64,000 nucleotides of DNA from Naegleria gruberi (taxonomy: Eukaryota). The stretch is taken from NCBI GenBank assembly GCA_000004985.1, contig GG738860.1; one strand, given 5' to 3'. The translations under genes were made by a program, and so were the position numbers. The notes beneath the pieces are model-generated. The model saw only the letters and a program-made list of their open reading frames with translations, searched no databases and was not told where the DNA came from. This document shows positions 1-64,000 of the stretch, piece by piece. How positions within the stretch are numbered: the first letter of the stretch is position 1; every line of letters begins with the position of its first letter.

Positions 1-1734
<1,734 letters not shown>

Positions 1735-1772
1735 ATTAACATTTCTAGAGCAAAAAAAAATTTAAATTAAAC

Positions 1773-2741
1773 TTATTTATTATTGAAAAGTTTGGTTGCT
1801 TCATCTCTGTTTGGGAAATTTTCTGCTACAATACTTTCCAAAACATTAATCGAAACTAGGTCAGCACCACTTCCCAATACTTCTGTTCTAATTCCAACAC
1901 TGGCTTCATCGTAAAGGCCATCCATTGGTTTATGTCCAAATTCAACAACAGAGAATGGAGATTCTTTCAAATCAGGATATGTATTTGTTAGCTTGACTGG
2001 ATCCTTTTCATAATCATATGTATTCCATTTAGATTGATCAAAGTCAGGATATCTCAATTCTGGATCATTCAAGATGCTTTGACGTTCTAATTCTTGAAGT
2101 TCAGCAAATGCAGAAGAAAAACTTGGGGTAATATTCTGATTTGTTTGTTTAGGTATTGATTTAACTCCAATATTCCTTAACAAGATATTTGATCCTATTC
2201 CTGCTGTTGATGTGGTACCTGTTGGAATCGTTGAATTGATATTTCCTTGTTGAATATTGATTGTTGGTGTTTGTGTTACATTATTTACAATAGTATTATG
2301 ATTAACTTGAGTAAATTCTTGAACTGTGCCATTAACTTGGTCAGTATTAATTGGAGTATTATCAATTATATTAGTATTCATTTGAGATGTTTGATTTAAT
2401 TCCTGTTGATTATTTTGAACTATATTTTGATTTAATTTTTGAAAATGTTGTTCCATCTCCGATTTACTTTGAAGTCCATTTGTAATTGATCTTAAATTAA
2501 GTCCCTTTCTAATTTCTCCTCTAACAGAAGAAACTTCGCTCATCATAAAATCAAACTCTTTTTTCATTTGTAATAATTCCGAATCTTTAGATTTTGCCAA
2601 TGAAGATTTAGCTTCCATCACCAATTTTAAACTCTTTCCACAAAATCTTCCCAACACTCGTGAATATTTGGGTATTTCCTGAGGTTTAAATAATAAAGTT
2701 CCCAACCCGAGCAAAACAACACCTCCCACCAAAGAAACCAT
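1773..2741 (-). CDS. Hypothetical membrane-anchored protein of 322 aa. It has an N-terminal TM helix, a coiled coil, an N/Q/T-rich middle and a conserved-looking C-terminal domain.
   Basis: A single ORF, MVSLVGGVVLLGLGTLLF..., starting at ATG 2741-2739. The low-complexity N/Q/T stretch is typical of AT-rich genomes. I recognise no family. Confidence 0.45.
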   Translation of the reverse strand: MVSLVGGVVLLGLGTLLFKPQEIPKYSRVLGRFCGKSLKLVMEAKSSLAKSKDSELLQMKKEFDFMMSEVSSVRGEIRKGLNLRSITNGLQSKSEMEQHFQKLNQNIVQNNQQELNQTSQMNTNIIDNTPINTDQVNGTVQEFTQVNHNTIVNNVTQTPTINIQQGNINSTIPTGTTSTAGIGSNILLRNIGVKSIPKQTNQNITPSFSSAFAELQELERQSILNDPELRYPDFDQSKWNTYDYEKDPVKLTNTYPDLKESPFSVVEFGHKPMDGLYDEASVGIRTEVLGSGADLVSINVLESIVAENFPNRDEATKLFNNK

Positions 2742-2776
2742 TTTTCAAATTTTTTTTACAATTAAAATTAAAAAAA

Positions 2777-3111
2777 ATGTCCACAATCGAAGCCCTCGAA
2801 CAAAAAGCCACCGAATACGAAAATCAAATTAAACAACTCCAACAACAAATTAAATCTCTGACCGGAGCTAGTAATAAGGATGTTCTTGAAGAGTTAAATA
2901 AGATCCGTCAAACAGTTGTTGAAGAAAAGAAGGAATATGAAGACATTTTATTAAAGAAGGATCAGGTAAGAAGAATATGATTTAAATCAAAGTAATTTAA
3001 ATTGGAATTTAATCGGATTTATTTTAATAATAGGAAATTGAGGAACTTAAAAAGACTATTGAAAAGAAGGATTATCGTATTGATATTTTGAAGAGATATG
3101 TCCAACAATAA
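2777..3111 (+). CDS. Small coiled-coil protein of about 88 aa. Exons are 2777-2965 and 3034-3111, with the intron at 2966-3033.
   Basis: AAAAAAATG start context. Exon 1 ends ...KKDQ then GTAAGA. Exon 2 reads EIEELKKTIEKKDYRIDILKRYVQQ* in phase 0. Heptad-rich throughout. Confidence 0.5.
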
Positions 3112-3209
3112 ATTTAACAATTATTTATTATTACTCGTGATGATCATCAGTTTTTAACAAATTCAAATAGCTTTATGAAAATGAATAGATAATTGTTGAA
3201 ATTGTGACA

Positions 3210-6200
3210 TTATTTAAAGGTTTGAGATAGTAATGAACTTGAAAGATGGGAAAGTAATTCTTGTAAGTTTCTTTTCATGAATTCGATATCATTTTCTAAT
3301 TCTGTAGAGTATTCTTTCTTTTTACGTAATATATTCTGTAGAGAAGATTTCAAGCTAGTTCCATTTTCAATTGACTTGGTTAATGAATTGATTATTCTCA
3401 CTTTTGAAAGTGATGGTTGTAAAAATTCCTGCAACTTTTCTCCATCCTCACAAATGGCAAGTACTGAATGGTTGAAATCTTCGTCCTCTATTGTTGGGAT
3501 TGAATCGAATATATCATCTAAGGAATCCAATGAAGAGAGTTGAAAGATTGTTTCACTTGGTTTTACAAGTTTTGTTGAATCTTCCACTTGCAAAATCTTT
3601 TGGATTTCCAAGATGATGTTTTCATTGGTCTGGGCTAGCTCTTTGATTTTGTTGGTGTTTGTAATTTCCTCATCCAATGCTGAAGCTAAATAATATGAAA
3701 TATCTGTCTTTTCCTTCAGTTGAAGCATGTAAACTTCTAGCTCACCAATAAGACTTTCATTATCTTCCTTCACCTCCATCAAATCACATGAAAGTGTATC
3801 GAAAAGACTGCGTATATCCATGTATTCCAGTGAGCAAATCCTCAACTTTTCTTTCAGATCATCAATGATGGCCTTAGATTTTAAAACTTCCTCTCTTTCT
3901 CTATTGTAATATGCCTCCATTTGTTTATAGTTGTCCTCGTACGTTTCACAGACAGTGTGAAGAGAATCAAACTTCATTTTTAAACTGGAGAGCTCTGAAT
4001 CTTTGATTGATACCTGTGCATTAAGAGTTAAAACTTTATCACTCAATTCCTTCAACTCTTTCTGTTTAGATTCTTCTTGACCTTTTTGTTTACTGTAACT
4101 TTGCGAAAGTTGAGCGTACAATTCTCCTCTCAAAACTTCTTTTTCTCCACAAATCTTAAAAATATTAGTTACACAGCTATTCCAAAAAACTTACCTGTTC
4201 TAAAAAGTCAAGAACTGACTTGGATGTTCGTTTTAACTGCAAGAAAATGTCTTCTACGAACCCTGATGAGCTTCCTTGAGGAGGATCAACTTGGAATTTT
4301 TTAAGTTCATTACTCATTTCCAAGACAATACTATCCATGCCATTTTTAAGGTTTGATATCAAGGTTTTCAAGCTCAATAGTTCCTCTAACTGTTTGAGAT
4401 TTTCTGATTCGACTTGAGAAAGTTGCTCTGTAACTGTTGTGAAACCTGTTTGAATTCTATTCTTTTCATCAATGGCCGTTTCTTTCTCCCATCTCTCTTG
4501 ACTAAGTTTTAATTCTGCGCTGCTTAGCTTCTTTTCCAACCCCCTTATTTCATTATTCTTAGTATTCATTTCATGTTGGAGTTTATCTTTTGTTTCTTCT
4601 AGCTTTTCTATTCTCGATTGAAGAAATGCTTCGTTGTTATGTTGATTTTCCTTATTCGATAGAGTTTGAATTTGCTTGTTGAGAGAGCTAATCTGTTGCA
4701 TCATTTCTAATTTTTCAGTGTCCTTTGATTTAGTTTCTAGTTTCTCTTTCAAGTCTGCATTCTTGACCTCCAAGCTAATTACTTGTAACCTTGATTTTTC
4801 CAATTCCAACTTGAGATATTCATTTTCTTTTAGTCTCTGATTGTTGTTCTTTGAATCTATTTGCAGTTTATAGGTAGCATCCAGTATATTCTTAAGATTT
4901 TCCAACATTCTTTCACTGTAATTTTTACCAAGCACTGACAATATATCCTTAACAACAGCAGAGGTATTTGACAAATGCTGTTTCAAATGATTGCTCTTCT
5001 TGCTACACAACCCCATTTTCTTTTCACATTTAGAAAGTTTTTCACCAAGCAACGATATGGTTTGGTCCATAGAGAAATAGAAGTCTTGACTCGTTGACTC
5101 TAATTCTTCAAAACTGTCCGGATTGTAATTCTTTGCCTCTTGCTCTATTTCTTTATCGAACTGATCAAAATCCAAGTCATCGTGCATCTCTAGGTTTAAA
5201 GCTTCCTCTAACATCTTACTTGCTTCATCTTCCTTATCTTGTAGGGAATAAATCTTATCCAGTGATTTTGTAAAGGAGCCATCTTCTGTTTCGTTAGTTG
5301 AGTTGTGTACAAAAATTTTCTGTAAGGAAGTTCGCACGTTTTTTTCATTTTCTGATTGTATTTGCGGATTGTTATTTGAGAATGTTTCATATTTCTTCAT
5401 TAGAATAGTTAGAATAAAAGTTAGTTCCTGCTTTTGCTTGTTCCATTCCTTAATTTGCAAGTTGAGTAAAAGCAGAGAGTGATTAATCTCAGTCATATCA
5501 CCACTATAATACACGAGGGAGTTGTAAATTTCTTTACTCTTTCCTAGAAGTGTTGTGAAGGCTGTATCACTCCTATTGTTTACAAGATTCATATAGCCTA
5601 CACATAGAGCTACGATAGCCTCCTTAGATTCTTCTGTGTTTCTTTCCAATTCTTTTGCTATTGTTGTCAAATGCTGACTCCTTTCTTTAAGTATTATTGC
5701 CTCCTTCTTGACATTCAATTCCAAATCCTTAATACTGTTGATCAATTGATCTTTTGAGCTTAAATTATTCGATGCTTTTCTAGAATAAATACAAACAATT
5801 GACTCGCTACTTACTTGAGAAAAATAGACTGTTGTTACAGCAACAAATTGAAGATAAAATCTGATCTGAAGGGAGAAGCTTTGTAATAATAATTGGTTCA
5901 AGTAATATTTTCCCTTTCAGATATTCTCCCCACAAATATACATCTTTAGATTTTGACGTAGCAACAGAATATTCAGATCCACAATAAACACTATCAATTA
6001 TTTGAGATCTGAAAACGTCCAAGTGAACTGGGTTAGTGCAATCAATCGAGTCTTGTTGGCATATATTTGATGGTTTCCCAAATCCATACACCAATCCATC
6101 CTCTACTAAGATTAGTATAATCATTGTGAAATAAATACTTACCAGTCAACACAAGAGAAAAATGAGATCCACAAGAAGAATTCTCAATCTTCTTTTTCAT

Positions 6201-7135
6201 TAGTTTGGTCACTGGAGAAGCATAATATCTATCGATTTGATCACCTGTACCTAGTTGTCCATAATTATTTCGTCCAAATGAAAAAACTCTTCCATCATCC
6301 GTGCAGCAGACTGTATGTTCATCGCCCACGGATACATGTTTGATGGTAAACTTTGAAAGTGTTTGAATGAAATATGGTTTTTCAGAGTAGCTCACTGTTT
6401 CACTTGTATCCTCATTGCTTTTTTGTGAATTGTCCACAATATTTGAATAATGGTCATGTCCCAAACATCCATAAAAGTTAAATCCCCAAGAAAAACATTT
6501 TCCGTCATCTGTTAGAACTACACCATGTCTTTTACCCAAAATAATATCCTTCACAACTATGTCTTGTGTGATTTTACCCTCACTGAAATAAAAGTGATCC
6601 AAGTGATGAAGTTTGAATTGAGATTCGAATGATTTCTTTACCTCTTTAGCTACCACTTTATCACCATTCGATTCATCATGAATTATAATTTGTCTGAATA
6701 AATTTAAACCATCCTCGGCAGTGAGTTTTAAAACTTTTCCATCTCCACTTAGCAATATTATGGCCGAATCTCCATTTTCCTCAATACTTGAAATATCAGC
6801 CTTTTTAATGTAATATGAATCAAGTTGAGACAAGCCTTTGATGACTTCATAGCTCAAATCAGACTTGAAAACCATACCATCCTCCGTTATTATTATTCCA
6901 AAATCTTCATCTCTTTCAGTTATACTAGATATCGAATTATTTTGTAGTATTTGATTATTATTCGAAACAACTTCCGAGCACCAAACCCTTTCGATGTTGG
7001 CATTCAATTCTGCAAAGTGTTACCACGTTACTCCGAAGAATGTCTGCAAAGAAACTTACTATACCAATTTCTCTCTAAAATAGCATTGTTTTGTATTGAA
7101 TGTTGAGATGACAGATTAGTTTGGTTGTTGATCAT
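3210..7135 (-). CDS. Large protein of about 1253 aa with N-terminal RCC1-like repeats and a long C-terminal coiled coil. There are five exons: 7135-7060, 7009-6143, 6105-5815, 5774-4195 and 4154-3210.
   Basis: RCC1 repeat signatures are present: GCLGHDHYSNIV, NNYGQLGTGD and GSHFSLVLT..DGLVYGFGKP. All four introns are GTAAGT...AG with lengths 50, 37, 40 and 40. Exon phases were worked out by hand. The apparent stop after ...FFSSK is the GTAAGTAG donor of intron 3. Total coding length is 3759 nt, which is divisible by 3. Confidence 0.6.
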
Positions 7136-7186
7136 TTTTTTGTGTTTTTAAAAAAAGCCTTAAGAATTGAACATTGAATATTGCCT

Positions 7187-9280
7187 TTATACAACAATTT
7201 TGATTGCCTCTTTTAATAAGAGTGAAATTAGCCTACTATTTGATTCTCCTGTTGACTTGAATTGTTCCAATAGACTTTCGTCCAAAGTGACTGATTTCAA
7301 ATCCACCGTTTGTAAGAAAATGTGAAGAGAGAGTAATAGAGGAGGATTATTATCAAAGAAAGCCTCTGATAAACATCTCAAACTTGATAGAGGAGATAGA
7401 TCAAATATAAAATTTGACCCACATGACAACTCTATCAAATTAAAATCCATAATGCATGTTAGATCCGTTATGTAATTGTCGTTCATTCTTAGAGATTTTA
7501 GTAATTTCTTGAAATTAGCATTTTCTAAAGGTTGAATCATTTCATCCGTGAGACAATTACCTGAGATATCTAGCTCTTCCAAGCAGTTCAAGTGGCAAAG
7601 GGATTCTATATTTACATCGATTTGGTTATAACTCAAATTTAGGTAAACTATAGAGTTATAAACAGAAGTTGGCATTCTTAGGGATTTCAATAAATTAAAT
7701 GATAAATTTACAACCTCCACATGAGGTGGAAGATATTGGAGATTTGTGATTCTATTTCTAGATAAATAGATTTCTTTCAAATCCGCCAGTTTGGATATTG
7801 GATAGATGCTAGACAAGTGACTACCTTGAATTGTTAATTTTTGGAGTGATTTACACTTGTCTAAACCATAGAGTGTAGTAATTGGTTGAGCATTTTCTGT
7901 AGATTCTTCTTCCTTGCTTGAAATGTATTCCAAGGAAGAAATTTGAGAGATATCTTGAGATTCGGCCATTCCAATTTGTTCTTGAACAATTTTATCCAAT
8001 AAATCATCCTTGATAACTCTATCTGAAACAGGTATTTGATGAGGCTCTGTTGCTGGAGATGGATATTCGTACGTAATATGATTATAGCTTGAAGTAATTT
8101 CACTGAAGTATGGATCAATATTGGAAGGATCAGTTTCAAGTTGAATTCTCTTTCTATTATAACTCATTTCAAAAGATTTGTGGATGCTTGGTTGGGCATA
8201 TATTGGCATAAACCTTTCTTTTGGAGAGCCTCTTTCCTCGTATGTTATAGAGCTATCCTCTGCTAATTCCTTTGATTTCAAATCGTCAATTATTTCACCC
8301 AAGTCTGGAGTTGGTTTTTCCTCAACCACTGGTTCTTTTTTAGAACTTTTAACTATTCTGGAAGGAGTTTTCTTTGGCTCTGCTTTTTCTTTTGTCTTTG
8401 GGGTTTTTGTAACTTGAGAAGTTTTTGGTGTTTGAGTTTTTGGAGTTTTTGGAGTTTTTTGTTTTGAATTCTTAGTAGGAGTTACAATAAGATGAGATAT
8501 GTCAACTTCAGCACCTTCTTGACTCATTCTCGATAACACAAGAGTCTTTTTGATTTGATCCAAGTATCTAGCTAAAATCTTTTGCTTATTATCGTAAGCA
8601 CGAATGTTATATACAACTTTGAGATAATGTCTCAATTCAGCCAAAGTCCACGAATCTGGATCATCAATCTCAAAGGCTCGTTCTCTCTTTCCTTGTGACT
8701 TTTTTGATGGTGTGTAACCATTGGAAAACACTTGTTCAGGAGTTTTCAAAACACCTTTTTTTGGTGTTAACAGTACTGGAGCTATCGTACTATCAGAATT
8801 CTCAGTAGCAGATTCTTGAACCTGAGATTGTTCAACAAACGAATCCAAAATTCTATTCATGACAGCTTTTCTATTACCCTTTATAGACAATCCTCTTCTT
8901 TTGGCTTCTTTTTGTATTACGGAAATGTCCAGTTTTGAAACAACCTCCTTGTTAGACCAATCTATGTCATCACGATCAAATTCTTCATCATCCAAATATT
9001 CCTCATCATCCTCAAATTCGTTATCACTCGATTTTTGTTGATCATTTTCTCCATCCTCATCTTGAACAATAGGATCATCGGAAGGTTCTTCATCTCTTTT
9101 GACTTTTTTACTTGTTCTTTCATCCGAATCTTCATTGTTTTTTAACAAATCCTCATCTTCCTCTCCGTCAGATAATGTAGATTTGCTCTCCAAAGCTGCT
9201 GATTCTGCGTCTCTCTTGGAGGGTGTTGTTTTCTTCTTTTGTTTGCTTGCTGATGATTGCCGCTTCTTTTTCGTTGGCAT
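7187..9280 (-). CDS. 697-aa protein with a K/E/D-rich N-terminus, a SAP-like motif, TPKT repeats and C-terminal leucine-rich repeats.
   Basis: A single ORF from ATG (MPTKKKRQ...). The motif KEAKRRGLSIKGNRKAVMNRIL resembles a SAP DNA-binding helix. LRRs follow, for example LNLSYNQIDVNIESLCHLNCLEELDISGNCLTD. Confidence 0.5.
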   Translation of the reverse strand: MPTKKKRQSSASKQKKKTTPSKRDAESAALESKSTLSDGEEDEDLLKNNEDSDERTSKKVKRDEEPSDDPIVQDEDGENDQQKSSDNEFEDDEEYLDDEEFDRDDIDWSNKEVVSKLDISVIQKEAKRRGLSIKGNRKAVMNRILDSFVEQSQVQESATENSDSTIAPVLLTPKKGVLKTPEQVFSNGYTPSKKSQGKRERAFEIDDPDSWTLAELRHYLKVVYNIRAYDNKQKILARYLDQIKKTLVLSRMSQEGAEVDISHLIVTPTKNSKQKTPKTPKTQTPKTSQVTKTPKTKEKAEPKKTPSRIVKSSKKEPVVEEKPTPDLGEIIDDLKSKELAEDSSITYEERGSPKERFMPIYAQPSIHKSFEMSYNRKRIQLETDPSNIDPYFSEITSSYNHITYEYPSPATEPHQIPVSDRVIKDDLLDKIVQEQIGMAESQDISQISSLEYISSKEEESTENAQPITTLYGLDKCKSLQKLTIQGSHLSSIYPISKLADLKEIYLSRNRITNLQYLPPHVEVVNLSFNLLKSLRMPTSVYNSIVYLNLSYNQIDVNIESLCHLNCLEELDISGNCLTDEMIQPLENANFKKLLKSLRMNDNYITDLTCIMDFNLIELSCGSNFIFDLSPLSSLRCLSEAFFDNNPPLLLSLHIFLQTVDLKSVTLDESLLEQFKSTGESNSRLISLLLKEAIKIVV

Positions 9281-9484
9281 ATTTTTTGATGTTTTTATCG
9301 GAGACAGACGTTACACAAATTAATAGTGCTTTGATAATGAAGAATAATGCAATATGCTATCAAATCTGGTATCTTTTAAAGAACGCTTGCTAAATAAACA
9401 AAATAATAATTTTTAAATTTGTTATTGATTGAAAATTGGCTTGCATCTAAATAATTAAATAAATTGGAAAAAGAAATAAAAAAA

Positions 9485-9891
9485 ATGAACAGGTTGTGTG
9501 CCCGATTTGCTACCCTCTCTATGAGGCGTGCACAACCAGTCTGTTCTTTCCGCAACAGTTTTTCAAGTCTAGGAATGATGAACCCAACCATATTAAATGT
9601 TATTAAACCGGTTCAATCACCATCAAGTTTAGTTATAAATTCACCAAGTCAACAATTGTCCTTAATTTTGGAAGGTATGTAGATGATGGAAAAACAAATT
9701 AATTTAGGAATGATTAAAATCCATTGGATAATATTATAGCTGCTCCTAAGAAGACAGTGCGTCCAATAATTATCGACGAATTCAAGATGGACAGTGTAAA
9801 AAGGAAAAGACATAGAAAGATGAAGAAACACAAGTACAGAAAAAGATTGAAGAAGACTAGAAGTTTGCGAAAGAGATTGGGTAAGAGATAA
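9485..9891 (+). CDS. Mitochondrial ribosomal protein mS38 (Cox24/AURKAIP1 family). Exons are 9485-9674 and 9740-9891, with a 65-nt intron.
   Basis: The N-terminus looks like a presequence (MNRLCARFATLSMRR...). The intron is GTATGT...TATAG. Exon 2 carries the family C-terminus SVKRKRHRKMKKHKYRKRLKKTRSLRKRLGKR*. Confidence 0.6.
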
Positions 9892-9943
9892 AATTCCCGA
9901 TATCGTTTTTCACATATTCCAACAAGGGTACATAAAACACCTG

Positions 9944-11917
9944 TTATTGTTTATTAATTAAATGTCCTCTCTTTTCCATATATCTATTATAGACATCAAG
10001 GAATATTTCTCTGCATTCAATTGCAACATCCAATTTGTTACACAACAAAAAGGCACCAGATAACTTTCTGTGGAGAGAATAAGTTACTGGAGGTGGAGCT
10101 GTTAATCTTTGTTTTAACATGGTTGGAATGATTTTAGTAACTCTTTCTGGAATAGCCTTACTTCTGAAATCATAAATGCCTTCACATGCAAATGGTTCAC
10201 CAATATGCATGGCAGCTGTTGCATGAGCTTCATTCATTTCCTTGGATTCTTGTCCAGTGAGGAAACCCATCTTTCTTGAAGCATCAATTACTGTCTCAAA
10301 ATCTTTAGTGGCACTTGCATGGACAACACGCAAGTATTGGTCAACAAATTCTTGAGGGAATTCCAAACATGCTCCAAAATCTAACAAGTGCAAAGTGTCA
10401 GTCTTTGGATCATAGAAAAAGTTAGCCCAGTTTGGATCCGTTTGCATAAATCTGAATTCAAACAATTCCTTTAAACATAATTTGAGAATCAATTTAGCGA
10501 CTCTATTTCTGACTTCAATTGGATATTCTTCCTTGATTTGTTCGATTGTTTTACCATACTTAATTAATTCTGTACACAAAACTCTTCTTGTAGTGAATTC
10601 ATCAAAAACTTCAGGTACACTATATGAAGTCATTGGAACATCAGTTACATAACCTCTATTCTTTTCAGCGATAGCATCATCTTGAATTAATTTTCTAAAC
10701 ATCTTTTGAGATTTAGCTTCACGAACATAGTCACATTCTTGTGTCAACTCTTTTCTAGCTTGTTCCATGGTTTGTCCCAAGAATGCACCACGAGGAACGA
10801 GATTTGTATATTTGATAATTCTTTCTACATTTCTAATATCACTTTCAATAGAGTCAGCAACTCCAGGATATTGAACCTTGATTGCAACTTCTTTACCATT
10901 TGCAAGAACACCCTTGTGAACTTGACCTATCGAGGCAGCTGCAATTGGTTTAGTATCAAAATGTTTGAATCCACTCTTCCATGCTTCTCCAAATTCTGCA
11001 GACATGGCTTGCTCCAATTGCCAGGTTGGCATGACATTAGCAGAGTGTCTGACCTTTTCCAAAGCCTTTTGAATGACTGGAGGAACAGTTGACTCATCTT
11101 GAATGGACATAATTTGACCAATCTTTAAGGCAGCTCCTCTCATTTTACAGAGAGTATCGGCAAGAATCTCTGCATTCTTTTCTGTTAAAACATCAGTCAC
11201 AGAAATGTTCTTTTTTTCAGAATCAGATGTTTGAGAGGTTTCAGTTGCTTCAGGTTTCTTTGAAAAGTATTGTTCCTTAGCAGTATTGACTCCCAGTTTG
11301 ATACCCAAAGCAGCAAATTGAATAGCTCTAGAAACTGAATTACTTGGAACCTTGTTTTCCTTTAAAAATGAATTGGTATGTCTCAAATGAATTTCATCAC
11401 TTTCTGTGTGTTCGGTTTCTGGCTTTTTTTCTTGTGTTGATTTAATTTCAGAGATATCCTTTTGACCATGAATAAGAGAATCGTACATCATACCATCAAA
11501 TGATTCATCTTTCTTGGATTCAATTTTTTGGGTGACAATTTTTGGTGTCTCCGATTTAACTTCTTGTGAACTAGTTGTTGTTGCACTTGTAGTAGTAGTA
11601 TTATTGGTATTCATTGAATTATTTCCATAACTATCAAAGAAAATTTGAACATTATTTTGATTGCTATCATCTTGATCTTGATTAATCCTAATAACATTTT
11701 CTCCATCAATTTTTTCAATTGTAGAAACAGTCTTATCTAGTACAACATTTGGACTATTTTGAATAGTTTTAATATTATAGGCAAATTGTTGAATAGGTGA
11801 TTGTGGATAGTAAGTACAAGCAGAGGTAGCCTTTCGGAGGTGAGCGGAACTCTTCTTTGTGGAGGCTAACACTACCATCCCAACACCTTGAGCAACACGG
11901 AGAAAATCATCAAGCAT
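9944..11917 (-). CDS. COQ8: COQ8/ABC1 (ADCK3-like) atypical kinase for ubiquinone biosynthesis. A single exon.
   Basis: Contains ALKIGQIMSIQDE (the KxGQ motif), AAASIGQVHKGVLANGKEVAIKVQYPGV and the downstream UbiB-kinase core. Confidence 0.85.
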   Translation of the reverse strand: MLDDFLRVAQGVGMVVLASTKKSSAHLRKATSACTYYPQSPIQQFAYNIKTIQNSPNVVLDKTVSTIEKIDGENVIRINQDQDDSNQNNVQIFFDSYGNNSMNTNNTTTTSATTTSSQEVKSETPKIVTQKIESKKDESFDGMMYDSLIHGQKDISEIKSTQEKKPETEHTESDEIHLRHTNSFLKENKVPSNSVSRAIQFAALGIKLGVNTAKEQYFSKKPEATETSQTSDSEKKNISVTDVLTEKNAEILADTLCKMRGAALKIGQIMSIQDESTVPPVIQKALEKVRHSANVMPTWQLEQAMSAEFGEAWKSGFKHFDTKPIAAASIGQVHKGVLANGKEVAIKVQYPGVADSIESDIRNVERIIKYTNLVPRGAFLGQTMEQARKELTQECDYVREAKSQKMFRKLIQDDAIAEKNRGYVTDVPMTSYSVPEVFDEFTTRRVLCTELIKYGKTIEQIKEEYPIEVRNRVAKLILKLCLKELFEFRFMQTDPNWANFFYDPKTDTLHLLDFGACLEFPQEFVDQYLRVVHASATKDFETVIDASRKMGFLTGQESKEMNEAHATAAMHIGEPFACEGIYDFRSKAIPERVTKIIPTMLKQRLTAPPPVTYSLHRKLSGAFLLCNKLDVAIECREIFLDVYNRYMEKRGHLINKQ

Positions 11918-11991
11918 TTTTTTTAAACTTGAAGAATTTAAAATATTAATTTGAAATTGATTAAATTGATCTATCAGTCAACTTGAAAATT

Positions 11992-14435
<2,444 letters not shown>

Positions 14436-14757
14436 TTTTTATTGTTCAACAACAGAAAATCATGTGACTTCATCTTGTTTGTGTACTTCAACATGGATAA
14501 GAAAATGTGATGAAACAAAGATGACAAAAATCATCCAAGTAATTTTGCAAAAAGAAATTAACTCTTCATTAAATAATTGTTAACAATTATACTTTATTAT
14601 AATAATAGCTCTTCGTTCCGATAATGGGATACTTATCTAGGTTCAACAAAATAGTTGCCGCCAATTTTTTTGATTGGTGTTGTAATATTTTTAAATGTCT
14701 GCAAAGTGTTTGAACAAAAACCAGCATTAATTAACACAAAAAAAATCCACAACAACA

Positions 14758-15579
14758 ATGTCTAACATTTTCTCATTCTTCGGTCAAGAGATCAAAACTG
14801 GTGCTCCTCAAGCTTTCGAAATTCCATTCGGTGAAGTTATTCTCCACTTGTCCACCGTCTCTCTTGCTAAGGATACTCCAAAGGGAGCAATTACCAGAGT
14901 TTTTGTTCACTCAGTTGATGAAGATGACAAGGAAACGAAGGAATCTGTCTCCATTGACTTGAACTTCAGCGAAGATGTTGCCCTCTCTATTGAAACATCC
15001 GCTAATGATGATACTACTGTCCACGTTACTGGTTATATTAACTTGATTAACGAAGATGGTGAAGAAGGTGAGTATGGTGGATATTCAGTCATTGACGGCG
15101 ATAATCTTGAAGATGAAAGTGATGAAGAAGAAAAGACCAAGCTCTTGAGAAAGATGTTGGAAGAAGAAGATGACGAAGAAGATGAAGATTTCAAACCAGA
15201 TTTGAACGAATCATCTGAATCTGCAAAGCTCGAAGAATTGAGTGACGAAGATGATATTGAACCAATTGTCGGTGAAGAAGATGACGAAGATGTCGATCTT
15301 GATGAAGAACAAACTGAGGAAGTTGTTAAGAGAGTTCAAGATTTAGAAACTAGATTGGGAAGAGAAGCTAACGATGAAGAAATCAAGGGTATTGTTGAAA
15401 GAGTTCAATCTGGCATTCCTGAACCAAAGAAGGAACAAAAGCAACCACAAAAACAACAACAAAAACAACAACCAAAGCAACAACAAAAGCAACAACCAAA
15501 GGAAGATAAGAAGAGAAAGCAAGAAGAAGCTCTAGGAAATAACAAGAAGAATAAGAACAAGAAGAATAAGAAGAAATAA
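14758..15579 (+). CDS. Nucleoplasmin-like (NPL) acidic histone-chaperone-type protein of 273 aa.
   Basis: The N-terminus MSNIFSFFGQEIKTGAPQAFEIPFGEVILHLSTVSLAKD follows the FxG.EVK.G pattern of NPL, HD2 and Fpr4 N-domains. A long D/E tract and a K/Q-rich tail follow. Single exon. Confidence 0.55.
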   Translation: MSNIFSFFGQEIKTGAPQAFEIPFGEVILHLSTVSLAKDTPKGAITRVFVHSVDEDDKETKESVSIDLNFSEDVALSIETSANDDTTVHVTGYINLINEDGEEGEYGGYSVIDGDNLEDESDEEEKTKLLRKMLEEEDDEEDEDFKPDLNESSESAKLEELSDEDDIEPIVGEEDDEDVDLDEEQTEEVVKRVQDLETRLGREANDEEIKGIVERVQSGIPEPKKEQKQPQKQQQKQQPKQQQKQQPKEDKKRKQEEALGNNKKNKNKKNKKK

Positions 15580-15634
15580 ATTAATTTTTTAATCGTAATT
15601 ATTTGAATTTTCTATTTACAAAATATTTAATATG

Positions 15635-15993
15635 TTAGAATGAATTACTTCCTTTAAAAACTAGAACTGCAAGGTTTCCATTGAAATAAAGGTAAAGTAA
15701 GTTCTTTGCTTCATGAGTCACTGACACTCCGAATCCTTCTCCTATTATACAATGCCATGATTTACCATATTTCTTATCCATTTGGGTTTTAATTGCCTTA
15801 GCAGCATTTTCATAATTTTGGGGTGATTTTTCCAAAGCTGTTTCAATTGCTGTTGATACTGTTTCAACACAGTCTATCCTCATATCTTCCGGCATATCAC
15901 AATGCTTAGAAATTTATTTTGTATAACTTGATGATTTAAAAGACCTACCACTACGAGCGCTAAATTATTTGCTGGATTTCCTTCTTCTGCCAT
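15635..15993 (-). CDS. Dynein light chain LC8 (DYNLL). Exons are 15993-15949 and 15904-15635, with a 44-nt intron.
   Basis: Contains KAIKTQMDKKYGKSWHCIIGEGFGVSVTHEAKNLLYLYFNGNLAVLVFK, the LC8 core. Exon 1 reads MAEEGNPANNLALVV, followed by GTAGGT...CTAAG. Confidence 0.85.
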
Positions 15994-16121
15994 TTTTTTT
16001 GTAAATTTATCTGATAAAATTGGCGGGCGCTTGAACTGCAACTAACACTTGGGGTAGGTGGACCTAAAGAAATTACGCTGAAGGTGAAAATCTGTTATTT
16101 ATTAATTCTCTCATCAAAAAA

Positions 16122-17705
16122 ATGGACGATCAACCACTTGAAGAAGACCGTCTATCACAAACTAATGAACAAAAGGATAACAATTCTGCTGTTTCAAATG
16201 CAGAACAAGATAAGGGATCATTGTATGAGAGAGGAAAACAGTTTTTAACAATTAAGGAATCAAAGCTTAGCAAAGAGAGAGAAAGAAAAGTGAATCAAGG
16301 ATCATCAGAATGTACTTTCCAACCAAATATATCAAAGAAGAGTAAAAACATGACTCGGGAAGAGAGTTTGTACGAATATAACAACAAGTGGGTATGTACT
16401 ACATCGCATTTATTTTACTAAGATGTTCGTTAACAGAAATCTAAAGTTGATCATAACATTGAGGAACTAAGAGCAAAGCAATTGAAAAGAGAAGAAGAAC
16501 AAATCCATGCAAAACCATCACCATTATCTGTTGTTTCACAATTTATAATTCAAAAGAAACAGGAACAGAAGGAATATTCAGGTCCTATTACTGGTTGGGA
16601 GAAGAGATTTGATGAATATCGTCATAAGAATCAAATGTATTATGATGAAGAGTACAACTTTTCTCCAAGAATTAATGAGAAATCAACATTGTTGGCCAAC
16701 AAAAATAGATCCGATGCAGAATCAAATCCTTTTGAAAGACTTTATGGAGATTCAAAAAAGAAAAAGGATGAGGAATCCTCAAGTCCAAAAGACAAGAAAA
16801 AGTCGTCTGAATACGACGATGAAAGAAGGAGAGCTGAGGCAGAGTTTTATAAGAAGGCACTTGAAAGACATTTAGAGGCAGAAAAGAAGAAAGCAAAAAT
16901 GAAAGAAGATCAAGAAGATCAATACTCTTTTAAACCTGCTATTAACAAACATTCAAAGGATATAGCCAAACATTTGGAAAGACCACCACTTTATTCACCA
17001 AAGAAAGGTTCTTCACCATCTCAAACTATTTCCCTTGAGAATACCGTTACTACAAATACAAGTACTAATTCTAATACTACTAAGCCAGATAGTCCTTCTC
17101 CAAACAAAAAGAAGTTCGAAGTTGATAACTTTATTCAAAGAAGACTTACTAAGGAGAAACAAAGACAAGATAAGATTAATCAACTTAAACACGATATAAT
17201 AGAAGAGGAAATGAAAGAATGTACATTTAAGCCTTCGATCAATCAAAAGTCTGTGGAGCTTGCACACTTGTGGATTGAATCATTTGATAATGATTTGGAA
17301 GAATTATATGAATTTGACCCAAGATACAATCAATCTTCTCCTAAACCATTCTTGAAAAAGAATTCATCACCTGGTTTGTCATCTTCCAAGAAGGAAAAAA
17401 CAAAAGGAAGTCCAATTAGACAGAGCTTGAAATCAAGTTCTTCCAATATTATTGAGTCAATCATAGATGATGCTATGAAGAGTATTGAAATGGAAAGATC
17501 CCTGAAATCAACACCAAAGAGCTCAGTCGAGATGTCAAAAGAACCTACACTAAAAGAAATTGTAACACCAAGAATCTCAGAATCAAACAGAAAGAGATAC
17601 TCTCTATCTGATGATGAAGATGATGACTTTGTATCAATAGAAAATGAAATGAAATCGGCCATCCAAGAATTTGAAGAAGAATGGAGTAAATATGAAGGCT
17701 TGTAA
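16122..17705 (+). CDS. Coiled-coil, K/E-rich protein with repeated E-C-T-F-[QK]-P-x-I-[SN] motifs. Exons are 16122-16391 and about 16437-17705.
   Basis: Motifs ECTFQPNISKKSK, YSFKPAINKHSK and ECTFKPSINQKS. The intron is GTATGT...TTAACAG after ...YEYNNKW. The gene is paralogous to the one at 43721-46591. Confidence 0.55.
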
Positions 17706-17706
17706 A

Positions 17707-19966
17707 CTAACACATAAATGCTTTAATTTCTTTTGAAACTGTCGAAATTGCACTTTCTAAATCCGTTATCTTGGAAGACAAGTCAACCCAATGTAAATCA
17801 ACTCTTCCTTCGCTGTAACCAATTGCTACTCTGTCATTCTTATTCAGAGCTTTCATTAAATCTGGTTGGTGATGAACTAGCACACTTTGCACTTTCTCCT
17901 TTTGAGAAAGACAAATTAATCCTAATTTGCAGCTCACTCTATTAATCTTATCTTTGGATTGTGATTTTAAGGTCACCTTTTCACAGAATATTAACTTATC
18001 GTTTTGAATGAGATCGAATACCATTAGATCATCATCACTGGTTAAAACAAAGAATACAGATGGATGAACAGCACTCCACTTAATATCTACAATACTTGAG
18101 TTGGTGTAATGTTTAAAGTTAATGATTGGATCTTCGTATCCTTTCAGAAACAGAGCAAACATTCCATTTTCGTAACCAGCAAGAAAATATTGAGGTAAGA
18201 AAAATGAAAATTCCACACACGTAACTCTTGATGTAATATGATGAATATTGGACGAGTACCCATCCTTTCTTTTTACAATGTTGTATGGTTTTATATTGTC
18301 AATGAATCTTCCTCTTCTCAGTATATGTCCAAAATCTGTTCCAACCAATATCCTAAAAGATTAAGTTTCATTGTGTTCGAAATACTTACTGTGAAGAGTC
18401 GTCTGGATCAACCTCGAAACAAACAGCAGCTTCAATTGAGGGAATAAATTGTTCATGGTTGGTATTATCATTTGCGTTTGTAAATCCTTTAAGGATAGAG
18501 GCAGCTAAACTTGTTTCATTCTCCACCTTTTTCAAGTTTAGCTCTAATGTTGGCTCTCCGAATACGTTCATTCTTCCACTGTTTACAATTTTTACCTTTC
18601 CACCAATATTCAACCCAATCTCTGTATCAGAGACTCCACTATCAGGTCTTAGATTCCATCTTAATGTTGTTTTACTTACTGTTGAGAGAGGAATATCACA
18701 AGCCAATAAATTACATTACCAGCTTCATCCAGAGAAATAAAATAATCTCCCATACTTCTTATTTCGTTTGAATATATTGAGAGTTGAGAACTGATAGTTT
18801 TCACTTGGACTACAGAGCACAAGTGAGTTTCACTGAAGAGATTAGCTGTTGAAAAGGATGGAGTGAGGAATGACAATGGAGATTCTTCAATTATTCTTGT
18901 CTTTGGATTTTGATTTGAATCCCAAACAACTACAGATCCATCATTTGCACCAGCAATAATAATATTTGGTCTATCTGGAAGGCAACAAACGCTTGTCAAT
19001 TCACAACCATAAATTAAACAGCTTAAATAGGTGAAATTAAAATCGAATGATCTATCAAGTTAATACTTACAGGACTGGTGATTTTTCATTTAGAGTATCC
19101 CAGATACAAACCAATCCAGTTTCAATTTCTACATTTGAATAATTAGGTCCGTAACATACTATCATTTGGTTATCTTTTGAGAAAATAATTTCCTTAACCT
19201 CTCTTCCATTTGTCAGAGGATGGCCGAAAACAGAATAGCTACTACTAAACTTAAACATAGATTCTCTATTCTTTGTATCTGATTCTGTATTACTACTGGT
19301 GTTAGATTCTAGAATCCTGTCACAGACTGGATAGACAGCTTTCAAAAATCTTGACAATGACAGAGAATTAAATTTGAACTTGTCCATACTATTCTTTGGT
19401 GTACTCTTACTTGATATACCTAAATCTTCTGGTGCTTGGATCGCTTTTACTGACTGTGTTGGTGGTATTGTGTTACATCCCATTTCCTTCTTTTCATCCA
19501 ACGGAGGACATTGAACAGAAGTCTGCATAGATGTTCCTTTTCCAAATGATCTTTGATACATTTCAAAATCAGATAGTGGAGGTAAATCCATCACTTCAAA
19601 TGAAACATTATCCAATGTAATTAATTCCAATAGCTTTTGAGCTCTGTCCAACTTTTTTTGATTTTTTTCAAGTCTCTCCTTTTCTTCCTTTGAGAGAGTA
19701 GGTTTAATTTTGATAGCCTTTGTTGTGATTTCCTCTTGTCTAATTATCTTGATGAATTTCAATCCAAGTTTAAATCCTTACCTGGTGCTCGGAGTTGTAT
19801 TTACAATTTTATCATTTTGTATTTCAACCCTAGATTGAAATGTCTGAGGCACTATTGTTTTTGCAGGTGCACTATTGAACACTGGTTTTTGAGGTACTTC
19901 TTCCTCAAAGTCATCCTCGAAATCATCCTCGAAATCATCATCAAAATCGTCATCAAAGTCAGACAT
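17707..19966 (-). CDS. WD40-repeat protein with an acidic DDDF N-terminus and a coiled coil. Multi-exon; it may be a dynein-2 intermediate-chain-like protein. Exon pieces lie at 19966-19778, 19762-19067, about 18999-18676, about 18706-18386 and 18348-17707.
   Basis: MSDFDDDFDDDFEDDFEDDFEEE..., a KEEKERLEKNQKKLDRAQKLLE coiled coil, then WD signatures such as LVCIWD and GSVVVWD. Introns were not fully resolved. Confidence 0.45.
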
Positions 19967-20079
19967 TTTTTTTGCTTATTTTTCCCTCCAAAATTGTAGT
20001 TTGCAGTTGAATAGGTTTTTAAACAACCGCAGCTCTTACATATAATTTTTATTACAAAACATTTTACACCTTTCCCTCT

Positions 20080-22409
20080 CTAATAATCATTTACTTTTTG
20101 AATTAAATTATTGGAATTCTTAACAAGATTTTTAAGATTCTCCATTTGATAGGCAGGCGCCTTTCCTAAATATTGTTGCTCAAGTTTGGATTGAACGGCC
20201 TTCTTGAGTGTTGAAAAGAATAATGGCTCATCAGCTAAAAAGTCATCCTTAGTTGCTCGCAGAGGATATTTAGAATCTGCTGTTGGTAGAACATCATCTG
20301 TTAATTCGCTATCTGAAGAATTACCTCCATTTTCATCATTTTCTGCCTTCTTCTTCAAATGTAAATATGTCTTGTTGGTAAGATTTTCAAATTTAGCTTC
20401 CTTCTCTTTACTTTTAGTGGCAGCTTCTTGTTCACCACCAGCCTCGGCAATTTTCATTAATACATTCGAATAAGATTCTTGGACAATACTCAAGAAAATG
20501 TTAACAATTGCACAAACTGTAAAATTGTTATCATATAAATTTTAAATTTCTGATAAACTTACTGAAAAGCAATAACTATTTATGTTATTAGCAATATTAT
20601 TCAATTAAATAAACTTACAAATATGACAGTATAAGCTCTTCCCAATATTTTGTAGAAAGTTCCATAAGCATACAATTTCTCGAATACAATTCTAAGGTTG
20701 TCACCTTGAAGGGCACTATATAATGTGACCATAGTGTTATCAATGTTTTTGAAATCTTACCAGTGTTAAATATTTGTTAAGTTTCAAACTTACAAGAAGA
20801 GTAAAATCCGAACCACATAACACCTGTGCAAACAAATGCCGCAAATATTGGAGCTATACTGAACAAATACTTCATAATTATTGGAATAGCTCTTGTAAAT
20901 GCTCTAATGACTAATATAATGTCAATCATTTGTTAATGTCGCTAATAACTTACCCAAGTAGAATTTTGCTTGATAATTAAAGTATTTTGTTAAATTTACA
21001 AGAGAAAGGAATGATCCAATGCCAAGAAATGTTTGAGAAGCTAATTCTGTACTCTCACCTGATTTGACAATCATTGTAATATATCCAATAATTAACATGA
21101 CATCTTTAAGGAAAGCAACATAAATCCAAATTCCTAGATAATCAGTAAATAGGTCATAAAATCTCATCAATTTGTTTGTTTTTTTTCTTTTCTGTAATGT
21201 GTTTAGAATTGTTACCAATATCTTGGGTACTTACAAAGAATACAGTTAATCTAGTAATTAATGATTTGTTGTAAAATATAAAAGAAATAAACGCAAAAAT
21301 ACACATCAAAATACCAATCCAACCTCTTGGTCTTTGGAAAATAGATGAATAATAAGCATCTTCATTTGCCACACAATTATCTTTTTGGAAAATTATTATT
21401 ATCATATCAGAAATTATCTACACAACTTACCATACTTGTAAGATAATCTCATTGGAACTCTGCCACCTCCATCAAAAACGAACTTAAAGAGAACAGTCCA
21501 TTTGTAGCAATTAGGAAATCCCTGAACTTTGGTATCAATACTTATCAGTTTGAAAAAGAGTTCCAAGTTTGTGATTCTGTCAACAAGATATTTAAGATCG
21601 TCTCCTGTCACGTTAAATAGAGAGCCAAGGGGTTCTGAATCTGTTAAATTCTCATTGATTTCGATGGTTTCATCAGAAAATAATGAGTGAACGTCTCTTC
21701 TTGCAATAAATCTCCAATCAATCATTGATGGATCGCTATCTCCATTAGTTTCATTTGCAATTAGTCGTCTAATATTTTCCTTATATAAGGTAGCTCTCAA
21801 TTTTACAAGATTTTGACTAGTAGGAACAAAAACACTAACAGAATTTTCCTGTATCGAATAGTATTTTGCTACAAGACTCTGAATATTCTTCTGCAGATCG
21901 TCCACATTATAAATGTAATAAGTGAAGAAACCTAACAAGAAATGTTAGAAATACTGAAATTCTCTCTACTCACCATCATCGTTATCCTTAATATTTTGAA
22001 ATCCACTATGAAATAATTAACTTGAAAATATGAATTATTCAACCTACTTTGGAAGGAAATAATTCGAAAAAGTATTACTCATATCTGATTTATATCCTTT
22101 AAATTCGGATGCATAAAAGATAATAAAAAGAATTACTAATGCAGCCTGGATAATATCTGTTACTAATTTTGTTGGAAATACTCTATACTTTAAAAACTTT
22201 TGTACAAGTGACAATTGAATCGCTTCTTCTTCATCATCGATTTTTTGTGGTAAAACTCTTTCTTTAAGAAAAGTATAGGAACGAGCCAACAGAGTTGGTG
22301 TTTGCAATTGCACTTGAGAGTTTGATGGCAAATTCAATTGATTAAAATCGTCATCGTCTCCCAACTGCACCGTGCTATTGGCAAGAAGAGATTGTCTCAA
22401 TCTTTGCAT
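20080..22409 (-). CDS. Polycystin/mucolipin-family (TRPML/PKD2-like) cation channel. Multi-exon.
   Basis: Large first luminal loop (QGFPNCYKWTVLFKFVFDGGG). The pore/S6 region ALQGDNLRIVFEKLYAYGTFYKILGRAYTVIFVIVNIFLSIVQESYSNV matches the GDDMF...FSRIYLY...LLNMFLAII pattern of PKD channels. Start ATG is at 22409. Confidence 0.55.
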
Positions 22410-22960
22410 CCCGAATTATGAATTATGTGATGGAAAGAAAAAATCGGAGAACAAGAGAAAATTGTGAGAACACTAAAGTGAATGAGTTTTTTTCAATTTT
22501 TGTCGGCAAGAAATGTACCTCCGAATCACCCAATAATGCAACAGAAATATTATAATGTTGCAGCGCCCTATTCCTTTGGCATTTCAACAGTAAAGGAATT
22601 GTAATCTAAAAAACCAGCGCCTCACTTTGATAGATATATATTGCTTTCATATTTATTGCATTAGTTCAATATTAAGTATTATTGTGAGAACACTTGATGT
22701 ACAGAAAGCTAATAGATTTGATAGATTTCCTAAATAATTCAATGGTGGATTTTGAAGCTAACACATTGGTTACTCCTTGTTCCAAAAGAAAATATCAAAA
22801 CAGCCAAAGTCAAATTAGAGCCGTTCTTTGTTTTGACATTAACGAGTTGTTTTGTCCATGTATCTGTTTTCATTCAAGCAGTCTGAATTACTTTAACACC
22901 TTTTGGAAGATCTTCGTTTCGGAGCATGGGAGAGGAAGATAAGACACTTTTTTATTGTAA

Positions 22961-23883
<923 letters not shown>

Positions 23884-24138
23884 TCTAGTTGTGACCAAAA
23901 AATCATTTTTGAAGATTTACTAAACTCTCTGTACATAAATATTTAAAATTCTTTCTCAAGTTTAAAAGGATTCTTTTAATGCCATTATTCCAAAAATGCT
24001 TAATTGGTCGTTTACTTCTCACAAACTACATGTATCTTATTAAATAGTTAAAAACAACGATACGCTTATGATATTAATAATAATGACGAACAAACAATAG
24101 AATCCATTTGATTGAATTTGAATCTTAAAAAAAACAAA

Positions 24139-25952
24139 ATGCAATCGTCCTCTAACATACCTGTATTTGATGTTTTTAATCCAATAATACCTTCGAGTAT
24201 TAACATCTCCGAATTACCTTTCCACTCACAAGTACAATGGTCTCATAATTTAATTTACTCTTCCTCTCTGAATCAATCACTAAATTCATCAACTCCGTAC
24301 ACAAATTCTACATTAAATTCCAATGTTACTCTCATGCTCTTTTTAACATCCTTCTCGGCCACTGTTGAAGTTGTGATTGCATGTTCTATCGGTGCCATCA
24401 TGGTTTTTACAGGGATTTTAACACCCGATAGAGTACAATTTCTTAGTCAACTTATATTCAATGTTTTTAGTCCTACTTTTAATATGCATGCCTTATCTAG
24501 AGCTATTAGTGTTGATTCTATTTATTCATTGTGGATGCTTCCTATCATTAACCTTATTAACACTATCATTGGTAATCTTATTGGAAGAATTGTCTTTTTC
24601 AAAAGGTTTTGGAGAGGAACTTTATCAGAAGAACAACAATCAGTTCAATTTGTCACTCAAACTTTTAGTAATGGTGTTACAATTCCATTGGTATGTTTGA
24701 AATTTTGAAAATCTTTTATTTATCATTCATTAAGGTTTTTATGAGTGCAATTTGTAAAATCACAGCTGGAACTTTATTTAATATTGATGAGGATGAAGCA
24801 GTGCAATCTGCTATGGCTTTTATTAATGTTTACACATTGCCAAGTATCTTTTTGTTTTGGTCGTATGTTTATAATATTGTTTATTTATTGACATTTTCAA
24901 AAACTATTTAAGGTATGGTGTTGTGGCATTGACACCCCCAAAAGAAGAGGATGAAAAACCCAAGATTCAATCCAAAGTTTCAACACCTGAAGGAGAAGAG
25001 GAACAACATTTGGCATCTCTTGAAGAACATGAAGATCATTCAACAGAGCTCAAGGAGGATTTGAATGATAATTTACAAAGTGTAGATATTGAAGCTCCAA
25101 AGGAAAGTGATGATCATCTTTCGAGTGCAATTGAGGAAAGTCCTAGACCAACAACTTTCAAGGAAAAGCTTTTAAAAATCTGGAATGGAGATAGAGCAAA
25201 GAGATTCAAATTTATTTTGAAACAAACAATTAATGGACCAGTGATAGCTTTAACATTGGGAACAATTATTGGATTGATTCCACCTGTAAAACAATTTCTC
25301 ATTACAGATCCACCTCTGGTAGTTAGTGCATTTGTGCATACACTTTCATTATTTGCAAGGTAAGTTTCACAAGTAGTTAGTTGGCTTTGATAGATTAATG
25401 TAAATAGTGGAATTTTCCCTATTAGTATGATTATTCTTGGAGCTAATGTTGCAATGACATTACAAGTTTCCATCAAAGCTAGTGCTCAATCTGAGCAAGG
25501 ACTTAGTAGAACAGAGAAATTAAAAAAATTCCTCAATCCACTCTACACATTGAAATGGATCAGAAGAACTTTTATCAATTTCAATAATCCACTAGCATTA
25601 TTCATTTCAGTATTTATCAAATTGGGTATTATGCCATTGTTGGGAGTTGGAATCATTTACTTGGGAACTAATGTACTTCAAGTCATTCCACCAAATCCTG
25701 TATTGATTTTAACAATTCTTGTAGAATGGTCGTAAGTTTTTTTTTAATAGAGTAATGTTTAAATTTTACAAAATTTTCAGTGTACCAATGGCTATGGCTT
25801 CAACAACATTGAGTTCTATCAATAAGGACTTTGGACAAAGACAAATTTGTGAATTGTTATTGTTCAATTATATTTTGGCTCCATTTACATTATCTCTCTA
25901 TTGTTGGTGGTTCCTTAACTTGTGTTGCCAATTTACACAATGTATTCAATAA
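24139..25952 (+). CDS. Auxin-efflux-carrier (AEC/Mem_trans, PF03547-like) membrane transporter. Exons are 24139-24690, 24735-24862, 24913-25359, 25426-25731 and 25781-25952.
   Basis: Five N-terminal TM segments, a long acidic central loop, and C-terminal TMs with LITDPPLVVSAFVHTLSLFA...MIILGANVA. Intron 2 is a 50-nt GTATGT...TTTAAG that rescues the frame across the TAA in exon 2. Confidence 0.55.
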
Positions 25953-26112
25953 GCAGTATTACTCTAATTCCATATTAGTTAAAATTAAGTTAATAACACA
26001 AGAAAATTCCATATTTAATGATATTCTCTTTGAAAAATTATCTTTTCATCATGATGATTGTAAATTTATTGTTTAAATTGTGTACTGGTTTGTAAATGTC
26101 ATTTCGGAAGGA

Positions 26113-27698
26113 TCAACACTGATTGTTTGGTCTTGTTTCTTCAAAGAATTTCTCTCCAAAAACTTGGGTGAGACTTGGGAGCTTATTTTGCAATTGTATT
26201 TGTCCGTGTGATTTGGATTTTACAAACATAGGTCTCGAAATTGATGAATAAGGTGTTGGTGGTTGCTGTTGTGGAACTGGCATATGCATCTCTTGTTGTT
26301 GAGGAGAACTTGATAAACTTGAACTAACTAAGGATTGTACTGTTGACACACTTAGAACTTGCTCCTTCTTCTTTTGTATACCCTTAGCTGTTTGCTGAGC
26401 AACAGCGGTAAGTGATGAAGCCTTTTTTAGGGGTGGCCTAGAAAAAGAACTAGTTGTTCTTCTTAACATTCCACTACCTGAATTGTTGGAATCATTATCC
26501 AAATCAATAGCTGACATGTTTGCGACCAAATCACTCAAACTACTACTGCTGCTGCACGTGCTTAATGTACCAGTTTGGAAGTGATTACTCTCCGTATTCG
26601 TACAATTTGAAAATGTTATGGAGCTGTTGCTGTTTGCTTTAAGTAATTGAGGTCTTCTTAAGGAGGATAATGCTGGTTGAGGAGAAGATTGAAAACTTGT
26701 ATGTTGTTGTGTTGGTTGTTGTTGAATAGGTTGAGGAGTTGAGGAATAAACATCTCCCATACATACATCGGCTGATTCGCTCAATACTTGCTGGTTTGTT
26801 TGAGGAAGTTGAATCTGAGTGTTAATGTGAGACGATGAGCTCATGTTGTTAAAACCAGAGTTGTTCGGGTTGATGTTCATCGTATTTGTGTTGTTAAGAG
26901 GATTCATTTGGTTTGGTTGGTTCATAGAGGATTGCATTCCCCATGAGAATGAATTGCCTGTTGGATGATTATGGTGCTGTGGGTGGTGTTGAGAATTGAT
27001 CATTGAGGTATCCATGTTTGAATAATTATTGCTGATATTGTTGCTAGAAACATTCATAGAGAAGGATGGTTGTGTAGCAACTGAATGATTTTGAGTATAA
27101 TTATTAAGTGAAATATGATGATTCATGTTGTTTGTCCAAGTACTTTGATGAGTATTATTACTATTATGGGAGGATCCCATCATTAATTGGGATGATTGGT
27201 TAGTGAATAAATTATTGTTGGTTGGTATTACATTGTTATTTGTTTGATACATGTTTGCATAATTTGTTTGTCCAATGGTGTTATTATTATTGTTAGGACC
27301 ATTGAAGTTTGTGGAATTATTTGGAATATTGGAAGAGGATTGTTGTTGAGGAGTTCCAAAGTCACTATCATTAAAGTTATTGAAAACAAACTCCTTATTG
27401 TCTCTGATAAATTCTGAAACCTTTTCCTTATATTCATCTTCATTCATTTCAACATTACTGTCATTGGCTCCTTTTTGTATTATTGACTTGATTCTTCTAT
27501 AAGGCCATCTATTGATTCCGTATTGACGACAGAACTTCTTTAGGAGAGTTTGGCATATTCCTTCATTAAGGTTAAATAAGATTATGATGAAAGGAATGTT
27601 TAATAATTACCCATGTCGTCTGCAGCTCTTTGTAGAGGAAGATGAAATCGCTCTGATATCTCTTCGTAAGTTGGTTTCTTCTTTGGTGTTGGTGGCAT
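26113..27698 (-). CDS. RWP-RK domain transcription factor with a long N/Q-rich low-complexity C-terminus. Exons are 27698-27611 and 27560-26113.
   Basis: The spliced N-terminus is MPPTPKKKPTYEEISERFHLPLQRAADDMGICQTLLKKFCRQYGINRWPYRRIKSI, which is the RWP-RK signature. The intron is a 50-nt GTAATT...GAAG. Confidence 0.7.
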
Positions 27699-27797
27699 GC
27701 TTTTTTTTTCTAGTTGGTTAAGGTTTTGAACAGAGTTTTAGACTTTTGATACGGTAAAGATCTTTATTGTATATTATCAAATGTGATATATAAGATA

Positions 27798-29625
27798 TTA
27801 ATCCGATTTCAGCTTTTTGGTCTCGCTTGGTTCAGCATCTTCTAATTTTCTCTTCTTATCAGAGGATTCAGCAAGTGCTGATGTATCAACATTTGGTAAA
27901 ATAACTCCTTCTTCGTTTCCATCTACATTAGTGGTAAGTCTCCTCTTATTTTTAAGGAGAATGGTATGCATTTCTGCATCGTGATGTTCTTCGTGTGAAC
28001 AATTTTCCCCGTGTACATGGACGTGTGGGTCTTCTTCTTCATCTAACTCGATAGGATCTTCAAAATTCTTCCAACTCTCTTCCAAAGCCATTTCTTCATC
28101 TGTTAATAAACAAGAGTCCAACTTGGCCGAGATTTCCTTCTCAGAAATATCCATACCAATGAAAACTAGTTCTTGTCTTCTATCTCCCCACTTTTCATCC
28201 CAAACTTTTGCTAAACTATTATCATCTTTTGGCCAATCTTCCTTCGGTATACTAGCCCAGAATCTACCACCAGTTTCAATTCTTAGTGTGTCACCAGCTT
28301 GTGACCAAAGTCCATATATATCCATCTTAGTACAAAGCCAGAAGAATCCTTTACTTCTCAAAACACCATCAAGAGCTTCTTCATCTATTATTTGTTAATT
28401 TCGAATTTTGAAAGAATGATTATTACTTACTATGAATGAATTGATCTGAAAGACGTTTTGGATGGAAAGGTCTTCTTCTTCTATATGCAAAACTTGTAAT
28501 ACCGTATTGTACACTCTCTGGGACGTGATTACCTTGAAGTTCTTGCAACCATCCAGCAGATTGTTGAGCTTCATTGAAGTCGAATATGTTTGTATAGAAA
28601 ATGCAATCAAGAGGAACTTTTCCGAATTTTGTTTTGATAAGTTTTGCTTTAGGATTCAAGTGACGAATAGTTTGTTCCAACAATCCTAATTCATCGGATG
28701 TAACAAGATCTATTTTGTTCAAAATGATAACATTAGCAAATTCAATTTGATCCACCAACAAATCTACAACTTGTCTGTCATCATCCTCGTCATTTTGTAA
28801 GTTTTTATCTTTCAATGTCTTTCCACTTGTATAATCTAACAACCAGTTATAAGAATCAACAACAGTTACCATTGTATCCAAACGAGCAAGGTTTTTGAGG
28901 GTAACATTTTTCACTGGAGCGACTGATTCTGTTGTTGTTCCATTATTTTCCTCTTTTGATTTATGTGCTTGGTTCAGGAAGTCATCAACAGAAAACGTAA
29001 AAGTTTCAGCAACTGGGAGAGGTTCACTGATTCCACTATTCCGAAATATATCATCAACAAATTGTTATTAGACACTTACCTTGATTCAATTAATAGGTAA
29101 TCAAATTTCTTGTCGTTAGCCAATTTGGCAATTTCTTGTAACTAAAAATTTTAGTTTTTGAAACAATTATTGTCGTACTTACTAAATCATCTCTCAAGGT
29201 GCAACAAATACAACCATTAGCCATTTCTATTAATTTTTGTTCCTTTTTCTCATTCTTTTTGTTGTGATTTGTTAATCATCAACTTGTCGTTACAAAAAAC
29301 CTACCTTCAAGTGATTGATATGAACGAGCTTTGCATCAATGTTAATTTCACTCATGTCATTGACAATAACGGCTACTTTATATCCTTCTTGATTATTTAA
29401 AACATATTTCAACAATGTTGTTTTACCTGCTCCCAAAAATCCGGAAAGAACTGTAACAGGTAGTCTTTGATCATCACTAGCCACACCTTTTCTAGTAGGA
29501 AAAAGGCTTCCAACTATACTATTAATATTTGTTGAAGTACTTGATGATATTTGGCTATCCGCTGCGCCAGTGTTTGCATCAGCTGAACAAACGGTTGCCG
29601 ACGCATCAACAGTGGAGTTGCTCAT
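27798..29625 (-). CDS. COG0523 (CobW/ZNG1/CBWD-type) zinc-associated GTPase with five exons: 29625-29305, 29242-29183, 29141-29080, 29035-28431 and 28383-27798.
   Basis: P-loop [16 protein letters not shown]. Also [31 protein letters not shown], the CobW_C motif LRSKGFFWL, and a His-rich tail [15 protein letters not shown]. All introns are GTAGGT/GTAAGT...AG. Confidence 0.8.
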
Positions 29626-30247
29626 TTTTTTTAATGTTTAAAAAAGGTAAAAAACAAAAACTGCGTTTCAATAGCTCCAAAATTCAATCCAGCACAACCT
29701 AGGTATTGTGTGAATCTGTAATCTCCTCTCAATCTTCTATTTAACATTAAGGGTGAACTATTTCTGTTCAGCACGTTTTCTGGTTAACCACATGTTAAGA
29801 AATATTTAGAGGAAAGTTGTGCGGATGTTTTGAAATGATCTCAATTTATGTTATCTCCTCTAACCTTTTCACTTGTGGTGTTATAGATCAAACAGGTTCA
29901 TAATTGTTCTTTGAAGCAGAAGTATCGAAAGAGTTTCATTGGATTTAATGTTGTTGGTTCATCACGCATAAATCAAATCGTCAGACGACACCTCTTTGCT
30001 TCTTTTATCCAAGAGCTTTATCCATTCCTAATATGAAACATTGATAACAAACCACAAGCGGGACCTAAATTTTCTTACTCATTCTCAATCTATGTTGGAA
30101 TGTACAATTGTTGTAAGTGGTTCAAAGAGTTCCTTAACAACAACCTATTTAAAACACATTTTGCCACTATTTTTACAGCAAAGAAAGTTCATTTCAGATT
30201 TTATTTTTAATATTTTTATTTTAAAATTAAAAAATTAGCAAAACACC

Positions 30248-32732
30248 ATGTCCAGCAGTGCTAATCAACCTTTCGTAATTGATCCATCAACAATTGTTGT
30301 ATCCGATAACGAAACTGATTTGGATGAAACAATTAAATCCGAGGTTTTGTTGTGGTATCAATCATTTAAATCATTAAAGAATGCTACTCGACAAATGATC
30401 GAAAGAAGTCACTTGAATCCTCTTCTTAAAGTACCTAGAAAGGAGTTATTAAATGTGATGGTTAACTTGAATTTATTGGAATTAAATACTCAAGAAAAGA
30501 TCATAATGTTTGATTTGAATGATTCAATCTTTTCAGTTATTTATCCCGAAACTTATAAGCCAATGGAAGGAGAAGGCCTTTTAGTTACTAGTGATGATCC
30601 TGTTCTTGAAAAGGTTGTTGCAAAGGCTAATAGATTTATTCAAAGAGATAGTGTCAGTATGACATCACCATCCATTGCAATTTCTGTACTTTTATCAAAG
30701 ATTATTGAAATTTTCATCACCAAATCATTTAATGAGCTTACTCCTGGTGTTGTAAATGCCACTGATGATTTATTTGCTTCAAAACTTGATGAATTGGACA
30801 AAGGAGCCTCTAAACTTCTTATTAGCTCCGATGATGAAGATGATGATGAGGATGATGATGAAGACTTTATTCAAACTCCAACACCTCAAAAGGTGAATAT
30901 TTCCGAAAAGAATATATTTGATGTACAAGAGGAAAAGGATATGTCAGAGCTTATTGCAAAGCTTCAAAAAATGTCACAAGATGAAGAATTTACAATGTTT
31001 ACAAATGCATGGGGTAAGTTTCCTTTGAATTCTTAAGCTTATCTTTTTTAGGATCTTTGGCTGGCTATGTAGAATATAACTTGTCAGCAAAGAGTAAACT
31101 GTTGACTGAATTGAAATTTATTAATTCATTGAATGGAAGAAATGGATGGAAAGTGGAATTAGTAGACGAAAATATTTTTGTTTGGACTGTGCATTTGTAT
31201 AATTTCCCAACTTCATCAACAATTGCATCTGGATTACGTTCTTTCCAAGAAAAGTTCAACATTGGTAATGGAGACATTGTGTTGGAAGTTCGTTTTGCTA
31301 ATTATCCTGAAGAGCCTCCACACATTAGAGTTGTATCACCAAGAATTCAATATTTGACAGGTTTAGTACAATTTGATGGAAGTCTTTGTGTTGATTTCTT
31401 AACAAGAAATAATTGGGCTGAAAACAGATGCTTATCTATGGAATCAATCTTTTCTAAAATCAAATCATCGCTCATTGAAAATGATGCCTGCATTGATTTG
31501 AGAACATTCAAACCTTATGATGTCAAGGCCGCTCTTAATAGCTATGTCAGACATACAAGAGATCAAGTCATTCAATCAGGAACCAAGTTCAACGAAAAGT
31601 ATTACATTTTCTCATCTGCTTTCAGTAAGCGTTGTTTTGATGTCAAGGTTAATCTTAGTGCTCTTGGTAAGTTTATCGTAGCAAGTAGAATTTATAGTTA
31701 ACATTTTCAGAAAAGGGTAATAAGGTGTTGTTGCCACCTGAAGCAGCTGATAAGATTTTCAACGATCCTAATGTTGAATTCCCTCTTATTTTTGAAATTC
31801 AAACCAAACATTCTAGAGTATATTGTGGTGTCAGTGGTATGTTGTTTCATAATTTTATATTTCTCTAATTTCAATTTTTTAGAATTTACCAGTCCTTCCA
31901 ATAATATTGTTGTTCCAGAATGGTAAGTAAGATGATTAATTTCATTCAATTAACCTGTATCAGGATGTTTAAGAGTTTGTTTATCACAGAAGGAGCTAAA
32001 GTTAGCATTAGATGTGTAAAGCTTCTTCCTGCATCTTATATAAAGATTCAACCTCACAGCAAGACTTTCTATAATATTGAGAATTATAAGCAAGTATTGG
32101 AGACCACTTTATCTAGATATTCTTGTGTTGCTGAAGGTCAATCATTGCAAGTATACGATGAAAGTGATAAAATTCACATGATTGAAATTATGGAAACTCA
32201 ACCAAGTACTGCTGTATCAGTCCTTGCTGAATCATCAGGTTTCATGGAAGTTGAAATTGATTTTGTTCCTGCTCTTGACTTGTATGATCCAAGTGAACTC
32301 ACTGAAATGCAACAACAAGAACAACAAAAGAGATTGCAAAAGAAGGAAAAACAAAAGTTGGATTTCACCAACAAGACTTTGAAAGAAAGAGAAGAAAAGA
32401 GACAAAAATTGCAAGAACTTCTTGCTACTATTGGAAAGGACACCAAGACAGTATTATTCAAGATCAAGTTCCCTGATGGAAGCTCAGTTAGTCAAAAATT
32501 CCCAGTCACTGCTTCATGCTCAACTCTTTATGACTTTGTTGAATGCATTCAAGAAAAGGATTTGTGGAGACCATTACCATACACAACTAGCTCAGACCTT
32601 CAAATAGCCACAACCTATCCAAAGATTGACATTCCTTGCAACCAAACACTCTCTTTCGAATCTGCTCGTATTACTGGACAAGCTGCTGTTGTTGTCACAC
32701 AACAAGACAGATTCCCTCCAGAAAATCAGTAA
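30248..32732 (+). CDS. Fusion protein: an unknown N-region, an E2/UBC-like domain, a UFD1 domain and a C-terminal UBX domain. Exons are 30248-31013, 31052-31666, 31711-31836, 31883-31922 and 31964-32732.
   Basis: The UBC-like part is GWKVELVDENIFVWTVHL...YPEEPPHIRVVSPRIQYLTGLVQFDGSLCVDFL...WAENRCLSMESIFSKIKSSL. UFD1 is FSKRCFDVKVNLSALGEKGNKVLLPPEAADKIF...RVYCGVSEFTSPSNNIVVPEWMFKSLFITEGAKVSIRCVKL...IKIQPH. The UBX part is TVLFKIKFPDGSSVSQKFP...TTYPKIDI. The UBC-like and UFD1 N-terminal parts share one continuous ORF. Confidence 0.7.
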
Positions 32733-32734
32733 TT

Positions 32735-34486
32735 TTATTTTTCATATTTTCTATAGTGTGTAATTCTATTTTCCAAATTTGTTCTAATTTGAGATATTTC
32801 TTGTAAATTATGGTCCTCTGTCAACATTTCAATAAATGATAGACAGTTGTTTTCATCTGTTGGATTTGCTAAAAATCTAAAAACAATAGATGAATCTGGA
32901 AATATGGATACCATTGCCCTAACACTTGAATGAAATAAGGAGGCAAATTTCTTAGAGTACATTGTATCTTCGTTTGAATTAGTTTGATATTGGAGAATTC
33001 TATTGACCTCATTGCCAATCTCTGTCATTTTTCTGAATGATTCTTCATTAATTAATCTCTTGAAAACAAGGCATGTAAACAAGTCAATTTCATCTCTTCC
33101 CTAATTGATAATGGTCAATTAAGCTATCAAATATATTTGATTTTTAACACTTACAATATGTGGATACCAAGAGAGCTGAACAAAAATATACATGGCATGG
33201 ATAAAACTCTCTCTTGACTCGAGTAGATCAAACAAGCATCCAAGTAAACAGCTATCATCCAGCAAGGAGTTTGTTAACTTTGGAATGTCTACAACGTTAG
33301 CAACAATTTTCACAAGAATAATTCTTCCCTTATCTGCAAGCATATTCCACAAATATCCCAACAACACTTGAAATAGGGCATCTTGTTCAGCATTCATTGA
33401 TTTGGAAAGGTATTTCTGTAAAAGTCCCTTTCTTGATAATTCTAAAAGGCAATACAATGAATATTTTACAATCAATCCTTGCTGATGATAATCACAATCT
33501 TCATCAAGAATATCAACCACTTCTTCTTGTAAATTTCTTGCTAGTTCTTTAGATAACTTGTCGACCTCTTTCAGTAAACGACTGATAATTGCACTAATTG
33601 ACCTTCCACCCAGAAACCAATCGCTCAACATTTTTGTATCCTCACTGATGGTCGCAGCCAATTCAGAATATAATCGAACAATGAATCCATTCACACTCAA
33701 AATGTCATCTAGAATCTTTATGGAACCTTCATTAGGATCCAATGTCAAGTAATCAGCAAGTAAATCCAAAATTCCAAAGTTTACAAAATATCTTGAATAT
33801 TCCTTCACATCTTGGTCCAATAAAACTGATAATGAAAAAACAACATCTCTTATCAGTTTTAAATCAACACAATGTTCATGTGTCTTTAAACATTGAAATT
33901 CTGTTTGCAACTTGTCCACCACAATTTGCAGGTATTTCACTTGTTCACTCATTTCAGTAAATTCAAACATTCCTGAAAGAATTTCTTCCACCTTTCTAAA
34001 TAGAAATCCTTCGTCCTTGTGGTTCATAATCAAATTTGTCTGATTGATAGGGATCAAGTTAGGCAACAGAGCTGGTAGATTAACGCACATTTCCTCAAGC
34101 ATGAGAAAGTACTGATCCTCATACTCTCTATCAAAGTCACTTCTATCCTCTCTATATTCAAATATTGTCCTTAACTGTTTTCTCAATTGATTCGTTACTG
34201 ATTGTTGCTCCTCATCAAGAATGCACAATTTAGAGTGAATAAGTAATGAGTGACATATAGCAATGTCCCTCTCCAATCGATCAGAGTACGTGTTGGAAAT
34301 GATGGATTCTAGGGAAGAATGATCTAAATTACTCTGATCAAACGGATTGCAATCTATTTCTGCATTTTCTGGGGGATTTTCCATGTGATGGAGTTGGGCT
34401 AGTAAGAGATCTTTTGGAGGAAGGCGAGAAACTGCTTCTAGGGCACGTTGCTTTCTTTCATTGAGGATTGTTCGCTTTTCGTTCAT
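32735..34486 (-). CDS. Hypothetical, probably helical-repeat protein of about 566 aa. Exons are 34486-33155 and 33100-32735.
   Basis: The intron is GTAAGT...CAATTAG (54 nt) and is in phase. I recognise no family. Confidence 0.5.
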
Positions 34487-34592
34487 TGTTTTTTTAAGAG
34501 AAAGTTAGTAATCAAAAAGGAAATTTCCTTAATAAACTTTTCTTCTGGTATCTTTATAAGCCATAGTAAGGAATTTAAACTTCAATGGTGTG

Positions 34593-34681
34593 GGGCGGTT
34601 AGCTCAGCGGTAGAGCACCGGATTGCAAAGTTAATTGCAGCAGACATCCGATGGTCACGTGTTCGATCCACGTACCACCCT
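34593..34681 (+). tRNA. tRNA-Cys (GCA) with a roughly 16-nt intron 3' of the anticodon.
   Basis: Acceptor stem GGGCGGT paired with ACCACCC, with one mismatch. D-arm is GCTC-AGCGGTAGA-GAGC. Anticodon arm is CCGGA-TTGCAAA, interrupted before its 3' half (ATCCG...). T-arm is ACGTG-TTCGATC-CACGT with discriminator T. Confidence 0.75.
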
Positions 34682-34779
34682 TCCTTTTCCCTTTTCTTTC
34701 CATCTTAATAATACATTTTTTTTAAATAAACAGGTTTACTTTCCGAAATATTAAATATTATTAATATTTTACAAAAAAA

Positions 34780-35466
34780 ATGTCAAATAGCAACGAAGCA
34801 CAAATTGTTTGGAAACAAGTTGATGATTATTTCGAAGATATGCTGTGTCCAGTAGATCCTATTTTAAAACATGCAGTTGAGGAGAGTGAAAAACATGGTC
34901 TTCCTCCTCATCAAGTTGCTCCCAATCAAGGAAAATTATTGGAAATCTTTTCACACATGATCCAAGCAAGAAAAATTCTTGAAATTGGGACGTTAGGAGC
35001 ATACAGTACCATTCACTTGGCTAGATCTGTCCAGGAGCGAAATGGTAAAGTAATTAGTTTGGAATTCAATCCGAAACATGCCACTGTTGCCAGAGAAAAT
35101 GTTAAATTTGCAAATTTGCAAGAAATTATTGAAATTCGTGAAGGAAAAGCTGCAGAATTAATGCAAGGAATGATTGACAATAACGAAGGACCATTCGATT
35201 TAATTTTCATTGATGCAGATAAGCCAAGTAATCCAATTTATTTGGAGCTTTCCCTTCAATTATCCAAAAGTGGAAGTATTATTATTGGAGATAATGTTGT
35301 GAGAAATGGCCAAGTTGTAAATGATGAATCACAAGATGCCAATGTAATTGGTGTTCGACAATTTATGAAATTAATGAAGGAAAATCCAAAACTGAAAGCA
35401 TGCACAGCATTACAAACAGTTGGCTGTAAAGGATATGATGGATTTAGTATTGCAATTGTAAAATAG
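34780..35466 (+). CDS. Class I SAM-dependent O-methyltransferase, family 3 (caffeoyl-CoA OMT/COMTD1/YrrM-like). Single exon.
   Basis: LEIGTLGAYSTIHLARSV, GKVISLEFNPKHATVARENV, FDLIFIDADKPSNPIYLE and IIIGDNVVRNGQV are the PF01596 signature blocks. Confidence 0.75.
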   Translation: MSNSNEAQIVWKQVDDYFEDMLCPVDPILKHAVEESEKHGLPPHQVAPNQGKLLEIFSHMIQARKILEIGTLGAYSTIHLARSVQERNGKVISLEFNPKHATVARENVKFANLQEIIEIREGKAAELMQGMIDNNEGPFDLIFIDADKPSNPIYLELSLQLSKSGSIIIGDNVVRNGQVVNDESQDANVIGVRQFMKLMKENPKLKACTALQTVGCKGYDGFSIAIVK

Positions 35467-35870
35467 ATGACCAATCATGCAAATATTGGGATAATCACAC
35501 TAATGAATCAAATAATTTTGCAAAAATACTGACACTTCACATATATGGAAGGTTACCTTTCGTATTCATTACAAAAATATTGAAAATTATAATGGAAGAT
35601 AATCTCGAGATGGATGCCAAATCTACGGCTGATTATTCTTTGTTTTCGAGTGGTGTTCTTTCACCTTTGTCTCGTGATAAGAAATGTTAGTTATTTTCCT
35701 AACCAAATCAGGAAAATGTCCACAACATAGAAGGGTTAAGGTTCCATCATGGAAATTTCGTGATAGAGGGTAAAACACTCAGCGTTGAAGGACCTCTTGT
35801 TTTACATGTTGTTTTTTAATCGCAAACTCTACTAATTCAGTTCGAAAAGAAAAGAGACGAAAGCTCCATA

Positions 35871-36953
35871 ATGTTAATGAATCCAAGTCGAAGAAATTAT
35901 CATCAACCACATCCACAACAACAACATCAGGCAGAACCATGGAACTGCCATGGTTGTATCTCGAGAGAATCAGCACAGCAACAACATGCAACTCTCCCAA
36001 CAATATCTGACCTCTATTCACAGTTGATTTTGTCTGGATTGGAGGGTAATCATTCTGCATGTAGTGATCCTCACTTTCGTCAAGCTGTGCATGATTATAA
36101 AAAGTTCCTCGACTATTATAACAAGATGAAGAGAGTCAGTTTTAGTAGCATGGCGAGTAATAAGAGCACATTGTCAAATTATCCTCAATATTCAAGTCAT
36201 TCAGTTAATAGTGATAATTGTAAATCTAATGTAAATACTAACAATGAACAGAATGTGTTCAGACATGATTGTAAATTAGCACCTTTTAGATATGAAGAGA
36301 ATAGCTCTTGCTGTGAAATGATCAAAATTCCAAGTATTGATCAATTAACCAAACAGCTGATTCCAAATTCATGTACATCTTTGTTGCCAATTGCTGATTC
36401 GAAAGAGAACTCAATGAATGTAGAAAAGAAACGTACAAGAAGATATGAAGAAGATGGATTAACAAAATCAAAGAAAGTTAAACAGAATCCACATTTAATT
36501 CAAATTAGTCCAACAGAGATTCTTCAATCATCAACAAGCACCGTGTACATTTCCAAACAACAAGCCAAATTATTCGATAGTGTGAAAGGAACAACATGCC
36601 ATCAATGTAAACAGAAAACTCTCGATATCAAAACCAATTGCAAGCATTGTTGTAATCTATCATTGAACAATACTACAAATGGAAGAGGTGTATTTTGTTC
36701 CAATTGTCTAAAGAATCGATATGGAGAAGAGGTATGTAACTATTTCATTTTTATCATTTTACCATTTTACTATTAGTTAGAAGAGGTGTTAAAGAATGAA
36801 AAGTGGTCTTGTCCAGTATGTAGAGAAATTTGTAATTGTAGTTCATGTCGAAGAAAAGGAGGTAAAGAACCAATTTCCATCACAACACGAGAAGCACTCA
36901 AAAAAGGATTTAAATCAGTTCATGAAATGTTAGTGGCAAATAATAAACTTTAA
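35871..36953 (+). CDS. CDCA7-like protein with a C-terminal zf-4CXXC_R1 zinc finger. Exons are 35871-36731 and 36777-36953.
   Basis: TTCHQCKQKTLDIKTNCKHC...FCSNCLKNRYGEE, then exon 2 LEEVLKNEKWSCPVCREICNCSSCRRKGG. The intron is a 45-nt GTATGT...TATTAG. The N-terminus is Q/H-rich. Confidence 0.6.
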
Positions 36954-37036
36954 TTTTGCAATCCTTTTATACAGAAAATCTTTCAAATCCGTTCAATATC
37001 TCAAAATGTGCTTTTTTAATCCCGGCACAACAAGAA

Positions 37037-37987
37037 TTATTCCTTAAGAGCAGCCTTAGACTTATCAATACCAATAATATACTTCTTGAAACCTGGAACA
37101 GCGAGACCAAGACAAACAAATGAAGCAATTGAGAATGCAACAAAATATTTGAGAAGTTCTGAAAATGTAGCACTTCTCTTATATTCTTCTTCACTATATC
37201 TAGATCTAATATTCTTCCACCTATCTTCAAGATTGTATCCAGGATCATAAATACTTTTCATGGCTTCACCTCCACCAAGAATTTCTCCACGAGCTGTATG
37301 ATTAGAAACTGTAGCTTGTTCATTATTAATTTGAGAGACTACACTTTTGATATCCTCCACTCCCTTCAACTTGGCTTCCTTCAAAACTTTGAGGGTTCTT
37401 TGTTGTCCGGATTGTTTCTTCAACTTTTGTTCAACGTTGAAAATAGCTTGAATTGATGATTTCAAATTTTCATCAACTCCTTCCTTTTCCATCATATTCT
37501 TTAACAAACTTCTAGCCTTTTCTTGTTCTTTTTGAATTTCTTCCATGTATTCATTTTCTTCTGGAGACAAATCAGAAGCAGCCAATCCTTTTGATCTTTC
37601 TTCAAGAGCCAATCTTCCTTCTCCTTCAGCAGGAATGTGGAAAATAGCCTTTTTAATACGTTGATTTTCTCTAATATCTTGTAATTTTTCTGCTGTTAAA
37701 GAATTAAAATCAAATCCTTCTTCCGGAATAGAAACAGGTGGAACTATAACACTAAATTGTCCACTATTTAATATATCTTGAACTCTGTTTGATGATCTAA
37801 TATCAATTTCTTGACTTGGTTGTTTTTCATTTTGTTGCAAAGTACTAGTCGAGAATGAACGGGAAGATGATGCACAAGCACAACAAGAACAATTATGATG
37901 ATGATTACCAACAACAATAACAGAGGTGCGAGCAAGTGTTTGCTGTCTTGTAGTAGAAGGAACAGCGCGAACAACTTTCTTCAACAT
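37037..37987 (-). CDS. Hypothetical 316-aa protein with an N-terminal presequence-like region, a Cys/His cluster and a C-terminal TM segment. Possibly a mitochondrial membrane protein.
   Basis: A single ORF, MLKKVVRAVPSTTRQQTLARTS..., ending in a hydrophobic FVAFSIASFVCLGLAV. Confidence 0.45.
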   Translation of the reverse strand: MLKKVVRAVPSTTRQQTLARTSVIVVGNHHHNCSCCACASSSRSFSTSTLQQNEKQPSQEIDIRSSNRVQDILNSGQFSVIVPPVSIPEEGFDFNSLTAEKLQDIRENQRIKKAIFHIPAEGEGRLALEERSKGLAASDLSPEENEYMEEIQKEQEKARSLLKNMMEKEGVDENLKSSIQAIFNVEQKLKKQSGQQRTLKVLKEAKLKGVEDIKSVVSQINNEQATVSNHTARGEILGGGEAMKSIYDPGYNLEDRWKNIRSRYSEEEYKRSATFSELLKYFVAFSIASFVCLGLAVPGFKKYIIGIDKSKAALKE

Positions 37988-38312
37988 ATTTTTTAAAATT
38001 ATTATTTGGGTTTAAAATTGGAAATATTATTTGTTAATTAAATTCAATAATAATTAACTTGAGCAATAAACAAGACAATTAATTCATAAACCACAAGAAG
38101 ATAAAATTCAGAGTTGGGTTGAGACTCAAGTAGTATCAATGAACGATTTTGTTAAGAAAAATATGAAAGTTGGCTGACAAAAGAGGTCGGAAATTGGCAG
38201 AGGGGATATGTCAAATTGATTGCATTACACCTTTGTTAATTGGGAGTTGGGCCGACATTGCCAAGTATAACAAGAGGAAAAACTTGTAGATGCATGCTTA
38301 AAAGAGGGGAGT

Positions 38313-41300
38313 TTATTGTTGCTGATTCCACAACAAGGCCCTCTCGAATCCTTGAGCTAATTTGGCTAAATTGGTGGCTAATAATTCATTTTCCTCAGAG
38401 GAAGAGAAGTGGTTGAGCGATTCGTTAAATTCTGCAGCATCCTTAATATTTTGGAATTTCCATTTCTTTTTAGAGAATCCCTTGCTGAGGTCCTTTGGAA
38501 GTTTGATCTTTCTTCTAATGACCTTGTCGTGAGAATTTGAACCAAGAACCATATTTGAGAAGGAATCAAAGAGAGGTTTACATGATGAGATGTAACCTGT
38601 TTCTAATAAGATTGACTCTATAAATTGTTGACCTGTTGCATCTGTGTTTTGATTTACATTCCAATAGGCAATTGTCATGGAAAGTTTTTGAACAAAGTTT
38701 GAAATTGCACTCTTTCCTTCCAATGTGAGAATATCAAATACAGCAAAAAGCTTATTCATGGATGGTTTTGAAACAATCTTGGCTATTCCCCTAGCAGAGT
38801 CCCAAGAGATGGTCGTCTTTTCATTCAATTGTATTGAAAGATCAAAGCAGTGGAAGGTTTCTTCAAAATCAGACTTGTTTGTTGAAGGTTTGGAACCTTT
38901 CTTTACATTTTCTTGGTAAAGGCTCAATTGTACAGTTAGTTTGGTAAGATTACTTTCCTTTAAGAAATAGGATGTCAAAATTGAAGAACTATCGCCTAGA
39001 GTCTTTACGATTGTATCAATTCCCTTTGGATCGACCTCATTCTCAAATCTCTCAAGTTTACTCTTGAGATTTGATAAATTGTTCAATGAATCAGGATTCT
39101 TAAATATTGGTTCCTCTGTTGCTTGTAAAATTTTGGTGGAGGTGATTGGTTCAAACTTTGCAATCATTACGTGTTTTGGAGAAGTTGTGATCTCAGTCAT
39201 AATGTCCTTAATATCATCTGATGTATCTGCAGATGCCATATTACTGTCAACAGTAAATAATTTAGTTATCATTTCCCTGAAAGATGACTTTCTATGTATC
39301 TTTCCTGCTGTGAGTTTGGTAGAATCTTTTGGATCTAAGCTATTTGGAGAGGAAGAAATAAGGATCGATGGAGAATTGGTTGGTGATGAAACAATGGTCT
39401 CTTCAACTTCTTGTTGTTCGTCAATATTCAGCTTGGAGAGAGCTCTGGATGCCTTTTCAAGGTTCACGCTAATTTCTCTTTCAGTTCTGGCAACCAATAA
39501 TTCCTTAGCGATGAGGGTGAGGTTTTGTAATTCATCAAGCCAATATTCGTACAGAACGGGTACAACCTTTTCAATAAGTTCTAATTGCCCAGAGTTGCGG
39601 GCATTCTCCATTGGAAGTCTATTGTGAGCACTATCTCTTTCTGTTACAAGATCACAAATTGAGTTGTGTTCGAAATATTCCATAACTCCATTAAAATCAC
39701 CATTAGTAAAGCAATCATTCAAATCTAAAAATTCATCATCGAATGGTGATTGGATTTGATTTACAGCACCATTTCCATTCAGTAAGTCCAACATACTTGT
39801 ATTATCTTGTTGTACTTGTGTTGTTACTGCAGCTTCATATACCATCCTATCCTCAGCATAAGTGAAAATCATTTCGGTCTCAGGTTCCTGAACTTGGACA
39901 TAGGCATCTCTTGAACATACTGTAACAACATAGCTGTTTTGATTTGCATTTGGTTTTGGAGGTACAGTAAAACCAATTGAGTGCTTTGATGTGATACCAC
40001 CACTATACGAAAGCTTAGTTCCTCCAAATGTTACAATAAATTTAGCGTCTTGATGTAATTCCTTTGATGAAATAACAGCAACAGGTGTTCCTTCATGGCC
40101 TTCAGTTGGATAAATTTTGTCAAATTTGTAGGAAACAATTTGAATAGATCCAGAGCTAGTATTATGAAGTTGATTGTAAACCTGCAACAACAATTGACTT
40201 TGATGAATGAAATCCTCAAGTAGTGCACTTTTTTGTGGATCCTTCTCATACATTTGATTCAGTATTCTTGCAGAAAGAATTTCTTTCAAATCAGTTACTA
40301 ACTTTGGTGAGATTTGAGGAGTTGCCAATTGTTGTTGTTGTTGATTTTGGGGAGGTGAAGTAAGATGGGTACTATGTGATTCATTGCTACCTTCCTCATC
40401 AGAATGATCTTCTGGAGCCTTTCTCTTTGGTTTACAAATATCTTGTCTCTTTGCACTCTGGAAAGGTTTTGTTTCGATCCAATACAAAAGTGATGGATCT
40501 GATTTTGGTTGAGTTGGGTACTTGTATTTGAGCATTCTCTTAGTGAACTTATTGCTTGGAAGAGCTAAAAACTTTGTGCAGAGAACAACACCCAATCTAA
40601 ATCTATCCTTTTGTGGTTTCTTCTCACCATTATCCAATCTTCCTAAATTTTTATCCAATTGATAGGTATATACATTTGGTTTAATCTTGATTCTGTCATG
40701 TTTCATTAAACAGTAAGAAATGTCCTTATCATCACCATCTTCTCCTCTAATATAAAAATGTGCATAGAGCTCTTTTTTCATATTCTTTACGAAATGATCC
40801 AAAAAAGTTGGAGAAAATTTAACTGTAACTGGTGCAGCTATTTTCTTTGATCCATGTTTGATTAATTCATCAGATCTATTGGCAAGTGAGCCAATAATAT
40901 ACTTGGTATTGTCATCAAAATCTTCTTTCATTGTGAGAGACATGATTGGAGCTTCAAATGAATTAGTATTGACTTGATCAATTAGAACTTTGTTGGTATT
41001 CTTTTGATCCAAAATAAGTTGGAATTTGATTGTAAACTTTGAATATACAGAAGTATCATGTAAATTCAAAACGAAACCCTTTGGTTTAAAGACAGCCTGA
41101 GTACATCCACCAAATTCTTGAGTATAGGATTGAGTAATTAAATCGCTCAATTTAATATTGGTATTGAGTGGAAATTCGGAGAAGGTGAAGATATCATTGC
41201 AACTTGGATCGCTACGTTTAGTTGCAGCAATATGACAACTTAAAAAACATGTGGATTCTTCATCTTTACATTTATCCATTAAACGATCACAATTTACAAT

Positions 41301-41609
41301 TCTCAAAACAATTTCTGGAAGAAGAGGATAGTTTGCTCTTGTTTTCTCAGTACCAACAGCAAAAAATCCCATGCTTTGCGGTAGATCTTTCACCACATGC
41401 ATTAAATTACCACTATTTACCACTGCAGTTGTACCACTCGATAATAAATTATGAATACTAGATAACGATGGCGAAGGAATTACATTGCTAGTTGTAAAAT
41501 TTGATGAAGTCGATGATGTAGAAGGTGATGGAAATTGTTGTTCTCTTCCTCTGCCAATACTATTTACGTTCATTTCAGCCGGAACCTCTTCTTTCTGCTT
41601 GCTAGTCAA
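38313..41609 (-). CDS. Large 1098-aa hypothetical protein with a Ser-rich N-terminus and a central IPT/TIG-like beta-sandwich segment. Possibly a novel Ig-fold transcription factor.
   Basis: One continuous ORF. The TIG-like stretch is IYPTEGHEGTPVAVISSKELHQDAKFIVTFGGTKLSYSGG...YVVTVCSRD. The flanking region is basic. Confidence 0.45.
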   Translation of the reverse strand: MTSKQKEEVPAEMNVNSIGRGREQQFPSPSTSSTSSNFTTSNVIPSPSLSSIHNLLSSGTTAVVNSGNLMHVVKDLPQSMGFFAVGTEKTRANYPLLPEIVLRIVNCDRLMDKCKDEESTCFLSCHIAATKRSDPSCNDIFTFSEFPLNTNIKLSDLITQSYTQEFGGCTQAVFKPKGFVLNLHDTSVYSKFTIKFQLILDQKNTNKVLIDQVNTNSFEAPIMSLTMKEDFDDNTKYIIGSLANRSDELIKHGSKKIAAPVTVKFSPTFLDHFVKNMKKELYAHFYIRGEDGDDKDISYCLMKHDRIKIKPNVYTYQLDKNLGRLDNGEKKPQKDRFRLGVVLCTKFLALPSNKFTKRMLKYKYPTQPKSDPSLLYWIETKPFQSAKRQDICKPKRKAPEDHSDEEGSNESHSTHLTSPPQNQQQQQLATPQISPKLVTDLKEILSARILNQMYEKDPQKSALLEDFIHQSQLLLQVYNQLHNTSSGSIQIVSYKFDKIYPTEGHEGTPVAVISSKELHQDAKFIVTFGGTKLSYSGGITSKHSIGFTVPPKPNANQNSYVVTVCSRDAYVQVQEPETEMIFTYAEDRMVYEAAVTTQVQQDNTSMLDLLNGNGAVNQIQSPFDDEFLDLNDCFTNGDFNGVMEYFEHNSICDLVTERDSAHNRLPMENARNSGQLELIEKVVPVLYEYWLDELQNLTLIAKELLVARTEREISVNLEKASRALSKLNIDEQQEVEETIVSSPTNSPSILISSSPNSLDPKDSTKLTAGKIHRKSSFREMITKLFTVDSNMASADTSDDIKDIMTEITTSPKHVMIAKFEPITSTKILQATEEPIFKNPDSLNNLSNLKSKLERFENEVDPKGIDTIVKTLGDSSSILTSYFLKESNLTKLTVQLSLYQENVKKGSKPSTNKSDFEETFHCFDLSIQLNEKTTISWDSARGIAKIVSKPSMNKLFAVFDILTLEGKSAISNFVQKLSMTIAYWNVNQNTDATGQQFIESILLETGYISSCKPLFDSFSNMVLGSNSHDKVIRRKIKLPKDLSKGFSKKKWKFQNIKDAAEFNESLNHFSSSEENELLATNLAKLAQGFERALLWNQQQ

Positions 41610-42425
41610 GTCAATTAGGAGATGGGAGAGGTTAACAAAGGGTATTGCCTTTTTTTTACGGTTATGGTTTCTTCTTGCCGATTACTGTGATTGAAAGCTT
41701 CGGTTTATGTGTCAGTGAAAGTTATTTATTTTCAGATTGTTGGCAACAACATCACTGAAGTATTAAAGAGCTCTCTTGAAAATTGGTGATTGTTTGGGTT
41801 TGTTATGAATTGTCTTATTACCATTTTCTTACTGTCAGTGAAAATGATAATAATCACGTGCATGCATGGTTTGTTTCGTTTGATTATCCAATAATCCATG
41901 ATGATAAAGATCTTTTTAAATTATTAGAAAACCTTCCAACAACCGGAAAGAGTCATTAACAATCCCAATTCAAATAACAATTACTCAAATATAAAACAGA
42001 AAATGAAATAAACAATACCAATATATAACTGTTTAAAATTAAATTTAACAGAATTGACTTTCTGTGCCATATTTTCAGGCAATTATTCCTTTGTTTTAAT
42101 CTAGAACTTTGGCATGGTTTAATCAAATATAAAGGTGGTTCTTCGTTGGTAATGACATGGCCTACAACTATCAATAGACAAAACAAACTCACCGATGTCA
42201 GAATACCTGGTTTGTCTTCCACTAAGGCAACGAAATACTACTACACATATTGTTTGAGCAAGAAATACGATCATCTTACTCGAACTAGCCACTGTTTCTG
42301 ACTGCGTCTACAGTATTCAAATAATACTCCAACCAGTGTTGTCCAACTAATCGCCAACTTCAATCAATTTTAAAACTCCATTTGTTGGATGACAAACGCA
42401 CAAGAGAATCAAATTGTTGAAAAAA

Positions 42426-43615
42426 ATGAGTTGCCCATTCTCTGGAAATGCCTCTGCCGGTATGAAGTGTCCAATAACTGGACAATCCTCTGAAACTACT
42501 ACCACTACTGATGATTCTATTGATGCTTGTCCTGTTATCCATGCTGTCAATGATGAAGAAGTAAAGAGTGTCAAGGAAGAAAAGGCCCAACAAGAAACTA
42601 CCGAAGAAGAAGCACAAGGAGAACAATCTGATAACGCTGTTACTAATGCTTTGGAAGCCTTGATGAAGGAATTTGAAGATAGATCCGATATTCCTAGTAT
42701 TGCCGAATATCAAAAGTTGAGAAGAACCACTGCCATTATCACCGGATTTTATGCTAAAGGTACTGAAGCAAAGAAAGACCAATATGAAAATGTTAAAGAA
42801 AGTTTGAAGAGATTGTATGGTGATGAAGAACAATGTAAGGCTCAAATTGCTGCTCTTCAAAAGTATGAAAAATTCAAAGGTTAGTATTTATCTTCCGATC
42901 ATCTTTTAATCATCAAATAATTTTAATTTATTTACATGATGAATTATTAGGTCACTTGAAGTTTAGAGAATATTTGGAAAATTATCAAGATGAATTGAAG
43001 AATTTGGAATTACAAAAAGCTAAACTTGAAGAAACACAAAAACACTATTATGATTTACACATCTGGTCACAAGAAATTGTTAAAATTTGTCAATGGTTAG
43101 AACAACACTTGGATTACTATGCTTATAAAACTATTGTTGATTTGCCAGTTGATAAAATCTTCAAGGGTGTCGTTCCACAAGCTCCTCCAGAATTAACCGA
43201 AGAAGAAAAGTTCAAATATAGCAAGGGTTTAGATGAAATTTGTCACAATTTGGATGAAAGCAAAGACTTTTTCGAAGCCTCAGTCGATGGCAGACTTAAT
43301 AGATATCAAGAAATTGAACGTGAAATTATCAAGTGTCAATTAGAATCTCTTTCCACATCTCCAGCTGAAGATAATCCACGTCGTGAATATATTGAATCAG
43401 AATTGAGACAAGATTTGGCTCACGTAGAATCTCAATTAAAGGATAGTGAACGTCCAGAAACTCAAAAGCGAAGACATTACATGTTAAAGATGCACAAGGA
43501 ATTTATTGAAGTTTTATCTTTCTTCAGAGAAACTCTTGGTGTATTGAACGATTCTAATGTTCCTAAGAAGTATGACTCTAGATATACAAGCAAGTTTACT
43601 ATTGTCGAAGAATAA
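42426..43615 (+). CDS. Hypothetical protein with three N-terminal Cys-Pro motifs (SCPF, KCPI, ACPV) and a long coiled coil. Exons are 42426-42879 and 42951-43615.
   Basis: The intron is GTTAGT...TTATTAG, spliced in phase 1 as ...KFKG/HLKFREY. Confidence 0.5.
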
Positions 43616-43720
43616 AATTATTTCAATTTTTCAACATTCAAAATACTGTAACGACAGCTGATTTACAGTTGGCGCCAAAACAAAAGGTGCAGTTACATTA
43701 AAAAAAATAAAACAAAAGGG

Positions 43721-46591
43721 ATGAGCCTCAACAAAATCAGTTCGTCCTTATCAAAGACGGACGCACCCTCCTCAGATGTTCTCTTTGATCAAATGGTACG
43801 TAAATTAAATTTATGAACACTAAAAGGGTTTTTTTTAGCTGAGAGATCCTCAGGTAAGAAGGAAATTGGCTTTGGGCAAACATTTTGAAGCTCTCTCCTT
43901 AACGGAGGAAGAGGAAAAAGCCATCAAAGAAGAATTGATTATGGCTAAAAGATATGAAAACGAAATTAATGAAAAAGTAACAAAGAAGATAGAAAATGAA
44001 GAATTAAAAAAGTTACTTATGGAACATGATGACCACAGAGGATCAAGCTCAAAGATGCAAGCTTACTATAATAAGCTTCATCAATTGCAGATACAAGCAG
44101 AAGCAAAGCTTAAAAAACAAATTAGAGAAGCCGAGGAATATGAAATAACAAAACTTCAAGATGATCAACAAAGATTGCTTGAAAATGAAACAAAAAAGCT
44201 TCTGGAAGGTCGGGAATTGTTTCAACAATCAGAAGAAAAAAGAAAAGTAGTGGAAAAGAGGGAATTGGAAAAAAGAGAAAAATGGAAATCTCCCGATGAT
44301 AACACACTCTTTGAATCCAGCAAATCTTCTCCAAAGAAGAGAGACTTGATTTCCTTACTTCAGTCAAATTCTCAACAAAGTAAGTTGTACTATTGCGCCG
44401 ATTCTTAACACTGCGTAGAAAGAGTTATTCTTTTAATGACAGTCGATATTGGTGATGGAAGGTCTGATACTATTACAGTCAGAGAAGAAGATTCATATGT
44501 AGACTTGGCAAAACAGTTTCAAGACAAACATGGCTTAATTGCTGATGTTATTGAACCTCTTGCTGAGCATATTAAGTTCAATGTCGAAAAGGTATTGAAA
44601 GAAAAAACAATGGACATGATTAAAAGTTCCCAATCTAACGTGTATAGTAGAAGTCCTGTATCAAAGAAAACAGATAAGGTATGTTAAATTTAATTTCATA
44701 TATTTATTAATATAATAAGGTTGACAAATATGACGATTTGCAACAAATTGTGGATACTGTAAAGAGGAGCTCAACACCATCTAGCTCTAAAAACAAAAAG
44801 GTTTTTATTTAAAAATAAAATTTAATTTACTAACCCGATACTCATTTATAGCCGATACACGAAAGATTGCACGAAAGTGCTAAATTCAAGGAAGCAAGAA
44901 TATTAAGGATAAAGATGGAACTTACCAAAACTGAAGATGAAAAGATTCAAGAAACAAAGGTACCAATGAGCGAAACAAGTAAAAAGATTGTGGAAGAGAT
45001 TGAAAGAAGTAGAGCAAAGGAAAGATATCAAAATTATGGAGAATTTTTATATAACGAAGGAAAGGAAAATCAAAAACGTCAACAATTGGAACAGGAAAGA
45101 TTAAAGAGACTCGAGGAGGCTAAGGAGGATGTTTTCTCATTCAAGCCACAAATTAACACAAACTTTAAAGTAATAAGGGGAAGTCATGCAGCAAACTCAT
45201 TCAAGGCAAATGTGATAGCCTATGCTGAAAATGAAGAAAAGAAATGCCCTTTCAAACCAAAAATCAATGCCAAGTCTTCAATGATTGCAATGCAAAAAAG
45301 AAATGAGGAATTTCTTTCTGAAGCAAATCCAAATCCATCCATTACACAAGCTCACGAATCACTGTTCAAGGATGCAGAAAAGAGGAGAATTAGAATTGAA
45401 CATATGCAACAAGAGGCTGCTAGAATGTCCCTACCTCCATCTAAAGGAAGTAAACCAAGTCAAGAACATATAGACAAGCTTGTAAACAGTAAGAAAAATG
45501 TTGAAAAACAAATTTCACAATTAAGAGTTCAATTGAACTCCAACTTTGATCCTGATACTGGAAGAGAATTTTTCAAACCAGTAATTAACAAGAGGCCTAA
45601 ATCAGCAGGTGGTAATAGACAGACCCAAAATGTATATGATGAACTATATCAAAGACAATTTGACACAACAAAGTCACTAATCTCAAAAGAATTTTATAAG
45701 GAAGTGAACAAACTTGCAAATAAGAAGCATACAAATGAATCCAGTAAGAAGATTGCTGAGGTTGCTAAGCTTAAAAAGATTTACAAATTATTTGCTTACC
45801 TTGACCAAGACGGAGATGGTTTCCTAAATATTGAAAAAGATATTCTGTCCTCAAGCGAGGAAAGATTTAATGTTTTGGATAAACCATTGCAAGAAATACT
45901 GCTAGATGTTTTTGAGCTCTTTGATGTGGATAGTGATATTGGATTTGAAGAATTTGCTGCTGCTGTTTTTGAACGAATGGAAAAACCAGATTCTAAATCT
46001 GCAATCCTTTCATCTCAAAAGGGTTCTGTTCACAAAGTAAGTGGAATTGATATTCCTCCTTCAGAATTGCCAGATTCTGAGTGTAGCTTCAAACCTAAGA
46101 CAAATAAGAAGAGTGAAGAGATTGTGGTAGCCAAGCGTGCCAGTGCTACTGATCTTCATGATCTTCTTTATAAGGAGAAGGATAAACGAGAACAAAACTT
46201 GTCAAGATTGAAGCAAGCATATACCGAAGACGAAATGCGAGAATGTTCGTTTAAACCTCAAGTTATTAATCCAAGTGCAGAGCATGGAATTTCAGATGAA
46301 ACTCTTAACAGATTGCTAGCTCCAAAAAAGAGACAATCATACTATGGTCCAAGTGAAGACAAGGAGTTAGAAGAATGCACTTTCCGTCCAAAAACAAACA
46401 CAATGCCTGAAGGTGTTTATCAGCAACAAACTAATAATAATAATACCAGTAAGATAATACGGCCAAACAAGAGCTATTCTGAAATTTTCACAACTGAACA
46501 ACCAATCACACCTAGAAAAATCTCATCCAATAATAATCCCAGCAGTGGAAACAAATCAAGTGGTAAAAACCCTCTAAGTCTCCTAAGATAA
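43721..46591 (+). CDS. EF-hand-containing coiled-coil protein with six [EK]C[ST]F[KR]P-x-[IT]N repeats. It is a paralogue of the gene at 16122-17705. Exons are 43721-43795, 43839-44379, 44443-44678, 44720-44800 and 44852-46591.
   Basis: All introns are in phase by hand calculation; one carries TACTAAC. Repeats include DVFSFKPQIN, KCPFKPKIN, EFFKPVIN, ECSFKPKTN, ECSFKPQVIN and ECTFRPKTN. The EF-hand loop is YLDQDGDGFLNIEKD. A conserved block DIGDGRSDTITVREEDSYVDLAKQFQDKHGL is also present. Confidence 0.6.
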
Positions 46592-46595
46592 TAAA

Positions 46596-48278
46596 TTAAT
46601 CTAAAATATCATCCAGTCTTGCATTATATTCAATACTTGTGTTATAAGCTCCTGAAATAGAGTTTGATTGGGCAATGGGAATCATTCTTATTGATTCTTG
46701 TCTCAAACTGTCATGTGTTGCACTATTTCTATAAGAGTTACTATTATTTTCATTTCCTCTAGAATTATTATTTTGGAAGTATGGTCCACTAAGAATTGAA
46801 CTTGCTTGAGTTTGATGTATTATTCTCATTCCGTGTTGATTACCACTACTTGCCACAGAGGAATATAATGGTGTCTCATTATTGAAATAATTTGGAAGGA
46901 ACGTTCGTGGTGCATTGTCATAGTGAGCAGATTCTTCTTCAGAGCATTCATCATCATCATAGTGATTATCCAAATGATAATAGTAAACAGATTTTGGAAC
47001 AATATTGTCTGCACTTGGTGAATCGAGTGCAATCTTTGGTCTTTCTGTATAAATAACTCCAAACTTGATTTCTTCCTCTTCGTTCATATTCTTATCAGAA
47101 AAATCAGGTGATTTTTGTTTGAGAGGTGTTTCAGAGCTTTCTCCACTAAGAAGGGATGATTTGGAATTGACCTTTTTAACCTTTTTCTTAGAACAGCAAT
47201 AACTCTTATATTTTGAAAAGAAATGATGTCCATAAAGAATCATATTCAAGAATCCTTGAAGTGGATTAGTAATTGCTTGTAATAAATCCAACCAAAAAAT
47301 ACCAGAAATCATGGTAGTACTCGTTGGTGATTGTGCAATAATAATTGATTCTTTACCAAATTAGAAATCACATCAAGTATTTGTAAACTTACCAACAAGA
47401 CGATTAATAAAAGCAGGAATCCATGTAATGAAAAATGCAATCATAATAAGAGAGAAATTGAGTATTGTTCGTTTGCCCAATTGTTGATATCTGTCACTAA
47501 GTGATAATACCTCATATCTATTACTCTTCCTTCTATGCATTCTAAAGCAAATGCAAACTCCCAAGAAAAACACTGCACACATACTCACACAAATGTATAC
47601 AATCAAGAATGTAAAGAATCTAAAGTTAAGAAATTGTGAATGATCATGAGCTAATCCAATCCAACACCACTGTTGTAAATTATCTATTCTATTGAATTTC
47701 TGTGTTAGTGACACAGTTACAGTATATAATAGTGGAACAATCCAACAAATTAAATGGAAAATAACCTCAAGAATTATCTTCCTTCTCCTATGCTTTTCCT
47801 CTGAAAAGTGTGGAGTGACACTCAAAAACAGTTGTAAACAAATGCAAGTACTCCAAAACACAGAACTCAGTTCAAAACAAGTCATTAAAAACCCTTGTAA
47901 GAAACAACACCATTCATATTCTAAACTCAACCCGAATAACGAAATCAAATAACTAAAGCTTGCAACTAGATCGCTAACAGATAAATAAAACACCAACCGA
48001 TGATTCATAGCTGTCATTCTATAATTATTTCTCTTTCTAGATTTCTTGTGTTTTCTCCATGAAAGTATTGTAAACAGTATTGTACTGAATATAATAAATG
48101 AAGATCCGAATATTGACAAGATGGAGCTAACTCCAGTTGTGTACCTGAGTGCATTTTGTTCTATGGACACTGTCGTTTCGTTACTAGGTATCGTAGAATT
48201 GTCTTCAACTATCACATATTGACTCAATATATTCCATGAATATTCCATCAGAGATGATGGTATAATAGATTGTATCAT
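46596..48278 (-). CDS. 7TM receptor of the cAMP-receptor/Git3-like GPCR class. Exons are 48278-47393 and 47350-46596.
   Basis: Seven hydrophobic segments. CICLQLFLSV and FWLDLLQAITNPLQGFLN motifs. Basic and Ser-rich cytoplasmic tail. The intron is a 42-nt GTAAGT...GGTAAAG. Confidence 0.5.
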
Positions 48279-49155
48279 TTTCCGAATATAATATTATAAT
48301 TATTATGATAAATGTTCCGAAAGGCTAAACAATCAAGAAGAATCGATCACAGGTAAAAAGCCAAATTAATACTCTCTATTGTTTTTCTCTCTTGATTATA
48401 ACAAACTTGCAAACTATGCTGTTGTACTCCAACAATAACTGTATTTGTGTTACTATTACTGCTCAAGAGTTTCTCTCAATGAAAACTCGCGAGTTATTGT
48501 TGGTTCAATTTTTTTCAATTCGAAGAGTTTTCAAAACCATGCAATTTGTTGTGATATGAAGAGAGATCGGAGGAAAACAGAATGGAACAACTTTCAAAGA
48601 GTTGATGAGCATATGAGAAGTGGTATTATTTTCCACTGGTCAGAACTATTCGCATCGATTAATTGTACTGGAAAATATTACTGAATTGCAATGCCATGAA
48701 TTGATGAGGGTTTCCAAATGAAAACATTTCTTGACCAGTTTACCGGTGGTCTTTTGTTTATGTGATATCATTTGTTTTTTTAAAGGTCACAATAATTAAT
48801 TGGTCCAATGTGTTAATACAGTTACTTTCCATCTTGAAATTATGTTGCCAAAACATACCAACCCATATCTACAGATAAACGTTTTAACTGCATGCTACTG
48901 TTCCAAAGTGTTCAAGACCTCTGAGGTATTGCTCAAGTTAACCACCCTTAATCTCTACATCCAATTAGGATGAGTTGCTTCAAGTTGTGTTGGAATAAAG
49001 TATTAATAGTAGTGAATGTTATTATTTATCCTCTTCGAAGTCGAGCTAGAGAGAGAGGAACTAGGAACGATTTTAATGACCCTCCAACAACACACAATCT
49101 TGAAGGCACAAATAACTCAAACTACAAATTTCTTCACCTCTAAAAAATCAAAAAA

Positions 49156-49980
49156 ATGGATCTTATTCAACTCAAGTGTGTTGTAGTTGGTGATGGTGCT
49201 GTTGGTAAGGTAGGTTATTAAAAGAGGATTCTATTGTGGTGGCTGATCAAACACATTTAACATAGACATGTATGCTTATTTCCTACGCAGAGGACAAGTT
49301 TTCTGATAAATATACACCAACGGTTTTTGGTAGGTTGTTTAATATTGGTAGAGTTTCTGATGGTCGTTAGAAAATTATTCGGCAAATGTTAGATATAAGG
49401 AAAAGACTATAAATTTAACCTTGTGGGATACTGCAGGACAAGAAGTAAGGTAAATATCTTTGAATTTACTCTTAGTAATCAAACAATACTAGTTGTTTTT
49501 AAATATTATTTGATGATTAACCTCTTATTAAGGATTATGATAAATTACGTCCATTGAGTTATCCTGATACAAATGTAAGTATATCAATACCCTTACACCT
49601 TAACTGATGATGGACGATGTAATTAGGTTTTTATAATAGCCTTCTCTGTAGTTAGTAGAACATCATATGAAAATGCTTCTGGCAAGTGGTATCCAGAAAT
49701 TTCTTTACATGCTCCTCTTGCTCCAGTAGTATTAGTTGGCACCAAAATAGATCTTAGAGACGATATGAAGGAAATTGAAAAACTTAAAAGAGAAGGAACA
49801 GAACCAATAACCCGAAAAGAAGGAGAAGAATTAGCAAAGAAAATTAACGCTTTTGAATTTTGTGAATGTAGTGCTCGAAACAAATCAGGATTGAAGGAAG
49901 TTTTCACTACAGTTATAGAAGCTCATGTAAATCCAAAAAAGAAGATTGATCCAAAACCAAAACCTTGCCTTGTTTTGTAG
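49156..49980 (+). CDS. Rho-family small GTPase with a CLVL CAAX box. Exons are 49156-49209, 49266-49329, 49371-49444, 49533-49574 and 49627-49980.
   Basis: MDLIQLKCVVVGDGAVGK, TCMLISYAEDKFSDKYTPTVF, ENYSANVRYKEKTINLTLWDTAGQE, DYDKLRPLSYPDTN, VFIIAFSVVSRTSYENASGKWYPE...VLVGTKIDLRDD...CSARNKSGLKEVF...KPCLVL*. Confidence 0.85.
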
Positions 49981-50049
49981 GTCAATAATCATTATTAAAA
50001 TCTGTATACATTACTATTTGTATTTTAAATATATTAGTACATTGTTAAA

Positions 50050-50541
50050 TTACTTTTTCTGTATTTTGAATAATACTACAGGCACAGTGTTAATTTCAGC
50101 TGTCACAAATGCATCAATTCCTAATACTGTCAATGCTCCTCTAACAACACCACAAGCAAATACTACATAATCCTTTGCAGCATTATTTGTTTCATCAGGG
50201 TTTGATGTTGCAAATCGCGAAAGAAATAAAAATCTATTATCATTTAGTACATATGTTCCTCTATTATTGGTTTTTAAATTATCTACACCTTTTCTAAAAA
50301 CTTCAGCCCAAAATTCTTTACAAATAAATTTAATAATATCAAGATCATCATTAAATCGGGTTGTTCTATCCTTTGTCAATTTCTCGGCAATTCGTAATCC
50401 TACATTATATCCCATACGTTCAACTATAGAATAGGCTTTTTCTTTAGAATTTTTACACAGATCATTCACTACATATTCGATCATTTCCATGTGCAGAAAT
50501 TCAAAACACGACAATGCTGCCTGCTTTGACTTTTGACTCAT
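50050..50541 (-). CDS. TRAPP complex subunit of the Bet3 family, most like TRAPPC6/Trs33.
   Basis: LSCFEFLHMEMIEY..., MGYNVGLRIAEKL, DDLDIIKFICKEFWAEVFRK, GTYVLNDNRF and ACGVVRGALTVLGID match the TRAPPC6 pattern. Confidence 0.7.
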   Translation of the reverse strand: MSQKSKQAALSCFEFLHMEMIEYVVNDLCKNSKEKAYSIVERMGYNVGLRIAEKLTKDRTTRFNDDLDIIKFICKEFWAEVFRKGVDNLKTNNRGTYVLNDNRFLFLSRFATSNPDETNNAAKDYVVFACGVVRGALTVLGIDAFVTAEINTVPVVLFKIQKK

Positions 50542-50727
50542 TTTTTATCTATATTTAAAAGACGTTAATTTGATTTAAACAAATTAATCAATTAATAATA
50601 ATTAAAAATTAAATATTTAATAATTCAATAGTATTATTCAATAATTATCCTGTAAATCTGCTATTTCTTTCACTCTCTTTTTGTTTTCCAATCAATATTT
50701 TCCTTTTAAAACATACAATCATAAAAA

Positions 50728-51163
50728 ATGAGTACTGATAAAGTCCCATCCGAATTATTAAAGGACGAAAAATTGGAACATTGCCTTGAAAACATCCTCC
50801 AAAAGACAACCATTGGTTTGTTGGCCTCTGTTGTCCCTGCTTTTGTTCTTTTGAAGGGTAGAAGATCCGCTGCTTTTGGACTTGGTGCCGGTATTGGTTT
50901 TGGTATGGGTTGGACAGAGTAAGTGTTTAATGTGTTCAAGTGCGGAAATTATTAATCTTGTCATCATCATCACAATATTATATTTAAATTATTATTATTA
51001 ACTAATTGTTGAAACAACTTTAATTGATTATTTAATATTATTACAACAACAATCTTTAAATGATGGAAATTTAATTCTCTTTAGATGTCGTTTGCTCATG
51101 GAAAAGAATATTCACTTTAACAAGAAATTCATCGCTCACGTTGAAGTACCAAAGGATCAATAA
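50728..51163 (+). CDS. MICOS subunit Mic10 (MINOS1-like). Exons are 50728-50918 and 51085-51163, separated by an unusually long 166-nt intron.
   Basis: A TM hairpin with the glycine motif GLGAGIGFGMGW. The exon 2 tail is CRLLMEKNIHFNKKFIAHVEVPKDQ*. Phase was checked by hand. Confidence 0.6.
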
Positions 51164-51177
51164 ACTCACTAATTTAA

Positions 51178-52995
51178 TTATTTAATGGTTGAAATTCCGA
51201 GCCGAGTTACTTCTTCTTCGAAATATGAGTCTAAGGCTTGTTCACTTGGGGACAAGTATCTGACAAGTGAGTCTGATGAAGCTGACATCATTGATTCTGA
51301 TCCCTCTTGTGGTTTAACTTTTTGTTCTAAAACTTTCTCTCTTCTTGTTTCTCGTTCAAACATCTATTAAATATGTTTAGTATATTCAATCTTTAGAAAC
51401 TTACATCATTGATTGCATTCTTTTCATCAATTACTGTCCTAGGTTGACCATTAAAATAGCCACTTAAATCATCGCTTAATTCAATATAACTAACTCCACC
51501 ATCCTTATCACCTACAGCTATATGTCTTCCATTTGCAGTGCTCACACATTGCAAACTCGAAGTAAGATGCAAATTAACAACTGGCTTAGATTGACTGTGA
51601 AGTACATCCCAAACACTGAATGTGCCATCCACAGCTGATGTGAAAAAGACTCCTGGTCTTGTAGGAGACCAGCAACCATCCGTCAGGTAAGAGTCACAAT
51701 ATTTAGTTTCCATAATCGGTGTTTTCCAGATATCGTCATAGTAAATTCTAGCACTCCAATCTCCAATAGTCAGGAAATATTTTGGATTGAAAGGGCACCT
51801 CTGAATTGCAAATATTGAACTGTGATGTCCAAGAAAAACTCTTTCAATCTTTTCTTTTCCTCCCTTTCTAGCTTTCCTATTCCAAATAATTCCTTGTCCT
51901 CTATCCGATCCAATCAATAATTTAGACGTCTAATATTCCAACTAAGATGACTTTTTGAATAATTGAAATACTTACGCTATATGAAGTGTCGTAATCCATA
52001 CATAAGGCTCCAAATTTTTGAGGCTGATAAATCTTAGATTGTATAATTTCCAAAGTATTCCTCTCGAATGGTTCTGTTAAATTTCTTACATCCCAAAATA
52101 ATACTTGTGCATCACTAGAAATACTAACACACTCTGTTGATTGCTTGCTTTGAATCCACTTTACAGAATAGACAGGATCTTTGTGGCTTGCATGACTTGA
52201 TGTATATTCAACAGGATTTGATCCTCTTCTTGTATCAAAAACATATAAACAACCATTTCTGGCTCCTCCAATTAAGCAAGTAGAATCTTTAGGATTAAAC
52301 TCTAAACAACTCAAAGGTGATGTAGGCGATAAGGCCATTTCAGGAGTATTTGGATTTCTGATATCCCAAATATAAGAATTCTTATCAATTTGCTCCGTCA
52401 ATGATTGTGATTGTGGTACAAAGTATGCAACAGCTAACTTTTTTGAATCACCCATACTCCAAGCAATATGGTTGGCTGTTCTTTTGAATTCAGAAGGATC
52501 TTTCAGAATTGTCAGAACAGTTGCAGTCGGTTTTGATGTTGTTGCTTGTATGAGTTGATCATCGAGAGCTGCCTCGCTCTCATCGGAATCGAAATAATGC
52601 TCATAAACATTCAGAGCAGTATTGAGTGATAAATTTCTCATCATTTCATTGGAAAGTGTTTGTGTTGATCTAATATAATTATCATCCTTTTCTATTTTCT
52701 TTTGATGTCTCTTTTTTGCATCCACGTCCAAAGCATTTACATCTTTAGGCCAACCACCTTCTGTGTGGACCATTCCAGAATTTGAATAATTCTTAGTGAG
52801 TGTATTTACAGCATGTTCACTTAATTCAGGAGCAGCTTGAATTCCGATATGACAAGGGTCTCTTTCTTTATAATTTAATGTTCGGATCTTTTCTTCAGGT
52901 TTGATATTTACTAAAATTATTGGTTCGGAATCCTCAAATTCATAGGGCTGCCCCAGCTCACGAATTTTCTTTTTATAACAATATACAATCTCCAT
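51178..52995 (-). CDS. DNAI2: Axonemal outer-arm dynein intermediate chain 2 (DNAI2/IC69). Exons are 52995-51976, 51929-51405 and 51363-51178.
   Basis: MEIVYCYKKK..., HTEGGWPKDVN, KLAVAYF...SYIWDIRNPNTPE, LEFNPKD, HKDPVYSVKWIQSK, VLFWDVR, FLGHHSSIFAIQRCPF...FLTIGDWSARI, VFFTSAVDGTFSVWD and the C-terminal MFERETRREKVLE match DNAI2 across the whole length. Confidence 0.85.
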
Positions 52996-53367
52996 TTCAT
53001 ACAAATCCTAGGTGAAGAGGTGGAGAACGTTTGTTGTGAGCAGTTATTGAGGCAATTTTTTTTAGTTAACTTTGCCGCCAAAATTTTGAACGATTTGGAA
53101 TACATCTTAAAGAATACATTTTCCAATACTTTGAGAAGGTCTTATTGATCCATTTACCAACCGAATAATATTCTAGTATTCGAGGTGAAATATTTGATAC
53201 TCTTTCAGCGTTCGATTTAAAACTAGTTTCCTTACTAATAAATGTCTTCTTTTTTAATATTTAATATTTGGCAAATAGGTAATAGAAATAAAAGATATAA
53301 TAATGAGATTAGATCATTGATGATTTGTATGATGAGTGTATTATTATCCATATTTAATACAAAAAAA

Positions 53368-54612
53368 ATGAGTCAAGCACCAAGTACCAATGTTGATCAA
53401 TCAACTCTCCGAGAGGAAATACAATTTGGCTTTGATAATTTGATCGGTTCTGTTCAATGTAAATTACAAAAAGATACAAATACACTCTCCGTGCAATTAA
53501 AGGAAGCTGCTACCGGAAGAATTTGGAAATTAAATATTACACCAGAAGTTGCAAACGAAATTAGTAAACAAGGAACAAAATTAAGCGTAGATGCTATTTA
53601 TCAAATGATTACCAATGCTTTCAAAGGAGAGGAAAAGACCCTTTCTATTGAATTATTTTTCACTCCACAAGCTTATCCTTTGAGCACTCCTGTTGCCGAG
53701 ATGAAGGATGTCACTTCTGCTTTGAGCGAAGTATTAAGTGAAAAATGCTCTCTTGTTGTTGATATTTCGTTGAAGGCTGTTTTCTTGACTGTTAAAGTTG
53801 CTTTTATTCTTGATGAATCAGATAGAAATGAAAAGGTCATGATTGAGGAATTACTTCGTAAAAACTTCTATTTTGGACAAGTTATCCAAAAACTTGAACT
53901 CAAGAACACATTGTTAGAACACAAATACTTGTTACAAAGCAATCAAATCACAGAATTGGAAAATAGAATTACTGAACTTACCCAACTTATTATTCAAACA
54001 TTGCAATTGCAAAAATTGAGAAATTTAGAAGCTCTTGTTGCTGAACAACCAAACATGATTGAAGAAGAATCTAGATCAGAAGAGCCTATGGATCAAATAG
54101 ATCAATTTTGTGAAGCTTGCAACCCTAACTGTCTAATTTCACAAGATAAGAAACATTTGGAAGCAAAAGAGACAGCTTGGGGTACTACCTGCAGATTGAG
54201 TAATTATGTTTCCATACATAATAATTATATTGAATTCAAAATAGAGAAAATGACTGAGGAATGTGTCATGTTCTTTGGTGTTATTACTGAAGAATATGAT
54301 AGTATTATTGCTACTGACAATAATGTAATAGGATCTAGCCAATATGTTGATTCATTTGCTCTATCATTGACTGATAAGAAATTGTACACAGGAGGCAGAT
54401 CTGTTGAAGAATTAGTTGCAGTTGATTGGGAAGTTGGAGATAAGGTAGGCATGTTGGTTGACTTTAAACATGCATCTCTCAATTACTTTAAGAATGGCAA
54501 GTTAATCGCCCAAGCATTCAAGGGATTAATTGATGAAAATAAGAGATGGTACTTTGGTGTGAGTTTGTGTAAACAAGGTGATGCCATTTCAATTGCTCCA
54601 AAGGATGATTAA
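53368..54612 (+). CDS. Coiled-coil protein with a C-terminal SPRY/B30.2-like domain. The start may lie upstream at 53242.
   Basis: AAAAAAAATG context at 53368. A central heptad region. The C-terminus WEVGDKVGMLVDFKHASLNYFKNGK...RWYFGVSLCKQGDAISI is SPRY-like. Confidence 0.5.
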   Translation: MSQAPSTNVDQSTLREEIQFGFDNLIGSVQCKLQKDTNTLSVQLKEAATGRIWKLNITPEVANEISKQGTKLSVDAIYQMITNAFKGEEKTLSIELFFTPQAYPLSTPVAEMKDVTSALSEVLSEKCSLVVDISLKAVFLTVKVAFILDESDRNEKVMIEELLRKNFYFGQVIQKLELKNTLLEHKYLLQSNQITELENRITELTQLIIQTLQLQKLRNLEALVAEQPNMIEEESRSEEPMDQIDQFCEACNPNCLISQDKKHLEAKETAWGTTCRLSNYVSIHNNYIEFKIEKMTEECVMFFGVITEEYDSIIATDNNVIGSSQYVDSFALSLTDKKLYTGGRSVEELVAVDWEVGDKVGMLVDFKHASLNYFKNGKLIAQAFKGLIDENKRWYFGVSLCKQGDAISIAPKDD

Positions 54613-54810
54613 TAAACTCTAGGAAAATAACTGTGAAGCGCTTCCTTAACTATTTTAAAATCGGATCATGATTTGTTGCTAATAAAGGTCCGTTTGCATA
54701 ATTCCGTTTAAAATCAATTAAAAAAAATGTGAGTATTGCATGATTGAAGAACGTTAGCCATTATTCTAACAAGACAATTTAATTGATTTTCATCACCACA
54801 GTTTATAAGA

Positions 54811-55234
54811 ATGACTGAAGTTGATTTATCAAACCAACCAATTCCTGAAGTTGATATTGCTATGGAAGAACTTGCCCAACACAAGGGTGAAAATGATTTA
54901 CCAATCTGGATCGGAGTCAATGGTAAGTTTCATCATCACAAAAACTAACCACAAATTTCATTATCTAATTTTAATTTAATATTTTGTGATTTTAGGTTTG
55001 GTCTTCCAAGTTAACGAAGAAAAGAGACACATGTATCAACCAGGAACTGGATATAGTATTTTTGCTGGAACTGATGCTACTAGAGCTCTTGCCAAGTCAA
55101 GTGTCAATGCTGCTGATCTTGAACCATATGGAAGTTTGGAAGGTTTGACTGAGAAGGAAATGAATACACTCAATCAGTGGATTAGTTTTTACAAGAAGAG
55201 ATATGTCATTGTTGGTAAAATAAAGAAGGATTAA
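54811..55234 (+). CDS. Cytochrome b5-like heme/steroid-binding protein of the MAPR/PGRMC/Dap1 family. Exons are 54811-54922 and 54996-55234.
   Basis: ELAQHKGENDLPIWIGVNG, then LVFQVNEEKRHMYQPGTGYSIFAGTDATRALAK...LEGLTEKEMNTLNQWISFYKKRYVIVGKI. The intron is GTAAGT...TTTAG in phase 1. Confidence 0.7.
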
Positions 55235-57084
55235 AATCTGATGGAATCTTTAATAACCAGTTGACCTTTTTCTAAATATTCTTTAGTATCATCAATGTAG
55301 AAAGTAAGTATTTTTGGTAGGTTGTTAATCTCAATACGTGAATTTTCGTCTAGTTTTAATTTCGAAAGAATGAATTCTCTAAGCTGTGGACAATCAATCA
55401 CACAATTAAGGTGGACACTGGACTGTGAGATGAAAACAAATTTCAAAGCAGGATGTGGTTTGGTTATGAAAATTTTGGAACCTGCTTTCCCATCTGAAAG
55501 AGAAAAGTAATTTAACTGTGGTAGTATGGAGAGGTCGAAATGAACCTGACAAAGTGCTAAACTTAAGGAAGTCAACTTTTCGAATACTGGCACACTATTC
55601 AATTCCATAGAGAAGTAGAATGGTTGGGATGATCTAAAACTCAAATTAGATAATGTTTCAATATTCATATCCGATTTCCTAATCTCATGACTAAAGGCTG
55701 TTGTAAACCTGTTCATCTTAGGTTCGCCGTTCACAAAGCATTCATCATATGATATTGATTTGATATCATATTTTGTACAATCAATGATCATCTCCATTAT
55801 TGGTCTCCAACATTTAATTCTAATGTCTTTACAGTTGATTTTCATGATATAGTCCCATGCTGCTCTTTTCAATTTTCCATCATTCAAAGTAAGAACGACT
55901 TGTTTGATGGTATGAATATGCTCTAAACAAGCAGCATTGGTCTCAACTAACTCAATCTCGTCCACACTGTCTATGTGTATTTTAACTGAGGAAGGTTTTG
56001 GAGGTGGTACTAATTCTTTAACATGTTCTACCCTTACTATTCCATTCGGTACTCTTGCCATTCGGAATGATTCCAATCTGTCGATATCCACATGCACTTC
56101 TTCAATATTATCAAAACCAAGCTCCTCAATAGAATTCCACATATTCCTTTCAATCTTAACACATTGTAAACAACAAAATCTTGCTTTTACAACTCCAGCT
56201 ACAGGAAGGCATTCCAAGAGGGTTGTATCTATATTTTCTATATTCATTTGTTCAATATTGAGCTTGTTATTCCTATAGGTCAATGATTTAACAGATTTCA
56301 AGCTTAAGCTTTTCAGGTTTGGCAAAATTAAATCTGTCATTTCTAAATTTACGCATTCCAATTCCAAACCAGCCAAAACGTCAGATCTAAAAGTATTATT
56401 AATTGATATGGAATCACAATTCCAGGAAATAGAATAAATATGAGTAAATAGTTCAATAGGGATCATATTAGTTGTAGACAAAAATGAAAAGAATTTGAAA
56501 ATTTCCGAATTTCCTCTTATTGATTCATAATTGACGCAGTTAGTGAGCTCAAAGGTTTTAAAGTTCTTATCTTTAAACATTATCAAATCTGTTAGAGAAG
56601 AAAGAGAAAGATTCAAATCAGTAATATTCTCATTATCTAAAACTAGAGAAGCAATGGGTGCCAAATTATCTGAATATATTGAAAGACTGTTTAGCTTGTC
56701 AAATTTTAGACTTCTATTAGAAAGCTCATCGTTTTTAAAATCGTAATCCATCCAAACTAACTTTTCAATATTTTTGAAATCGTTCAAAATTCTTGTTAGC
56801 CAAGACTTTTCTTGACCATTTTCCACATAACTTGTTGGAACTTTTACCATCGTCAATTTCTTAACAACCTGACTTCCACCCATCACTACATTCAACAATT
56901 CCATCATTTCATCATAAGTTTGTGAAAATATTTCCTCATCAAGAATAGTACCAACATTTCGATGGTAAATAGAATCTGATAAATAATCCCATCTCAGATC
57001 AACAAAACATGTTTTCCACAATTCGTAATTTTCCTCTCTTATCACTCTTCTAAATGTTGAACAGGTGTGTAGGAGTGGTAACAT
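55231..57084 (-). CDS. Hypothetical 617-aa protein with an F-box-like N-terminus and LRR-like repeats.
   Basis: A single ORF, MLPLLHTCSTFRRVIREENYELWKTCF..., with many LxxLxL repeats. Its 3' end overlaps the MAPR stop codon by 4 nt. Confidence 0.45.
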   Translation of the reverse strand: MLPLLHTCSTFRRVIREENYELWKTCFVDLRWDYLSDSIYHRNVGTILDEEIFSQTYDEMMELLNVVMGGSQVVKKLTMVKVPTSYVENGQEKSWLTRILNDFKNIEKLVWMDYDFKNDELSNRSLKFDKLNSLSIYSDNLAPIASLVLDNENITDLNLSLSSLTDLIMFKDKNFKTFELTNCVNYESIRGNSEIFKFFSFLSTTNMIPIELFTHIYSISWNCDSISINNTFRSDVLAGLELECVNLEMTDLILPNLKSLSLKSVKSLTYRNNKLNIEQMNIENIDTTLLECLPVAGVVKARFCCLQCVKIERNMWNSIEELGFDNIEEVHVDIDRLESFRMARVPNGIVRVEHVKELVPPPKPSSVKIHIDSVDEIELVETNAACLEHIHTIKQVVLTLNDGKLKRAAWDYIMKINCKDIRIKCWRPIMEMIIDCTKYDIKSISYDECFVNGEPKMNRFTTAFSHEIRKSDMNIETLSNLSFRSSQPFYFSMELNSVPVFEKLTSLSLALCQVHFDLSILPQLNYFSLSDGKAGSKIFITKPHPALKFVFISQSSVHLNCVIDCPQLREFILSKLKLDENSRIEINNLPKILTFYIDDTKEYLEKGQLVIKDSIRF

Positions 57085-57246
57085 GTATTTTGCAATTTGT
57101 TCCCAAAGATTTGTGTCATCGAATAGTTTACCTGGAGGGTAAGTCCAAAGTCAATGGTGGTCAATGGGTATGTTGGAGGTTTCGACTTAGTTTGGATCTG
57201 CCAACATCAGACGGTTCCTTCAACAACCAAAGAGAATTCGAACAAT

Positions 57247-57321
57247 CAATGGCTGAGCGGGCCACCAATGGCTGGGCGGGCCACCAACAACATTTCGCCG
57301 CACCAACAACATTTGGCCGCC
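57247..57321. repeat. GC-rich block of internally duplicated 20-mers containing CCAAT, directly upstream of the transposase ORF. It may be a subterminal repeat/TIR of a Harbinger-like element or a promoter.
   Basis: CAATGGCTGAGCGGGCCAC / CAATGGCTGGGCGGGCCAC / CAACAACATTTCGCCGCAC / CAACAACATTTGGCCGCC. A partial direct and inverted match lies at 59518-59605. Confidence 0.5.
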
Positions 57322-57376
57322 TAAATTGCTACAGGTGTAGAGGTGGTAGCAGGGTCATTTGTTTAAATTCAAAAAA

Positions 57377-59482
57377 ATGGAAGACACTGATATTCAACGC
57401 TTTTCTGATGAATACTCTCGCAACAAACTTAAACTTCTTCGGGATAAAATTGTTCAGAAATTATTATTAAAGCAAGAATGGAATATGGTATTCGAAGAAC
57501 TTCCAGTGTTGACCAAAAAAAAGAAAACCAGAAAGCAAGCTAAAGATATTCGCACTATTGATCACATCAAAGAGGTACTCCTAAAAAGATTAGGGTATGT
57601 GCCTGTGTATATGTTTTTGAATTTGATGGCAAGTATTTGTGGAACTCCAGAGGGCCCCTATAGAAAATCTGAACTGTATTTAATTATTCTATACATGCTA
57701 GTTAAAAACAAGTCAGCTGATGAGTTGGATTCTTTAGAAATCATTCCATCAACATCCATAAGAAGAGTTGCTGATCAGATTTGGGATGATAATCGAGATG
57801 AACTTAATGTCAAAGTTGACCAATTATTGGCCAAAATGTTTTCCTCACACATTCTCAGAAGTGTAACAGCCAAATTGGAGAATGATAAGGATTTTTTGTT
57901 TGCAACCATGTTCCTTGATGGTCATGACACAAGAATTGAATATAATAACCTGGCCACCTATTCTAGATTTGATTATTGGTCTTTTAAATTCAAAAATTCT
58001 GGTTTAAGAACCCAGGTATTAATGGATGTTAATGAATTTACCTTAGCTGTATCCAAATCAGAAGCATGTAAGGCCAATACAGACATGAAAATGTTTACAA
58101 TTATGGACATACATAATAATGTCGATATGACAAATCATGATGTTGTTTTTTTGGATGGTGGTTACTTTTTAGGAATGAACGATTATGTTGAGAGTTTACA
58201 AGAAAAAGGAGTAGAGTTTGGACTTGACAATTTCCGTACACCTATTAGAAAATCAAGAAATATCCCTTTTGACGACTCAGAGGCTGCTTATAATGAGAAA
58301 TTTGGTGCCTTTCGAGGAACCATAGAGACTCTGTTTTCATTTTTGGCTGAGAAATTTGAATATTTTTCAAACAAAAATCATGCCTCTTGTGTTGCTGAAA
58401 TGGAGCAAAAGTGGAATTTACAGTTCAAAGTGTGTTTGTTATTGGTTAATGTTTTAAAGTTTTGTAAGAAGTTTAATGTTGAGACACAAACCAAGCACAG
58501 ATTGTGGATAAACAAAGAATTTGATTTTGAGTTCAATACTGACAAAAAGTTAATTCCAACACCGGTATTGCAAGAGCAATTACAATATTCCAGAGACTCT
58601 CTTAAAAAACAACAAGATTATTTGGATAGAGTGTTAGAGATGACAGAAGAAGAATTAGAAGAAGAACTTGAGCGTACTTTTAGTCTTTCTGATTTTCCAC
58701 AATTTAACCCCAGCCAAGATATTACAATATCCAAACCAAAATCAAATCCTCAATCAGAAATTCCACCTAGATCTCAAGTAAGATCAGAAACATCACAAAG
58801 ATCTCAATCAAGATTAGAAACACCACCAAGATCTCAATCAAATCCTCAATCAGAAATTCCATCAAGTCCTCAATCAAGAACAGAAATTCCACCAACATCT
58901 CAATCAAGATCAGAAACACCATCAACATCTCGATCAAGCCCTCAATCAGAAACACCACCAAGATCTCAATCAAGATCAGAAACATCACAAAGATCTCAAT
59001 CAAGATTAGAAATTCCACCAACATCTCAATCAAACCCTCAATCAGAAATTCCACCAAAATCTCAATCAAGATCAAAAACACCACCAAAATCTCAATCAAA
59101 ATCAAAAACATCACCAAGATCTCAATCAAGTCCTCAATCAAGATCTGAAACACCACCAAAATCTCAATCAAATCCTCAATCAGAAATTCCACCAAAATCT
59201 CAATCAAAATCAAAAACACCACCAAGATCTCAATCAAGATCAGAAACATCACCAATATCTCAATCAAGTCCTCAATCAGAAACACCACCAAGATCTCAAT
59301 CAAGATTAGAAATTCCACTAAGTCCTCAATCAAAATCCAAACGAAATCATCCAACAAAAAGGAAAGGATATTACTCACCGAATGATGAAGACGCAAAAAG
59401 AGTCACACTTTCAAAAGAATACCAAAAGGGTGTATCAGGTAACAAAAGAAGTAGAAAACCGCCACCCACTTTCGATGCTTAA
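57377..59482 (+). mobile_element. PIF/Harbinger-type DDE (DDE_4/Tnp4-like) transposase ORF, intact over 701 aa, fused to a C-terminal SQS/PP tandem-repeat domain.
   Basis: DDE_4 blocks are present: FLDGHDTRIEY (first D), VVFLDGGYFLG (second D) and NEKFGAFRGTIETLFSFLAEKFEYFS (catalytic E), followed by CLLLVNVLKFC. No internal stops. Flanked by the GC-rich repeat blocks at 57247-57321 and 59518-59605. Confidence 0.65.
58741..59340 (+). repeat. Tandem repeat with a 30-nt period, about 20 copies, encoding SQS(R/N/K)(S/P)(E/Q)(T/S)(E/I)PP(R/K/T) units inside the transposase ORF.
   Basis: Repeated TCTCAATCAAGATCAGAAACACCACCAAGA-type units. The antisense ORF 58767-59396 is an artefact of this repeat. 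Confidence 0.8.
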
Positions 59483-59517
59483 TGGTTTGGTTTGACTAGT
59501 ATTGGCTTTGTTTTGTT

Positions 59518-59605
59518 GGAGCGGCCAATTAATGTTGGCCCGGGCAAATAGGTTTTGGCGTGGCGGGAAACCATTGGCGTAGCGGGAAACTGTTGGTGTG
59601 GTTGG
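59518..59605. repeat. GC-rich block downstream of the transposase ORF. It shares CCATTGGCG/GCGGG motifs with 57247-57321 in both direct and inverted orientation.
   Basis: GGAGCGGCCAATTAATGTTGGCCCGGGC...GGCGTGGCGGGAAACCATTGGCGTAGCGGGAAACTGTTGGTGTGG. The reverse complement of its start resembles CCAACAACATTTGGCCGCC at 57302-57321. Confidence 0.45.
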
Positions 59606-59940
59606 CTTTTATTTGCCCCACCAGCAACAATTTACAACTACAACAACCAAAAACAGTACCAGAAACCACCTACCACCACCAACACACACCATTTTGGAGT
59701 TACCCTCCTGACGGAAGAAAATAGGAAAAGATGTATGTGAGAATTTCACGAGGGAGGTGATCTAGTTGTTGAGACATTTTTTTTTAATCTATTATTTGGA
59801 AGATTCAACTTGGCATTGTAAAGCTCAACCATTACAAAAAAGTGAGAAGTTGAAATTCGAACAAAATCTGTAAAACACCAAAAAATAGAAATCATCACTT
59901 AGTTGTTATTAAATCCTTAATAAAAACTCATCAAAAAAAA

Positions 59941-61293
59941 ATGAAAAGAAAGAGTGAGAGTGATCACAAGACGGAAAAACTAGAAAAAATTCAGAAACTT
60001 TCCAATGACCACACCTCTCCGAATTTTACTACTAATTTTGAGTACTCGATAGCTTTGGCTGATGATCGTGATGATCAGGAATTTGGAATAACTGTTTCGG
60101 AAAGGGAGGAACAGATTGAAAGTAATTTAATTGTATCGTGCTCAACCTCAACGACTAATAATTATAGTAAAAGCAAAAAAGATGTTAGGAAGGAAAATAG
60201 AGTTTCGGATTTGATGATAATTGGAAAGGAAAATGTAAATATCAGCAATAGAAATATTTTGGAATATTCGGAAAATTTCAATGATTTAAATAATACAAGA
60301 AATTGTGTTTTTGCTAATGATGAATTACATGAAATATTTTCATTCTTACCAGTCGAGTATTTGGTAGACGTGTCACATGTTTGTGGACAATGGAGAGATT
60401 TGATTCATAACGTAAAATTATTTCACCACTGGAAAGATCACATAATTTCCAATGGTATATCTCAGTTCCACAAGAAAATCAGAAAGAAATATTCCAAGAT
60501 TATGCCTGTAAATTATATTGCAGATATTAGATTACAGTTATGTAATCATGCTATTTTTCTACTATTGATTTTAACCACATATGGATGTTATATAGCTAAT
60601 TGGGATTTTACTTATTGCTATATGTGGACTCTTGGAATCATTTTATGGATCCATGTTTCCTTCCATGTGTTTGAGTTAGAGTTTCGATCTCATTTGCAAC
60701 AAGTTAAACATGACATAGATAATCAATTATTATCACTTGATTTTTCAATTGAAATGAATGTCTTACCATGCTTTTTGAAAATAGCCTTGATACAAATCAT
60801 CAGTACACTCTCTATAGTGTCGACAGCACTCATTCTGATGTATTTAATTTGGAAAATAGAACAATTTAATTTCATTGAATTGTTGAATATTCAAGTCAGA
60901 ATTCCACTCCTTCTAATATTTTACGGTTTAACTAGATATCCCTTTTTACTTCTTACCAAAATTCTCCAAAATGGATTAGTTTCAGTTGCCAATTTTATAA
61001 CCACCTCCTTAGTGTTATACTTTGAGTGGATTATTATTCAGAGTCACCTTAATTTTCCAGAAAGATTCCTAATATTTGTGATTGTTACATTAAGATACTA
61101 TCTTTTCTATGATAGATGCGACATTTTGTACCGTTTGGCAAATCATAGAAGTATCCAAATTCATACCATGATGAGATTATCTCTTGTGTCATTCCCTCCT
61201 CTGAGCTCACTACCGATTTTAATTCACTCAAAATATTTTGGCTCTGAAGTTAGTGAATCCTATTTCTCATTCCTAACTGATCATATAATTTGA
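59941..61293 (+). CDS. Hypothetical 450-aa protein with an F-box-like motif followed by a multi-pass transmembrane region.
   Basis: LHEIFSFLPVEYLVDVSHVCGQWRDLI is F-box-like. Five or six hydrophobic segments follow. Single ORF. Confidence 0.4.
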   Translation: MKRKSESDHKTEKLEKIQKLSNDHTSPNFTTNFEYSIALADDRDDQEFGITVSEREEQIESNLIVSCSTSTTNNYSKSKKDVRKENRVSDLMIIGKENVNISNRNILEYSENFNDLNNTRNCVFANDELHEIFSFLPVEYLVDVSHVCGQWRDLIHNVKLFHHWKDHIISNGISQFHKKIRKKYSKIMPVNYIADIRLQLCNHAIFLLLILTTYGCYIANWDFTYCYMWTLGIILWIHVSFHVFELEFRSHLQQVKHDIDNQLLSLDFSIEMNVLPCFLKIALIQIISTLSIVSTALILMYLIWKIEQFNFIELLNIQVRIPLLLIFYGLTRYPFLLLTKILQNGLVSVANFITTSLVLYFEWIIIQSHLNFPERFLIFVIVTLRYYLFYDRCDILYRLANHRSIQIHTMMRLSLVSFPPLSSLPILIHSKYFGSEVSESYFSFLTDHII

Positions 61294-61348
61294 TATCTGT
61301 ATGATCAAAAATCAATCTAGTTTATAACTTTCAAATTATCATTTTTTG

Positions 61349-61997
61349 TTAATTGGTACTATTTTCCAATTCAATATTGTTATATTCAACTAATTCAATA
61401 TTTCCATTTTCAGATATCCTTATTTTCAACCAAGCACAATTAGAAACCTTCCAACGATAACCCTTTGTATAATTAAAAGTATACATGATTGAGTTCAATA
61501 CACCACCGTGTGTAACAACAAGAATTCTGTCTCCATAAAGTTGTTTTTCTGAAACAATTTCTTTCAAATATCCTGTCAATCTTTCATATACTTCATTGTT
61601 TGATTCAATTCCTTCATCCCATCTGTGGTTAAGAAAATCTTCTTTATCTGCAGTTCTATGAGCCATCTCACTACTATTCTCCAATTCGAAAGCTCTCAAT
61701 TCACTCACCAATCTTCCTTCCCAACTTCCCATACCATTTTGAACAATATTCAATCTGTGGATATTTATCTCCAACAATAATTTGAGCAGTTTTGCTTGCA
61801 CGTTTCAAATCGGATGAATAAATTCTAGAAAAATTCAATGATGAAAATATATTATTTAATTCTCTTGCTTGTGATTCTCCCTTTTCATTCAATTCAATAT
61901 CAGTGTGTCCTTGTAATTTTCCCATTAAATTCCAATTTGTTTCTCCATGTCGGGTCAAATACACTTCACAATATGATGAAGAAGTTTCTTGAGCCAT
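61349..61997 (-). CDS. Histidine-phosphatase (phosphoglycerate-mutase-family, PF00300) protein. The coding frame changes near 61760-61800, from a frameshift or unresolved splicing.
   Basis: In frame A: MAQETSSSYCEVYLTRHGETNWNLMGKLQGHTDIELNEKGESQARELN...SSDLKRASKTAQII. In frame B, downstream: RLNIVQNGMGSWEGRLVSEL...RILVVTHGGVLNSIMY. Both halves are required for an intact PGAM fold. Confidence 0.6.
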
Positions 61998-62088
61998 TTT
62001 TTTGTAATGAATTTGAACGAAAAGAGATTGTAACCCAATAGACCTATCAAAATTAAAATAATTCAAGTTGTTTAATATATTACAAAGT

Positions 62089-63732
62089 TTATCGTTTTTC
62101 AATTTTATCATCAATAATAAGACCCCAATTACCAGCATGACAAATCCAAGTTAATTTCTTTCCTTCTAAAGCCATTTTGGCATACTTGGTCTTCTTTTCC
62201 TTATTTTGTTCAATATAGACGACGCCATCTACTCTGATATATCTGCATGAACTGTCATTCATTTGAGTTGCAAATGATAAATTATTAATAATCACATGAT
62301 CTTGATTTGGGTCATGAATAGTATTGTGAATCTTTAAAATGTCATCATCTGTTACAATGTAACCATCAGAGAATGATGATGAATCTTGTGGAGCCGTCGA
62401 TGTTGATGCATTTTCATCTTCCATTCTCATAGTTGGCTTAACAACTGTAATTTCACCTGAAGCAGCTCCATCAATATGAGCTTGCATTGTTGGATCATTC
62501 ATATTATGTTCAGTAGCTTCTCTATAAATTAAACCACAGAACATTTCAATTGTCTTTTCAAAATTATCTAATTTGTATGATGTACCACCTGTTTCTTCTG
62601 CAACTAATTTGTAAAATTCATGTCTTGGTTTTTCTAAATTACCACATTTCACTGCATGAATTTTAACATGATTATTATCAAATAAATTCTGTGCTTCAAC
62701 TTTCCAATCAATATTGAAACATTCATCTTGTAAATGAGGGAATGCATCACCAATTACAACTAATGAACGAATTGTATAACTATTCTCAATTGGAACCCAA
62801 GAAAGAGATTGAGCTTCCTTAATAACACATTCATAAAGTTCTGCATAATCATGACCATTTGTCTTATCAAGTGATTGAATAAATGAAACAATTTGTTCAA
62901 TATCAGTTGTGAAATCCAACTTGGACATGACATATGATCCACTATCCTTACATGATTCATAATCACCATGAGCAATTAAAGCAATTTCTAAACCACGAAT
63001 ATCATTCATTAATTGTTGACAAATAGTTTGTAACTTGAATTTCATATTATTAATATAATTTGTCATTGAAATTGTGGTATCAAATGAGAAACAAATTTGT
63101 ACAGATGGAACTCTTTCACTACCAGTTGTATCTAATTTGTGATTGTTACCAGGAATATAATTACAATGTTGTAGGATATTAGAAACTGAAATACCCTTCC
63201 ATGTTTTTGTAGAGTCAATTGAGGAGATTGACCATTTAGAAGCATCATCTGATCCTTTCAAAATATTATTTCCAGGTGTTTTTTCAATTAATTTGTCTCT
63301 GGCTTCAGATATCGAAGTAAAAACTTTAAATTTTGGATTGGAGAAATCATTGTATGGATTAACAGTTTGTACACTCGATGAAGAGGCACTTGATGATGGA
63401 TTTCTAATAGAATTTTTAACGAGCTCCTTCTTTTGTTTAGTAGAACTAGTTGATTGTTTAATTCTCTTCTGTGTGGATTGTGATGTGGAGATTTTTGCTG
63501 TTTGTTTCAATGAGGATGATGATGATCGTGTAGTTTTTGATGGTGAAGGAGATTTAACTGATGTCTTGGCTGGAGATGATTTGGATTTTGATTTGGATGG
63601 AGAGGAATAATTTCTTCTCAGATCAATTTCTCCAACGACATAATCTTCCAAGTAGCTTGGTAATTTGTGTGTTCTGGTTGGCTTGCTCATATTAATGTGT
63701 GTTGATTTTTTTTTGATTGATCTTTTCATCAT
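62089..63732 (-). CDS. Hypothetical 547-aa protein with a Ser/Lys-rich N-terminus and a central vWA-like (MIDAS-type) domain.
   Basis: ICFSFDTTISMTNYINNMK...IALIAHGDYESCKD resembles a vWA DxTxS metal site. Single ORF. I recognise no family for the C-terminal region. Confidence 0.4.
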   Translation of the reverse strand: MMKRSIKKKSTHINMSKPTRTHKLPSYLEDYVVGEIDLRRNYSSPSKSKSKSSPAKTSVKSPSPSKTTRSSSSSLKQTAKISTSQSTQKRIKQSTSSTKQKKELVKNSIRNPSSSASSSSVQTVNPYNDFSNPKFKVFTSISEARDKLIEKTPGNNILKGSDDASKWSISSIDSTKTWKGISVSNILQHCNYIPGNNHKLDTTGSERVPSVQICFSFDTTISMTNYINNMKFKLQTICQQLMNDIRGLEIALIAHGDYESCKDSGSYVMSKLDFTTDIEQIVSFIQSLDKTNGHDYAELYECVIKEAQSLSWVPIENSYTIRSLVVIGDAFPHLQDECFNIDWKVEAQNLFDNNHVKIHAVKCGNLEKPRHEFYKLVAEETGGTSYKLDNFEKTIEMFCGLIYREATEHNMNDPTMQAHIDGAASGEITVVKPTMRMEDENASTSTAPQDSSSFSDGYIVTDDDILKIHNTIHDPNQDHVIINNLSFATQMNDSSCRYIRVDGVVYIEQNKEKKTKYAKMALEGKKLTWICHAGNWGLIIDDKIEKR

Positions 63733-64000
63733 TCAATTTCTGATATTTTATGGAAAATGTGTTCCCGCCAAAAAATAGTGAATTCGTTGATATTTTGGAA
63801 CATCCTGTAATGCATGAAAATACTAGAATTCAATTTCCATCATATGTTGTAACACCTTCCACTGTATTACTATTATTATTAACATTCGTGTTATTTGATT
63901 GTGAAGATGGTGGAGAAAAATCATGTGATATCCAATAATTCCACTCAATATTTCGGTTCACTTTATTCCACTTTCCAACGAAAATTTTCAAATGATGGAA

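What the first reader, a model, noticed from the sequence alone, without database searches (positions are those of the whole stretch)
30248..32732. Single gene fusing an E2/UBC-like domain, a UFD1 domain and a UBX domain
One continuous exon, 31052-31666, encodes a divergent but recognisable UBC fold, and the UFD1 N-domain starts within the same exon. The UBC fold has the W...W core, YPEEPPHIRVV, the catalytic-position Cys in GSLCVDFL, and WAENRCLSMESIFSKIKSSL, with HPN replaced by SPR. UFD1 continues through three more exons and ends in a canonical UBX beta-grasp (TVLFKIKFPDG...TTYPKIDI). Canonical Ufd1 has no E2 or UBX domain; it binds Cdc48/p97 through SHP motifs and Npl4. A Ufd1 with a built-in p97-binding UBX module plus an E2-like ubiquitin-handling domain would be a self-contained Cdc48 adaptor of an undescribed type.
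Basis: partly seen in the sequence, partly recalled or inferred. Interest (0 to 1): 0.7.

Follow-up and report, generated by a model that had tools for sequence, protein, structure and literature searches.

The report
UBE2Q-like E2–UFD1–UBX fusion gene
One real five-exon gene in this amoeba (Naegleria-type) genome joins an E2-like ubiquitin enzyme domain, the ubiquitin-binding domain of UFD1 and a UBX docking domain, and it belongs to a widespread but apparently undescribed protist family of likely Cdc48/p97 adaptors.

Summary
Window 30248-32732 (+) holds one five-exon gene with four GT-AG introns of 38-46 nt, encoding 771 aa. The order is an N-terminal region of unknown fold, an acidic linker, a UBE2Q-like UBC domain with Cys368 at the catalytic position, the UFD1 UT3 domain, a helix of about 50 aa, and UBX.

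The E2 domain and the start of UT3 share one uninterrupted exon. In Willaertia magna, E2+UT3+helix+UBX lie in one intron-free 527-codon ORF, so the fusion does not depend on splice prediction.

The gene is not unique. At least 64 clusters (50% identity) carry E2-like+UT3 in one chain. Named members come from Heterolobosea, euglenids, diplonemids, a dinoflagellate and a stramenopile. Their tails are either UBX or XAF1/TRAF-type zinc fingers.

The fusions lack SHP motifs, and their UT3 domains separate from canonical UFD1 in a tree. UT3 keeps validated ubiquitin-contact residues.

The catalytic Cys is present in only half of the family and is Ala in Willaertia. The UBE2Q1 activity residue Tyr343 aligns to Leu. 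E2 activity is therefore doubtful.

Most likely this is a Cdc48 cofactor in which helix-UBX covalently tethers UT3, as FAF1/2 do in trans. I found no paper describing it.

The parts
30248..31013 (+). Exon 1 (aa 1-255, phase-1 end). It encodes an N-terminal alpha/beta region of unknown fold (aa ~20-170, nt 30248-30757) and an acidic linker with a DDEDDDEDDDED run (aa 171-255, nt 30758-31012).
   Evidence: ATG-initiated ORF 30248-31036. Collinear with N. lovaniensis and Willaertia N-termini at 78% and 68% identity. Fold undetermined: pLDDT 43.7. No Pfam hit.
31014..31051 (+). Intron 1, 38 nt, GTAAGT...TAG
   Evidence: the junction is collinear with orthologues
31052..31666 (+). Exon 2. It encodes the UBE2Q-like UBC domain (aa ~260-420, nt 31063-31545), a 22-aa linker, and the first 18 residues of UFD1 UT3 (from aa 443, nt 31612).
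   Evidence: Single ORF 31057-31701. UBE2Q1 2qgx E 2.5e-14. UFD1 alignment starts at aa 443.
31387..31389 (+). TGT codon of Cys368, the catalytic-position cysteine of the E2-like domain
   Evidence: Aligned to the catalytic Cys of UBE2Q1 and UBE2Q2. Coordinates. The column holds Cys in 29 of 58 family members.
31667..31710 (+). Intron 2, 44 nt, GT...AG
31711..31836 (+). Exon 3, UT3 Nn subdomain (KGNKVLLPPEAADKIF...YCGVS)
   Evidence: Pfam UFD1_N1
31837..31882 (+). Intron 3, 46 nt, GT...AG
31883..31922 (+). Exon 4 (40 nt), UT3 continued (EFTSPSNNIVVPEW)
31923..31963 (+). Intron 4, 41 nt, GT...AG
31964..32276 (+). Exon 5, first part: the rest of UT3 (to aa 620), including the conserved ubiquitin-contact residues K558, E562 and E611
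   Evidence: Pfam UFD1_N1/N2. Residue mapping to human UFD1 K139, E143 and D186.
32277..32444 (+). Exon 5, middle: K/E/Q-rich long helix (aa 621-676) linking UT3 to UBX
   Evidence: AF2 helix 626-671 in the orthologue. The profile alignment to the FAF1 helix-UBX chain 11ta_M spans both helix and UBX.
32445..32732 (+). Exon 5, end: UBX domain (aa 677-771) with KIKFPDG strand 1 and the TTYPK loop (YPK at nt 32616-32624), followed by the TAA stop at 32730-32732
   Evidence: Pfam UBX 29.3 bits against a cut-off of 21. The family profile hits solved UBX domains: UBXN8 1.6e-8, UBXN7 2.8e-7, FAF1 3.8e-6, p47 6e-5. Coordinates.

Best explanation
This is a genuine single gene of a Naegleria-type heterolobosean amoeba. 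Its product has five parts in order: (1) an N-terminal region of unknown fold and an acidic linker; (2) a UBE2Q-like UBC domain; (3) a UFD1-type UT3 ubiquitin-binding domain; (4) a helix of about 50 residues; (5) a UBX domain.

It belongs to an old UFD1 paralogue lineage, widely distributed in protists, whose defining core is E2-like+UT3 in one chain.

Proposed mechanism (inferred, not shown):
- The UBX docks on the N-domain of the Cdc48/p97 hexamer. It replaces the SHP motifs and NPL4-binding tail of canonical UFD1.
- The long helix acts as a rigid strut. It holds UT3, and the E2-like domain attached to it, above the ring. FAF1/FAF2 helix-UBX do the same in trans for UFD1's UT3 in mammals.
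- UT3 binds the K48-linked proximal/initiator ubiquitin of a substrate.
- The E2-like domain most probably adds a further ubiquitin-handling or partner-binding surface. It is unlikely to be an obligatory catalytic centre, because the catalytic Cys is dispensable in half of the family.
For: Shown here:
- One gene.
- Domain identities.
- Orthologues with the same five-part layout occur in N. lovaniensis (771 aa, 67% identity), Willaertia magna (765 aa), two metagenomic relatives and Acrasis kona. Upstream cobW synteny with N. lovaniensis is conserved.
- 64 of 155 retrieved proteins carry E2-like+UT3. These include single Trinity/MMETSP transcripts from Entosiphon, Percolomonas, Platysulcus, Polykrikos and Sulcionema. 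The Entosiphon P0013 transcript ORF also contains UBX.
- No FxGxGxxL SHP motif occurs in the window protein or in 15 of the 16 other fusions tested. It occurs in 36 of 70 canonical-size UFD1 representatives.
- In a neighbour-joining tree, 81 canonical UFD1 UT3 domains form a clade free of fusions.
- UT3 keeps E503, K558, E562 and E611. These correspond to human E84, K139, E143 and D186, whose mutation cripples p97-UFD1-NPL4 unfolding (bioRxiv 10.64898/2026.03.13.711538).
- The UBX loop is FP[KR] in most UBX-type members and YPK in the window. Strand 1 carries K/R.

From the literature:
- The FAF1/2 helix-UBX tethers UFD1 UT3 to the p97 N-domain and accelerates unfolding (PMC12965308).
- The UBH-UBX module is conserved across eukaryotes (PMC12630741).
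- UFD1 and NPL4 can bind CDC48 independently in plants (PMC12902296).
Against: - There is no expression or binding data for this gene.
- The UBX fold was predicted with pLDDT below 50.
- The p97-contact loop is YPK in this species rather than FPR.
- The FAF 'HUE' (QdeaYxxSLxaD) and LPPEP motifs are absent from the helix (read from the sequence).
- The UT3 residues that contact the FAF1 helix (A140, R147, Y162) are not conserved; they are Q, S and E. The helix is therefore an analogue by position, not a demonstrated homologue.
- L53, needed for proximal-ubiquitin binding in human UFD1, is Ala throughout the window clade and in 35 fusions.
- A sister sub-family has zinc fingers instead of UBX, so Cdc48 docking is not a property of the whole family.
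- Whether Naegleria also has a canonical UFD1 was not established here (one search failed). PMC12902296 only lists N. gruberi among species with CDC48, UFD1 and NPL4 orthologues.
Confidence: 0.62

Rival explanations
1. Active-enzyme reading. In Naegleria the UBE2Q-like domain is a working E2, charged on Cys368. The protein would then be a ubiquitin-writing Cdc48 adaptor. It would extend or edit chains, or ubiquitylate Ser/Thr as UBE2Q1 does, on substrates held by UT3 at the unfoldase. This would be an E4-like function built into the adaptor.
For: - Cys368 aligns to the catalytic Cys of UBE2Q1/2.
- It is kept in the window species, N. lovaniensis, three metagenomic relatives and 29 of 58 family members.
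- The UBC fold is confidently predicted, with pLDDT 75-92 and TM 0.85-0.88 to UBE2Q1/2.
- UBE2Q-family E2s naturally lack HPN and are active on Ser/Thr without an E3 (PMC10971424).
Against: - The Cys is Ala in Willaertia magna, Arg in Acrasis and Glu in Percolomonas. It is replaced in half of all family members, while the rest of the domain stays conserved.
- UBE2Q1 Tyr343, essential for discharge, aligns to Leu.
- The C-terminal His409/Trp414 segment has no alignable counterpart.
- Pfam UQ_con scores below its gathering threshold.
Confidence: 0.25
2. Cdc48-independent reading. The UBX-like tail is degenerate and no longer binds Cdc48. The protein would be a ubiquitin-chain reader or scaffold (UT3 plus pseudo-E2) acting in another pathway, as the zinc-finger-tailed relatives presumably do.
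For: - The loop is YPK instead of FPR.
- UBX pLDDT is below 50.
- phmmer with the single sequence finds no solved UBX.
- Sister proteins carry XAF1/TRAF-type zinc fingers, WWE, UBA or EF-hand domains instead.
Against: - Pfam UBX scores above its curated cut-off.
- The family profile hits eight different solved p97-binding UBX proteins down to E 1.6e-8.
- The FP[KR] loop and the basic residue of strand 1 are conserved across distant UBX-type members.
- UBX identity to orthologues is 50-58%, so the tail is under constraint.
Confidence: 0.1
3. Annotation artefact. Two or three adjacent genes (an E2, a UFD1 and a UBX protein) have been wrongly merged by assuming splicing.
For: There is no transcript evidence for this window. 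Prokaryote-style gene callers split the locus into three ORFs in the metagenome copy.
Against: - E2 and the start of UT3 share one exon/ORF.
- The Willaertia orthologue is one 527-codon ORF covering E2 to UBX.
- Intron lengths are not multiples of 3, and splicing restores a frame that is collinear with four orthologues.
- The N. lovaniensis annotation is 771 aa, the same length.
- Transcriptome ORFs from other protists carry the same fusion.
Confidence: 0.02

Closest known systems
UFD1 (ubiquitin recognition factor in ERAD 1), the UT3-domain subunit of the Cdc48/p97-UFD1-NPL4 unfoldase
   Same: - The UT3 domain has both Pfam halves above threshold.
- It matches human UFD1 at E 4e-28 and TM 0.80 to 2yuj.
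- The ubiquitin-contact residues E84, K139, E143 and D186 are conserved or conservatively replaced.
   Different: - There is no UT6 tail, no SHP1/SHP2 motif and no NPL4-binding motif.
- L53 is Ala.
- The UT3 is flanked by an E2-like domain on the N-terminal side and by helix-UBX on the C-terminal side.
- It falls outside the canonical UFD1 clade.
UBE2Q1/UBE2Q2 (non-canonical E2 enzymes lacking the HPN motif)
   Same: - The UBC fold matches at TM 0.85-0.88 and about 30% identity.
- The cysteine is at the catalytic position.
- SP(R/V) stands in place of HPN.
- A conserved ARV(D/Q) segment follows the last helix.
- A long N-terminal extension with an acidic linker precedes the UBC domain (PMC10971424).
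   Different: - Tyr343 of the YHW activity triad is Leu.
- The His409/Trp414 segment is not alignable.
- The cysteine is lost in half of the family.
- The N-terminal region could not be shown to be an RWD domain.
FAF1/FAF2 (Ubx2/Ubx3, PUX10) helix-UBX or 'UBH-UBX' module
   Same: - A long single helix lies directly in front of a UBX.
- The profile alignment to the FAF1 helix-UBX chain covers both elements.
- In mammals this module physically ties UFD1's UT3 to the p97 N-domain (PMC12965308). Here UT3 sits at the far end of the helix in the same polypeptide.
   Different: - There are no UBA or UAS domains.
- The HUE and LPPEP motifs are absent.
- The UT3 surface that binds the FAF1 helix is not conserved.
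- The connection is covalent rather than by docking.
UBXN7/UBXN8 and p47 UBX domains
   Same: They are the best sequence-profile matches to the C-terminal domain: UBXN8 1.6e-8, UBXN7 2.8e-7, p47 6e-5.
   Different: Those proteins carry UBA/UAS/UIM, transmembrane or SEP domains. None has a UT3 or an E2 domain.

Membership tests
UFD1 family (canonical Cdc48 cofactor) | UT3 domain (UFD1_N1 + UFD1_N2, Cdc48-N-like fold) | tested here: met
   Pfam 67.4 and 62.5 bits, both above cut-off. Human UFD1 E 4e-28. Foldseek 2yuj TM 0.80 and 1zc1 TM 0.75.
UFD1 family (canonical Cdc48 cofactor) | Ubiquitin-contact residues of UT3 (human L53, E84, K139, E143, D186) | tested here: inconclusive
   E503, K558 and E562 are identical and E611 is conservative, but L53 is Ala473. 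Four of five are kept. Binding itself was not tested.
UFD1 family (canonical Cdc48 cofactor) | C-terminal UT6 region with SHP motif(s) FxGxGxxL that bind the Cdc48 N-domain | tested here: not met
   No strict or loose SHP match in the window protein or its orthologues. The region after UT3 is a helix plus UBX.
UFD1 family (canonical Cdc48 cofactor) | NPL4-binding motif and heterodimer with NPL4 | not tested
   There is no UT6-like segment in which it could lie. The motif is too degenerate for a regex test, and no NPL4 sequence of this organism was available.
UFD1 family (canonical Cdc48 cofactor) | Orthology (clusters with canonical UFD1 in a tree) | tested here: not met
   In the NJ tree, 81 canonical UT3 domains form a clade without fusions, and the window protein groups with the other fusions. 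This used a distance method only.
UBE2Q-type E2 (UBC superfamily) | UBC fold | tested here: met
   phmmer against 2qgx gives 2.5e-14 and against 1zuo 5e-14. Foldseek TM 0.85-0.88. Pfam UQ_con scores only 22.9 bits against 27.
UBE2Q-type E2 (UBC superfamily) | Catalytic cysteine | tested here: met
   Cys368 (TGT, 31387-31389) aligns to the catalytic Cys of UBE2Q1/2. It is not conserved family-wide: 29 of 58, with Ala in Willaertia.
UBE2Q-type E2 (UBC superfamily) | HPN motif absent, replaced by SP-x (a UBE2Q/J trait) | tested here: met
   VVSPR aligns to VVSPV (PMC10971424).
UBE2Q-type E2 (UBC superfamily) | YHW activity triad (UBE2Q1 Tyr343, His409, Trp414) | tested here: not met
   Tyr343 aligns to Leu. 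The alignment stops before His409/Trp414, and the orthologues share no His or Trp there.
UBE2Q-type E2 (UBC superfamily) | N-terminal RWD domain | tested here: inconclusive
   No Pfam RWD hit. The AF2 model has pLDDT 43.7. The secondary-structure order (helices, four strands, two helices, with a YPxxYKP loop) is compatible but not diagnostic. hhalign against the family's own E2 domain gives probability 0.1%.
UBE2Q-type E2 (UBC superfamily) | Thioester formation with ubiquitin | not testable with these tools
   Needs biochemistry.
UBX-domain Cdc48/p97 cofactors | UBX sequence profile | tested here: met
   Pfam UBX 29.3 bits against a cut-off of 21. The family profile hits UBXN8, UBXN7, FAF1, p47, UBXN4, PUX1, UBXN2A and UBXN2B.
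UBX-domain Cdc48/p97 cofactors | Beta-grasp fold | tested here: inconclusive
   The AF2 model of the orthologue has pLDDT below 50 over residues 672-771.
UBX-domain Cdc48/p97 cofactors | R...FPR signature (basic residue in strand 1, Phe-Pro-Arg loop that inserts into the p97 N-domain) | tested here: inconclusive
   The window has K in KIKFPDG and YPK in the loop. Orthologues have FPK, and more distant members have FPR. These are conservative substitutions of unknown effect.
UBX-domain Cdc48/p97 cofactors | Binding to the Cdc48/p97 N-domain | not testable with these tools
   Needs a pull-down or a complex prediction with the organism's Cdc48.
FAF1/FAF2-type helix-UBX (UBH/HUE) module | Long helix immediately N-terminal to UBX | tested here: met
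   Helix 626-671 in the orthologue model. The profile aligns over helix plus UBX of FAF1 chain 11ta_M at E 3.8e-6, against 5e-4 for the FAF1 UBX alone.
FAF1/FAF2-type helix-UBX (UBH/HUE) module | HUE motif QdeaYxxSLxaD and LPPEP motif | tested here: not met
   Neither is present in aa 621-690 of the window protein (sequence; motifs from bioRxiv 10.64898/2026.03.13.711538).
FAF1/FAF2-type helix-UBX (UBH/HUE) module | UBA and UAS domains | tested here: not met
   No such Pfam hits.

The most novel reading that the evidence does not exclude
The E2-like+UT3 core would be an ancient eukaryotic module, possibly dating to early eukaryote radiation and since lost in animals, fungi and plants. In Cys-retaining lineages such as Naegleria it would be a catalytically active UBE2Q-type E2 mounted directly on the Cdc48 unfoldase through UT3-helix-UBX. 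The unfoldase adaptor would then itself write or extend ubiquitin, possibly on Ser/Thr, on the substrate it is holding. As a 'Rosetta-stone' fusion it would also predict an unrecognised functional link between the poorly understood human UBE2Q1/2 enzymes and the p97-UFD1 pathway.
Probability: 0.2. Interest if true: 0.8.

Novelty: new variant of a known kind. Interest (0 to 1): 0.55.

Why it matters
All three modules are well known, but this combination is not described in any paper I could find.

1. The UT3-helix-UBX half is a natural, covalent version of an arrangement reported only in 2025-2026 for mammals. There the FAF1/FAF2 helix-UBX tethers UFD1's UT3 to the p97 N-domain to speed unfolding. 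A conserved gene fusion is independent evolutionary support that this geometry matters, and it offers a simpler single-chain system in which to study it.

2. A UBE2Q-like domain is fused to UT3 in dozens of protist lineages. This points to a functional coupling between UBE2Q-type E2s, whose substrates and partners are largely unknown, and UFD1-type recognition of K48 chains. That coupling can be tested in model organisms.

3. Repeated loss of the catalytic Cys within one orthologous family is a clean natural experiment on the transition from an E2 to a pseudo-E2 (UEV-like) domain.

4. Current annotations call these proteins 'UFD1' or 'hypothetical' and miss the E2 domain, because Pfam UQ_con scores below threshold.

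Tried and rejected
I used an alignment of four orthologues instead.
- AlphaFold prediction of the N-terminal 255 aa gave pLDDT 43.7, too poor for a fold search. hhalign of this region against the family's E2 domain gave probability 0.1%. The idea that it is an RWD/UBC-like domain, as in UBE2Q1/2, stays unproven.
- phmmer with helix+UBX of the window protein alone found no solved UBX. Only the 11-sequence profile did.
- The word-indexed search with a 24-member E2-UT3 profile returned only 10 proteins, so it added little taxonomic breadth beyond N. fowleri.
- The last word-indexed search, meant to find a canonical UFD1 of Naegleria, returned almost only plant UFD1s (plus one mussel protein) among the 120 listed. 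Whether the fusion supplements or replaces canonical UFD1 is therefore unresolved here.
- The afdb50 fold library was unavailable.
- Seven literature searches (one search errored and did not run) found background papers but no description of an E2-UFD1-UBX protein. About 1.4 million PMC manuscripts and all subscription-only papers were not searched, so 'undescribed' is provisional.
- I considered and rejected a merged-gene artefact.
- I considered and rejected a bacterial or viral origin. The region has 33% GC, short GT-AG introns, and synteny with a Naegleria chromosome.
Full report
**1. What is in the sequence**

The window is AT-rich (about 33% GC). The region 30248-32732 reads as a eukaryotic gene with very short introns.

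Joining five exons gives a 2316-nt CDS of 771 codons ending in TAA. The exons are 30248-31013, 31052-31666, 31711-31836, 31883-31922 and 31964-32732. The four introns are 38, 44, 46 and 41 nt and all are GT-AG. None has a length divisible by three, so read-through would break the frame.

**2. Domain identities**

| Domain | Residues | Evidence |
|---|---|---|
| UFD1_N1 | 449-536 | Pfam 67.4 bits, cut-off 29 |
| UFD1_N2 | 539-617 | Pfam 62.5 bits, cut-off 37 |
| UBX | 677-761 | Pfam 29.3 bits, cut-off 21 |
| UQ_con | 332-397 | Pfam 22.9 bits, below cut-off 27 |

- Against solved structures, aa 443-627 match human UFD1 at E 4e-28.
- The E2 region matches the UBC domains of UBE2Q1 (2qgx, 2.5e-14) and UBE2Q2 (1zuo, 5e-14) over about 155 residues. 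Cys368 of GSLCVDFL lies opposite the catalytic Cys of GGAICMELL, and VVSPR lies opposite VVSPV.
UBE2Q enzymes lack HPN (PMC10971424).
- An AlphaFold model of the 67%-identical N. lovaniensis orthologue is confident for the E2 domain (pLDDT 75-92) and for UT3 (75-88). It predicts one long helix at 626-671. It is unreliable for the UBX (below 50) and mediocre for the N-terminal region.
- Foldseek places the model on UFD1 (2yuj TM 0.80; 1zc1 0.75) and on UBE2Q2/UBE2Q1 (TM 0.85-0.88).
- An 11-sequence profile of helix+UBX hits solved UBX domains: UBXN8 1.6e-8, UBXN7 2.8e-7, p47 6e-5. It also hits the FAF1 helix-UBX construct (11ta_M, 3.8e-6) with an alignment that runs through both the helix and the UBX.

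**3. One gene, not three**

- The ORF 31057-31701 alone holds the whole E2 domain and the first UT3 residues.
- Orthologues exist in N. lovaniensis (771 aa, 67% identity), Willaertia magna (765 aa, 58%) and two metagenomic relatives.
- In Willaertia the segment from E2 to the end of UBX is one uninterrupted 527-codon ORF (L003 8784-10367). In N. lovaniensis, E2 plus half of UT3 form one ORF, and the rest of UT3 plus UBX form another.
- In a more distant relative at 39% identity, a 513-codon ORF holds E2+UT3+helix, and the UBX follows directly downstream (next called gene 26 nt after this ORF's end), consistent with a short intron.
- All four predicted junctions in the window align without indels to these proteins.
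- The upstream cobW gene is syntenic with N. lovaniensis. The window is therefore from a Naegleria species. N. gruberi is my guess from GC content and divergence, but I did not test it.
- A metagenome contig is 99.7% identical over 3.2 kb.

**4. It is a family**

An exhaustive HMMER search of 1.84 billion representatives with the orthologue profile gave 4347 hits. Among the 155 proteins then in hand, 64 carry both the E2-like domain and UT3 in one chain.

Named members:
- Heterolobosea: Acrasis kona (annotated 'ubiquitin fusion degradation protein 1'), Percolomonas cosmopolitus and N. fowleri.
- Euglenid: Entosiphon sulcatum, with two paralogues.
- Diplonemid: Sulcionema specki.
- Dinoflagellate: Polykrikos kofoidii.
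- Stramenopile: Platysulcus tardus.

Several of these are complete ORFs from single assembled transcripts. That is transcript-level evidence for the fusion in other taxa.

The E2-like+UT3 core is constant and the ends vary:
- UBX tails occur in the Naegleria clade, Acrasis, Entosiphon P0013, P0024 and P0030.
- XAF1/TRAF-type zinc fingers occur in P0011, Percolomonas, P0021 and P0023.
- N-terminal domains include WWE, EF-hand and UBA.

In a neighbour-joining tree of UT3 domains, 81 canonical UFD1s form a clade with no fusion protein, and the fusions lie apart. This is consistent with one old paralogue lineage, although a distance tree with long branches is weak evidence.

**5. What the residues say**

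*No SHP motif.* The window protein, its orthologues and all but one of the other fusions tested have no FxGxGxxL. It occurs in 36 of 70 canonical-size UFD1s. Canonical docking to Cdc48 and the UT6/NPL4-binding tail are gone.

*UT3.* Human UFD1 residues whose mutation abolishes ubiquitin binding or unfolding are E84, K139, E143 and D186 (bioRxiv 10.64898/2026.03.13.711538). They correspond to E503, K558, E562 and E611 here. L53 is Ala in the whole clade and in 35 fusions, against Leu in 76 canonical proteins. The residues that contact the FAF1 helix (A140, R147, Y162) are Q, S and E.

*UBX.* Strand 1 is KIKFPDG. The p97-contact loop is TTYPK, which is TTFPK in orthologues and FPR in more distant members.

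*E2.* The catalytic column is Cys in 29 of 58 members. It is Ala in Willaertia, Arg in Acrasis and Glu in Percolomonas; the Willaertia residue is read directly from the genomic ORF. UBE2Q1's Tyr343, one of three residues essential for its activity, aligns to Leu. The His409/Trp414 segment has no counterpart.

**6. Mechanism (inferred)**

Two recent papers show that the helix-UBX segment of FAF1/FAF2 binds a p97 N-domain through UBX. It then extends as a strut that binds and positions UFD1's otherwise floppy UT3, which accelerates unfolding (PMC12965308; PMC12630741).

In the window protein, UT3 is joined covalently to the N-terminal end of a comparable helix that ends in a UBX. The simplest reading has three parts:
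- The protein is a Cdc48 cofactor.
- Its UT3 is tethered permanently to the N-domain by its own helix-UBX.
- It has dispensed with SHP motifs and with an NPL4-binding tail.

Plant UFD1 and NPL4 already bind CDC48 independently (PMC12902296), so such a mode is not far-fetched.

The E2-like domain is attached through a short conserved linker and would ride along with UT3. Because half of the family has lost the Cys while keeping the domain, I favour a non-catalytic role for it, such as binding ubiquitin or a partner. An active E2 in the Cys-retaining Naegleria species is a live alternative at about 25%.

**7. Limits**

- There are no transcript or binding data for this organism.
- The UBX fold is not confidently modelled.
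- The helix shares no FAF motifs (HUE, LPPEP).
- The N-terminal region is unassigned.
- I could not establish whether Naegleria has a canonical UFD1.
- The taxonomic picture rests on the minority of database entries that carry names.
- The literature search covered open-access text only.

**8. Verdict**

It needs correcting on uniqueness, because this is a widespread family. It needs correcting on the E2 domain, which is UBE2Q-like and probably often a pseudo-enzyme. 'Self-contained' is unproven.
- It is a new variant of a known kind: a Cdc48/p97 cofactor built from known modules in an undescribed combination.
- Interest is moderate. It comes from the link to the newly described UT3-helix-UBX mechanism and from the hint of a connection between UBE2Q and UFD1.

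Noticed in passing
window 29290-29625 (-) and upstream; L002 5880-7762: The divergently oriented upstream neighbour is a CobW-type GTPase ([11 protein letters not shown]). The same cobW+CobW_C gene sits upstream of the N. lovaniensis orthologue. This conserved synteny identifies the window as Naegleria.
   Followed up: partly
window 32735-34486 (-); L002 10565-12772: A convergent minus-strand gene (ORFs 32735-33082 and 33119-34486, no Pfam domain in the N. lovaniensis counterpart) ends only 2 nt after the fusion gene's stop codon. The same tail-to-tail arrangement, with a gap of about 3 nt, is kept in N. lovaniensis. The 3' UTRs must therefore overlap.
   Followed up: no
L004 1-3210 (ENA ERZ929261, run ERR1078381) vs window 30059-33252: A metagenome-assembly contig is 99.7% identical to this part of the window, so the same species occurs in that environmental sample. 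A prokaryote-style gene caller split the locus into three ORFs there.
   Followed up: partly
L003 8784-10367 (Willaertia magna): The orthologue is intron-free from E2 to UBX and has Ala (FDGTIAPDFL) where Naegleria has the catalytic Cys. The domain is otherwise well conserved.
   Followed up: yes
proteins P0011, P0015, P0021, P0023, P0024, P0030: Sister sub-families share the same E2-like+UT3 core. Some end in XAF1/TRAF-type and Di19 zinc fingers instead of UBX. Others start with WWE, EF-hand or UBA domains. This suggests a modular family of ubiquitin-chain readers.
   Followed up: partly
L001 5139-5934 (metagenome 3300037860): Upstream of the 39%-identical relative there are short ORFs that resemble the N-terminal region and the acidic linker (e.g. 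FSIHYPKMFNPTKGEHLV). The N-terminal part is therefore probably also conserved there but split by introns.
   Followed up: no
protein P0031 (Polykrikos kofoidii), aa 743: This is the only fusion protein tested that has an SHP-like FAGVGREV motif near its C-terminus. It hints that some members use SHP rather than UBX to reach Cdc48.
   Followed up: no
window 1-64000: ARAGORN finds no tRNA genes anywhere in the 64-kb window.
   Followed up: no

What the first reader, a model, noticed from the sequence alone, without database searches (positions are those of the whole stretch)
35871..36953. CDCA7-like zf-4CXXC_R1 gene, which implies a maintenance 5mC system
The C-terminal Cys pattern is CHQC...CKHC...CSNC..(intron)..CPVC..CNCSSC. 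This is the signature of the CDCA7/CDCA7L zinc finger, which in other eukaryotes works with the HELLS/LSH remodeller and DNMT1 at hemimethylated CpG. It co-occurs phylogenetically with maintenance DNA methylation. Finding it here predicts that this AT-rich genome methylates cytosine.
Basis: partly seen in the sequence, partly recalled or inferred. Interest (0 to 1): 0.5.

Follow-up and report, generated by a model that had tools for sequence, protein, structure and literature searches.

The report
Naegleria CDCA7 gene, already described
This is the known CDCA7-type methyl-DNA-sensor gene of the amoeba Naegleria gruberi; its public model is cut short by a missed 45-base intron, and the predicted cytosine methylation of this genome has already been measured and published.

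Summary
Window 35871..36953 (+) holds a two-exon gene: exon 1 35871..36731, a 45-nt GT-AG phase-0 intron 36732..36776, and exon 2 36777..36953. It encodes 345 aa. The C-terminal 104 residues match Pfam zf-4CXXC_R1 end to end (E 4.8e-33), match solved CDCA7 structures (E 1e-26), and fold like them.

The window is Naegleria gruberi. The gene is NAEGRDRAFT_65903 / XP_002678720.1. Funabiki et al. [quoted passage not shown] Sarre et al. (MBE 2025) have measured 5mC in this genome. It is sparse (0.28%), heterochromatic, carried out by two DNMT1 orthologues, and not CpG-specific.

So the interpretation and its prediction are supported, but neither is new. Three small additions come from this work:
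- The "truncation" is an unannotated intron, at a position shared with Willaertia.
- The 5mC/guanine-reading arginine (human R274) is lysine in all 14 proteins of this group, whose named members are all heteroloboseans. It is arginine in 133 other relatives whose motif could be read.
- The canonical HELLS-binding helix motif is not detectable in this group.

No DNMT, SNF2 or SRA domain was found among the 30 long ORFs of the window that were scanned.

The parts
35871..36731 (+). Exon 1 (aa 1-287). The N-terminal ~235 aa are mostly disordered, with two predicted helices at aa 45-57 and 67-89. The first half of the zinc finger follows (Cys 1-6: C243, C246, C257, C260, C276, C279).
   Evidence: ORF list and translation. 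100% identical to XP_002678720.1 over these residues. AF2 confidence profile.
36732..36776 (+). 45-nt GT-AG intron (GTATGTAAC...ACTATTAG), phase 0, after ...NRYGEE. It is not annotated in the public model, which reads through it to a TAG at 36774..36776.
   Evidence: Removing it restores the frame into a conserved C-terminal half that aligns without gaps to 10 homologues. The Willaertia magna orthologue has a 56-nt phase-0 intron after the same NRYGEE (L003 6900..6955). No transcript evidence could be obtained.
36777..36953 (+). Exon 2 (aa 288-345 plus stop). It holds the second half of the zinc finger (Cys 7-11: C299, C302, C306, C308, C311) and the C-terminal helix.
   Evidence: pLDDT is 83-91 across this part.
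36576..36932 (+). Coding span of the zf-4CXXC_R1 (CDCA7-type hemimethylated-DNA zinc finger) domain, aa 236-339, interrupted by the intron.
   Evidence: Pfam PF10497 E 4.8e-33, profile 2-99/99. PDB CDCA7 chains E 1e-26. The Foldseek top 5 PDB hits are all CDCA7, TM 0.59-0.65 normalised to target, and the next hit has E > 1.
36609..36611 (+). Codon AAA for K247. This is the position of human CDCA7 R274, the ICF3-mutated residue that contacts the 5mC methyl and pairs with the 3' guanine. Q248 (= human Q275) follows at 36612..36614.
   Evidence: Residue-by-residue alignment to human and mouse CDCA7. K occurs in 14 proteins and R in 133. The role of R274 and Q275 is taken from PMC11343034.

Best explanation
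The locus is the Naegleria gruberi orthologue of CDCA7 (NAEGRDRAFT_65903). It is a 345-aa protein with a disordered N-terminal region and one C-terminal zf-4CXXC_R1 zinc finger.

Shown here:
- the gene structure;
- the complete domain, with all 11 signature cysteines;
- conservation of G294, R304, Q275 and S330 equivalents (G273, R283, Q248, S309);
- a CDCA7-like predicted fold;
- orthology with the N. fowleri gene by synteny;
- that the public 301-aa model is truncated only because a 45-nt intron was not annotated.

Inferred from work on animal and plant CDCA7: the finger sits in the DNA major groove and recognises a methylated cytosine on one strand of newly replicated DNA. It would then help a HELLS/DDM1-type remodeller expose nucleosomal DNA to the DNMT1-type methyltransferases of this amoeba, sustaining its sparse heterochromatic 5mC.

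My confidence that it is the CDCA7-family gene is about 0.95. My confidence that it works as a hemimethylated-DNA sensor feeding a HELLS-DNMT1 pathway is about 0.5. The reasons for the lower figure are that the 5mC/G-reading arginine is lysine, that no canonical HELLS-binding helix is found, and that Naegleria methylation is not CpG-specific.
For: - Domain: Pfam E 4.8e-33 over the full profile.
- Solved CDCA7 structures: E 1.5e-26, 44-50% identity.
- AF2 model: pLDDT 75-91 over aa 240-345. Foldseek returns only CDCA7 chains with E <= 0.001.
- Exon 2 aligns to Willaertia, Acrasis, N. fowleri and N. lovaniensis homologues. Invariant residues include C299, P300, C302, C306, N307, C308, S309, C311 and R312.
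- Shared intron position with Willaertia.
- Synteny with N. fowleri: UFD1-domain gene, a 455-aa gene, then this gene, then a 316-aa and a 1098-aa gene.
- No other Pfam domain in the protein, as in CDCA7 orthologues.
- Literature: XP_002678720 is listed as likely CDCA7, with HELLS, a UHRF1-like protein and a DNMT in the same genome. All 82 CDCA7-encoding species examined also have HELLS (PMC10538959).
- Literature: 5mC is present in N. gruberi at H3K9me3/H3K27me3 regions, with two DNMT1 orthologues (PMC12344493).
- Literature: CDCA7 fingers of human, sea anemone, oyster and Arabidopsis all bind hemimethylated DNA selectively (PMC11343034).
Against: - R274 is K247 here, so the strict 'class I' definition (three ICF residues conserved) is not met.
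- In the human structure R274 makes the van der Waals contact to the methyl group and the Hoogsteen-like pairing with the CpG guanine. A lysine cannot make the same bidentate contact (my inference).
- A profile of the conserved N-terminal helix motif of animal and plant CDCA7 detects 32 of 103 held-out arginine-type proteins at E < 0.01. It detects none of 15 lysine-type proteins, this one included.
- N. gruberi 5mC shows no CpG preference and weak CpG symmetry (r = 0.25), and most sites are only partly methylated. That pattern is not what a hemi-CpG copying system usually produces.
- There is no transcript evidence for the splice, and no binding data exist for any heterolobosean protein.
Confidence: 0.6

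Rival explanations
1. It is a CDCA7-derived reader with changed specificity. The clade-wide R274-to-K change relaxes or alters the requirement for a guanine 3' of the methylated cytosine. The finger would then sense methylated or hemimethylated cytosine in any context, matching the context-free (CX) methylation of Naegleria. It may still work with HELLS through a diverged interface.
For: K occupies this position in all 14 proteins of this group, whose named members are all heteroloboseans, and R in 133 other relatives. The lysine group is monophyletic in a neighbour-joining tree, with 149/200 bootstraps. R274 is the residue that pairs with the CpG guanine. N. gruberi methylates all four dinucleotide contexts equally. 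Q275, R304, S330 and all zinc ligands are kept, so the DNA-binding surface is otherwise intact.
Against: Lysine is a conservative replacement and may simply preserve CpG reading. There are no methylomes for the other heteroloboseans. The correlation rests on one species. No R274K mutant data were found in the searchable literature.
Confidence: 0.25
2. It is a HELLS-independent chromatin or DNA-binding protein that merely retains the zinc finger. It would act, for example, as a heterochromatin reader or transcriptional repressor, not as part of methylation upkeep.
For: No canonical HELLS-binding helix motif was detected. The N-terminal region is not detectably similar even to congeners or to the SPLKKRK motif of related proteins. 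Other zf-4CXXC_R1 classes (DDR, IBM1/JmjC, DMM-1) have roles not directly tied to methylation upkeep (PMC10538959).
Against: The protein has the single-domain architecture of CDCA7 orthologues and keeps G294, so it is not class II or III. All 82 CDCA7-encoding species examined also have HELLS, N. gruberi included. AF2 predicts two N-terminal helices (aa 45-57 and 67-89) that could be a diverged interface. Short helices are easily missed by a sequence profile: only 32 of 103 held-out positives were detected.
Confidence: 0.1
3. The public 301-aa model is right. The gene would be a decaying or truncated copy whose finger lacks its last five cysteines and cannot fold, and the downstream ORF would be a relic.
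For: This is the deposited annotation (XP_002678720.1). A near-identical metagenome contig was called the same way by an automatic gene caller. No spliced transcript or protein was found in the collections searched.
Against: Exon 2 is an intact 58-codon frame carrying every invariant residue of the family. The intron has canonical GT-AG ends and phase 0, is short and AT-rich like the other heterolobosean introns seen here, and lies at the same codon boundary as a Willaertia intron. The collections used mostly hold intron-blind gene calls, so absence of the spliced product there means little. Funabiki et al. also treated the downstream ORF as part of the domain.
Confidence: 0.05

Closest known systems
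CDCA7 / CDCA7L (human, mouse, Xenopus CDCA7e): hemimethylated-CpG sensor and activator of the HELLS remodeller (ICF3 gene). Solved structures 8TLE-8TLL and 8YV8.
   Same: Single C-terminal zf-4CXXC_R1 domain with all 11 cysteines. G294, R304, Q275 and S330 equivalents are kept. Identity in the finger is 44-50% and the predicted fold matches. The N-terminus is disordered and there is no enzymatic domain.
   Different: R274 is lysine. The loop between the 4th and 5th cysteines has 15 residues instead of 7, i.e. 8 more. The C3-C4 spacing is CxxC rather than CxxxxC. The N-terminal leucine-zipper / HELLS-binding helix motif is not detectable. The host methylome is sparse and not CpG-specific.
Plant class I CDCA7 (Arabidopsis NP_195428 and paralogue), which works with DDM1 and MET1
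   Same: Single-domain architecture. The fourth cysteine is shifted towards the N-terminus, giving CxxC spacing as described for Arabidopsis class I. The protein is small.
   Different: The plant proteins keep R274 and the N-terminal YE..R..RI..N...M..LG helix. The Naegleria protein has neither.
Heterolobosean orthologues: N. fowleri XP_044560541 (960 aa), N. lovaniensis XP_044550608 (989 aa), Willaertia magna KAL9654266 (342 aa), Acrasis kona KAL0488019 (290 aa, annotated 'cell division cycle-associated 7-like')
   Same: The finger is 55-69% identical and carries the same K at the R274 position. The C-terminal SITTREALK helix is shared. The locus is syntenic with N. fowleri, and Willaertia shares the adjacent upstream 455-aa gene. 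The intron position is shared with Willaertia.
   Different: N. fowleri and N. lovaniensis carry a roughly 600-aa His/Gln/Asn/Ser-rich N-terminal extension that is absent here. The N. fowleri model has its only intron elsewhere. The SPLKKRK motif of Willaertia, Acrasis and related proteins is not found here.
Class II and class III zf-4CXXC_R1 proteins (plant DDR1-3; fungal CDCA7F; IBM1/JMJ24 and Neurospora DMM-1 with JmjC)
   Same: They belong to the same Pfam domain family.
   Different: Class II is defined by replacement of G294, and class III by deletions, loss of all ICF residues and a JmjC domain. This protein keeps G273 and has no extra domain. N. gruberi's JmjC-linked copy is a different gene (XP_002683406).

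Membership tests
Pfam PF10497 zf-4CXXC_R1 | Score above the curated gathering threshold over the whole domain | tested here: met
   113.7 bits against a cut-off of 22.7, E 4.8e-33, profile 2-99/99, aa 236-339 of the spliced protein.
CDCA7 orthologue (class I zf-4CXXC_R1, Funabiki et al. 2023) | All eleven signature cysteines present | tested here: met
   C243, C246, C257, C260, C276, C279, C299, C302, C306, C308 and C311 are present. The fourth is shifted to a CxxC spacing, as in Arabidopsis class I. This is met only after the intron is removed.
CDCA7 orthologue (class I zf-4CXXC_R1, Funabiki et al. 2023) | ICF residue R274 conserved | tested here: not met
   K247 aligns with R274 (CHQC-K-QKT against CHQC-R-QKT). 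The same K occurs in all 14 proteins of this group, and R in 133 others. The change is conservative, but it falls on the residue that reads 5mC and the 3' G.
CDCA7 orthologue (class I zf-4CXXC_R1, Funabiki et al. 2023) | ICF residues G294 and R304 conserved | tested here: met
   G273 (GRG-VFC) and R283 (LKN-R-YGE) are conserved. Because G294 is kept, the protein is not class II.
CDCA7 orthologue (class I zf-4CXXC_R1, Funabiki et al. 2023) | One zf-4CXXC_R1 domain and no other annotated domain | tested here: met
   Pfam finds no other family above threshold. AF2 shows only two short helices outside the finger.
CDCA7 as hemimethylated-DNA sensor (Wassing et al. 2024) | Q275 (clashes with a second methyl group) and S330 (backbone contact) conserved | tested here: met
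   Q248 and S309 are invariant in the alignment. Their roles are taken from PMC11343034.
CDCA7 as hemimethylated-DNA sensor (Wassing et al. 2024) | Selective binding of hemimethylated over unmethylated and fully methylated DNA | not testable with these tools
   This needs recombinant protein and pull-down or EMSA. It has been shown for human, Nematostella, Crassostrea and Arabidopsis homologues only.
CDCA7-HELLS complex (CHIRRC) | N-terminal HELLS-binding helix (leucine-zipper region, ...R..NI..N...L..L...) | tested here: not met
   A profile was built from 37 animal and plant helices. It hits 32/103 held-out arginine-type proteins at E < 0.01 and 0/15 lysine-type proteins (best E 0.7, at an irrelevant site). 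That this motif is the HELLS-binding helix is my inference from its position and conservation. A diverged helix (aa 45-57 or 67-89) is not excluded.
CDCA7-HELLS-DNMT1 pathway | HELLS, a DNMT1-type methyltransferase and UHRF1 encoded in the same genome; 5mC present | not testable with these tools
   None of the 30 longest window ORFs scanned (about 200 aa and more) has a DNMT, SNF2 or SRA domain, and the rest of the genome is not available here. The literature reports HELLS XP_002674368, UHRF1-like XP_002680882 and DNMT XP_002682263. It also reports two DNMT1 orthologues and measured 5mC.
Orthology within Naegleria | Conserved gene neighbourhood | tested here: met
   Four flanking genes are found in the same order and orientation around the N. 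fowleri gene (tblastn E 1e-48 to 0).

The most novel reading that the evidence does not exclude
The heterolobosean CDCA7 lineage replaced the 5mC-Arg-G reading arginine with lysine and lost the canonical HELLS-binding helix. The finger would then be a sensor of methylated or hemimethylated cytosine without a CpG requirement. It would have co-adapted with DNMT1 orthologues that methylate every dinucleotide context, making a non-CpG version of the CDCA7 pathway in a deep-branching eukaryote.
Probability: 0.2. Interest if true: 0.5.

Novelty: already known. Interest (0 to 1): 0.18.

Why it matters
The gene, its family assignment and its link to HELLS and DNMT in this species were published in 2023, and the predicted methylation was measured in 2025. 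The finding therefore confirms known biology rather than opening anything new.

The practical value is a corrected gene model. The public protein XP_002678720.1 (301 aa) should be a 345-aa two-exon product. This removes the "C-terminal truncation / sequencing error" caveat from the only Discoba CDCA7 used in arguments that the CDCA7-HELLS-DNMT module dates back to the last eukaryotic common ancestor.

The lysine at the 5mC/G-reading position, together with the context-free methylome, gives a cheap and specific binding experiment.

Tried and rejected
- Transcript proof of splicing. The exact 345-aa product is not in the 15-billion-protein collection. A 29-nt exon-exon junction pattern has no match in the JGI metagenome contigs. 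Splicing therefore rests on homology, splice signals and a shared intron position.
- The near-identical metagenome contig L001 (99.0% over 2378 nt) has no difference inside the intron and one in exon 2. That is too little variation to say anything about selection.
- I expected the NRYGEE intron in N. fowleri too. Its annotated model has no intron there; its single 71-nt intron is further upstream.
- Partner genes in the window. Thirty ORFs of about 200 aa or more were scanned with Pfam. None has a DNMT, SNF2 or SRA domain. The adjacent methyltransferase (34780..35466) is a small-molecule O-methyltransferase type (Methyltransf_3), not a DNA methyltransferase.
- N-terminal homology. There is no significant similarity of aa 1-230 to the N. 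fowleri protein, to the animal/plant helix profile or to the SPLKKRK motif of Willaertia, Acrasis and related proteins.
- A tRNA-like appearance of an ORF translation near 34600 was checked. ARAGORN finds no tRNA in the window.
- A literature search for an R274K CDCA7 mutant found nothing.
- Class II and class III membership were considered and rejected, because G294 is kept and there is no DDT, WHIM or JmjC domain.

Full report
**What is in the sequence**

Window 35871..36953 on the + strand holds an ORF that starts at ATG 35871 and, read straight through, stops at TAG 36774..36776 (301 aa). Directly after ...NRYGEE the sequence reads GTATGTAAC...ACTATTAG (36732..36776, 45 nt). Removing it joins exon 1 in phase 0 to a second exon, 36777..36953, and gives a 345-aa protein. 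The other strand has only short ORFs of 93 aa or less in this interval.

**Is it more than chance, and is the domain call right?**

Yes.
- The spliced protein matches Pfam PF10497 (zf-4CXXC_R1) at 113.7 bits against a cut-off of 22.7, E 4.8e-33, over positions 2-99 of the 99-position profile.
- Against all PDB sequences the only hits are CDCA7 chains (8tlk, 8tle, 8yv8; E 1.5e-26 to 1.1e-24).
- An AlphaFold2 model built on an 11-sequence alignment has pLDDT 75-91 over residues 240-345. It is largely disordered before that, except for two helices at 45-57 and 67-89.
- Foldseek against the PDB returns five matches with E <= 0.001, all CDCA7 (best 8yv8_K, E 3e-8, TM 0.65 normalised to the target). 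The next hit has E > 1.

**Whose gene it is**

The unspliced 301-aa product is 100% identical to XP_002678720.1 / EFC45976.1 / NAEGRDRAFT_65903, "predicted protein [Naegleria gruberi]". The window is therefore N. gruberi nuclear DNA, which fits its 31-37% G+C.

**The gene model**

Ten homologues all continue past NRYGE[ED] with W-x-CP-x-C-x3-CNCSxCR...P-x-S-x-TTREALK. They include Willaertia magna, Acrasis kona and several unnamed environmental proteins. N. gruberi exon 2 aligns to them without gaps and carries every invariant residue. The N. fowleri orthologue is 69% identical over residues 232-340.

In the Willaertia gene I solved the exon structure by exhaustive search. It has a 56-nt GT-AG phase-0 intron after the same NRYGEE (L003 6900..6955), plus a second intron upstream. 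The N. fowleri model has no intron at this point; its single 71-nt intron lies upstream.

I could not obtain transcript evidence. The spliced protein is absent from the protein collection, and a junction-spanning 29-mer has no match in the metagenome contigs. The splice is therefore very well supported but inferred.

**Orthology**

The flanking genes of the window are a UFD1-domain gene at 31920..32732 (+), a 455-aa gene (-), a 316-aa gene (-) and a 1098-aa gene (-). They are found in the same order and orientation around the N. fowleri gene. The 455-aa gene is also the upstream neighbour in Willaertia.

**What is already published**

Funabiki et al. [quoted passage not shown] Their supplementary alignment already appends the downstream ORF, with an X at the stop codon. 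The same paper lists the following for N. gruberi:
- HELLS: XP_002674368
- a UHRF1-like protein: XP_002680882
- an orphan DNMT: XP_002682263
- DNMT2: XP_002681354
- a JmjC-linked zf-4CXXC_R1 protein: XP_002683406

It also reports that all 82 CDCA7-encoding species in its 180-species panel have HELLS.

Sarre et al. (Mol Biol Evol 2025, PMC12344493) measured the N. gruberi methylome by EM-seq, WGBS and nanopore. They found:
- 0.28% global 5mC, above a non-conversion rate of about 0.1%;
- 447 hypermethylated regions that coincide with H3K9me3 and H3K27me3;
- enrichment on repeats and on silent genes;
- two DNMT1 orthologues.

They found no CpG preference, with all four dinucleotide contexts methylated equally. 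CpG symmetry was weak (r = 0.25) and few sites were fully methylated.

Both are already in the literature.

**What this analysis adds**

1. The "truncation" is a missed 45-nt intron, not a sequencing error.

2. The protein does not strictly meet the published class I definition, which requires eleven cysteines and three ICF residues. It has all eleven cysteines, G273 (= G294) and R283 (= R304), but K247 replaces R274.
   - I pooled the best 150 representatives of a 1.84-billion-protein search (1411 hits at E <= 0.001) with the earlier hits, and the motif could be read in 147 of them. Fourteen have K at this position and 133 have R.
   - Where the lysine proteins are named, they come from Naegleria gruberi, N. 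fowleri, N. lovaniensis, Willaertia and Acrasis.
   - They form one group in a neighbour-joining tree of the domain, supported in 149 of 200 bootstraps.
   - In the cryo-EM structure of human CDCA7 on a nucleosome, R274 touches the methyl group of 5mC and pairs with the adjacent guanine. Q275 would clash with a second methyl group (PMC11343034). Q248 is conserved here.

3. A profile of the conserved N-terminal helix motif of animal and plant CDCA7 recovers 32 of 103 held-out arginine-type proteins at E < 0.01. It recovers none of the 15 lysine-type proteins. I take this motif to be the HELLS-binding helix from its position and conservation, and from my recollection of the human leucine-zipper sequence. 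That identification is an inference.

**How it most likely works**

By homology, the finger binds the major groove at a cytosine methylated on one strand. It would thereby direct a HELLS-type remodeller to nucleosomal DNA behind the replication fork, so that the DNMT1 orthologues can act.

The domain, its fold and its key contacts other than R274 are shown here. The presence of the partners and of 5mC is taken from the two papers. DNA-binding specificity and the HELLS interaction are inferred and carry real doubt, for three reasons: the K247 substitution, the undetected helix, and a methylome that does not look like simple copying of hemi-CpG.

The main rival is an altered-specificity reader, with the CpG requirement relaxed to suit context-free methylation. 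I give that about 0.2-0.25. A HELLS-independent role gets about 0.1. A truly truncated, decaying gene gets about 0.05.

**Surroundings**

Pfam scans of 30 ORFs of about 200 aa or more across the window found no DNA methyltransferase, SNF2 ATPase or SRA domain. The upstream gene at 34780..35466 is a Methyltransf_3 O-methyltransferase, a small-molecule type, and is unrelated to DNA methylation. It has no counterpart in the syntenic N. fowleri locus.

**Verdict**

Interest is low. The residual novelty lies in the corrected gene model and in the clade-specific R274K change, which a simple binding assay can test.

Noticed in passing
window 34780..35466 (+): A 228-aa Methyltransf_3 O-methyltransferase gene (Pfam E 1.4e-35) lies between the 455-aa gene and the CDCA7-like gene. 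The syntenic N. fowleri locus (L004) has no tblastn match to it, so it looks like a lineage-specific insertion, or a loss in N. fowleri. Its origin (for example lateral transfer) was not examined.
   Followed up: partly
L004 6001..8954 (N. fowleri) and P0013 (N. lovaniensis), compared with window 35871..36953: The orthologues in N. fowleri and N. lovaniensis are 960 and 989 aa. They carry a long His/Gln/Asn/Ser-rich low-complexity N-terminus. The N. gruberi, Willaertia and Acrasis proteins are 290-345 aa. Outside the finger, the N. gruberi and N. fowleri proteins show no significant similarity.
   Followed up: partly
L003 6900..6955; L004 8515..8585; window 36732..36776: The phase-0 intron after NRYGEE is shared by N. 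gruberi and Willaertia magna. It is absent from the annotated N. fowleri gene, whose only intron is upstream. This points to intron loss within Naegleria or to a shared ancestral intron.
   Followed up: yes
L001 and L002 (ENA ERZ929261 / run ERR1078381, project PRJEB11402): A contig labelled as metagenome is 99.0% identical to window 35596..37967 over 2378 nt. It differs by 17 substitutions and a 6-nt insertion at 36122 in exon 1. This is a second N. gruberi-like strain present in an environmental or mixed sample.
   Followed up: partly
P0008, P0010, P0011 (unnamed JGI and Logan proteins): Three lysine-type relatives carry an insertion of about 15-18 residues between the 4th and 5th cysteines and have Ser in place of G294 (SSHFC). 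By the published definition that makes them class II-like within the same clade. Their organisms are unknown.
   Followed up: no
window 37037..37987 (-), 38313..41609 (-), 33119..34486 (-): Three conserved neighbours of 316, 1098 and 455 aa have no Pfam match at E <= 1e-5. All three have clear counterparts in N. fowleri (32-69% identity), and the 455-aa gene also has one in Willaertia. They are lineage-restricted genes of unknown function.
   Followed up: no
window 47373..48278 (-): A 301-aa ORF has a rhodopsin-family 7TM receptor match (PF00001, E 9.4e-9, 35.6 bits against a cut-off of 30.5). It is a GPCR-like gene in an amoeboflagellate.
   Followed up: no

What the first reader, a model, noticed from the sequence alone, without database searches (positions are those of the whole stretch)
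43721..46591. Two paralogous genes built on a repeated E-C-[ST]-F-[KR]-P-x-[IT]-N motif (second copy at 16122-17705)
Both genes are K/E-rich coiled-coil proteins in which a short, sharply conserved peptide recurs three to six times, spaced by helical linkers. In the first it is ECSFKPKTN, ECTFRPKTN, KCPFKPKIN and similar; in the second ECTFQPNIS and ECTFKPSIN. The larger gene also has an EF-hand loop, DQDGDGFLNIEKD, and a distinct conserved block DIGDGRSDTITVREEDSYVDLAKQF. I cannot assign the motif to a named family. The conserved Cys and Pro suggest a small structured unit, perhaps a metal or microtubule contact.
Basis: seen in the sequence. Interest (0 to 1): 0.55.

Follow-up and report, generated by a model that had tools for sequence, protein, structure and literature searches.

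The report
Unnamed, widespread CTFKP helix-linker repeat proteins
Two real Naegleria genes are built from a roughly 55-residue repeat (one long helix ending in C-T-F-K-P-x-I-N) that occurs in thousands of protist and algal proteins but has no Pfam family or description I could find; its only studied relative is a Toxoplasma protein that wraps tubulin fibres.

Summary
The window is Naegleria gruberi. Gene 1 (43721-46591, five exons, 898 aa) has six motif units. Gene 2 (16122-17705, two exons, 512 aa) has four plus one degenerate unit. In all six reading frames the motif occurs only in these two genes. No composition-preserving shuffle reproduces it. Every cysteine of both proteins lies inside it. 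Phe and Pro are invariant in N. lovaniensis and Willaertia orthologues.

The short peptide is the visible tip of a ~55-aa repeat: extended C-T-F-[KQR]-P-x-I-N-x-x-S linker, then one ~45-residue helix. A unit profile finds 2,607 protein clusters in Heterolobosea, Kinetoplastea, Metamonada, oomycetes and green algae. None of 58 full-length members scanned has a Pfam domain, and no paper searched mentions the motif.

The only solved-structure relative is Toxoplasma CIP3 (E 3e-5), which wraps and threads the tubulin wall of conoid fibres. My best reading, largely inferred, is a filamentous tubulin-lattice-binding scaffold (confidence 0.4).

A metal site is unlikely because Cys is replaced by Tyr, Phe or Leu in about a quarter of units. 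TPX2 homology was tested and not found.

The two genes are not close paralogues; they belong to different old subfamilies. Gene 1 also has a PFU/CCT-like fold and a borderline EF-hand pair.

The parts
43721..46591 (+). Gene 1 (NAEGRDRAFT_79231, extended model, 898 aa). Exons 43721-43795, 43839-44379, 44419-44678, 44720-44800, 44852-46591.
   Evidence: Splice model. 100% identity to the 558-aa NCBI model over 63% of the query, and 98% coverage by the N. lovaniensis (932 aa) and Willaertia (888 aa) orthologues.
43839..44291 (+). N-terminal K/E-rich region of gene 1 (residues 26-176), inferred helical from composition only. Conserved only within Heterolobosea.
   Evidence: the g1_N segment hits only g1, P0002 and P0003. 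No structure prediction was run on this segment.
44421..44633 (+). PFU/CCT-like beta-hairpin plus two-helix module (RVILLMTVDIGDGRSDTITVREEDSYVDLAKQF...).
45131..45157 (+). Gene 1 unit 1 linker, VFSFKPQIN.
   Evidence: Phe and Pro invariant in orthologues.
45242..45268 (+). Gene 1 unit 2 linker, KCPFKPKIN.
45563..45589 (+). Gene 1 unit 3 linker, REFFKPVIN. It is part of the subfamily-specific element DP-x-TG-x-x-F-x-P-x-x-(K/G)R(P/A).
45773..45985 (+). EF-hand pair. The first loop, DQDGDGFLNIEK, lies at 45803-45838.
   Evidence: Pfam EF-hand_7 E 4.9e-7, 30.4 bits against a cut-off of 30. Weak PDB EF-hand hits. Loop position 12 is Lys, and the loop is degenerate in other lineages.
46079..46105 (+). 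Gene 1 unit 4 linker, ECSFKPKTN.
   Evidence: First row of alignment A3; the unit was modelled.
46241..46267 (+). Gene 1 unit 5 linker, ECSFKPQVI.
   Evidence: It lies 54 residues after unit 4.
46373..46399 (+). Gene 1 unit 6 linker, ECTFRPKTN.
16122..17705 (+). Gene 2 (512 aa). Exons 16122-16391 and 16437-17705.
   Evidence: Orthologues: N. lovaniensis C9374_002352 (515 aa, 54% identity, 96% coverage) and Willaertia ABK040_010457.
16308..16334 (+). Gene 2 unit 1 linker, ECTFQPNIS.
16650..16676 (+). Gene 2 unit 2 linker, EYNFSPRIN.
16920..16946 (+). Gene 2 unit 3 linker, QYSFKPAIN.
17217..17243 (+). Gene 2 unit 4 linker, ECTFKPSIN. This is the best-scoring unit in the window (42.6 bits).
   Evidence: Identical core in all three species.
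17304..17330 (+). Gene 2 degenerate fifth unit, LYEFDPRYN.
   Evidence: It is not detected by the unit HMM.

Best explanation
Both genes encode elongated, non-globular structural proteins of an unnamed and apparently ancient eukaryotic repeat superfamily.

Shown here. Each ~55-residue unit is one long amphipathic, charged alpha-helix of about 45 residues, often opening with (P)-[VI]-x-E-R-L-[YH]. It ends in a non-helical linker, E-x-E-[LM]-x-E-C-T-F-[KQR]-P-x-I-N-x-x-S. In that linker Phe and Pro are essentially invariant, and the Cys position is always small-hydrophobic or aromatic (C, Y, F or L).

Inferred. The chain of helices lies along a tubulin polymer, on the wall or lumen of a microtubule or of a basal-body or rootlet-associated fibre that Naegleria builds when it turns into a flagellate. 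The conserved linkers act as regularly spaced anchors, pushing the C/Y, F and I side chains into pockets at or between tubulin subunits, while Pro breaks the helix. This would resemble Toxoplasma CIP3, which wraps and threads conoid-fibre protofilaments. A helix of 45 residues (about 6.7 nm) plus a ~10-residue linker is within reach of the 8-nm tubulin dimer repeat; this geometric argument is inference only.

Gene 1 adds two adaptor modules: a PFU/CCT-like beta-beta-alpha peptide- or ubiquitin-binding fold, and an EF-hand pair whose Ca2+ ligands are only partly canonical. Gene 1 is therefore probably a docking or regulated member, and gene 2 a plain spacer or stabiliser.
For: Repeat anatomy: consensus from 969 units in 160 proteins gives F 99%, P 100%, C 69%, T 75%, I 61%, N 57%, with modal spacing of 50-56 aa and further clusters near 100 and 150-160.

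Structure: AlphaFold2 on a 100-unit alignment predicts extended residues 1-10, a helix at 11-55 and extended residues 56-65, with mean pLDDT 86 but pTM 0.47. The unit is a confident helix without a compact fold.

Conservation: motif columns are significantly more conserved than the rest of each protein.

Breadth: 2,607 cluster representatives at E <= 1e-3 and 476 at E <= 1e-10, many with 6-11 units.

Taxa: all named members come from organisms that, to my knowledge, have flagellate stages. These are Naegleria, Willaertia, Papus, Dysnectes, Aphanomyces, Chlamydomonas, Volvox, Astrephomene, Polytomella, Tetraselmis, Symbiochloris and Bryopsis.

Structural relative: the only significant solved-structure relative is Toxoplasma CIP3 (9y9z chain 63, E 3e-5). 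It has a complete unit from CTFHPAVN at 570 to ECTFQPNI at 623, spaced 53 residues apart, which is the family mode. CIP3 is described as an extended 'glue' wrapping protofilaments 2-5, bridging the seam and penetrating the tubulin wall, with one copy per 8-nm repeat (PMC12819142; PMC12905489).

Supporting hint: the largest subfamily ends in a T-[VI]-P-x-P-F-x-L element whose best PDB match is TPX2 ('HTVPKPFNLS', E 0.013, sub-threshold).
Against: The link to tubulin rests on a single relative. I could not see coordinates, so I do not know whether CIP3 residues ~484-630 are modelled or touch tubulin.

No axonemal, central-apparatus, radial-spoke or centriole chain in the PDB matches the unit profile at E <= 10.

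The Chlamydomonas reinhardtii member, CHLRE_08g358567v5, is annotated only as hypothetical or uncharacterized rather than as a flagellar-associated protein.

There is no detectable homology to TPX2: hhalign probability 0.8% for the unit and 3.6% for the C-terminal module.

Charged single helices are also common in nuclear, nucleolar and scaffold proteins.

I could not obtain expression data for Naegleria differentiation, because the paper is not held.
Confidence: 0.4

Rival explanations
1. Multivalent docking scaffold, analogous to Sfi1. Each linker, or linker plus adjacent helix, is a short linear motif bound by a globular partner such as an EF-hand protein, an LC8-type light chain or a PFU/CCT-like module. 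The protein would then array many copies of that partner at ~55-residue intervals without itself binding tubulin.
For: The motif is a sharply conserved short peptide in an otherwise fast-evolving helical chain with regular spacing, as expected for a linear binding motif. Gene 1 carries a fold whose nearest structural relatives, PFU and the WNK/OSR1 CCT domains, bind ubiquitin or short peptides. Gene 2 is head-to-head with an LC8-type dynein light chain gene in three genera, with gaps of 226, 77 and 48 bp.
Against: No partner is identified. The LC8 pairing sits inside a larger conserved syntenic block, so it is not specific. The motif does not resemble the LC8 TQT, CCT RFxV or Sfi1 consensus motifs; those consensus motifs are from my own knowledge, and no Pfam Sfi1 hit was found. 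The one studied relative is itself lattice-bound.
Confidence: 0.2
2. Helix-punctuation repeat in proteins unrelated to the cytoskeleton, for example nuclear, nucleolar or other charged scaffold proteins. The Pro-containing linker would simply break long charged helices, and its hydrophobic residues would staple neighbouring helices of the same chain or a homodimer together.
For: The proteins are K/E/R/S-rich with Ser-rich tails. No Pfam domain ties the family to the cytoskeleton. AlphaFold2 shows only helix plus linker. No axoneme or centriole structure matches.
Against: Near-invariance of F and P, and the specific T, I, N and S positions across eukaryotic supergroups, is more than a helix breaker needs. 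pTM 0.47 gives no sign of intramolecular packing. CIP3 is a cytoskeletal protein.
Confidence: 0.15
3. The conserved Cys makes each unit a metal-binding or redox site.
For: Every Cys of both proteins lies in the motif, and Cys is the commonest residue at that position (69%).
Against: There is only one Cys per ~55-aa unit, and no other position from -16 to +19 is enriched in Cys or His. The position is occupied by Leu, Tyr or Phe in 23% of units, including units 1 and 3 of gene 1 and units 2 and 3 of gene 2. That pattern fits a hydrophobic contact, not a ligand.
Confidence: 0.03
4. The motif is a chance or compositional artefact of low-complexity K/P-rich sequence.
For: The proteins are compositionally biased.
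Against: 0 of 20,000 shuffles reach the observed counts. The motif positions are conserved in orthologues. A profile built from the units retrieves 476 proteins at E <= 1e-10.
Confidence: 0.01

Closest known systems
Toxoplasma gondii CIP3 (TGME49_225020; PDB 9y9z chain 63), the CPH1-interacting conoid-fibre protein
   Same: It contains at least one complete unit with both linkers at the family's modal spacing: CTFHPAVN at 570 and ECTFQPNI at 623. There are weaker units near 234 and 484. The profile E-value is 3e-5. Like genes 1 and 2, it was described as a hypothetical protein with coiled-coil and disordered regions.
   Different: It is not an orthologue of gene 1: the full-length gene 1 profile does not hit CIP3. 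It has fewer recognisable units. No PFU-like block or EF-hand match to CIP3 was seen. Its authors' conservation table marks it present in only a few of the species compared. Whether the units themselves contact tubulin is not known to me.
TPX2 family (Pfam PF06886; human TPX2, PDB 6bjc_T)
   Same: The general design matches: a chain of helices separated by short conserved Phe/Pro motifs. Human TPX2 residues 481-747, verified, contain PFKPQIPE, KFKALPLP and CFKARPN. TPX2 is a microtubule-lattice binder (my own knowledge). The largest subfamily of the CTFKP superfamily ends in T-[VI]-P-x-P-F-x-L, whose best PDB match is TPX2 'HTVPKPFNLS' (E 0.013).
   Different: No Pfam TPX2 hit in genes 1 or 2 or in any member scanned. 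Full-length TPX2 is not hit by the unit profiles at E <= 10. hhalign probabilities are 0.8% and 3.6%. Genes 1 and 2 lack the TVPxPFxL element.
PFU domain of PLAA/Doa1, and the CCT/PF2-like domains of WNK and OSR1/SPAK kinases (relevant to the N-terminal block of gene 1 only)
   Different: It scores below Pfam's gathering threshold (16.5 bits against 26.2). Sequence identity is 11-21%. Only the C-terminal half of PFU is covered. No PUL or WD40 context is present. Ubiquitin or peptide binding is untested.
Sfi1 centrin-binding repeats, and the repeat-type microtubule inner proteins (SPM1 / MAP6 / SAXO Mn motifs)
   Same: They are long helical or extended proteins in which a short conserved motif recurs at a fixed spacing, measuring out partners or lattice sites. 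This comparison rests on my own knowledge and on the mention of SPM1's six Mn motifs in PMC12819142.
   Different: The consensus sequence and the period differ: about 55 aa here. No Pfam hit to any of these families was found.

Membership tests
CTFKP repeat superfamily (unnamed; defined here from alignments A2 and A3) | Three or more units matching the unit profile, with Phe and Pro at the core | tested here: met
   Gene 1 has six units scoring 25.5-32.4 bits; gene 2 has four units scoring 25.2-42.6 bits. F is 99% and P 100% across 969 units. The window units were part of the seed alignment, so they match by construction. Independent support comes from the 2,607 other proteins retrieved.
CTFKP repeat superfamily (unnamed; defined here from alignments A2 and A3) | Units spaced about 50-56 residues apart, or multiples of that, with a long helix between linkers | tested here: met
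   Gene 1 units 4 to 5 are 54 residues apart; other spacings are 37, 44, 107 and 172. Gene 2 spacings are 99, 90 and 99. A helix at residues 11-55 is predicted.
Gene 1-type subfamily (PFU-like block, units, GRAP-type unit, EF-hand region, units) | The same ordered architecture in distant lineages | tested here: met
   P0153, P0134 (Polytomella), P0100, P0119 and P0005 are gene 1's nearest relatives (E 1e-34 to 1e-17). They share the block and the TG-x-x-F-x-P ... EF-region ... CTFxP order.
Major CTFKP subfamily (Chlamydomonas CHLRE_08g358567v5 type) | C-terminal module GP-V-x-V-x-GL-x-R-x-LELKE ... VF ... T-[VI]-P-x-P-F-x-L | tested here: not met
   The regex finds the TVPxPFxL element in 70 of 199 retrieved proteins, and the module HMM finds 83 at E < 1e-5. 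Gene 1 gives no hit, and gene 2 matches only through its CTFxP parts (full-sequence E 0.01, 8.9 bits).
TPX2 family (PF06886) | Significant match to the Pfam TPX2 model or to TPX2 sequence | tested here: not met
   No Pfam hit at E <= 1 for genes 1 and 2, nor in the other scans. TPX2 (6bjc_T, full length in the PDB set) is not hit by the unit profiles. hhalign probability is 0.8%.
EF-hand (PF13499 pair) | Pfam gathering score reached | tested here: met
   EF-hand_7 scores 30.4 bits against a cut-off of 30, E 4.9e-7. The margin is very small.
EF-hand (PF13499 pair) | Canonical 12-residue Ca2+ loop with Glu at position 12, conserved in relatives | tested here: not met
   The loop is DQDGDGFLNIEK, with Lys at position 12. 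N. lovaniensis has Thr there. The loop is degenerate in P0100, P0119, P0134 and P0153. Ca2+ binding itself cannot be tested here.
PFU domain (PF09070) | Pfam gathering score reached | tested here: not met
   16.5 bits against a cut-off of 26.2; Polytomella P0134 scores 18.6 bits.
PFU domain (PF09070) | PFU-type fold | tested here: met
PFU domain (PF09070) | Ubiquitin binding | not testable with these tools
   Needs a binding assay.
CIP3 orthologue | Similarity outside the repeat units | tested here: not met
   The full-length gene 1 profile (A1) does not hit CIP3 at E <= 10. Only the unit profiles do.
Cys-based metal-binding motif | Three or four conserved Cys/His ligands per site | tested here: not met
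   One Cys per unit; no other Cys or His enrichment; Cys replaced by L, Y or F in 23% of units.
Microtubule-associated or inner protein (functional class) | Direct binding to the tubulin lattice | not testable with these tools
   This is inferred only from CIP3. No coordinates, localisation or binding data are available for genes 1 and 2.

The most novel reading that the evidence does not exclude
The CTFKP unit may be an ancient tubulin-lattice 'stitching' module, possibly as old as the last eukaryotic common ancestor. It would be a new sequence class of microtubule-associated or microtubule-inner protein, present across Discoba, Metamonada, stramenopiles, alveolates and green algae. Its conserved linkers would insert into tubulin pockets at a fixed period, with Toxoplasma CIP3 as a lineage-specific offshoot. 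The two Naegleria genes would then be components of the basal-body, rootlet or cortical microtubule system that the amoeba builds de novo.
Probability: 0.3. Interest if true: 0.75.

Novelty: new variant of a known kind. Interest (0 to 1): 0.55.

Why it matters
If the inference holds, thousands of 'hypothetical' protist and algal proteins gain a common description and a testable function. The family would also connect a Toxoplasma conoid-fibre protein, marked present in only a few species in its authors' conservation table, to a pan-eukaryotic repeat family. That bears on how the apicomplexan conoid was assembled from older cytoskeletal parts.

Naegleria makes its whole flagellar microtubule system from nothing within about an hour (PMC4819266), so it is a natural place to test when and where such proteins act.

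Even if the tubulin link fails, a repeat found in 2,607 protein clusters with no Pfam model is a clear annotation gap. A family model can be built directly from alignments A2, A3 and A9.

Tried and rejected
- Pfam on both genes, on 16 individual family members and on 58 full-length members in batch found nothing for the repeat.
- Full-text searches for twelve motif strings and for the gene identifiers found nothing relevant.
- phmmer and profile searches of full-length gene 1 against the PDB returned only weak EF-hand hits.
- The third word-indexed homologue search, using the 65-aa unit alignment, returned only 12 short fragments and no names.
- Naegleria differentiation expression data could not be reached. 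Fritz-Laylin and Cande 2010 is not held, and the 2024 microtubule preprint has no supplements held.
- AFDB fold libraries were unavailable.
- A Foldseek search with the single-unit model returned nothing, because a lone helix is uninformative. It could not show whether the CIP3 units are modelled.
- The supplements of the CIP3 structure paper give no residue ranges.
- TPX2 homology was tested and rejected.
- A FAM161A_B relationship rests on 2 of 42 members at best E 0.14, which is not evidence.
- A degenerate C-terminal TVPxPFxL module in gene 2 ('SSPKPFLKK') is not supported by the module HMM.
- An LC8-binding TQT-type motif in gene 2 was rejected by eye: 'PSQTIS' is not conserved in the N. 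lovaniensis sequence.
It was redone within exon 3.
Full report
**What is there.** The window is Naegleria gruberi nuclear DNA (33% G+C; short GT..AG introns). The large exon of gene 1 is 100% identical to NAEGRDRAFT_79231.

Gene 1 runs from the ATG at 43721 to the TAA ending at 46591. It splices as five exons: 43721-43795, 43839-44379, 44419-44678, 44720-44800 and 44852-46591. The product is 898 aa. I placed the acceptor of intron 2 at 44418 because the N. lovaniensis and Willaertia orthologues encode 'KRVILLMTV' directly before DIGDG. The public N. gruberi model is only 558 aa, whereas the N. lovaniensis (932 aa) and Willaertia (888 aa) proteins cover 98% of my model.

Gene 2 runs from 16122 to 17705 in two exons (16122-16391 and 16437-17705) and gives 512 aa. 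Its orthologues are 515 and 493 aa.

**Is the motif real?** Yes.
- A six-frame regex scan and a six-frame scan with a unit HMM find it ten times, all in these two genes: six units in gene 1 and four in gene 2. An eleventh, degenerate copy (LYEFDPRYN) lies in gene 2.
- None of 20,000 composition-preserving shuffles of either protein reaches the observed count. The expectation is about 0.001 strict matches per protein.
- All four Cys of gene 1 and both Cys of gene 2 lie in the motif.
- Across N. gruberi, N. lovaniensis and Willaertia, the motif columns are 60% invariant against 38% (gene 1) and 31% (gene 2) for the remaining columns (Fisher p 0.0015 and 0.00024). Phe and Pro are invariant in all six gene 1 units.

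**What the motif really is.** I built a profile from 31 units (A2) and searched 1.84 billion representative proteins. It found 2,607 proteins at E <= 1e-3 and 476 at E <= 1e-10, many with 6-11 units.

From 969 units in 160 proteins the consensus is E-x-E-[LM]-x-E-C-T-F-[KQR]-P-x-I-N-x-x-S-x-x-[LI]-[AV]. Frequencies are F 99%, P 100%, T 75%, C 69%, I 61% and N 57%. When Cys is absent, the position holds L, Y or F, at 8%, 8% and 7%.

Units recur with a modal spacing of 50-56 residues, with further clusters near 100 and 150-160. The stretch between linkers carries a second, weaker element, (P)-[VI]-x-E-R-L-[YH], followed by about 30 charged residues.

AlphaFold2 on a 100-unit alignment whose first row is gene 1 residues 728-792 gives an extended segment at 1-10, a single helix at 11-55 and an extended segment at 56-65. 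Mean pLDDT is 86 but pTM is 0.47. It is not a small folded unit.

**Who has it.** Named members come from:
- Heterolobosea: Naegleria and Willaertia.
- Kinetoplastea: Papus.
- Metamonada: Dysnectes.
- Oomycetes: Aphanomyces.
- Green algae: Chlamydomonas reinhardtii CHLRE_08g358567v5, Chlamydomonas sp. UWO241, Volvox, Astrephomene, Polytomella, Tetraselmis, Symbiochloris and Bryopsis.

All are annotated 'hypothetical' or 'uncharacterized'. I saw no animal, fungal or amoebozoan name, but only 30 of the hits could be looked up, so absence there is not established.

None of 58 full-length members scanned has any Pfam domain at E <= 1e-3. Ten of those were first scanned individually, and six members at E <= 10 gave nothing relevant. 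No paper in the searchable library contains the motif strings in a relevant context or names the gene identifiers.

**Are the two genes paralogues?** Only in the loose sense of sharing the repeat. BLASTP aligns them only around units; the best match is 39 aa at E 5.5e-5. By phmmer, within the ~200 proteins retrieved, neither finds the other at E <= 1e-3.
- Gene 1's nearest relatives outside Heterolobosea are P0153, P0134 (Polytomella), P0100, P0119 and P0005 (E 1e-34 to 1e-17).
- Gene 2's nearest are P0124, P0045 and P0018 (E 1e-13 to 1e-11).

The relatives of gene 1 share its whole architecture:
1. N-terminal block.
2. 'NYGE-LY' element.
3. CTFKP units.
4. W-PD-x-TF-x-P element.
5. DP-x-TG-x-x-F-x-P-x-x-GRAP element.
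6. EF-hand-like region.
7. Two further CTFKP units.

A third and larger subfamily has about nine ordered units and a C-terminal module ending in T-[VI]-P-x-P-F-x-L. The regex finds that element in 70 of 199 retrieved proteins, and the module HMM finds 83 at E < 1e-5. This subfamily includes the Chlamydomonas, Volvox, Tetraselmis and Bryopsis proteins. Genes 1 and 2 lack the module.

The EF-hand pair (45773-45985) just reaches Pfam's cut-off, at 30.4 bits against 30. Loop position 12 is Lys rather than Glu, and the loop is degenerate in several relatives. Calcium binding is therefore uncertain.

**The only functional handle.** Against all PDB chain sequences, the short unit profile puts Toxoplasma CIP3 (9y9z chain 63) first at E 0.058. 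The richer 65-column profile raises this to E 3e-5. It aligns a complete unit, from CTFHPAVN at 570 to ECTFQPNI at 623, spaced 53 residues apart, with weaker units near 234 and 484. Nothing else in the PDB matches at E < 0.3, including the many axoneme chains.

CIP3 is described as an extended 'molecular glue'. It wraps protofilaments 2-5 of the tubulin-based conoid fibre, bridges the seam and penetrates the tubulin wall, with one copy per 8-nm repeat. Its loss gives a moderate growth defect, and it is synthetically lethal with CF1 (PMC12819142; PMC12905489; PMC5740107). Those papers describe it as a hypothetical protein with coiled-coil and disordered regions, and mention no repeat. I could not learn which CIP3 residues are modelled or what the units touch.

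**Mechanism.** I commit, at about 0.4, to a filamentous tubulin-lattice-binding scaffold. Long helices would lie along a tubulin polymer, and the conserved linkers would act as periodic hydrophobic anchors (C/Y/F, F, I) with Pro breaking the helix.
- Shown: the repeat anatomy, its conservation, its breadth and the CIP3 relationship.
- Inferred: that the units contact tubulin, the fit to the 8-nm period, and a role in the flagellate-stage cytoskeleton of Naegleria.

A metal site is unlikely, given one Cys per unit, no partner ligands and frequent replacement by L, Y or F.

The main rival is an Sfi1-like docking scaffold for a globular partner (0.2). It draws some colour from the peptide-binding-type fold in gene 1, and from a conserved head-to-head pairing of gene 2 with an LC8-type dynein light chain gene. 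The gaps are 226, 77 and 48 bp in N. gruberi, N. lovaniensis and Willaertia. That pairing lies within a larger syntenic block, so it is not specific evidence.

**Comparison with TPX2.** The design resembles TPX2: helices separated by short Phe/Pro motifs. The C-terminal T-V-P-x-P-F-x-L element of the major subfamily has TPX2 'HTVPKPFNLS' as its best PDB match, at E 0.013.

I recalled human TPX2 residues 481-747 from memory and verified the sequence against 6bjc_T. I then ran profile comparisons. Probability was 0.8% for the CTFKP unit and 3.6% for the C-terminal module. No Pfam TPX2 or FAM161 match is significant. The resemblance is therefore functional analogy at most, and family membership is not supported.

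The repeat family appears undescribed. I rate it a new variant of a known kind, namely periodic helix-linker cytoskeletal scaffolds. Interest is moderate to good, limited by the thin functional evidence.

Noticed in passing
window 43721-44851: The public model NAEGRDRAFT_79231 (558 aa) covers only the last exon's reading frame. The first four exons are missing from it (about 320 residues, including the PFU/CCT-like block), although the N. lovaniensis and Willaertia orthologues have them.
   Followed up: yes
window 44380-44442: Intron 2 of gene 1 has two possible acceptors, 44418 and 44442. The upstream one gives a 39-nt intron and restores eight residues (KRVILLMT) that are conserved in the orthologues. 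Whether both acceptors are used is unknown.
   Followed up: partly
window 15635-15895 (-) and 16122 (+); L001 3450-4001; L002 3500-4001: A dynein light chain type 1 (LC8) gene lies head-to-head with gene 2, 226 bp away. The pair is conserved in N. lovaniensis (77-bp gap) and Willaertia (48-bp gap), which suggests a shared bidirectional promoter. It sits inside a larger syntenic block: DEAH helicase, nucleoplasmin-like, LC8, gene 2, beta-propeller, PKD channel.
   Followed up: partly
window 17705-17707; L001 5604-5612: Gene 2 and the convergent beta-propeller gene on the minus strand end almost back to back. There is one base between the stop codons in N. gruberi and 7 bases in N. lovaniensis, leaving essentially no room for separate 3' untranslated regions.
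   Followed up: no
window 16122-17705: No NCBI-named N. gruberi protein surfaced for gene 2. The only 100% match is a 407-aa ENA ORF covering exon 2. The gene may be unannotated or mis-modelled in the reference annotation.
   Followed up: no
proteins P0011-P0156 (not in the window); alignment A9: The largest CTFKP subfamily, which includes Chlamydomonas CHLRE_08g358567v5 and Volvox VOLCADRAFT_104176, has about nine ordered units and a conserved C-terminal module: GP-V-x-V-R-GLGR-x-LELKE ... RE-x-x-VF ... T-[VI]-P-x-P-F-x-L. The last element's best PDB match is TPX2 (E 0.013), but homology is not supported.
   Followed up: yes
window 45803-45838: The first EF-hand loop of gene 1 (DQDGDGFLNIEK) has Lys at position 12, where a Glu ligand is canonical. 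The loop is degenerate in the Polytomella relative and in several environmental relatives, so the EF-hand may be structural rather than Ca2+-binding.
   Followed up: partly
window 46596-48278 (-): Immediately downstream of gene 1, on the opposite strand, is a rhodopsin-family 7TM receptor-like ORF (47373-48278; Pfam 7tm_1, E 1e-8). The Ser/Asn-rich ORF at 46596-47312 may be its C-terminal tail exon. Its stop lies 4 bases from the stop of gene 1.
   Followed up: no
window 14758-15579 (+): A nucleoplasmin-like (NPL domain) gene with a long acidic tract and a Q/K-rich tail. It is conserved in the same position in N. lovaniensis and Willaertia.
   Followed up: no

What the first reader, a model, noticed from the sequence alone, without database searches (positions are those of the whole stretch)
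57230..59640. Intact Harbinger/PIF-like transposase carrying a 200-aa SR-like SQS/PP repeat tail, bracketed by GC-rich CCAAT-repeat blocks
The ORF 57377-59482 has the three DDE_4 blocks in the right order and spacing: DGHD, DGGY and the FG..ETLF motif. It also has the C-terminal LLVNVL helix of HARBI1/PIF transposases, and no stop codons, so it is either a live transposase or a domesticated one. The 3' third, 58741-59340, is a perfect-period 30-nt tandem array encoding about 20 SQSRSETPPR-like units, which is not a feature of known Harbinger transposases. Both flanks (57247-57321 and 59518-59605) are islands of about 65% GC in a roughly 33% GC genome. They are built from duplicated 20-mers containing CCAATGG/CCATTGG and GCGGGC, partly in direct and partly in inverted orientation. 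This is what subterminal repeats of PIF/Harbinger ends look like, but it could equally be an NF-Y-type promoter. No Myb/SANT partner ORF is evident.
Basis: partly seen in the sequence, partly recalled or inferred. Interest (0 to 1): 0.75.

Follow-up and report, generated by a model that had tools for sequence, protein, structure and literature searches.

The report
Complete single-gene Harbinger-like transposon in Naegleria
This is a complete, apparently intact "cut-and-paste" jumping gene of the PIF/Harbinger type in the amoeba Naegleria gruberi, a known kind of element in an unusual one-gene form whose enzyme carries a long repetitive serine/proline-rich tail.

Summary
The window is Naegleria gruberi. 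The ORF is the annotated "predicted protein" NAEGRDRAFT_79233. The observation largely holds, with corrections. The tail array is not perfect-period 30 nt. It is a diverged mosaic of 30-nt and 36-nt units with a 96-nt super-period. The flanking blocks are built from 19-mers and are 63% and 57% GC.

They are 15-nt terminal inverted repeats (57135-57149 and 59693-59707, 14/15 matching) flanked by a 3-bp duplication, CTG/CTG. The two GC-rich blocks are four-unit 19-bp arrays. Each starts exactly 112 nt from its terminus, and they are in mirror orientation. They are therefore subterminal repeats, not just a promoter.

The transposase core folds confidently (pLDDT 90) as a DDE transposase and keeps D181/D260/E317. 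It belongs to a clade of at least 507 representatives. Most sampled members match Pfam DDE_Tnp_4, and many carry a C-terminal chromodomain where Naegleria has low-complexity tails.

N. fowleri has at least 4 non-syntenic copies, more than 99% identical, with 3-bp duplications. The element contains no Myb-like second gene.

Verdict: a complete, probably autonomous single-ORF Harbinger-like transposon, a variant of a known kind and not a domesticated gene. Copy number in N. gruberi and current activity were not testable here.

The parts
57132..57134 (.). Left copy of the 3-bp target-site duplication (CTG)
   Evidence: CTG lies immediately outside the left TIR and is identical to 59708-59710. A TIR plus matching TSD appeared once in the real flanks and 0 times in 40 shuffles.
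57135..57149 (+). Left terminal inverted repeat, GAGGGTAAGTCCAAA
   Evidence: the repeat finder pair I11 is 15/16 complementary to 59693-59708. There is no other close match in the 64-kb window.
57135..57376 (+). Left (5') non-coding end of the element, presumably also holding the transposase promoter
   Evidence: It aligns colinearly with the reverse complement of the right end: score 25 against -57 +/- 13 for shuffles.
57247..57322 (+). Left subterminal array of 4 x 19 bp (CAATGGCTGAGCGGGCCAC x2, CAACAACATTTCGCCGCAC x2), a candidate transposase-binding site
   Evidence: TRF finds period 19 with 95% matches. The register is printed. The array starts 112 nt from the terminus and is 62.7% GC.
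57377..59482 (+). Transposase gene, 701 aa plus stop (NAEGRDRAFT_79233)
   Evidence: dN/dS is 0.09 against the 66%-identical relative L005.
57557..57835 (+). N-terminal all-helical region (about aa 61-153), an inferred helix-turn-helix DNA-binding domain
   Evidence: The AF2 model shows helices 61-72, 74-88, 97-110, 125-138 and 140-153 at pLDDT above 85. The DNA-binding role is inferred from Harbinger transposase architecture and was not tested.
57902..58471 (+). DDE (RNase H-like) catalytic core, aa 176-365. The catalytic codons are D181 (57917-57919), D260 (58154-58156) and E317 (58325-58327).
58562..58681 (+). Conserved long helices after the core (aa 396-435), which precede the variable C-terminal module in the whole clade
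   Evidence: AF2 predicts helices 396-421 and 424-435. The tails or chromodomains of relatives begin after this column.
58739..59337 (+). In-frame tandem array of about 20 units of 10 or 12 aa (SQSRSETPPR / SQS[NS]PQSE[IT]PP[KR]). Composition is S 30%, P 18%, Q 13%, R 10%, and the pI is 11.3.
   Evidence: It is the only + frame without stops across the array, and the longest exact internal repeat is 41 nt. The tail has no detectable homologue.
59327..59479 (+). Basic C-terminal end (51 aa, pI 10.3) with NLS-like clusters KRNHPTKRK and NKRSRKPPP and a YYSP motif shared with N. fowleri copies
   Evidence: N. fowleri L004 ends ...PEYYYSPQQKKQRKSTKQ. Basic C-terminal clusters recur in chromodomain-less relatives. 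NLS function is inferred.
59520..59595 (-). Right subterminal array of 4 x 19 bp, read on the minus strand (CAACAGTTTCCCGCTACGC, CAATGGTTTCCCGCCACGC, CAAAACCTATTTGCCCGGG, CCAACATTAATTGGCCGCT)
   Evidence: On the reverse complement it starts 112 nt from the right terminus, the same offset as the left array. TRF finds period 19.
59693..59707 (-). Right terminal inverted repeat (reverse complement GAGGGTAACTCCAAA)
59708..59710 (.). Right copy of the 3-bp target-site duplication (CTG)

Best explanation
Window 57135-59707 is a complete 2,573-bp class II (cut-and-paste) DNA transposon of the PIF/Harbinger (DDE_Tnp_4) kind. It is inserted in the intergenic region between two N. gruberi genes.

Structure (shown). 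Each side has a 3-bp target-site duplication (CTG), a 15-bp TIR, and about 110 nt further in an array of four 19-bp GC-rich repeats. The two arrays are in mirror orientation. The single gene encodes a 701-aa transposase.

Mechanism (inferred from the family). The N-terminal helical domain binds the TIRs and the 19-bp subterminal repeats. The DDE core (D181, D260, E317) cuts both ends and joins them into a staggered 3-bp target.

The missing partner (inferred). Canonical Harbingers need a separate Myb-like protein to bring the transposase into the nucleus and to the subterminal repeats. This lineage has no such gene. Its transposase instead carries its own C-terminal extension ending in basic, NLS-like clusters.

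The tail. In N. gruberi the linker between the core and that basic end has expanded, by slippage or unequal exchange, into a roughly 200-aa, very basic, phosphorylatable S/P/Q/R repeat array. This is most likely a disordered spacer. Sister lineages carry a chromodomain in the same position, so it may also act as an interaction module.

Status. The copy looks intact and autonomous. Whether it is active now is unknown.
For: 1. TIRs and TSD.
- The TIR pair 57134-57149 / 59693-59708 is 15/16 complementary and is unique in the window.
- CTG flanks both ends.
- A TIR plus TSD appears once in the real flanks and 0 times in 40 shuffles.

2. Mirror-image ends.
- The two ends align colinearly in inverted orientation: score 25 against -57 +/- 13 for shuffles.
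- Both 19-bp arrays start exactly 112 nt from their terminus.

3. The protein is a DDE transposase of the DDE_Tnp_4 type.
- The direct Pfam DDE_Tnp_4 hit covers profile positions 17-158 of 158, at E 2e-4.
- An exhaustive profile search finds 507 representatives.
- 31 of 43 sampled full-length relatives hit DDE_Tnp_4, best E 1.6e-12.
- The AF2 model has pLDDT 90.2 and the beta1-beta2-beta3-alpha-beta4 order of an RNase H fold.
- The top Foldseek hits are Tn5 transposase.

4. The gene is intact.
- 20 of 21 clade-wide conserved residues are kept, including D181, D260 and E317.
- dN/dS is 0.09 against L005.

5. The family is mobile.
- N. fowleri has at least 4 copies at unrelated loci, 99.4-99.7% identical.
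- The two copies with both ends have perfect 3-bp TSDs, CAA and CCA.
- The N. gruberi and N. fowleri flanks share no synteny.

6. The tail.
- All unit spacings are multiples of 3.
- The coding frame is the only stop-free + frame.
- The YYSP and basic end downstream of the array is shared with N. fowleri, so the array is read through in frame.
- Relatives without a chromodomain have low-complexity tails ending in KKRK-type clusters.
Against: - Only one protein of this family is annotated in N. gruberi. I could not search the N. gruberi genome for further or non-autonomous copies, so mobility in this species is not shown.
- The direct Pfam score is below the gathering threshold.
- The TSD is CTG, and CAA and CCA in N. 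fowleri. It is not the TWA typical of PIF/Harbinger.
- There is no Myb-like ORF2, which canonical members need for transposition.
- DNA binding by the N-terminal region, binding of the 19-bp repeats and NLS function of the tail are all inferences.
- TIRs could not be recognised in more distant relatives from metagenomes.
Confidence: 0.82

Rival explanations
1. Domesticated transposase. A single-copy host gene derived from a Harbinger-like element has acquired a new SR-like tail. In this reading the upstream CCAAT/GC-rich block is an NF-Y-type promoter and the downstream block is a 3' regulatory element.
For: - N. gruberi has only one annotated copy.
- The ORF is intact and under long-term purifying selection, with dN/dS 0.09.
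- The tail is unusual.
- The left array lies 55-130 nt upstream of the ATG and contains CCAAT in forward orientation.
Against: - Near-perfect TIRs and a perfect 3-bp TSD bracket the gene.
- The 'promoter' array is mirrored beyond the stop codon at the identical 112-nt distance from the terminus. A promoter does not explain that.
- The catalytic triad is intact.
- The closest genomic relatives are multicopy, more than 99% identical and non-syntenic.
- Known domesticated Harbinger genes (HARBI1, ALP1) have lost their termini (own knowledge).
- The left array could be both a promoter and a transposase-binding site, so the promoter reading is not exclusive.
Confidence: 0.1
2. A recently dead or immobile relic. 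The element is structurally complete but can no longer transpose, for example because the expanded tail or a missing trans-acting partner disables it. It would then simply be awaiting decay.
For: - The copy number appears to be one.
- There is no Myb-like partner.
- One TIR mismatch exists, and the two subterminal arrays have diverged from each other.
- Close relatives carry frameshifts: L005 has a 7-bp duplication and the N. fowleri copies have a shared -1 shift.
Against: - The 2.1-kb ORF has no stop or frameshift.
- 20 of 21 conserved residues, including the DDE triad, are retained.
- The TSD is intact.
- The array has kept its frame through about 20 units.
- The whole clade lacks an ORF2, yet it has clearly amplified in N. 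fowleri.
Confidence: 0.07
3. The repeat tail is an assembly artefact or is not translated, meaning the real protein ends before or within the array.
For: Tandem repeats are error-prone in assemblies. Low-complexity A/C-rich sequence has few stop codons, and an antisense ORF of 209 aa also runs through it.
Against: - The units are 15-27% diverged and the longest exact repeat is only 41 nt, so reads place uniquely.
- All indels are multiples of 3.
- The other two + frames contain 5 and 2 stops.
- The frame continues into a basic YYSP-containing end that is conserved with N. fowleri.
Confidence: 0.02

Closest known systems
PIF/Harbinger superfamily of DNA transposons (e.g. zebrafish Harbinger3_DR; plant PIF, Ping and Pong)
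   Same: - DDE_Tnp_4-type transposase with a D..D..E triad and a (C)xxL(H/V)N helix after the E.
- Short TIRs, a 3-bp target-site duplication and repeated subterminal motifs.
- Element size of 2-5 kb.
   Different: - No second, Myb/SANT-like ORF.
- TSDs are CTG, CAA and CCA instead of TWA.
- The transposase carries a long C-terminal extension with its own NLS-like clusters.
- Similarity to the Pfam model is marginal for this copy (21.4 bits).
Naegleria fowleri 'DDE Tnp4 domain-containing proteins' FDP41_001399, _010660, _009710, _005106 (loci L001-L004)
   Same: - Same clade: 49% amino-acid identity over the core.
- Single-gene element with TIRs starting GA(A/G)G and a 3-bp TSD.
- Low-complexity S/T/P/Q-rich tail ending in YYSP plus a basic cluster.
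   Different: - Multicopy and more than 99% identical.
- Different TIR sequence (GAAGCTCGGTTCAG...).
- No GC-rich 19-bp arrays were noted.
- A shorter, partly acidic tail.
- The ORF is split by a 1-nt shift in an A-run in every copy.
Chromodomain-bearing relatives in Mucoromycota (Cunninghamella blakesleeana CAO3648681.1, Entomortierella KAF8965169.1) and in many metagenome contigs
   Same: The same transposase core at 25-34% identity, with the same conserved helices before the C-terminal module.
   Different: They have an HP1-like chromodomain at the C-terminus where N. gruberi has the SQS/PP array. 14 of 43 sampled members have one by Pfam, and the profile matches HP1 and Swi6 in the PDB.
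Domesticated Harbinger transposases HARBI1 (vertebrates) and ALP1/ALP2 (Arabidopsis)
   Same: A DDE_Tnp_4-derived protein that is apparently single-copy in its genome.
   Different: Those genes have no TIRs or TSD and sit at conserved syntenic positions, and ALP1 has lost catalytic residues (own knowledge; PMC4671723 and PMC7282668 appeared but were not read). Here the termini, the TSD and the DDE triad are intact and there is no synteny.
ISL2EU and Spy elements (the other branches of the proposed 'PHIS' group) and bacterial IS5-family insertion sequences
   Same: Distantly related DDE transposases of the IS4/IS5 type. The closest solved fold by Foldseek is Tn5 transposase.
   Different: ISL2EU makes 2-bp TSDs and Spy makes none (own knowledge), whereas 3 bp is seen in 3 of 3 complete copies here. 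The bacterial IS are shorter and lack the eukaryotic tail.

Membership tests
PIF/Harbinger DNA transposons | Transposase with a DDE_Tnp_4 (IS5-like) RNase H-fold catalytic domain and an intact D-D-E triad | tested here: met
   - The direct Pfam hit is E 2e-4 at 21.4 bits, below the 24.8-bit gathering score.
- 31 of 43 clade members hit DDE_Tnp_4, best E 1.6e-12.
- D181, D260 and E317 are conserved.
PIF/Harbinger DNA transposons | Short terminal inverted repeats at the element boundaries | tested here: met
   15-nt TIRs with 14/15 identical at 57135-57149 and 59693-59707. The ends are colinear in inverted orientation.
PIF/Harbinger DNA transposons | 3-bp target-site duplication | tested here: met
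   CTG/CTG here. CAA/CAA and CCA/CCA in the two N. fowleri copies that have both ends.
PIF/Harbinger DNA transposons | Target preference TWA (TAA/TTA) | tested here: not met
   The three observed TSDs are CTG, CAA and CCA. The sample is only three insertions.
PIF/Harbinger DNA transposons | Second ORF encoding a Myb/SANT-like DNA-binding partner | tested here: not met
   - The 2,573-bp element holds only the transposase ORF, an antisense low-complexity ORF inside the repeat and a 61-aa ORF in the right end.
- The N. fowleri elements also have one gene.
- A partner encoded elsewhere in the genome could not be searched for.
PIF/Harbinger DNA transposons | Multiple copies or insertion polymorphism in the host genome (evidence of mobility) | not testable with these tools
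   The N. gruberi genome is not in any DNA collection offered. Only one annotated protein exists and the window holds no second copy. The feature is met for the sister family in N. fowleri.
Domesticated Harbinger-derived host genes (HARBI1 / ALP1 type) | Loss of TIRs and TSD, so the gene is no longer embedded in an element | tested here: not met
   TIRs, the TSD and symmetric subterminal arrays are all present.
Domesticated Harbinger-derived host genes (HARBI1 / ALP1 type) | Orthologues at a conserved syntenic position in related species | tested here: not met
   tblastx of 21 kb of N. gruberi flanks against the flanks of the four N. fowleri copies gave no hits. The N. fowleri copies lie next to unrelated genes.
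SR proteins / RS domains | RRM domain plus a C-terminal domain of consecutive RS/SR dipeptides | tested here: not met
   There is no RRM or any other Pfam domain besides the DDE. The array has 25 RS/SR dipeptides in 195 aa, but they are interspersed in SQSRSETPPR units and are not runs. 'SR-like' describes composition only.
ISL2EU / Spy (other DDE_Tnp_4-related eukaryotic groups) | 2-bp TSD (ISL2EU) or no TSD (Spy) | tested here: not met
   3-bp TSDs in 3 of 3 complete copies.

The most novel reading that the evidence does not exclude
The clade may be an undescribed single-protein branch of PIF/Harbinger in which the C-terminus is a swappable targeting or import module that replaces the Myb-like partner. 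That module would be an HP1-type chromodomain in fungal and many environmental members. In N. gruberi it would be a long, basic, phosphorylatable SQS/PP repeat array that tethers the transposase to chromatin, RNA-processing or import machinery and so steers nuclear entry or target choice. The array would then be a functional adaptation and not neutral slippage.
Probability: 0.12. Interest if true: 0.6.

Novelty: new variant of a known kind. Interest (0 to 1): 0.35.

Why it matters
This gives N. gruberi, a model free-living amoeboflagellate, a fully delimited and apparently intact DNA transposon. The gene is currently annotated only as a "predicted protein". All the parts needed to test activity are now defined: TIRs, TSD, candidate binding repeats and the catalytic residues.

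It also points to a sizeable clade of one-gene Harbinger-like elements with at least 507 representatives. These elements do without the Myb-like partner that canonical Harbingers need, and they carry different C-terminal modules such as chromodomains or repeat tails. That makes the clade a natural system for asking how cut-and-paste transposases get into the nucleus and choose targets. It could also be a source of a compact single-protein transposon tool for Heterolobosea, including the pathogen N. fowleri, where the sister family looks very recently active.

Nothing here overturns current understanding of transposons.

Tried and rejected
- An exact look-up of the translated ORF in the contig index found nothing, although the identical protein P0001 is in the protein collection.
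- AF2 with only 5 sequences gave an unusable model at pLDDT 46. It was replaced by the 43-sequence run.
- A profile search of the PDB with the small alignment hit only poxvirus A21/OPG147 membrane proteins, E about 2e-4 over 40 residues. I treated this as spurious because it covers one beta-hairpin stretch and the proteins are unrelated in function.
- The afdb50 fold library was unavailable, so HARBI1-like AlphaFold models could not be compared.
- A metagenome scan with the single protein found nothing. The scan with the alignment returned only 31-37% relatives.
- An automated hunt for TIR plus 3-bp TSD in those contigs and in AT-rich loci L006 and L008 was inconclusive.
- The conserved ORF downstream of a chromodomain-bearing relative (L006, L007) has no Myb or other significant domain.
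- The tail alone has no detectable homologue, so there is no evidence it was captured from a host gene.
- NCBIfam gave only a non-significant IS982 hit.
- Rfam found no RNA family in the element.
- Programmed -1 frameshifting in the N. fowleri copies was considered, because the shift site is a formal U_UUA_AAA heptamer. The downstream RNA is less structured than shuffles, z +1.59, and one extra A in the A-run would restore the frame. A homopolymer error or a real 1-nt deletion is therefore simpler.
- Literature searches found no description of Naegleria Harbinger elements or of chromodomain-bearing Harbinger transposases in the held library. Repbase and Dfam could not be consulted.
Full report
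**Source and observation.** The window is from Naegleria gruberi. The 701-aa product of ORF 57377-59482 (+) is identical to the annotated "predicted protein" XP_002678726.1 / NAEGRDRAFT_79233 / D2VAM9. The ORF is uninterrupted. It contains, in order, FLDGHD (D181), FLDGGY (D260), FGAFRGTIETLF (R313, E317) and VCLLLVNVL.

The direct Pfam match to DDE_Tnp_4 spans profile positions 17-158 of 158. It is weak, at E 2e-4 and 21.4 bits against a gathering score of 24.8.

**The tail array.** The 3' third of the ORF is a tandem array at 58740-59337, but it is not "perfect-period 30 nt".
- TRF gives 73% matches and 12% indels at period 30. The best score is at period 96, with 78% matches and 6.1 copies.
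- At protein level it is a mosaic of 10-aa SQSRSETPPR units and 12-aa SQS[N/S]PQSE[I/T]PP[K/R] units. All spacings are multiples of three.
- Composition is S 30%, P 18%, Q 13% and R 10%. The pI is 11.3. There are 14 S/T-P sites and 25 interspersed RS/SR dipeptides.
- The longest exact internal repeat is 41 nt, and the coding frame is the only stop-free frame on the + strand. The array is therefore neither an assembly collapse nor an accidental ORF.

**The flanking blocks.** The two blocks are real. They are 62.7% and 56.8% GC in a 33.3% GC window. With one tRNA gene, they are the only islands of at least 55% GC in the 64 kb. They are built from 19-mers.

The element is wider than the finding.
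- A 16-nt inverted pair (57134-57149 and 59693-59708, 15/16 complementary) lies outside both GC blocks.
- If the TIR starts at 57135 (GAGGGTAAGTCCAAA), the three bases outside each end are CTG and CTG. That is a 3-bp target-site duplication.
- The TIR has no other close match in the window.
- A TIR of this quality with a matching 3-bp flank occurs once in the real flanks and never in 40 shuffles.
- The whole left end (57135-57376) aligns colinearly with the reverse complement of the right end (59483-59707). The score is 25, against -57 +/- 13 for shuffles.
- In both ends the four-unit 19-bp array begins exactly 112 nt from the terminus.

Mirror-image arrays at equal distance from TIRs are what transposon subterminal binding sites look like. 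A promoter explains only the left one. The element is therefore 57135-59707, 2,573 bp long, and sits 50 bp upstream of the start codon of the divergent neighbour gene at 55231-57084.

**The protein family.**
- The word-indexed search found only seven relatives, all Naegleria or environmental.
- An exhaustive HMM search with a five-sequence profile found 507 cluster representatives at E <= 1e-3 and 119 at E <= 1e-30.
- Of 43 full-length members sampled, 31 match DDE_Tnp_4 with a best E of 1.6e-12, and 14 have a C-terminal chromodomain.
- The family profile matches HP1 and Swi6 chromodomains in the PDB at its C-terminal positions.
- Named members come from Willaertia magna (Heterolobosea) and from the Mucoromycota fungi Cunninghamella and Entomortierella.

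**The fold.** With the 43-sequence alignment, AlphaFold2 gives a confident model (pLDDT 90.2, pTM 0.83). It has an N-terminal helical region, then strands 178-188, 207-217 and 222-225, a helix, and further elements in the order of an RNase H fold. A long helix follows at 342-365 and two conserved helices at 396-435.
- Foldseek's best solved matches are Tn5 transposase, with probability 0.91-0.97.
- No solved Harbinger structure appeared among the matches, so structure supports the DDE fold and sequence supports the DDE_Tnp_4 type.
- The N. gruberi protein keeps 20 of 21 residues that are at least 90% conserved in the clade, including D181, D260 and E317.
- Its core has evolved under purifying selection relative to a 66%-identical environmental relative. 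dN/dS is 0.09, with dS saturated.

**Mobility of the family.**
- N. fowleri (GCA_008403515.1) has at least four copies next to unrelated genes on four contigs, and a fifth annotated fragment.
- The copies are 99.4-99.7% identical over 1.6-1.8 kb.
- They share a terminus, GAAGCTCG(G)TTC….
- The two copies with both ends have perfect 3-bp duplications, CAA/CAA and CCA/CCA.
- tblastx finds no similarity between the flanks of the N. gruberi copy and those of the N. fowleri copies.

This rules out an old domesticated gene at a conserved position. It also shows that the family makes 3-bp duplications without the TWA preference usual for PIF/Harbinger. Only one member is annotated in N. gruberi itself, and the window holds no second copy. 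The genome could not be searched at the DNA level, so copy number and present activity in this species remain open.

**No partner gene, and the meaning of the tail.** The element contains no room or ORF for a Myb/SANT-like protein. The N. fowleri elements are also single-gene.

From established work on zebrafish Harbinger3_DR and rice Ping/Pong (my own knowledge, not checked here), the Myb-like protein binds subterminal repeats and brings the transposase into the nucleus. In this clade the region after the conserved helices (aa about 435 onward) comes in two forms.
- One form is an HP1-like chromodomain.
- The other is a low-complexity, often acidic or serine-rich stretch ending in a basic KKRK-type cluster.

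N. gruberi follows the second pattern. Its last 51 residues have pI 10.3, contain KRNHPTKRK and NKRSRKPPP, and share a YYSP motif with the N. fowleri C-terminus. What differs is that the intervening linker has expanded into the roughly 200-aa basic SQS/PP array. The tail has no detectable homologue, so there is no sign of capture from a host gene.

My reading is that the transposase carries its own nuclear-import signal, and possibly a tethering signal, at the C-terminus. The array would then be a slippage-expanded disordered spacer. A functional role, such as phospho-regulation or tethering analogous to the chromodomain, is possible but unsupported.

**Comparison with known systems.** The element works like a PIF/Harbinger transposon. 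It meets three of that superfamily's defining features: the DDE_Tnp_4 transposase, short TIRs and a 3-bp TSD. It fails two usual ones, the Myb-like ORF2 and TWA targets.
- It is not like HARBI1 or ALP1, which lack termini and are syntenic.
- It does not fit ISL2EU, which makes a 2-bp TSD, or Spy, which makes none.
- "SR-like" describes the tail's composition only. There is no RRM and there are no RS runs.

I file it as a variant of a known kind. Searches of the held literature found no description of Naegleria Harbinger elements or of chromodomain-bearing Harbinger transposases. Repbase and Dfam were not available, so prior curation cannot be excluded.

**Verdict.** This is a complete and probably autonomous single-ORF Harbinger-like transposon with a lineage-specific repeat tail (confidence about 0.8).
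- Domestication: about 0.1.
- Immobile relic: about 0.07.
- Artefactual tail: about 0.02.

Interest is moderate to low at 0.35. It is a clean, testable element and points to a possibly undescribed one-protein Harbinger clade with swappable C-terminal modules, but it is not a new kind of system.

Noticed in passing
window 34593-34681 (+): An intron-containing tRNA gene. It matches Rfam RF00005 at 50.4 bits, E 6e-10, with about 19 nt inserted after the anticodon loop, and by eye it is tRNA-Cys(GCA). ARAGORN reported no tRNA in the window. It is the only GC-rich island in the 64 kb apart from the two transposon ends.
   Followed up: partly
L001-L004 (N. fowleri), e.g. L003 7011-7017: In all four N. 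fowleri copies the transposase ORF is broken at the same place. The continuation is in the -1 frame and the junction is a formal slippery heptamer, U_UUA_AAA, in the correct register. The downstream RNA is less structured than shuffles, z +1.59, and one extra A in the A-run would restore the frame. A homopolymer error in the assembly or a shared 1-nt deletion is more likely than programmed frameshifting.
   Followed up: partly
Clade relatives P0009, P0014, P0020, P0033 and others; loci L006, L007: Many relatives of this transposase end in an HP1-like chromodomain: 14 of 43 by Pfam and about 18 by eye. They include proteins from the Mucoromycota fungi Cunninghamella and Entomortierella. P0020 also has an N-terminal retroviral-type aspartyl protease domain. 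The held literature had no description of chromodomain-bearing Harbinger-type transposases.
   Followed up: partly
L002 (N. fowleri) 7632-8115 vs 5753-6236: One N. fowleri copy has as its right end a 484-bp inverted duplicate of the left end, and its left terminus is the variant normally found on the right. It is still bordered by a perfect CAA duplication. This is a rearranged element with long inverted ends that apparently still transposed.
   Followed up: no
L005 1313-1326 (ENA metagenome contig, 66% identical relative): A 7-bp tandem duplication, GTTGAAG|GTTGAAG, frameshifts the transposase just after the catalytic core. The tail downstream is acidic (S/D/E-rich), unlike the basic N. gruberi array. 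Its upstream 200 nt are AT-rich with no GC-rich 19-bp array, but the contig ends before the expected terminus.
   Followed up: no
window 58767-59396 (-): A 209-aa antisense ORF (LIEILV… repeats) runs through the tandem array. It is a by-product of the low-complexity repeat and not a gene. That frame still contains one stop within the array.
   Followed up: yes
PDB profile searches with alignments A2 and A3, profile positions about 183-229: The beta-hairpin region of the transposase core gave weak sequence hits (E 2e-4 to 1e-3) to poxvirus entry-fusion complex proteins A21 and OPG147. These are probably chance hits and were not pursued.
   Followed up: no
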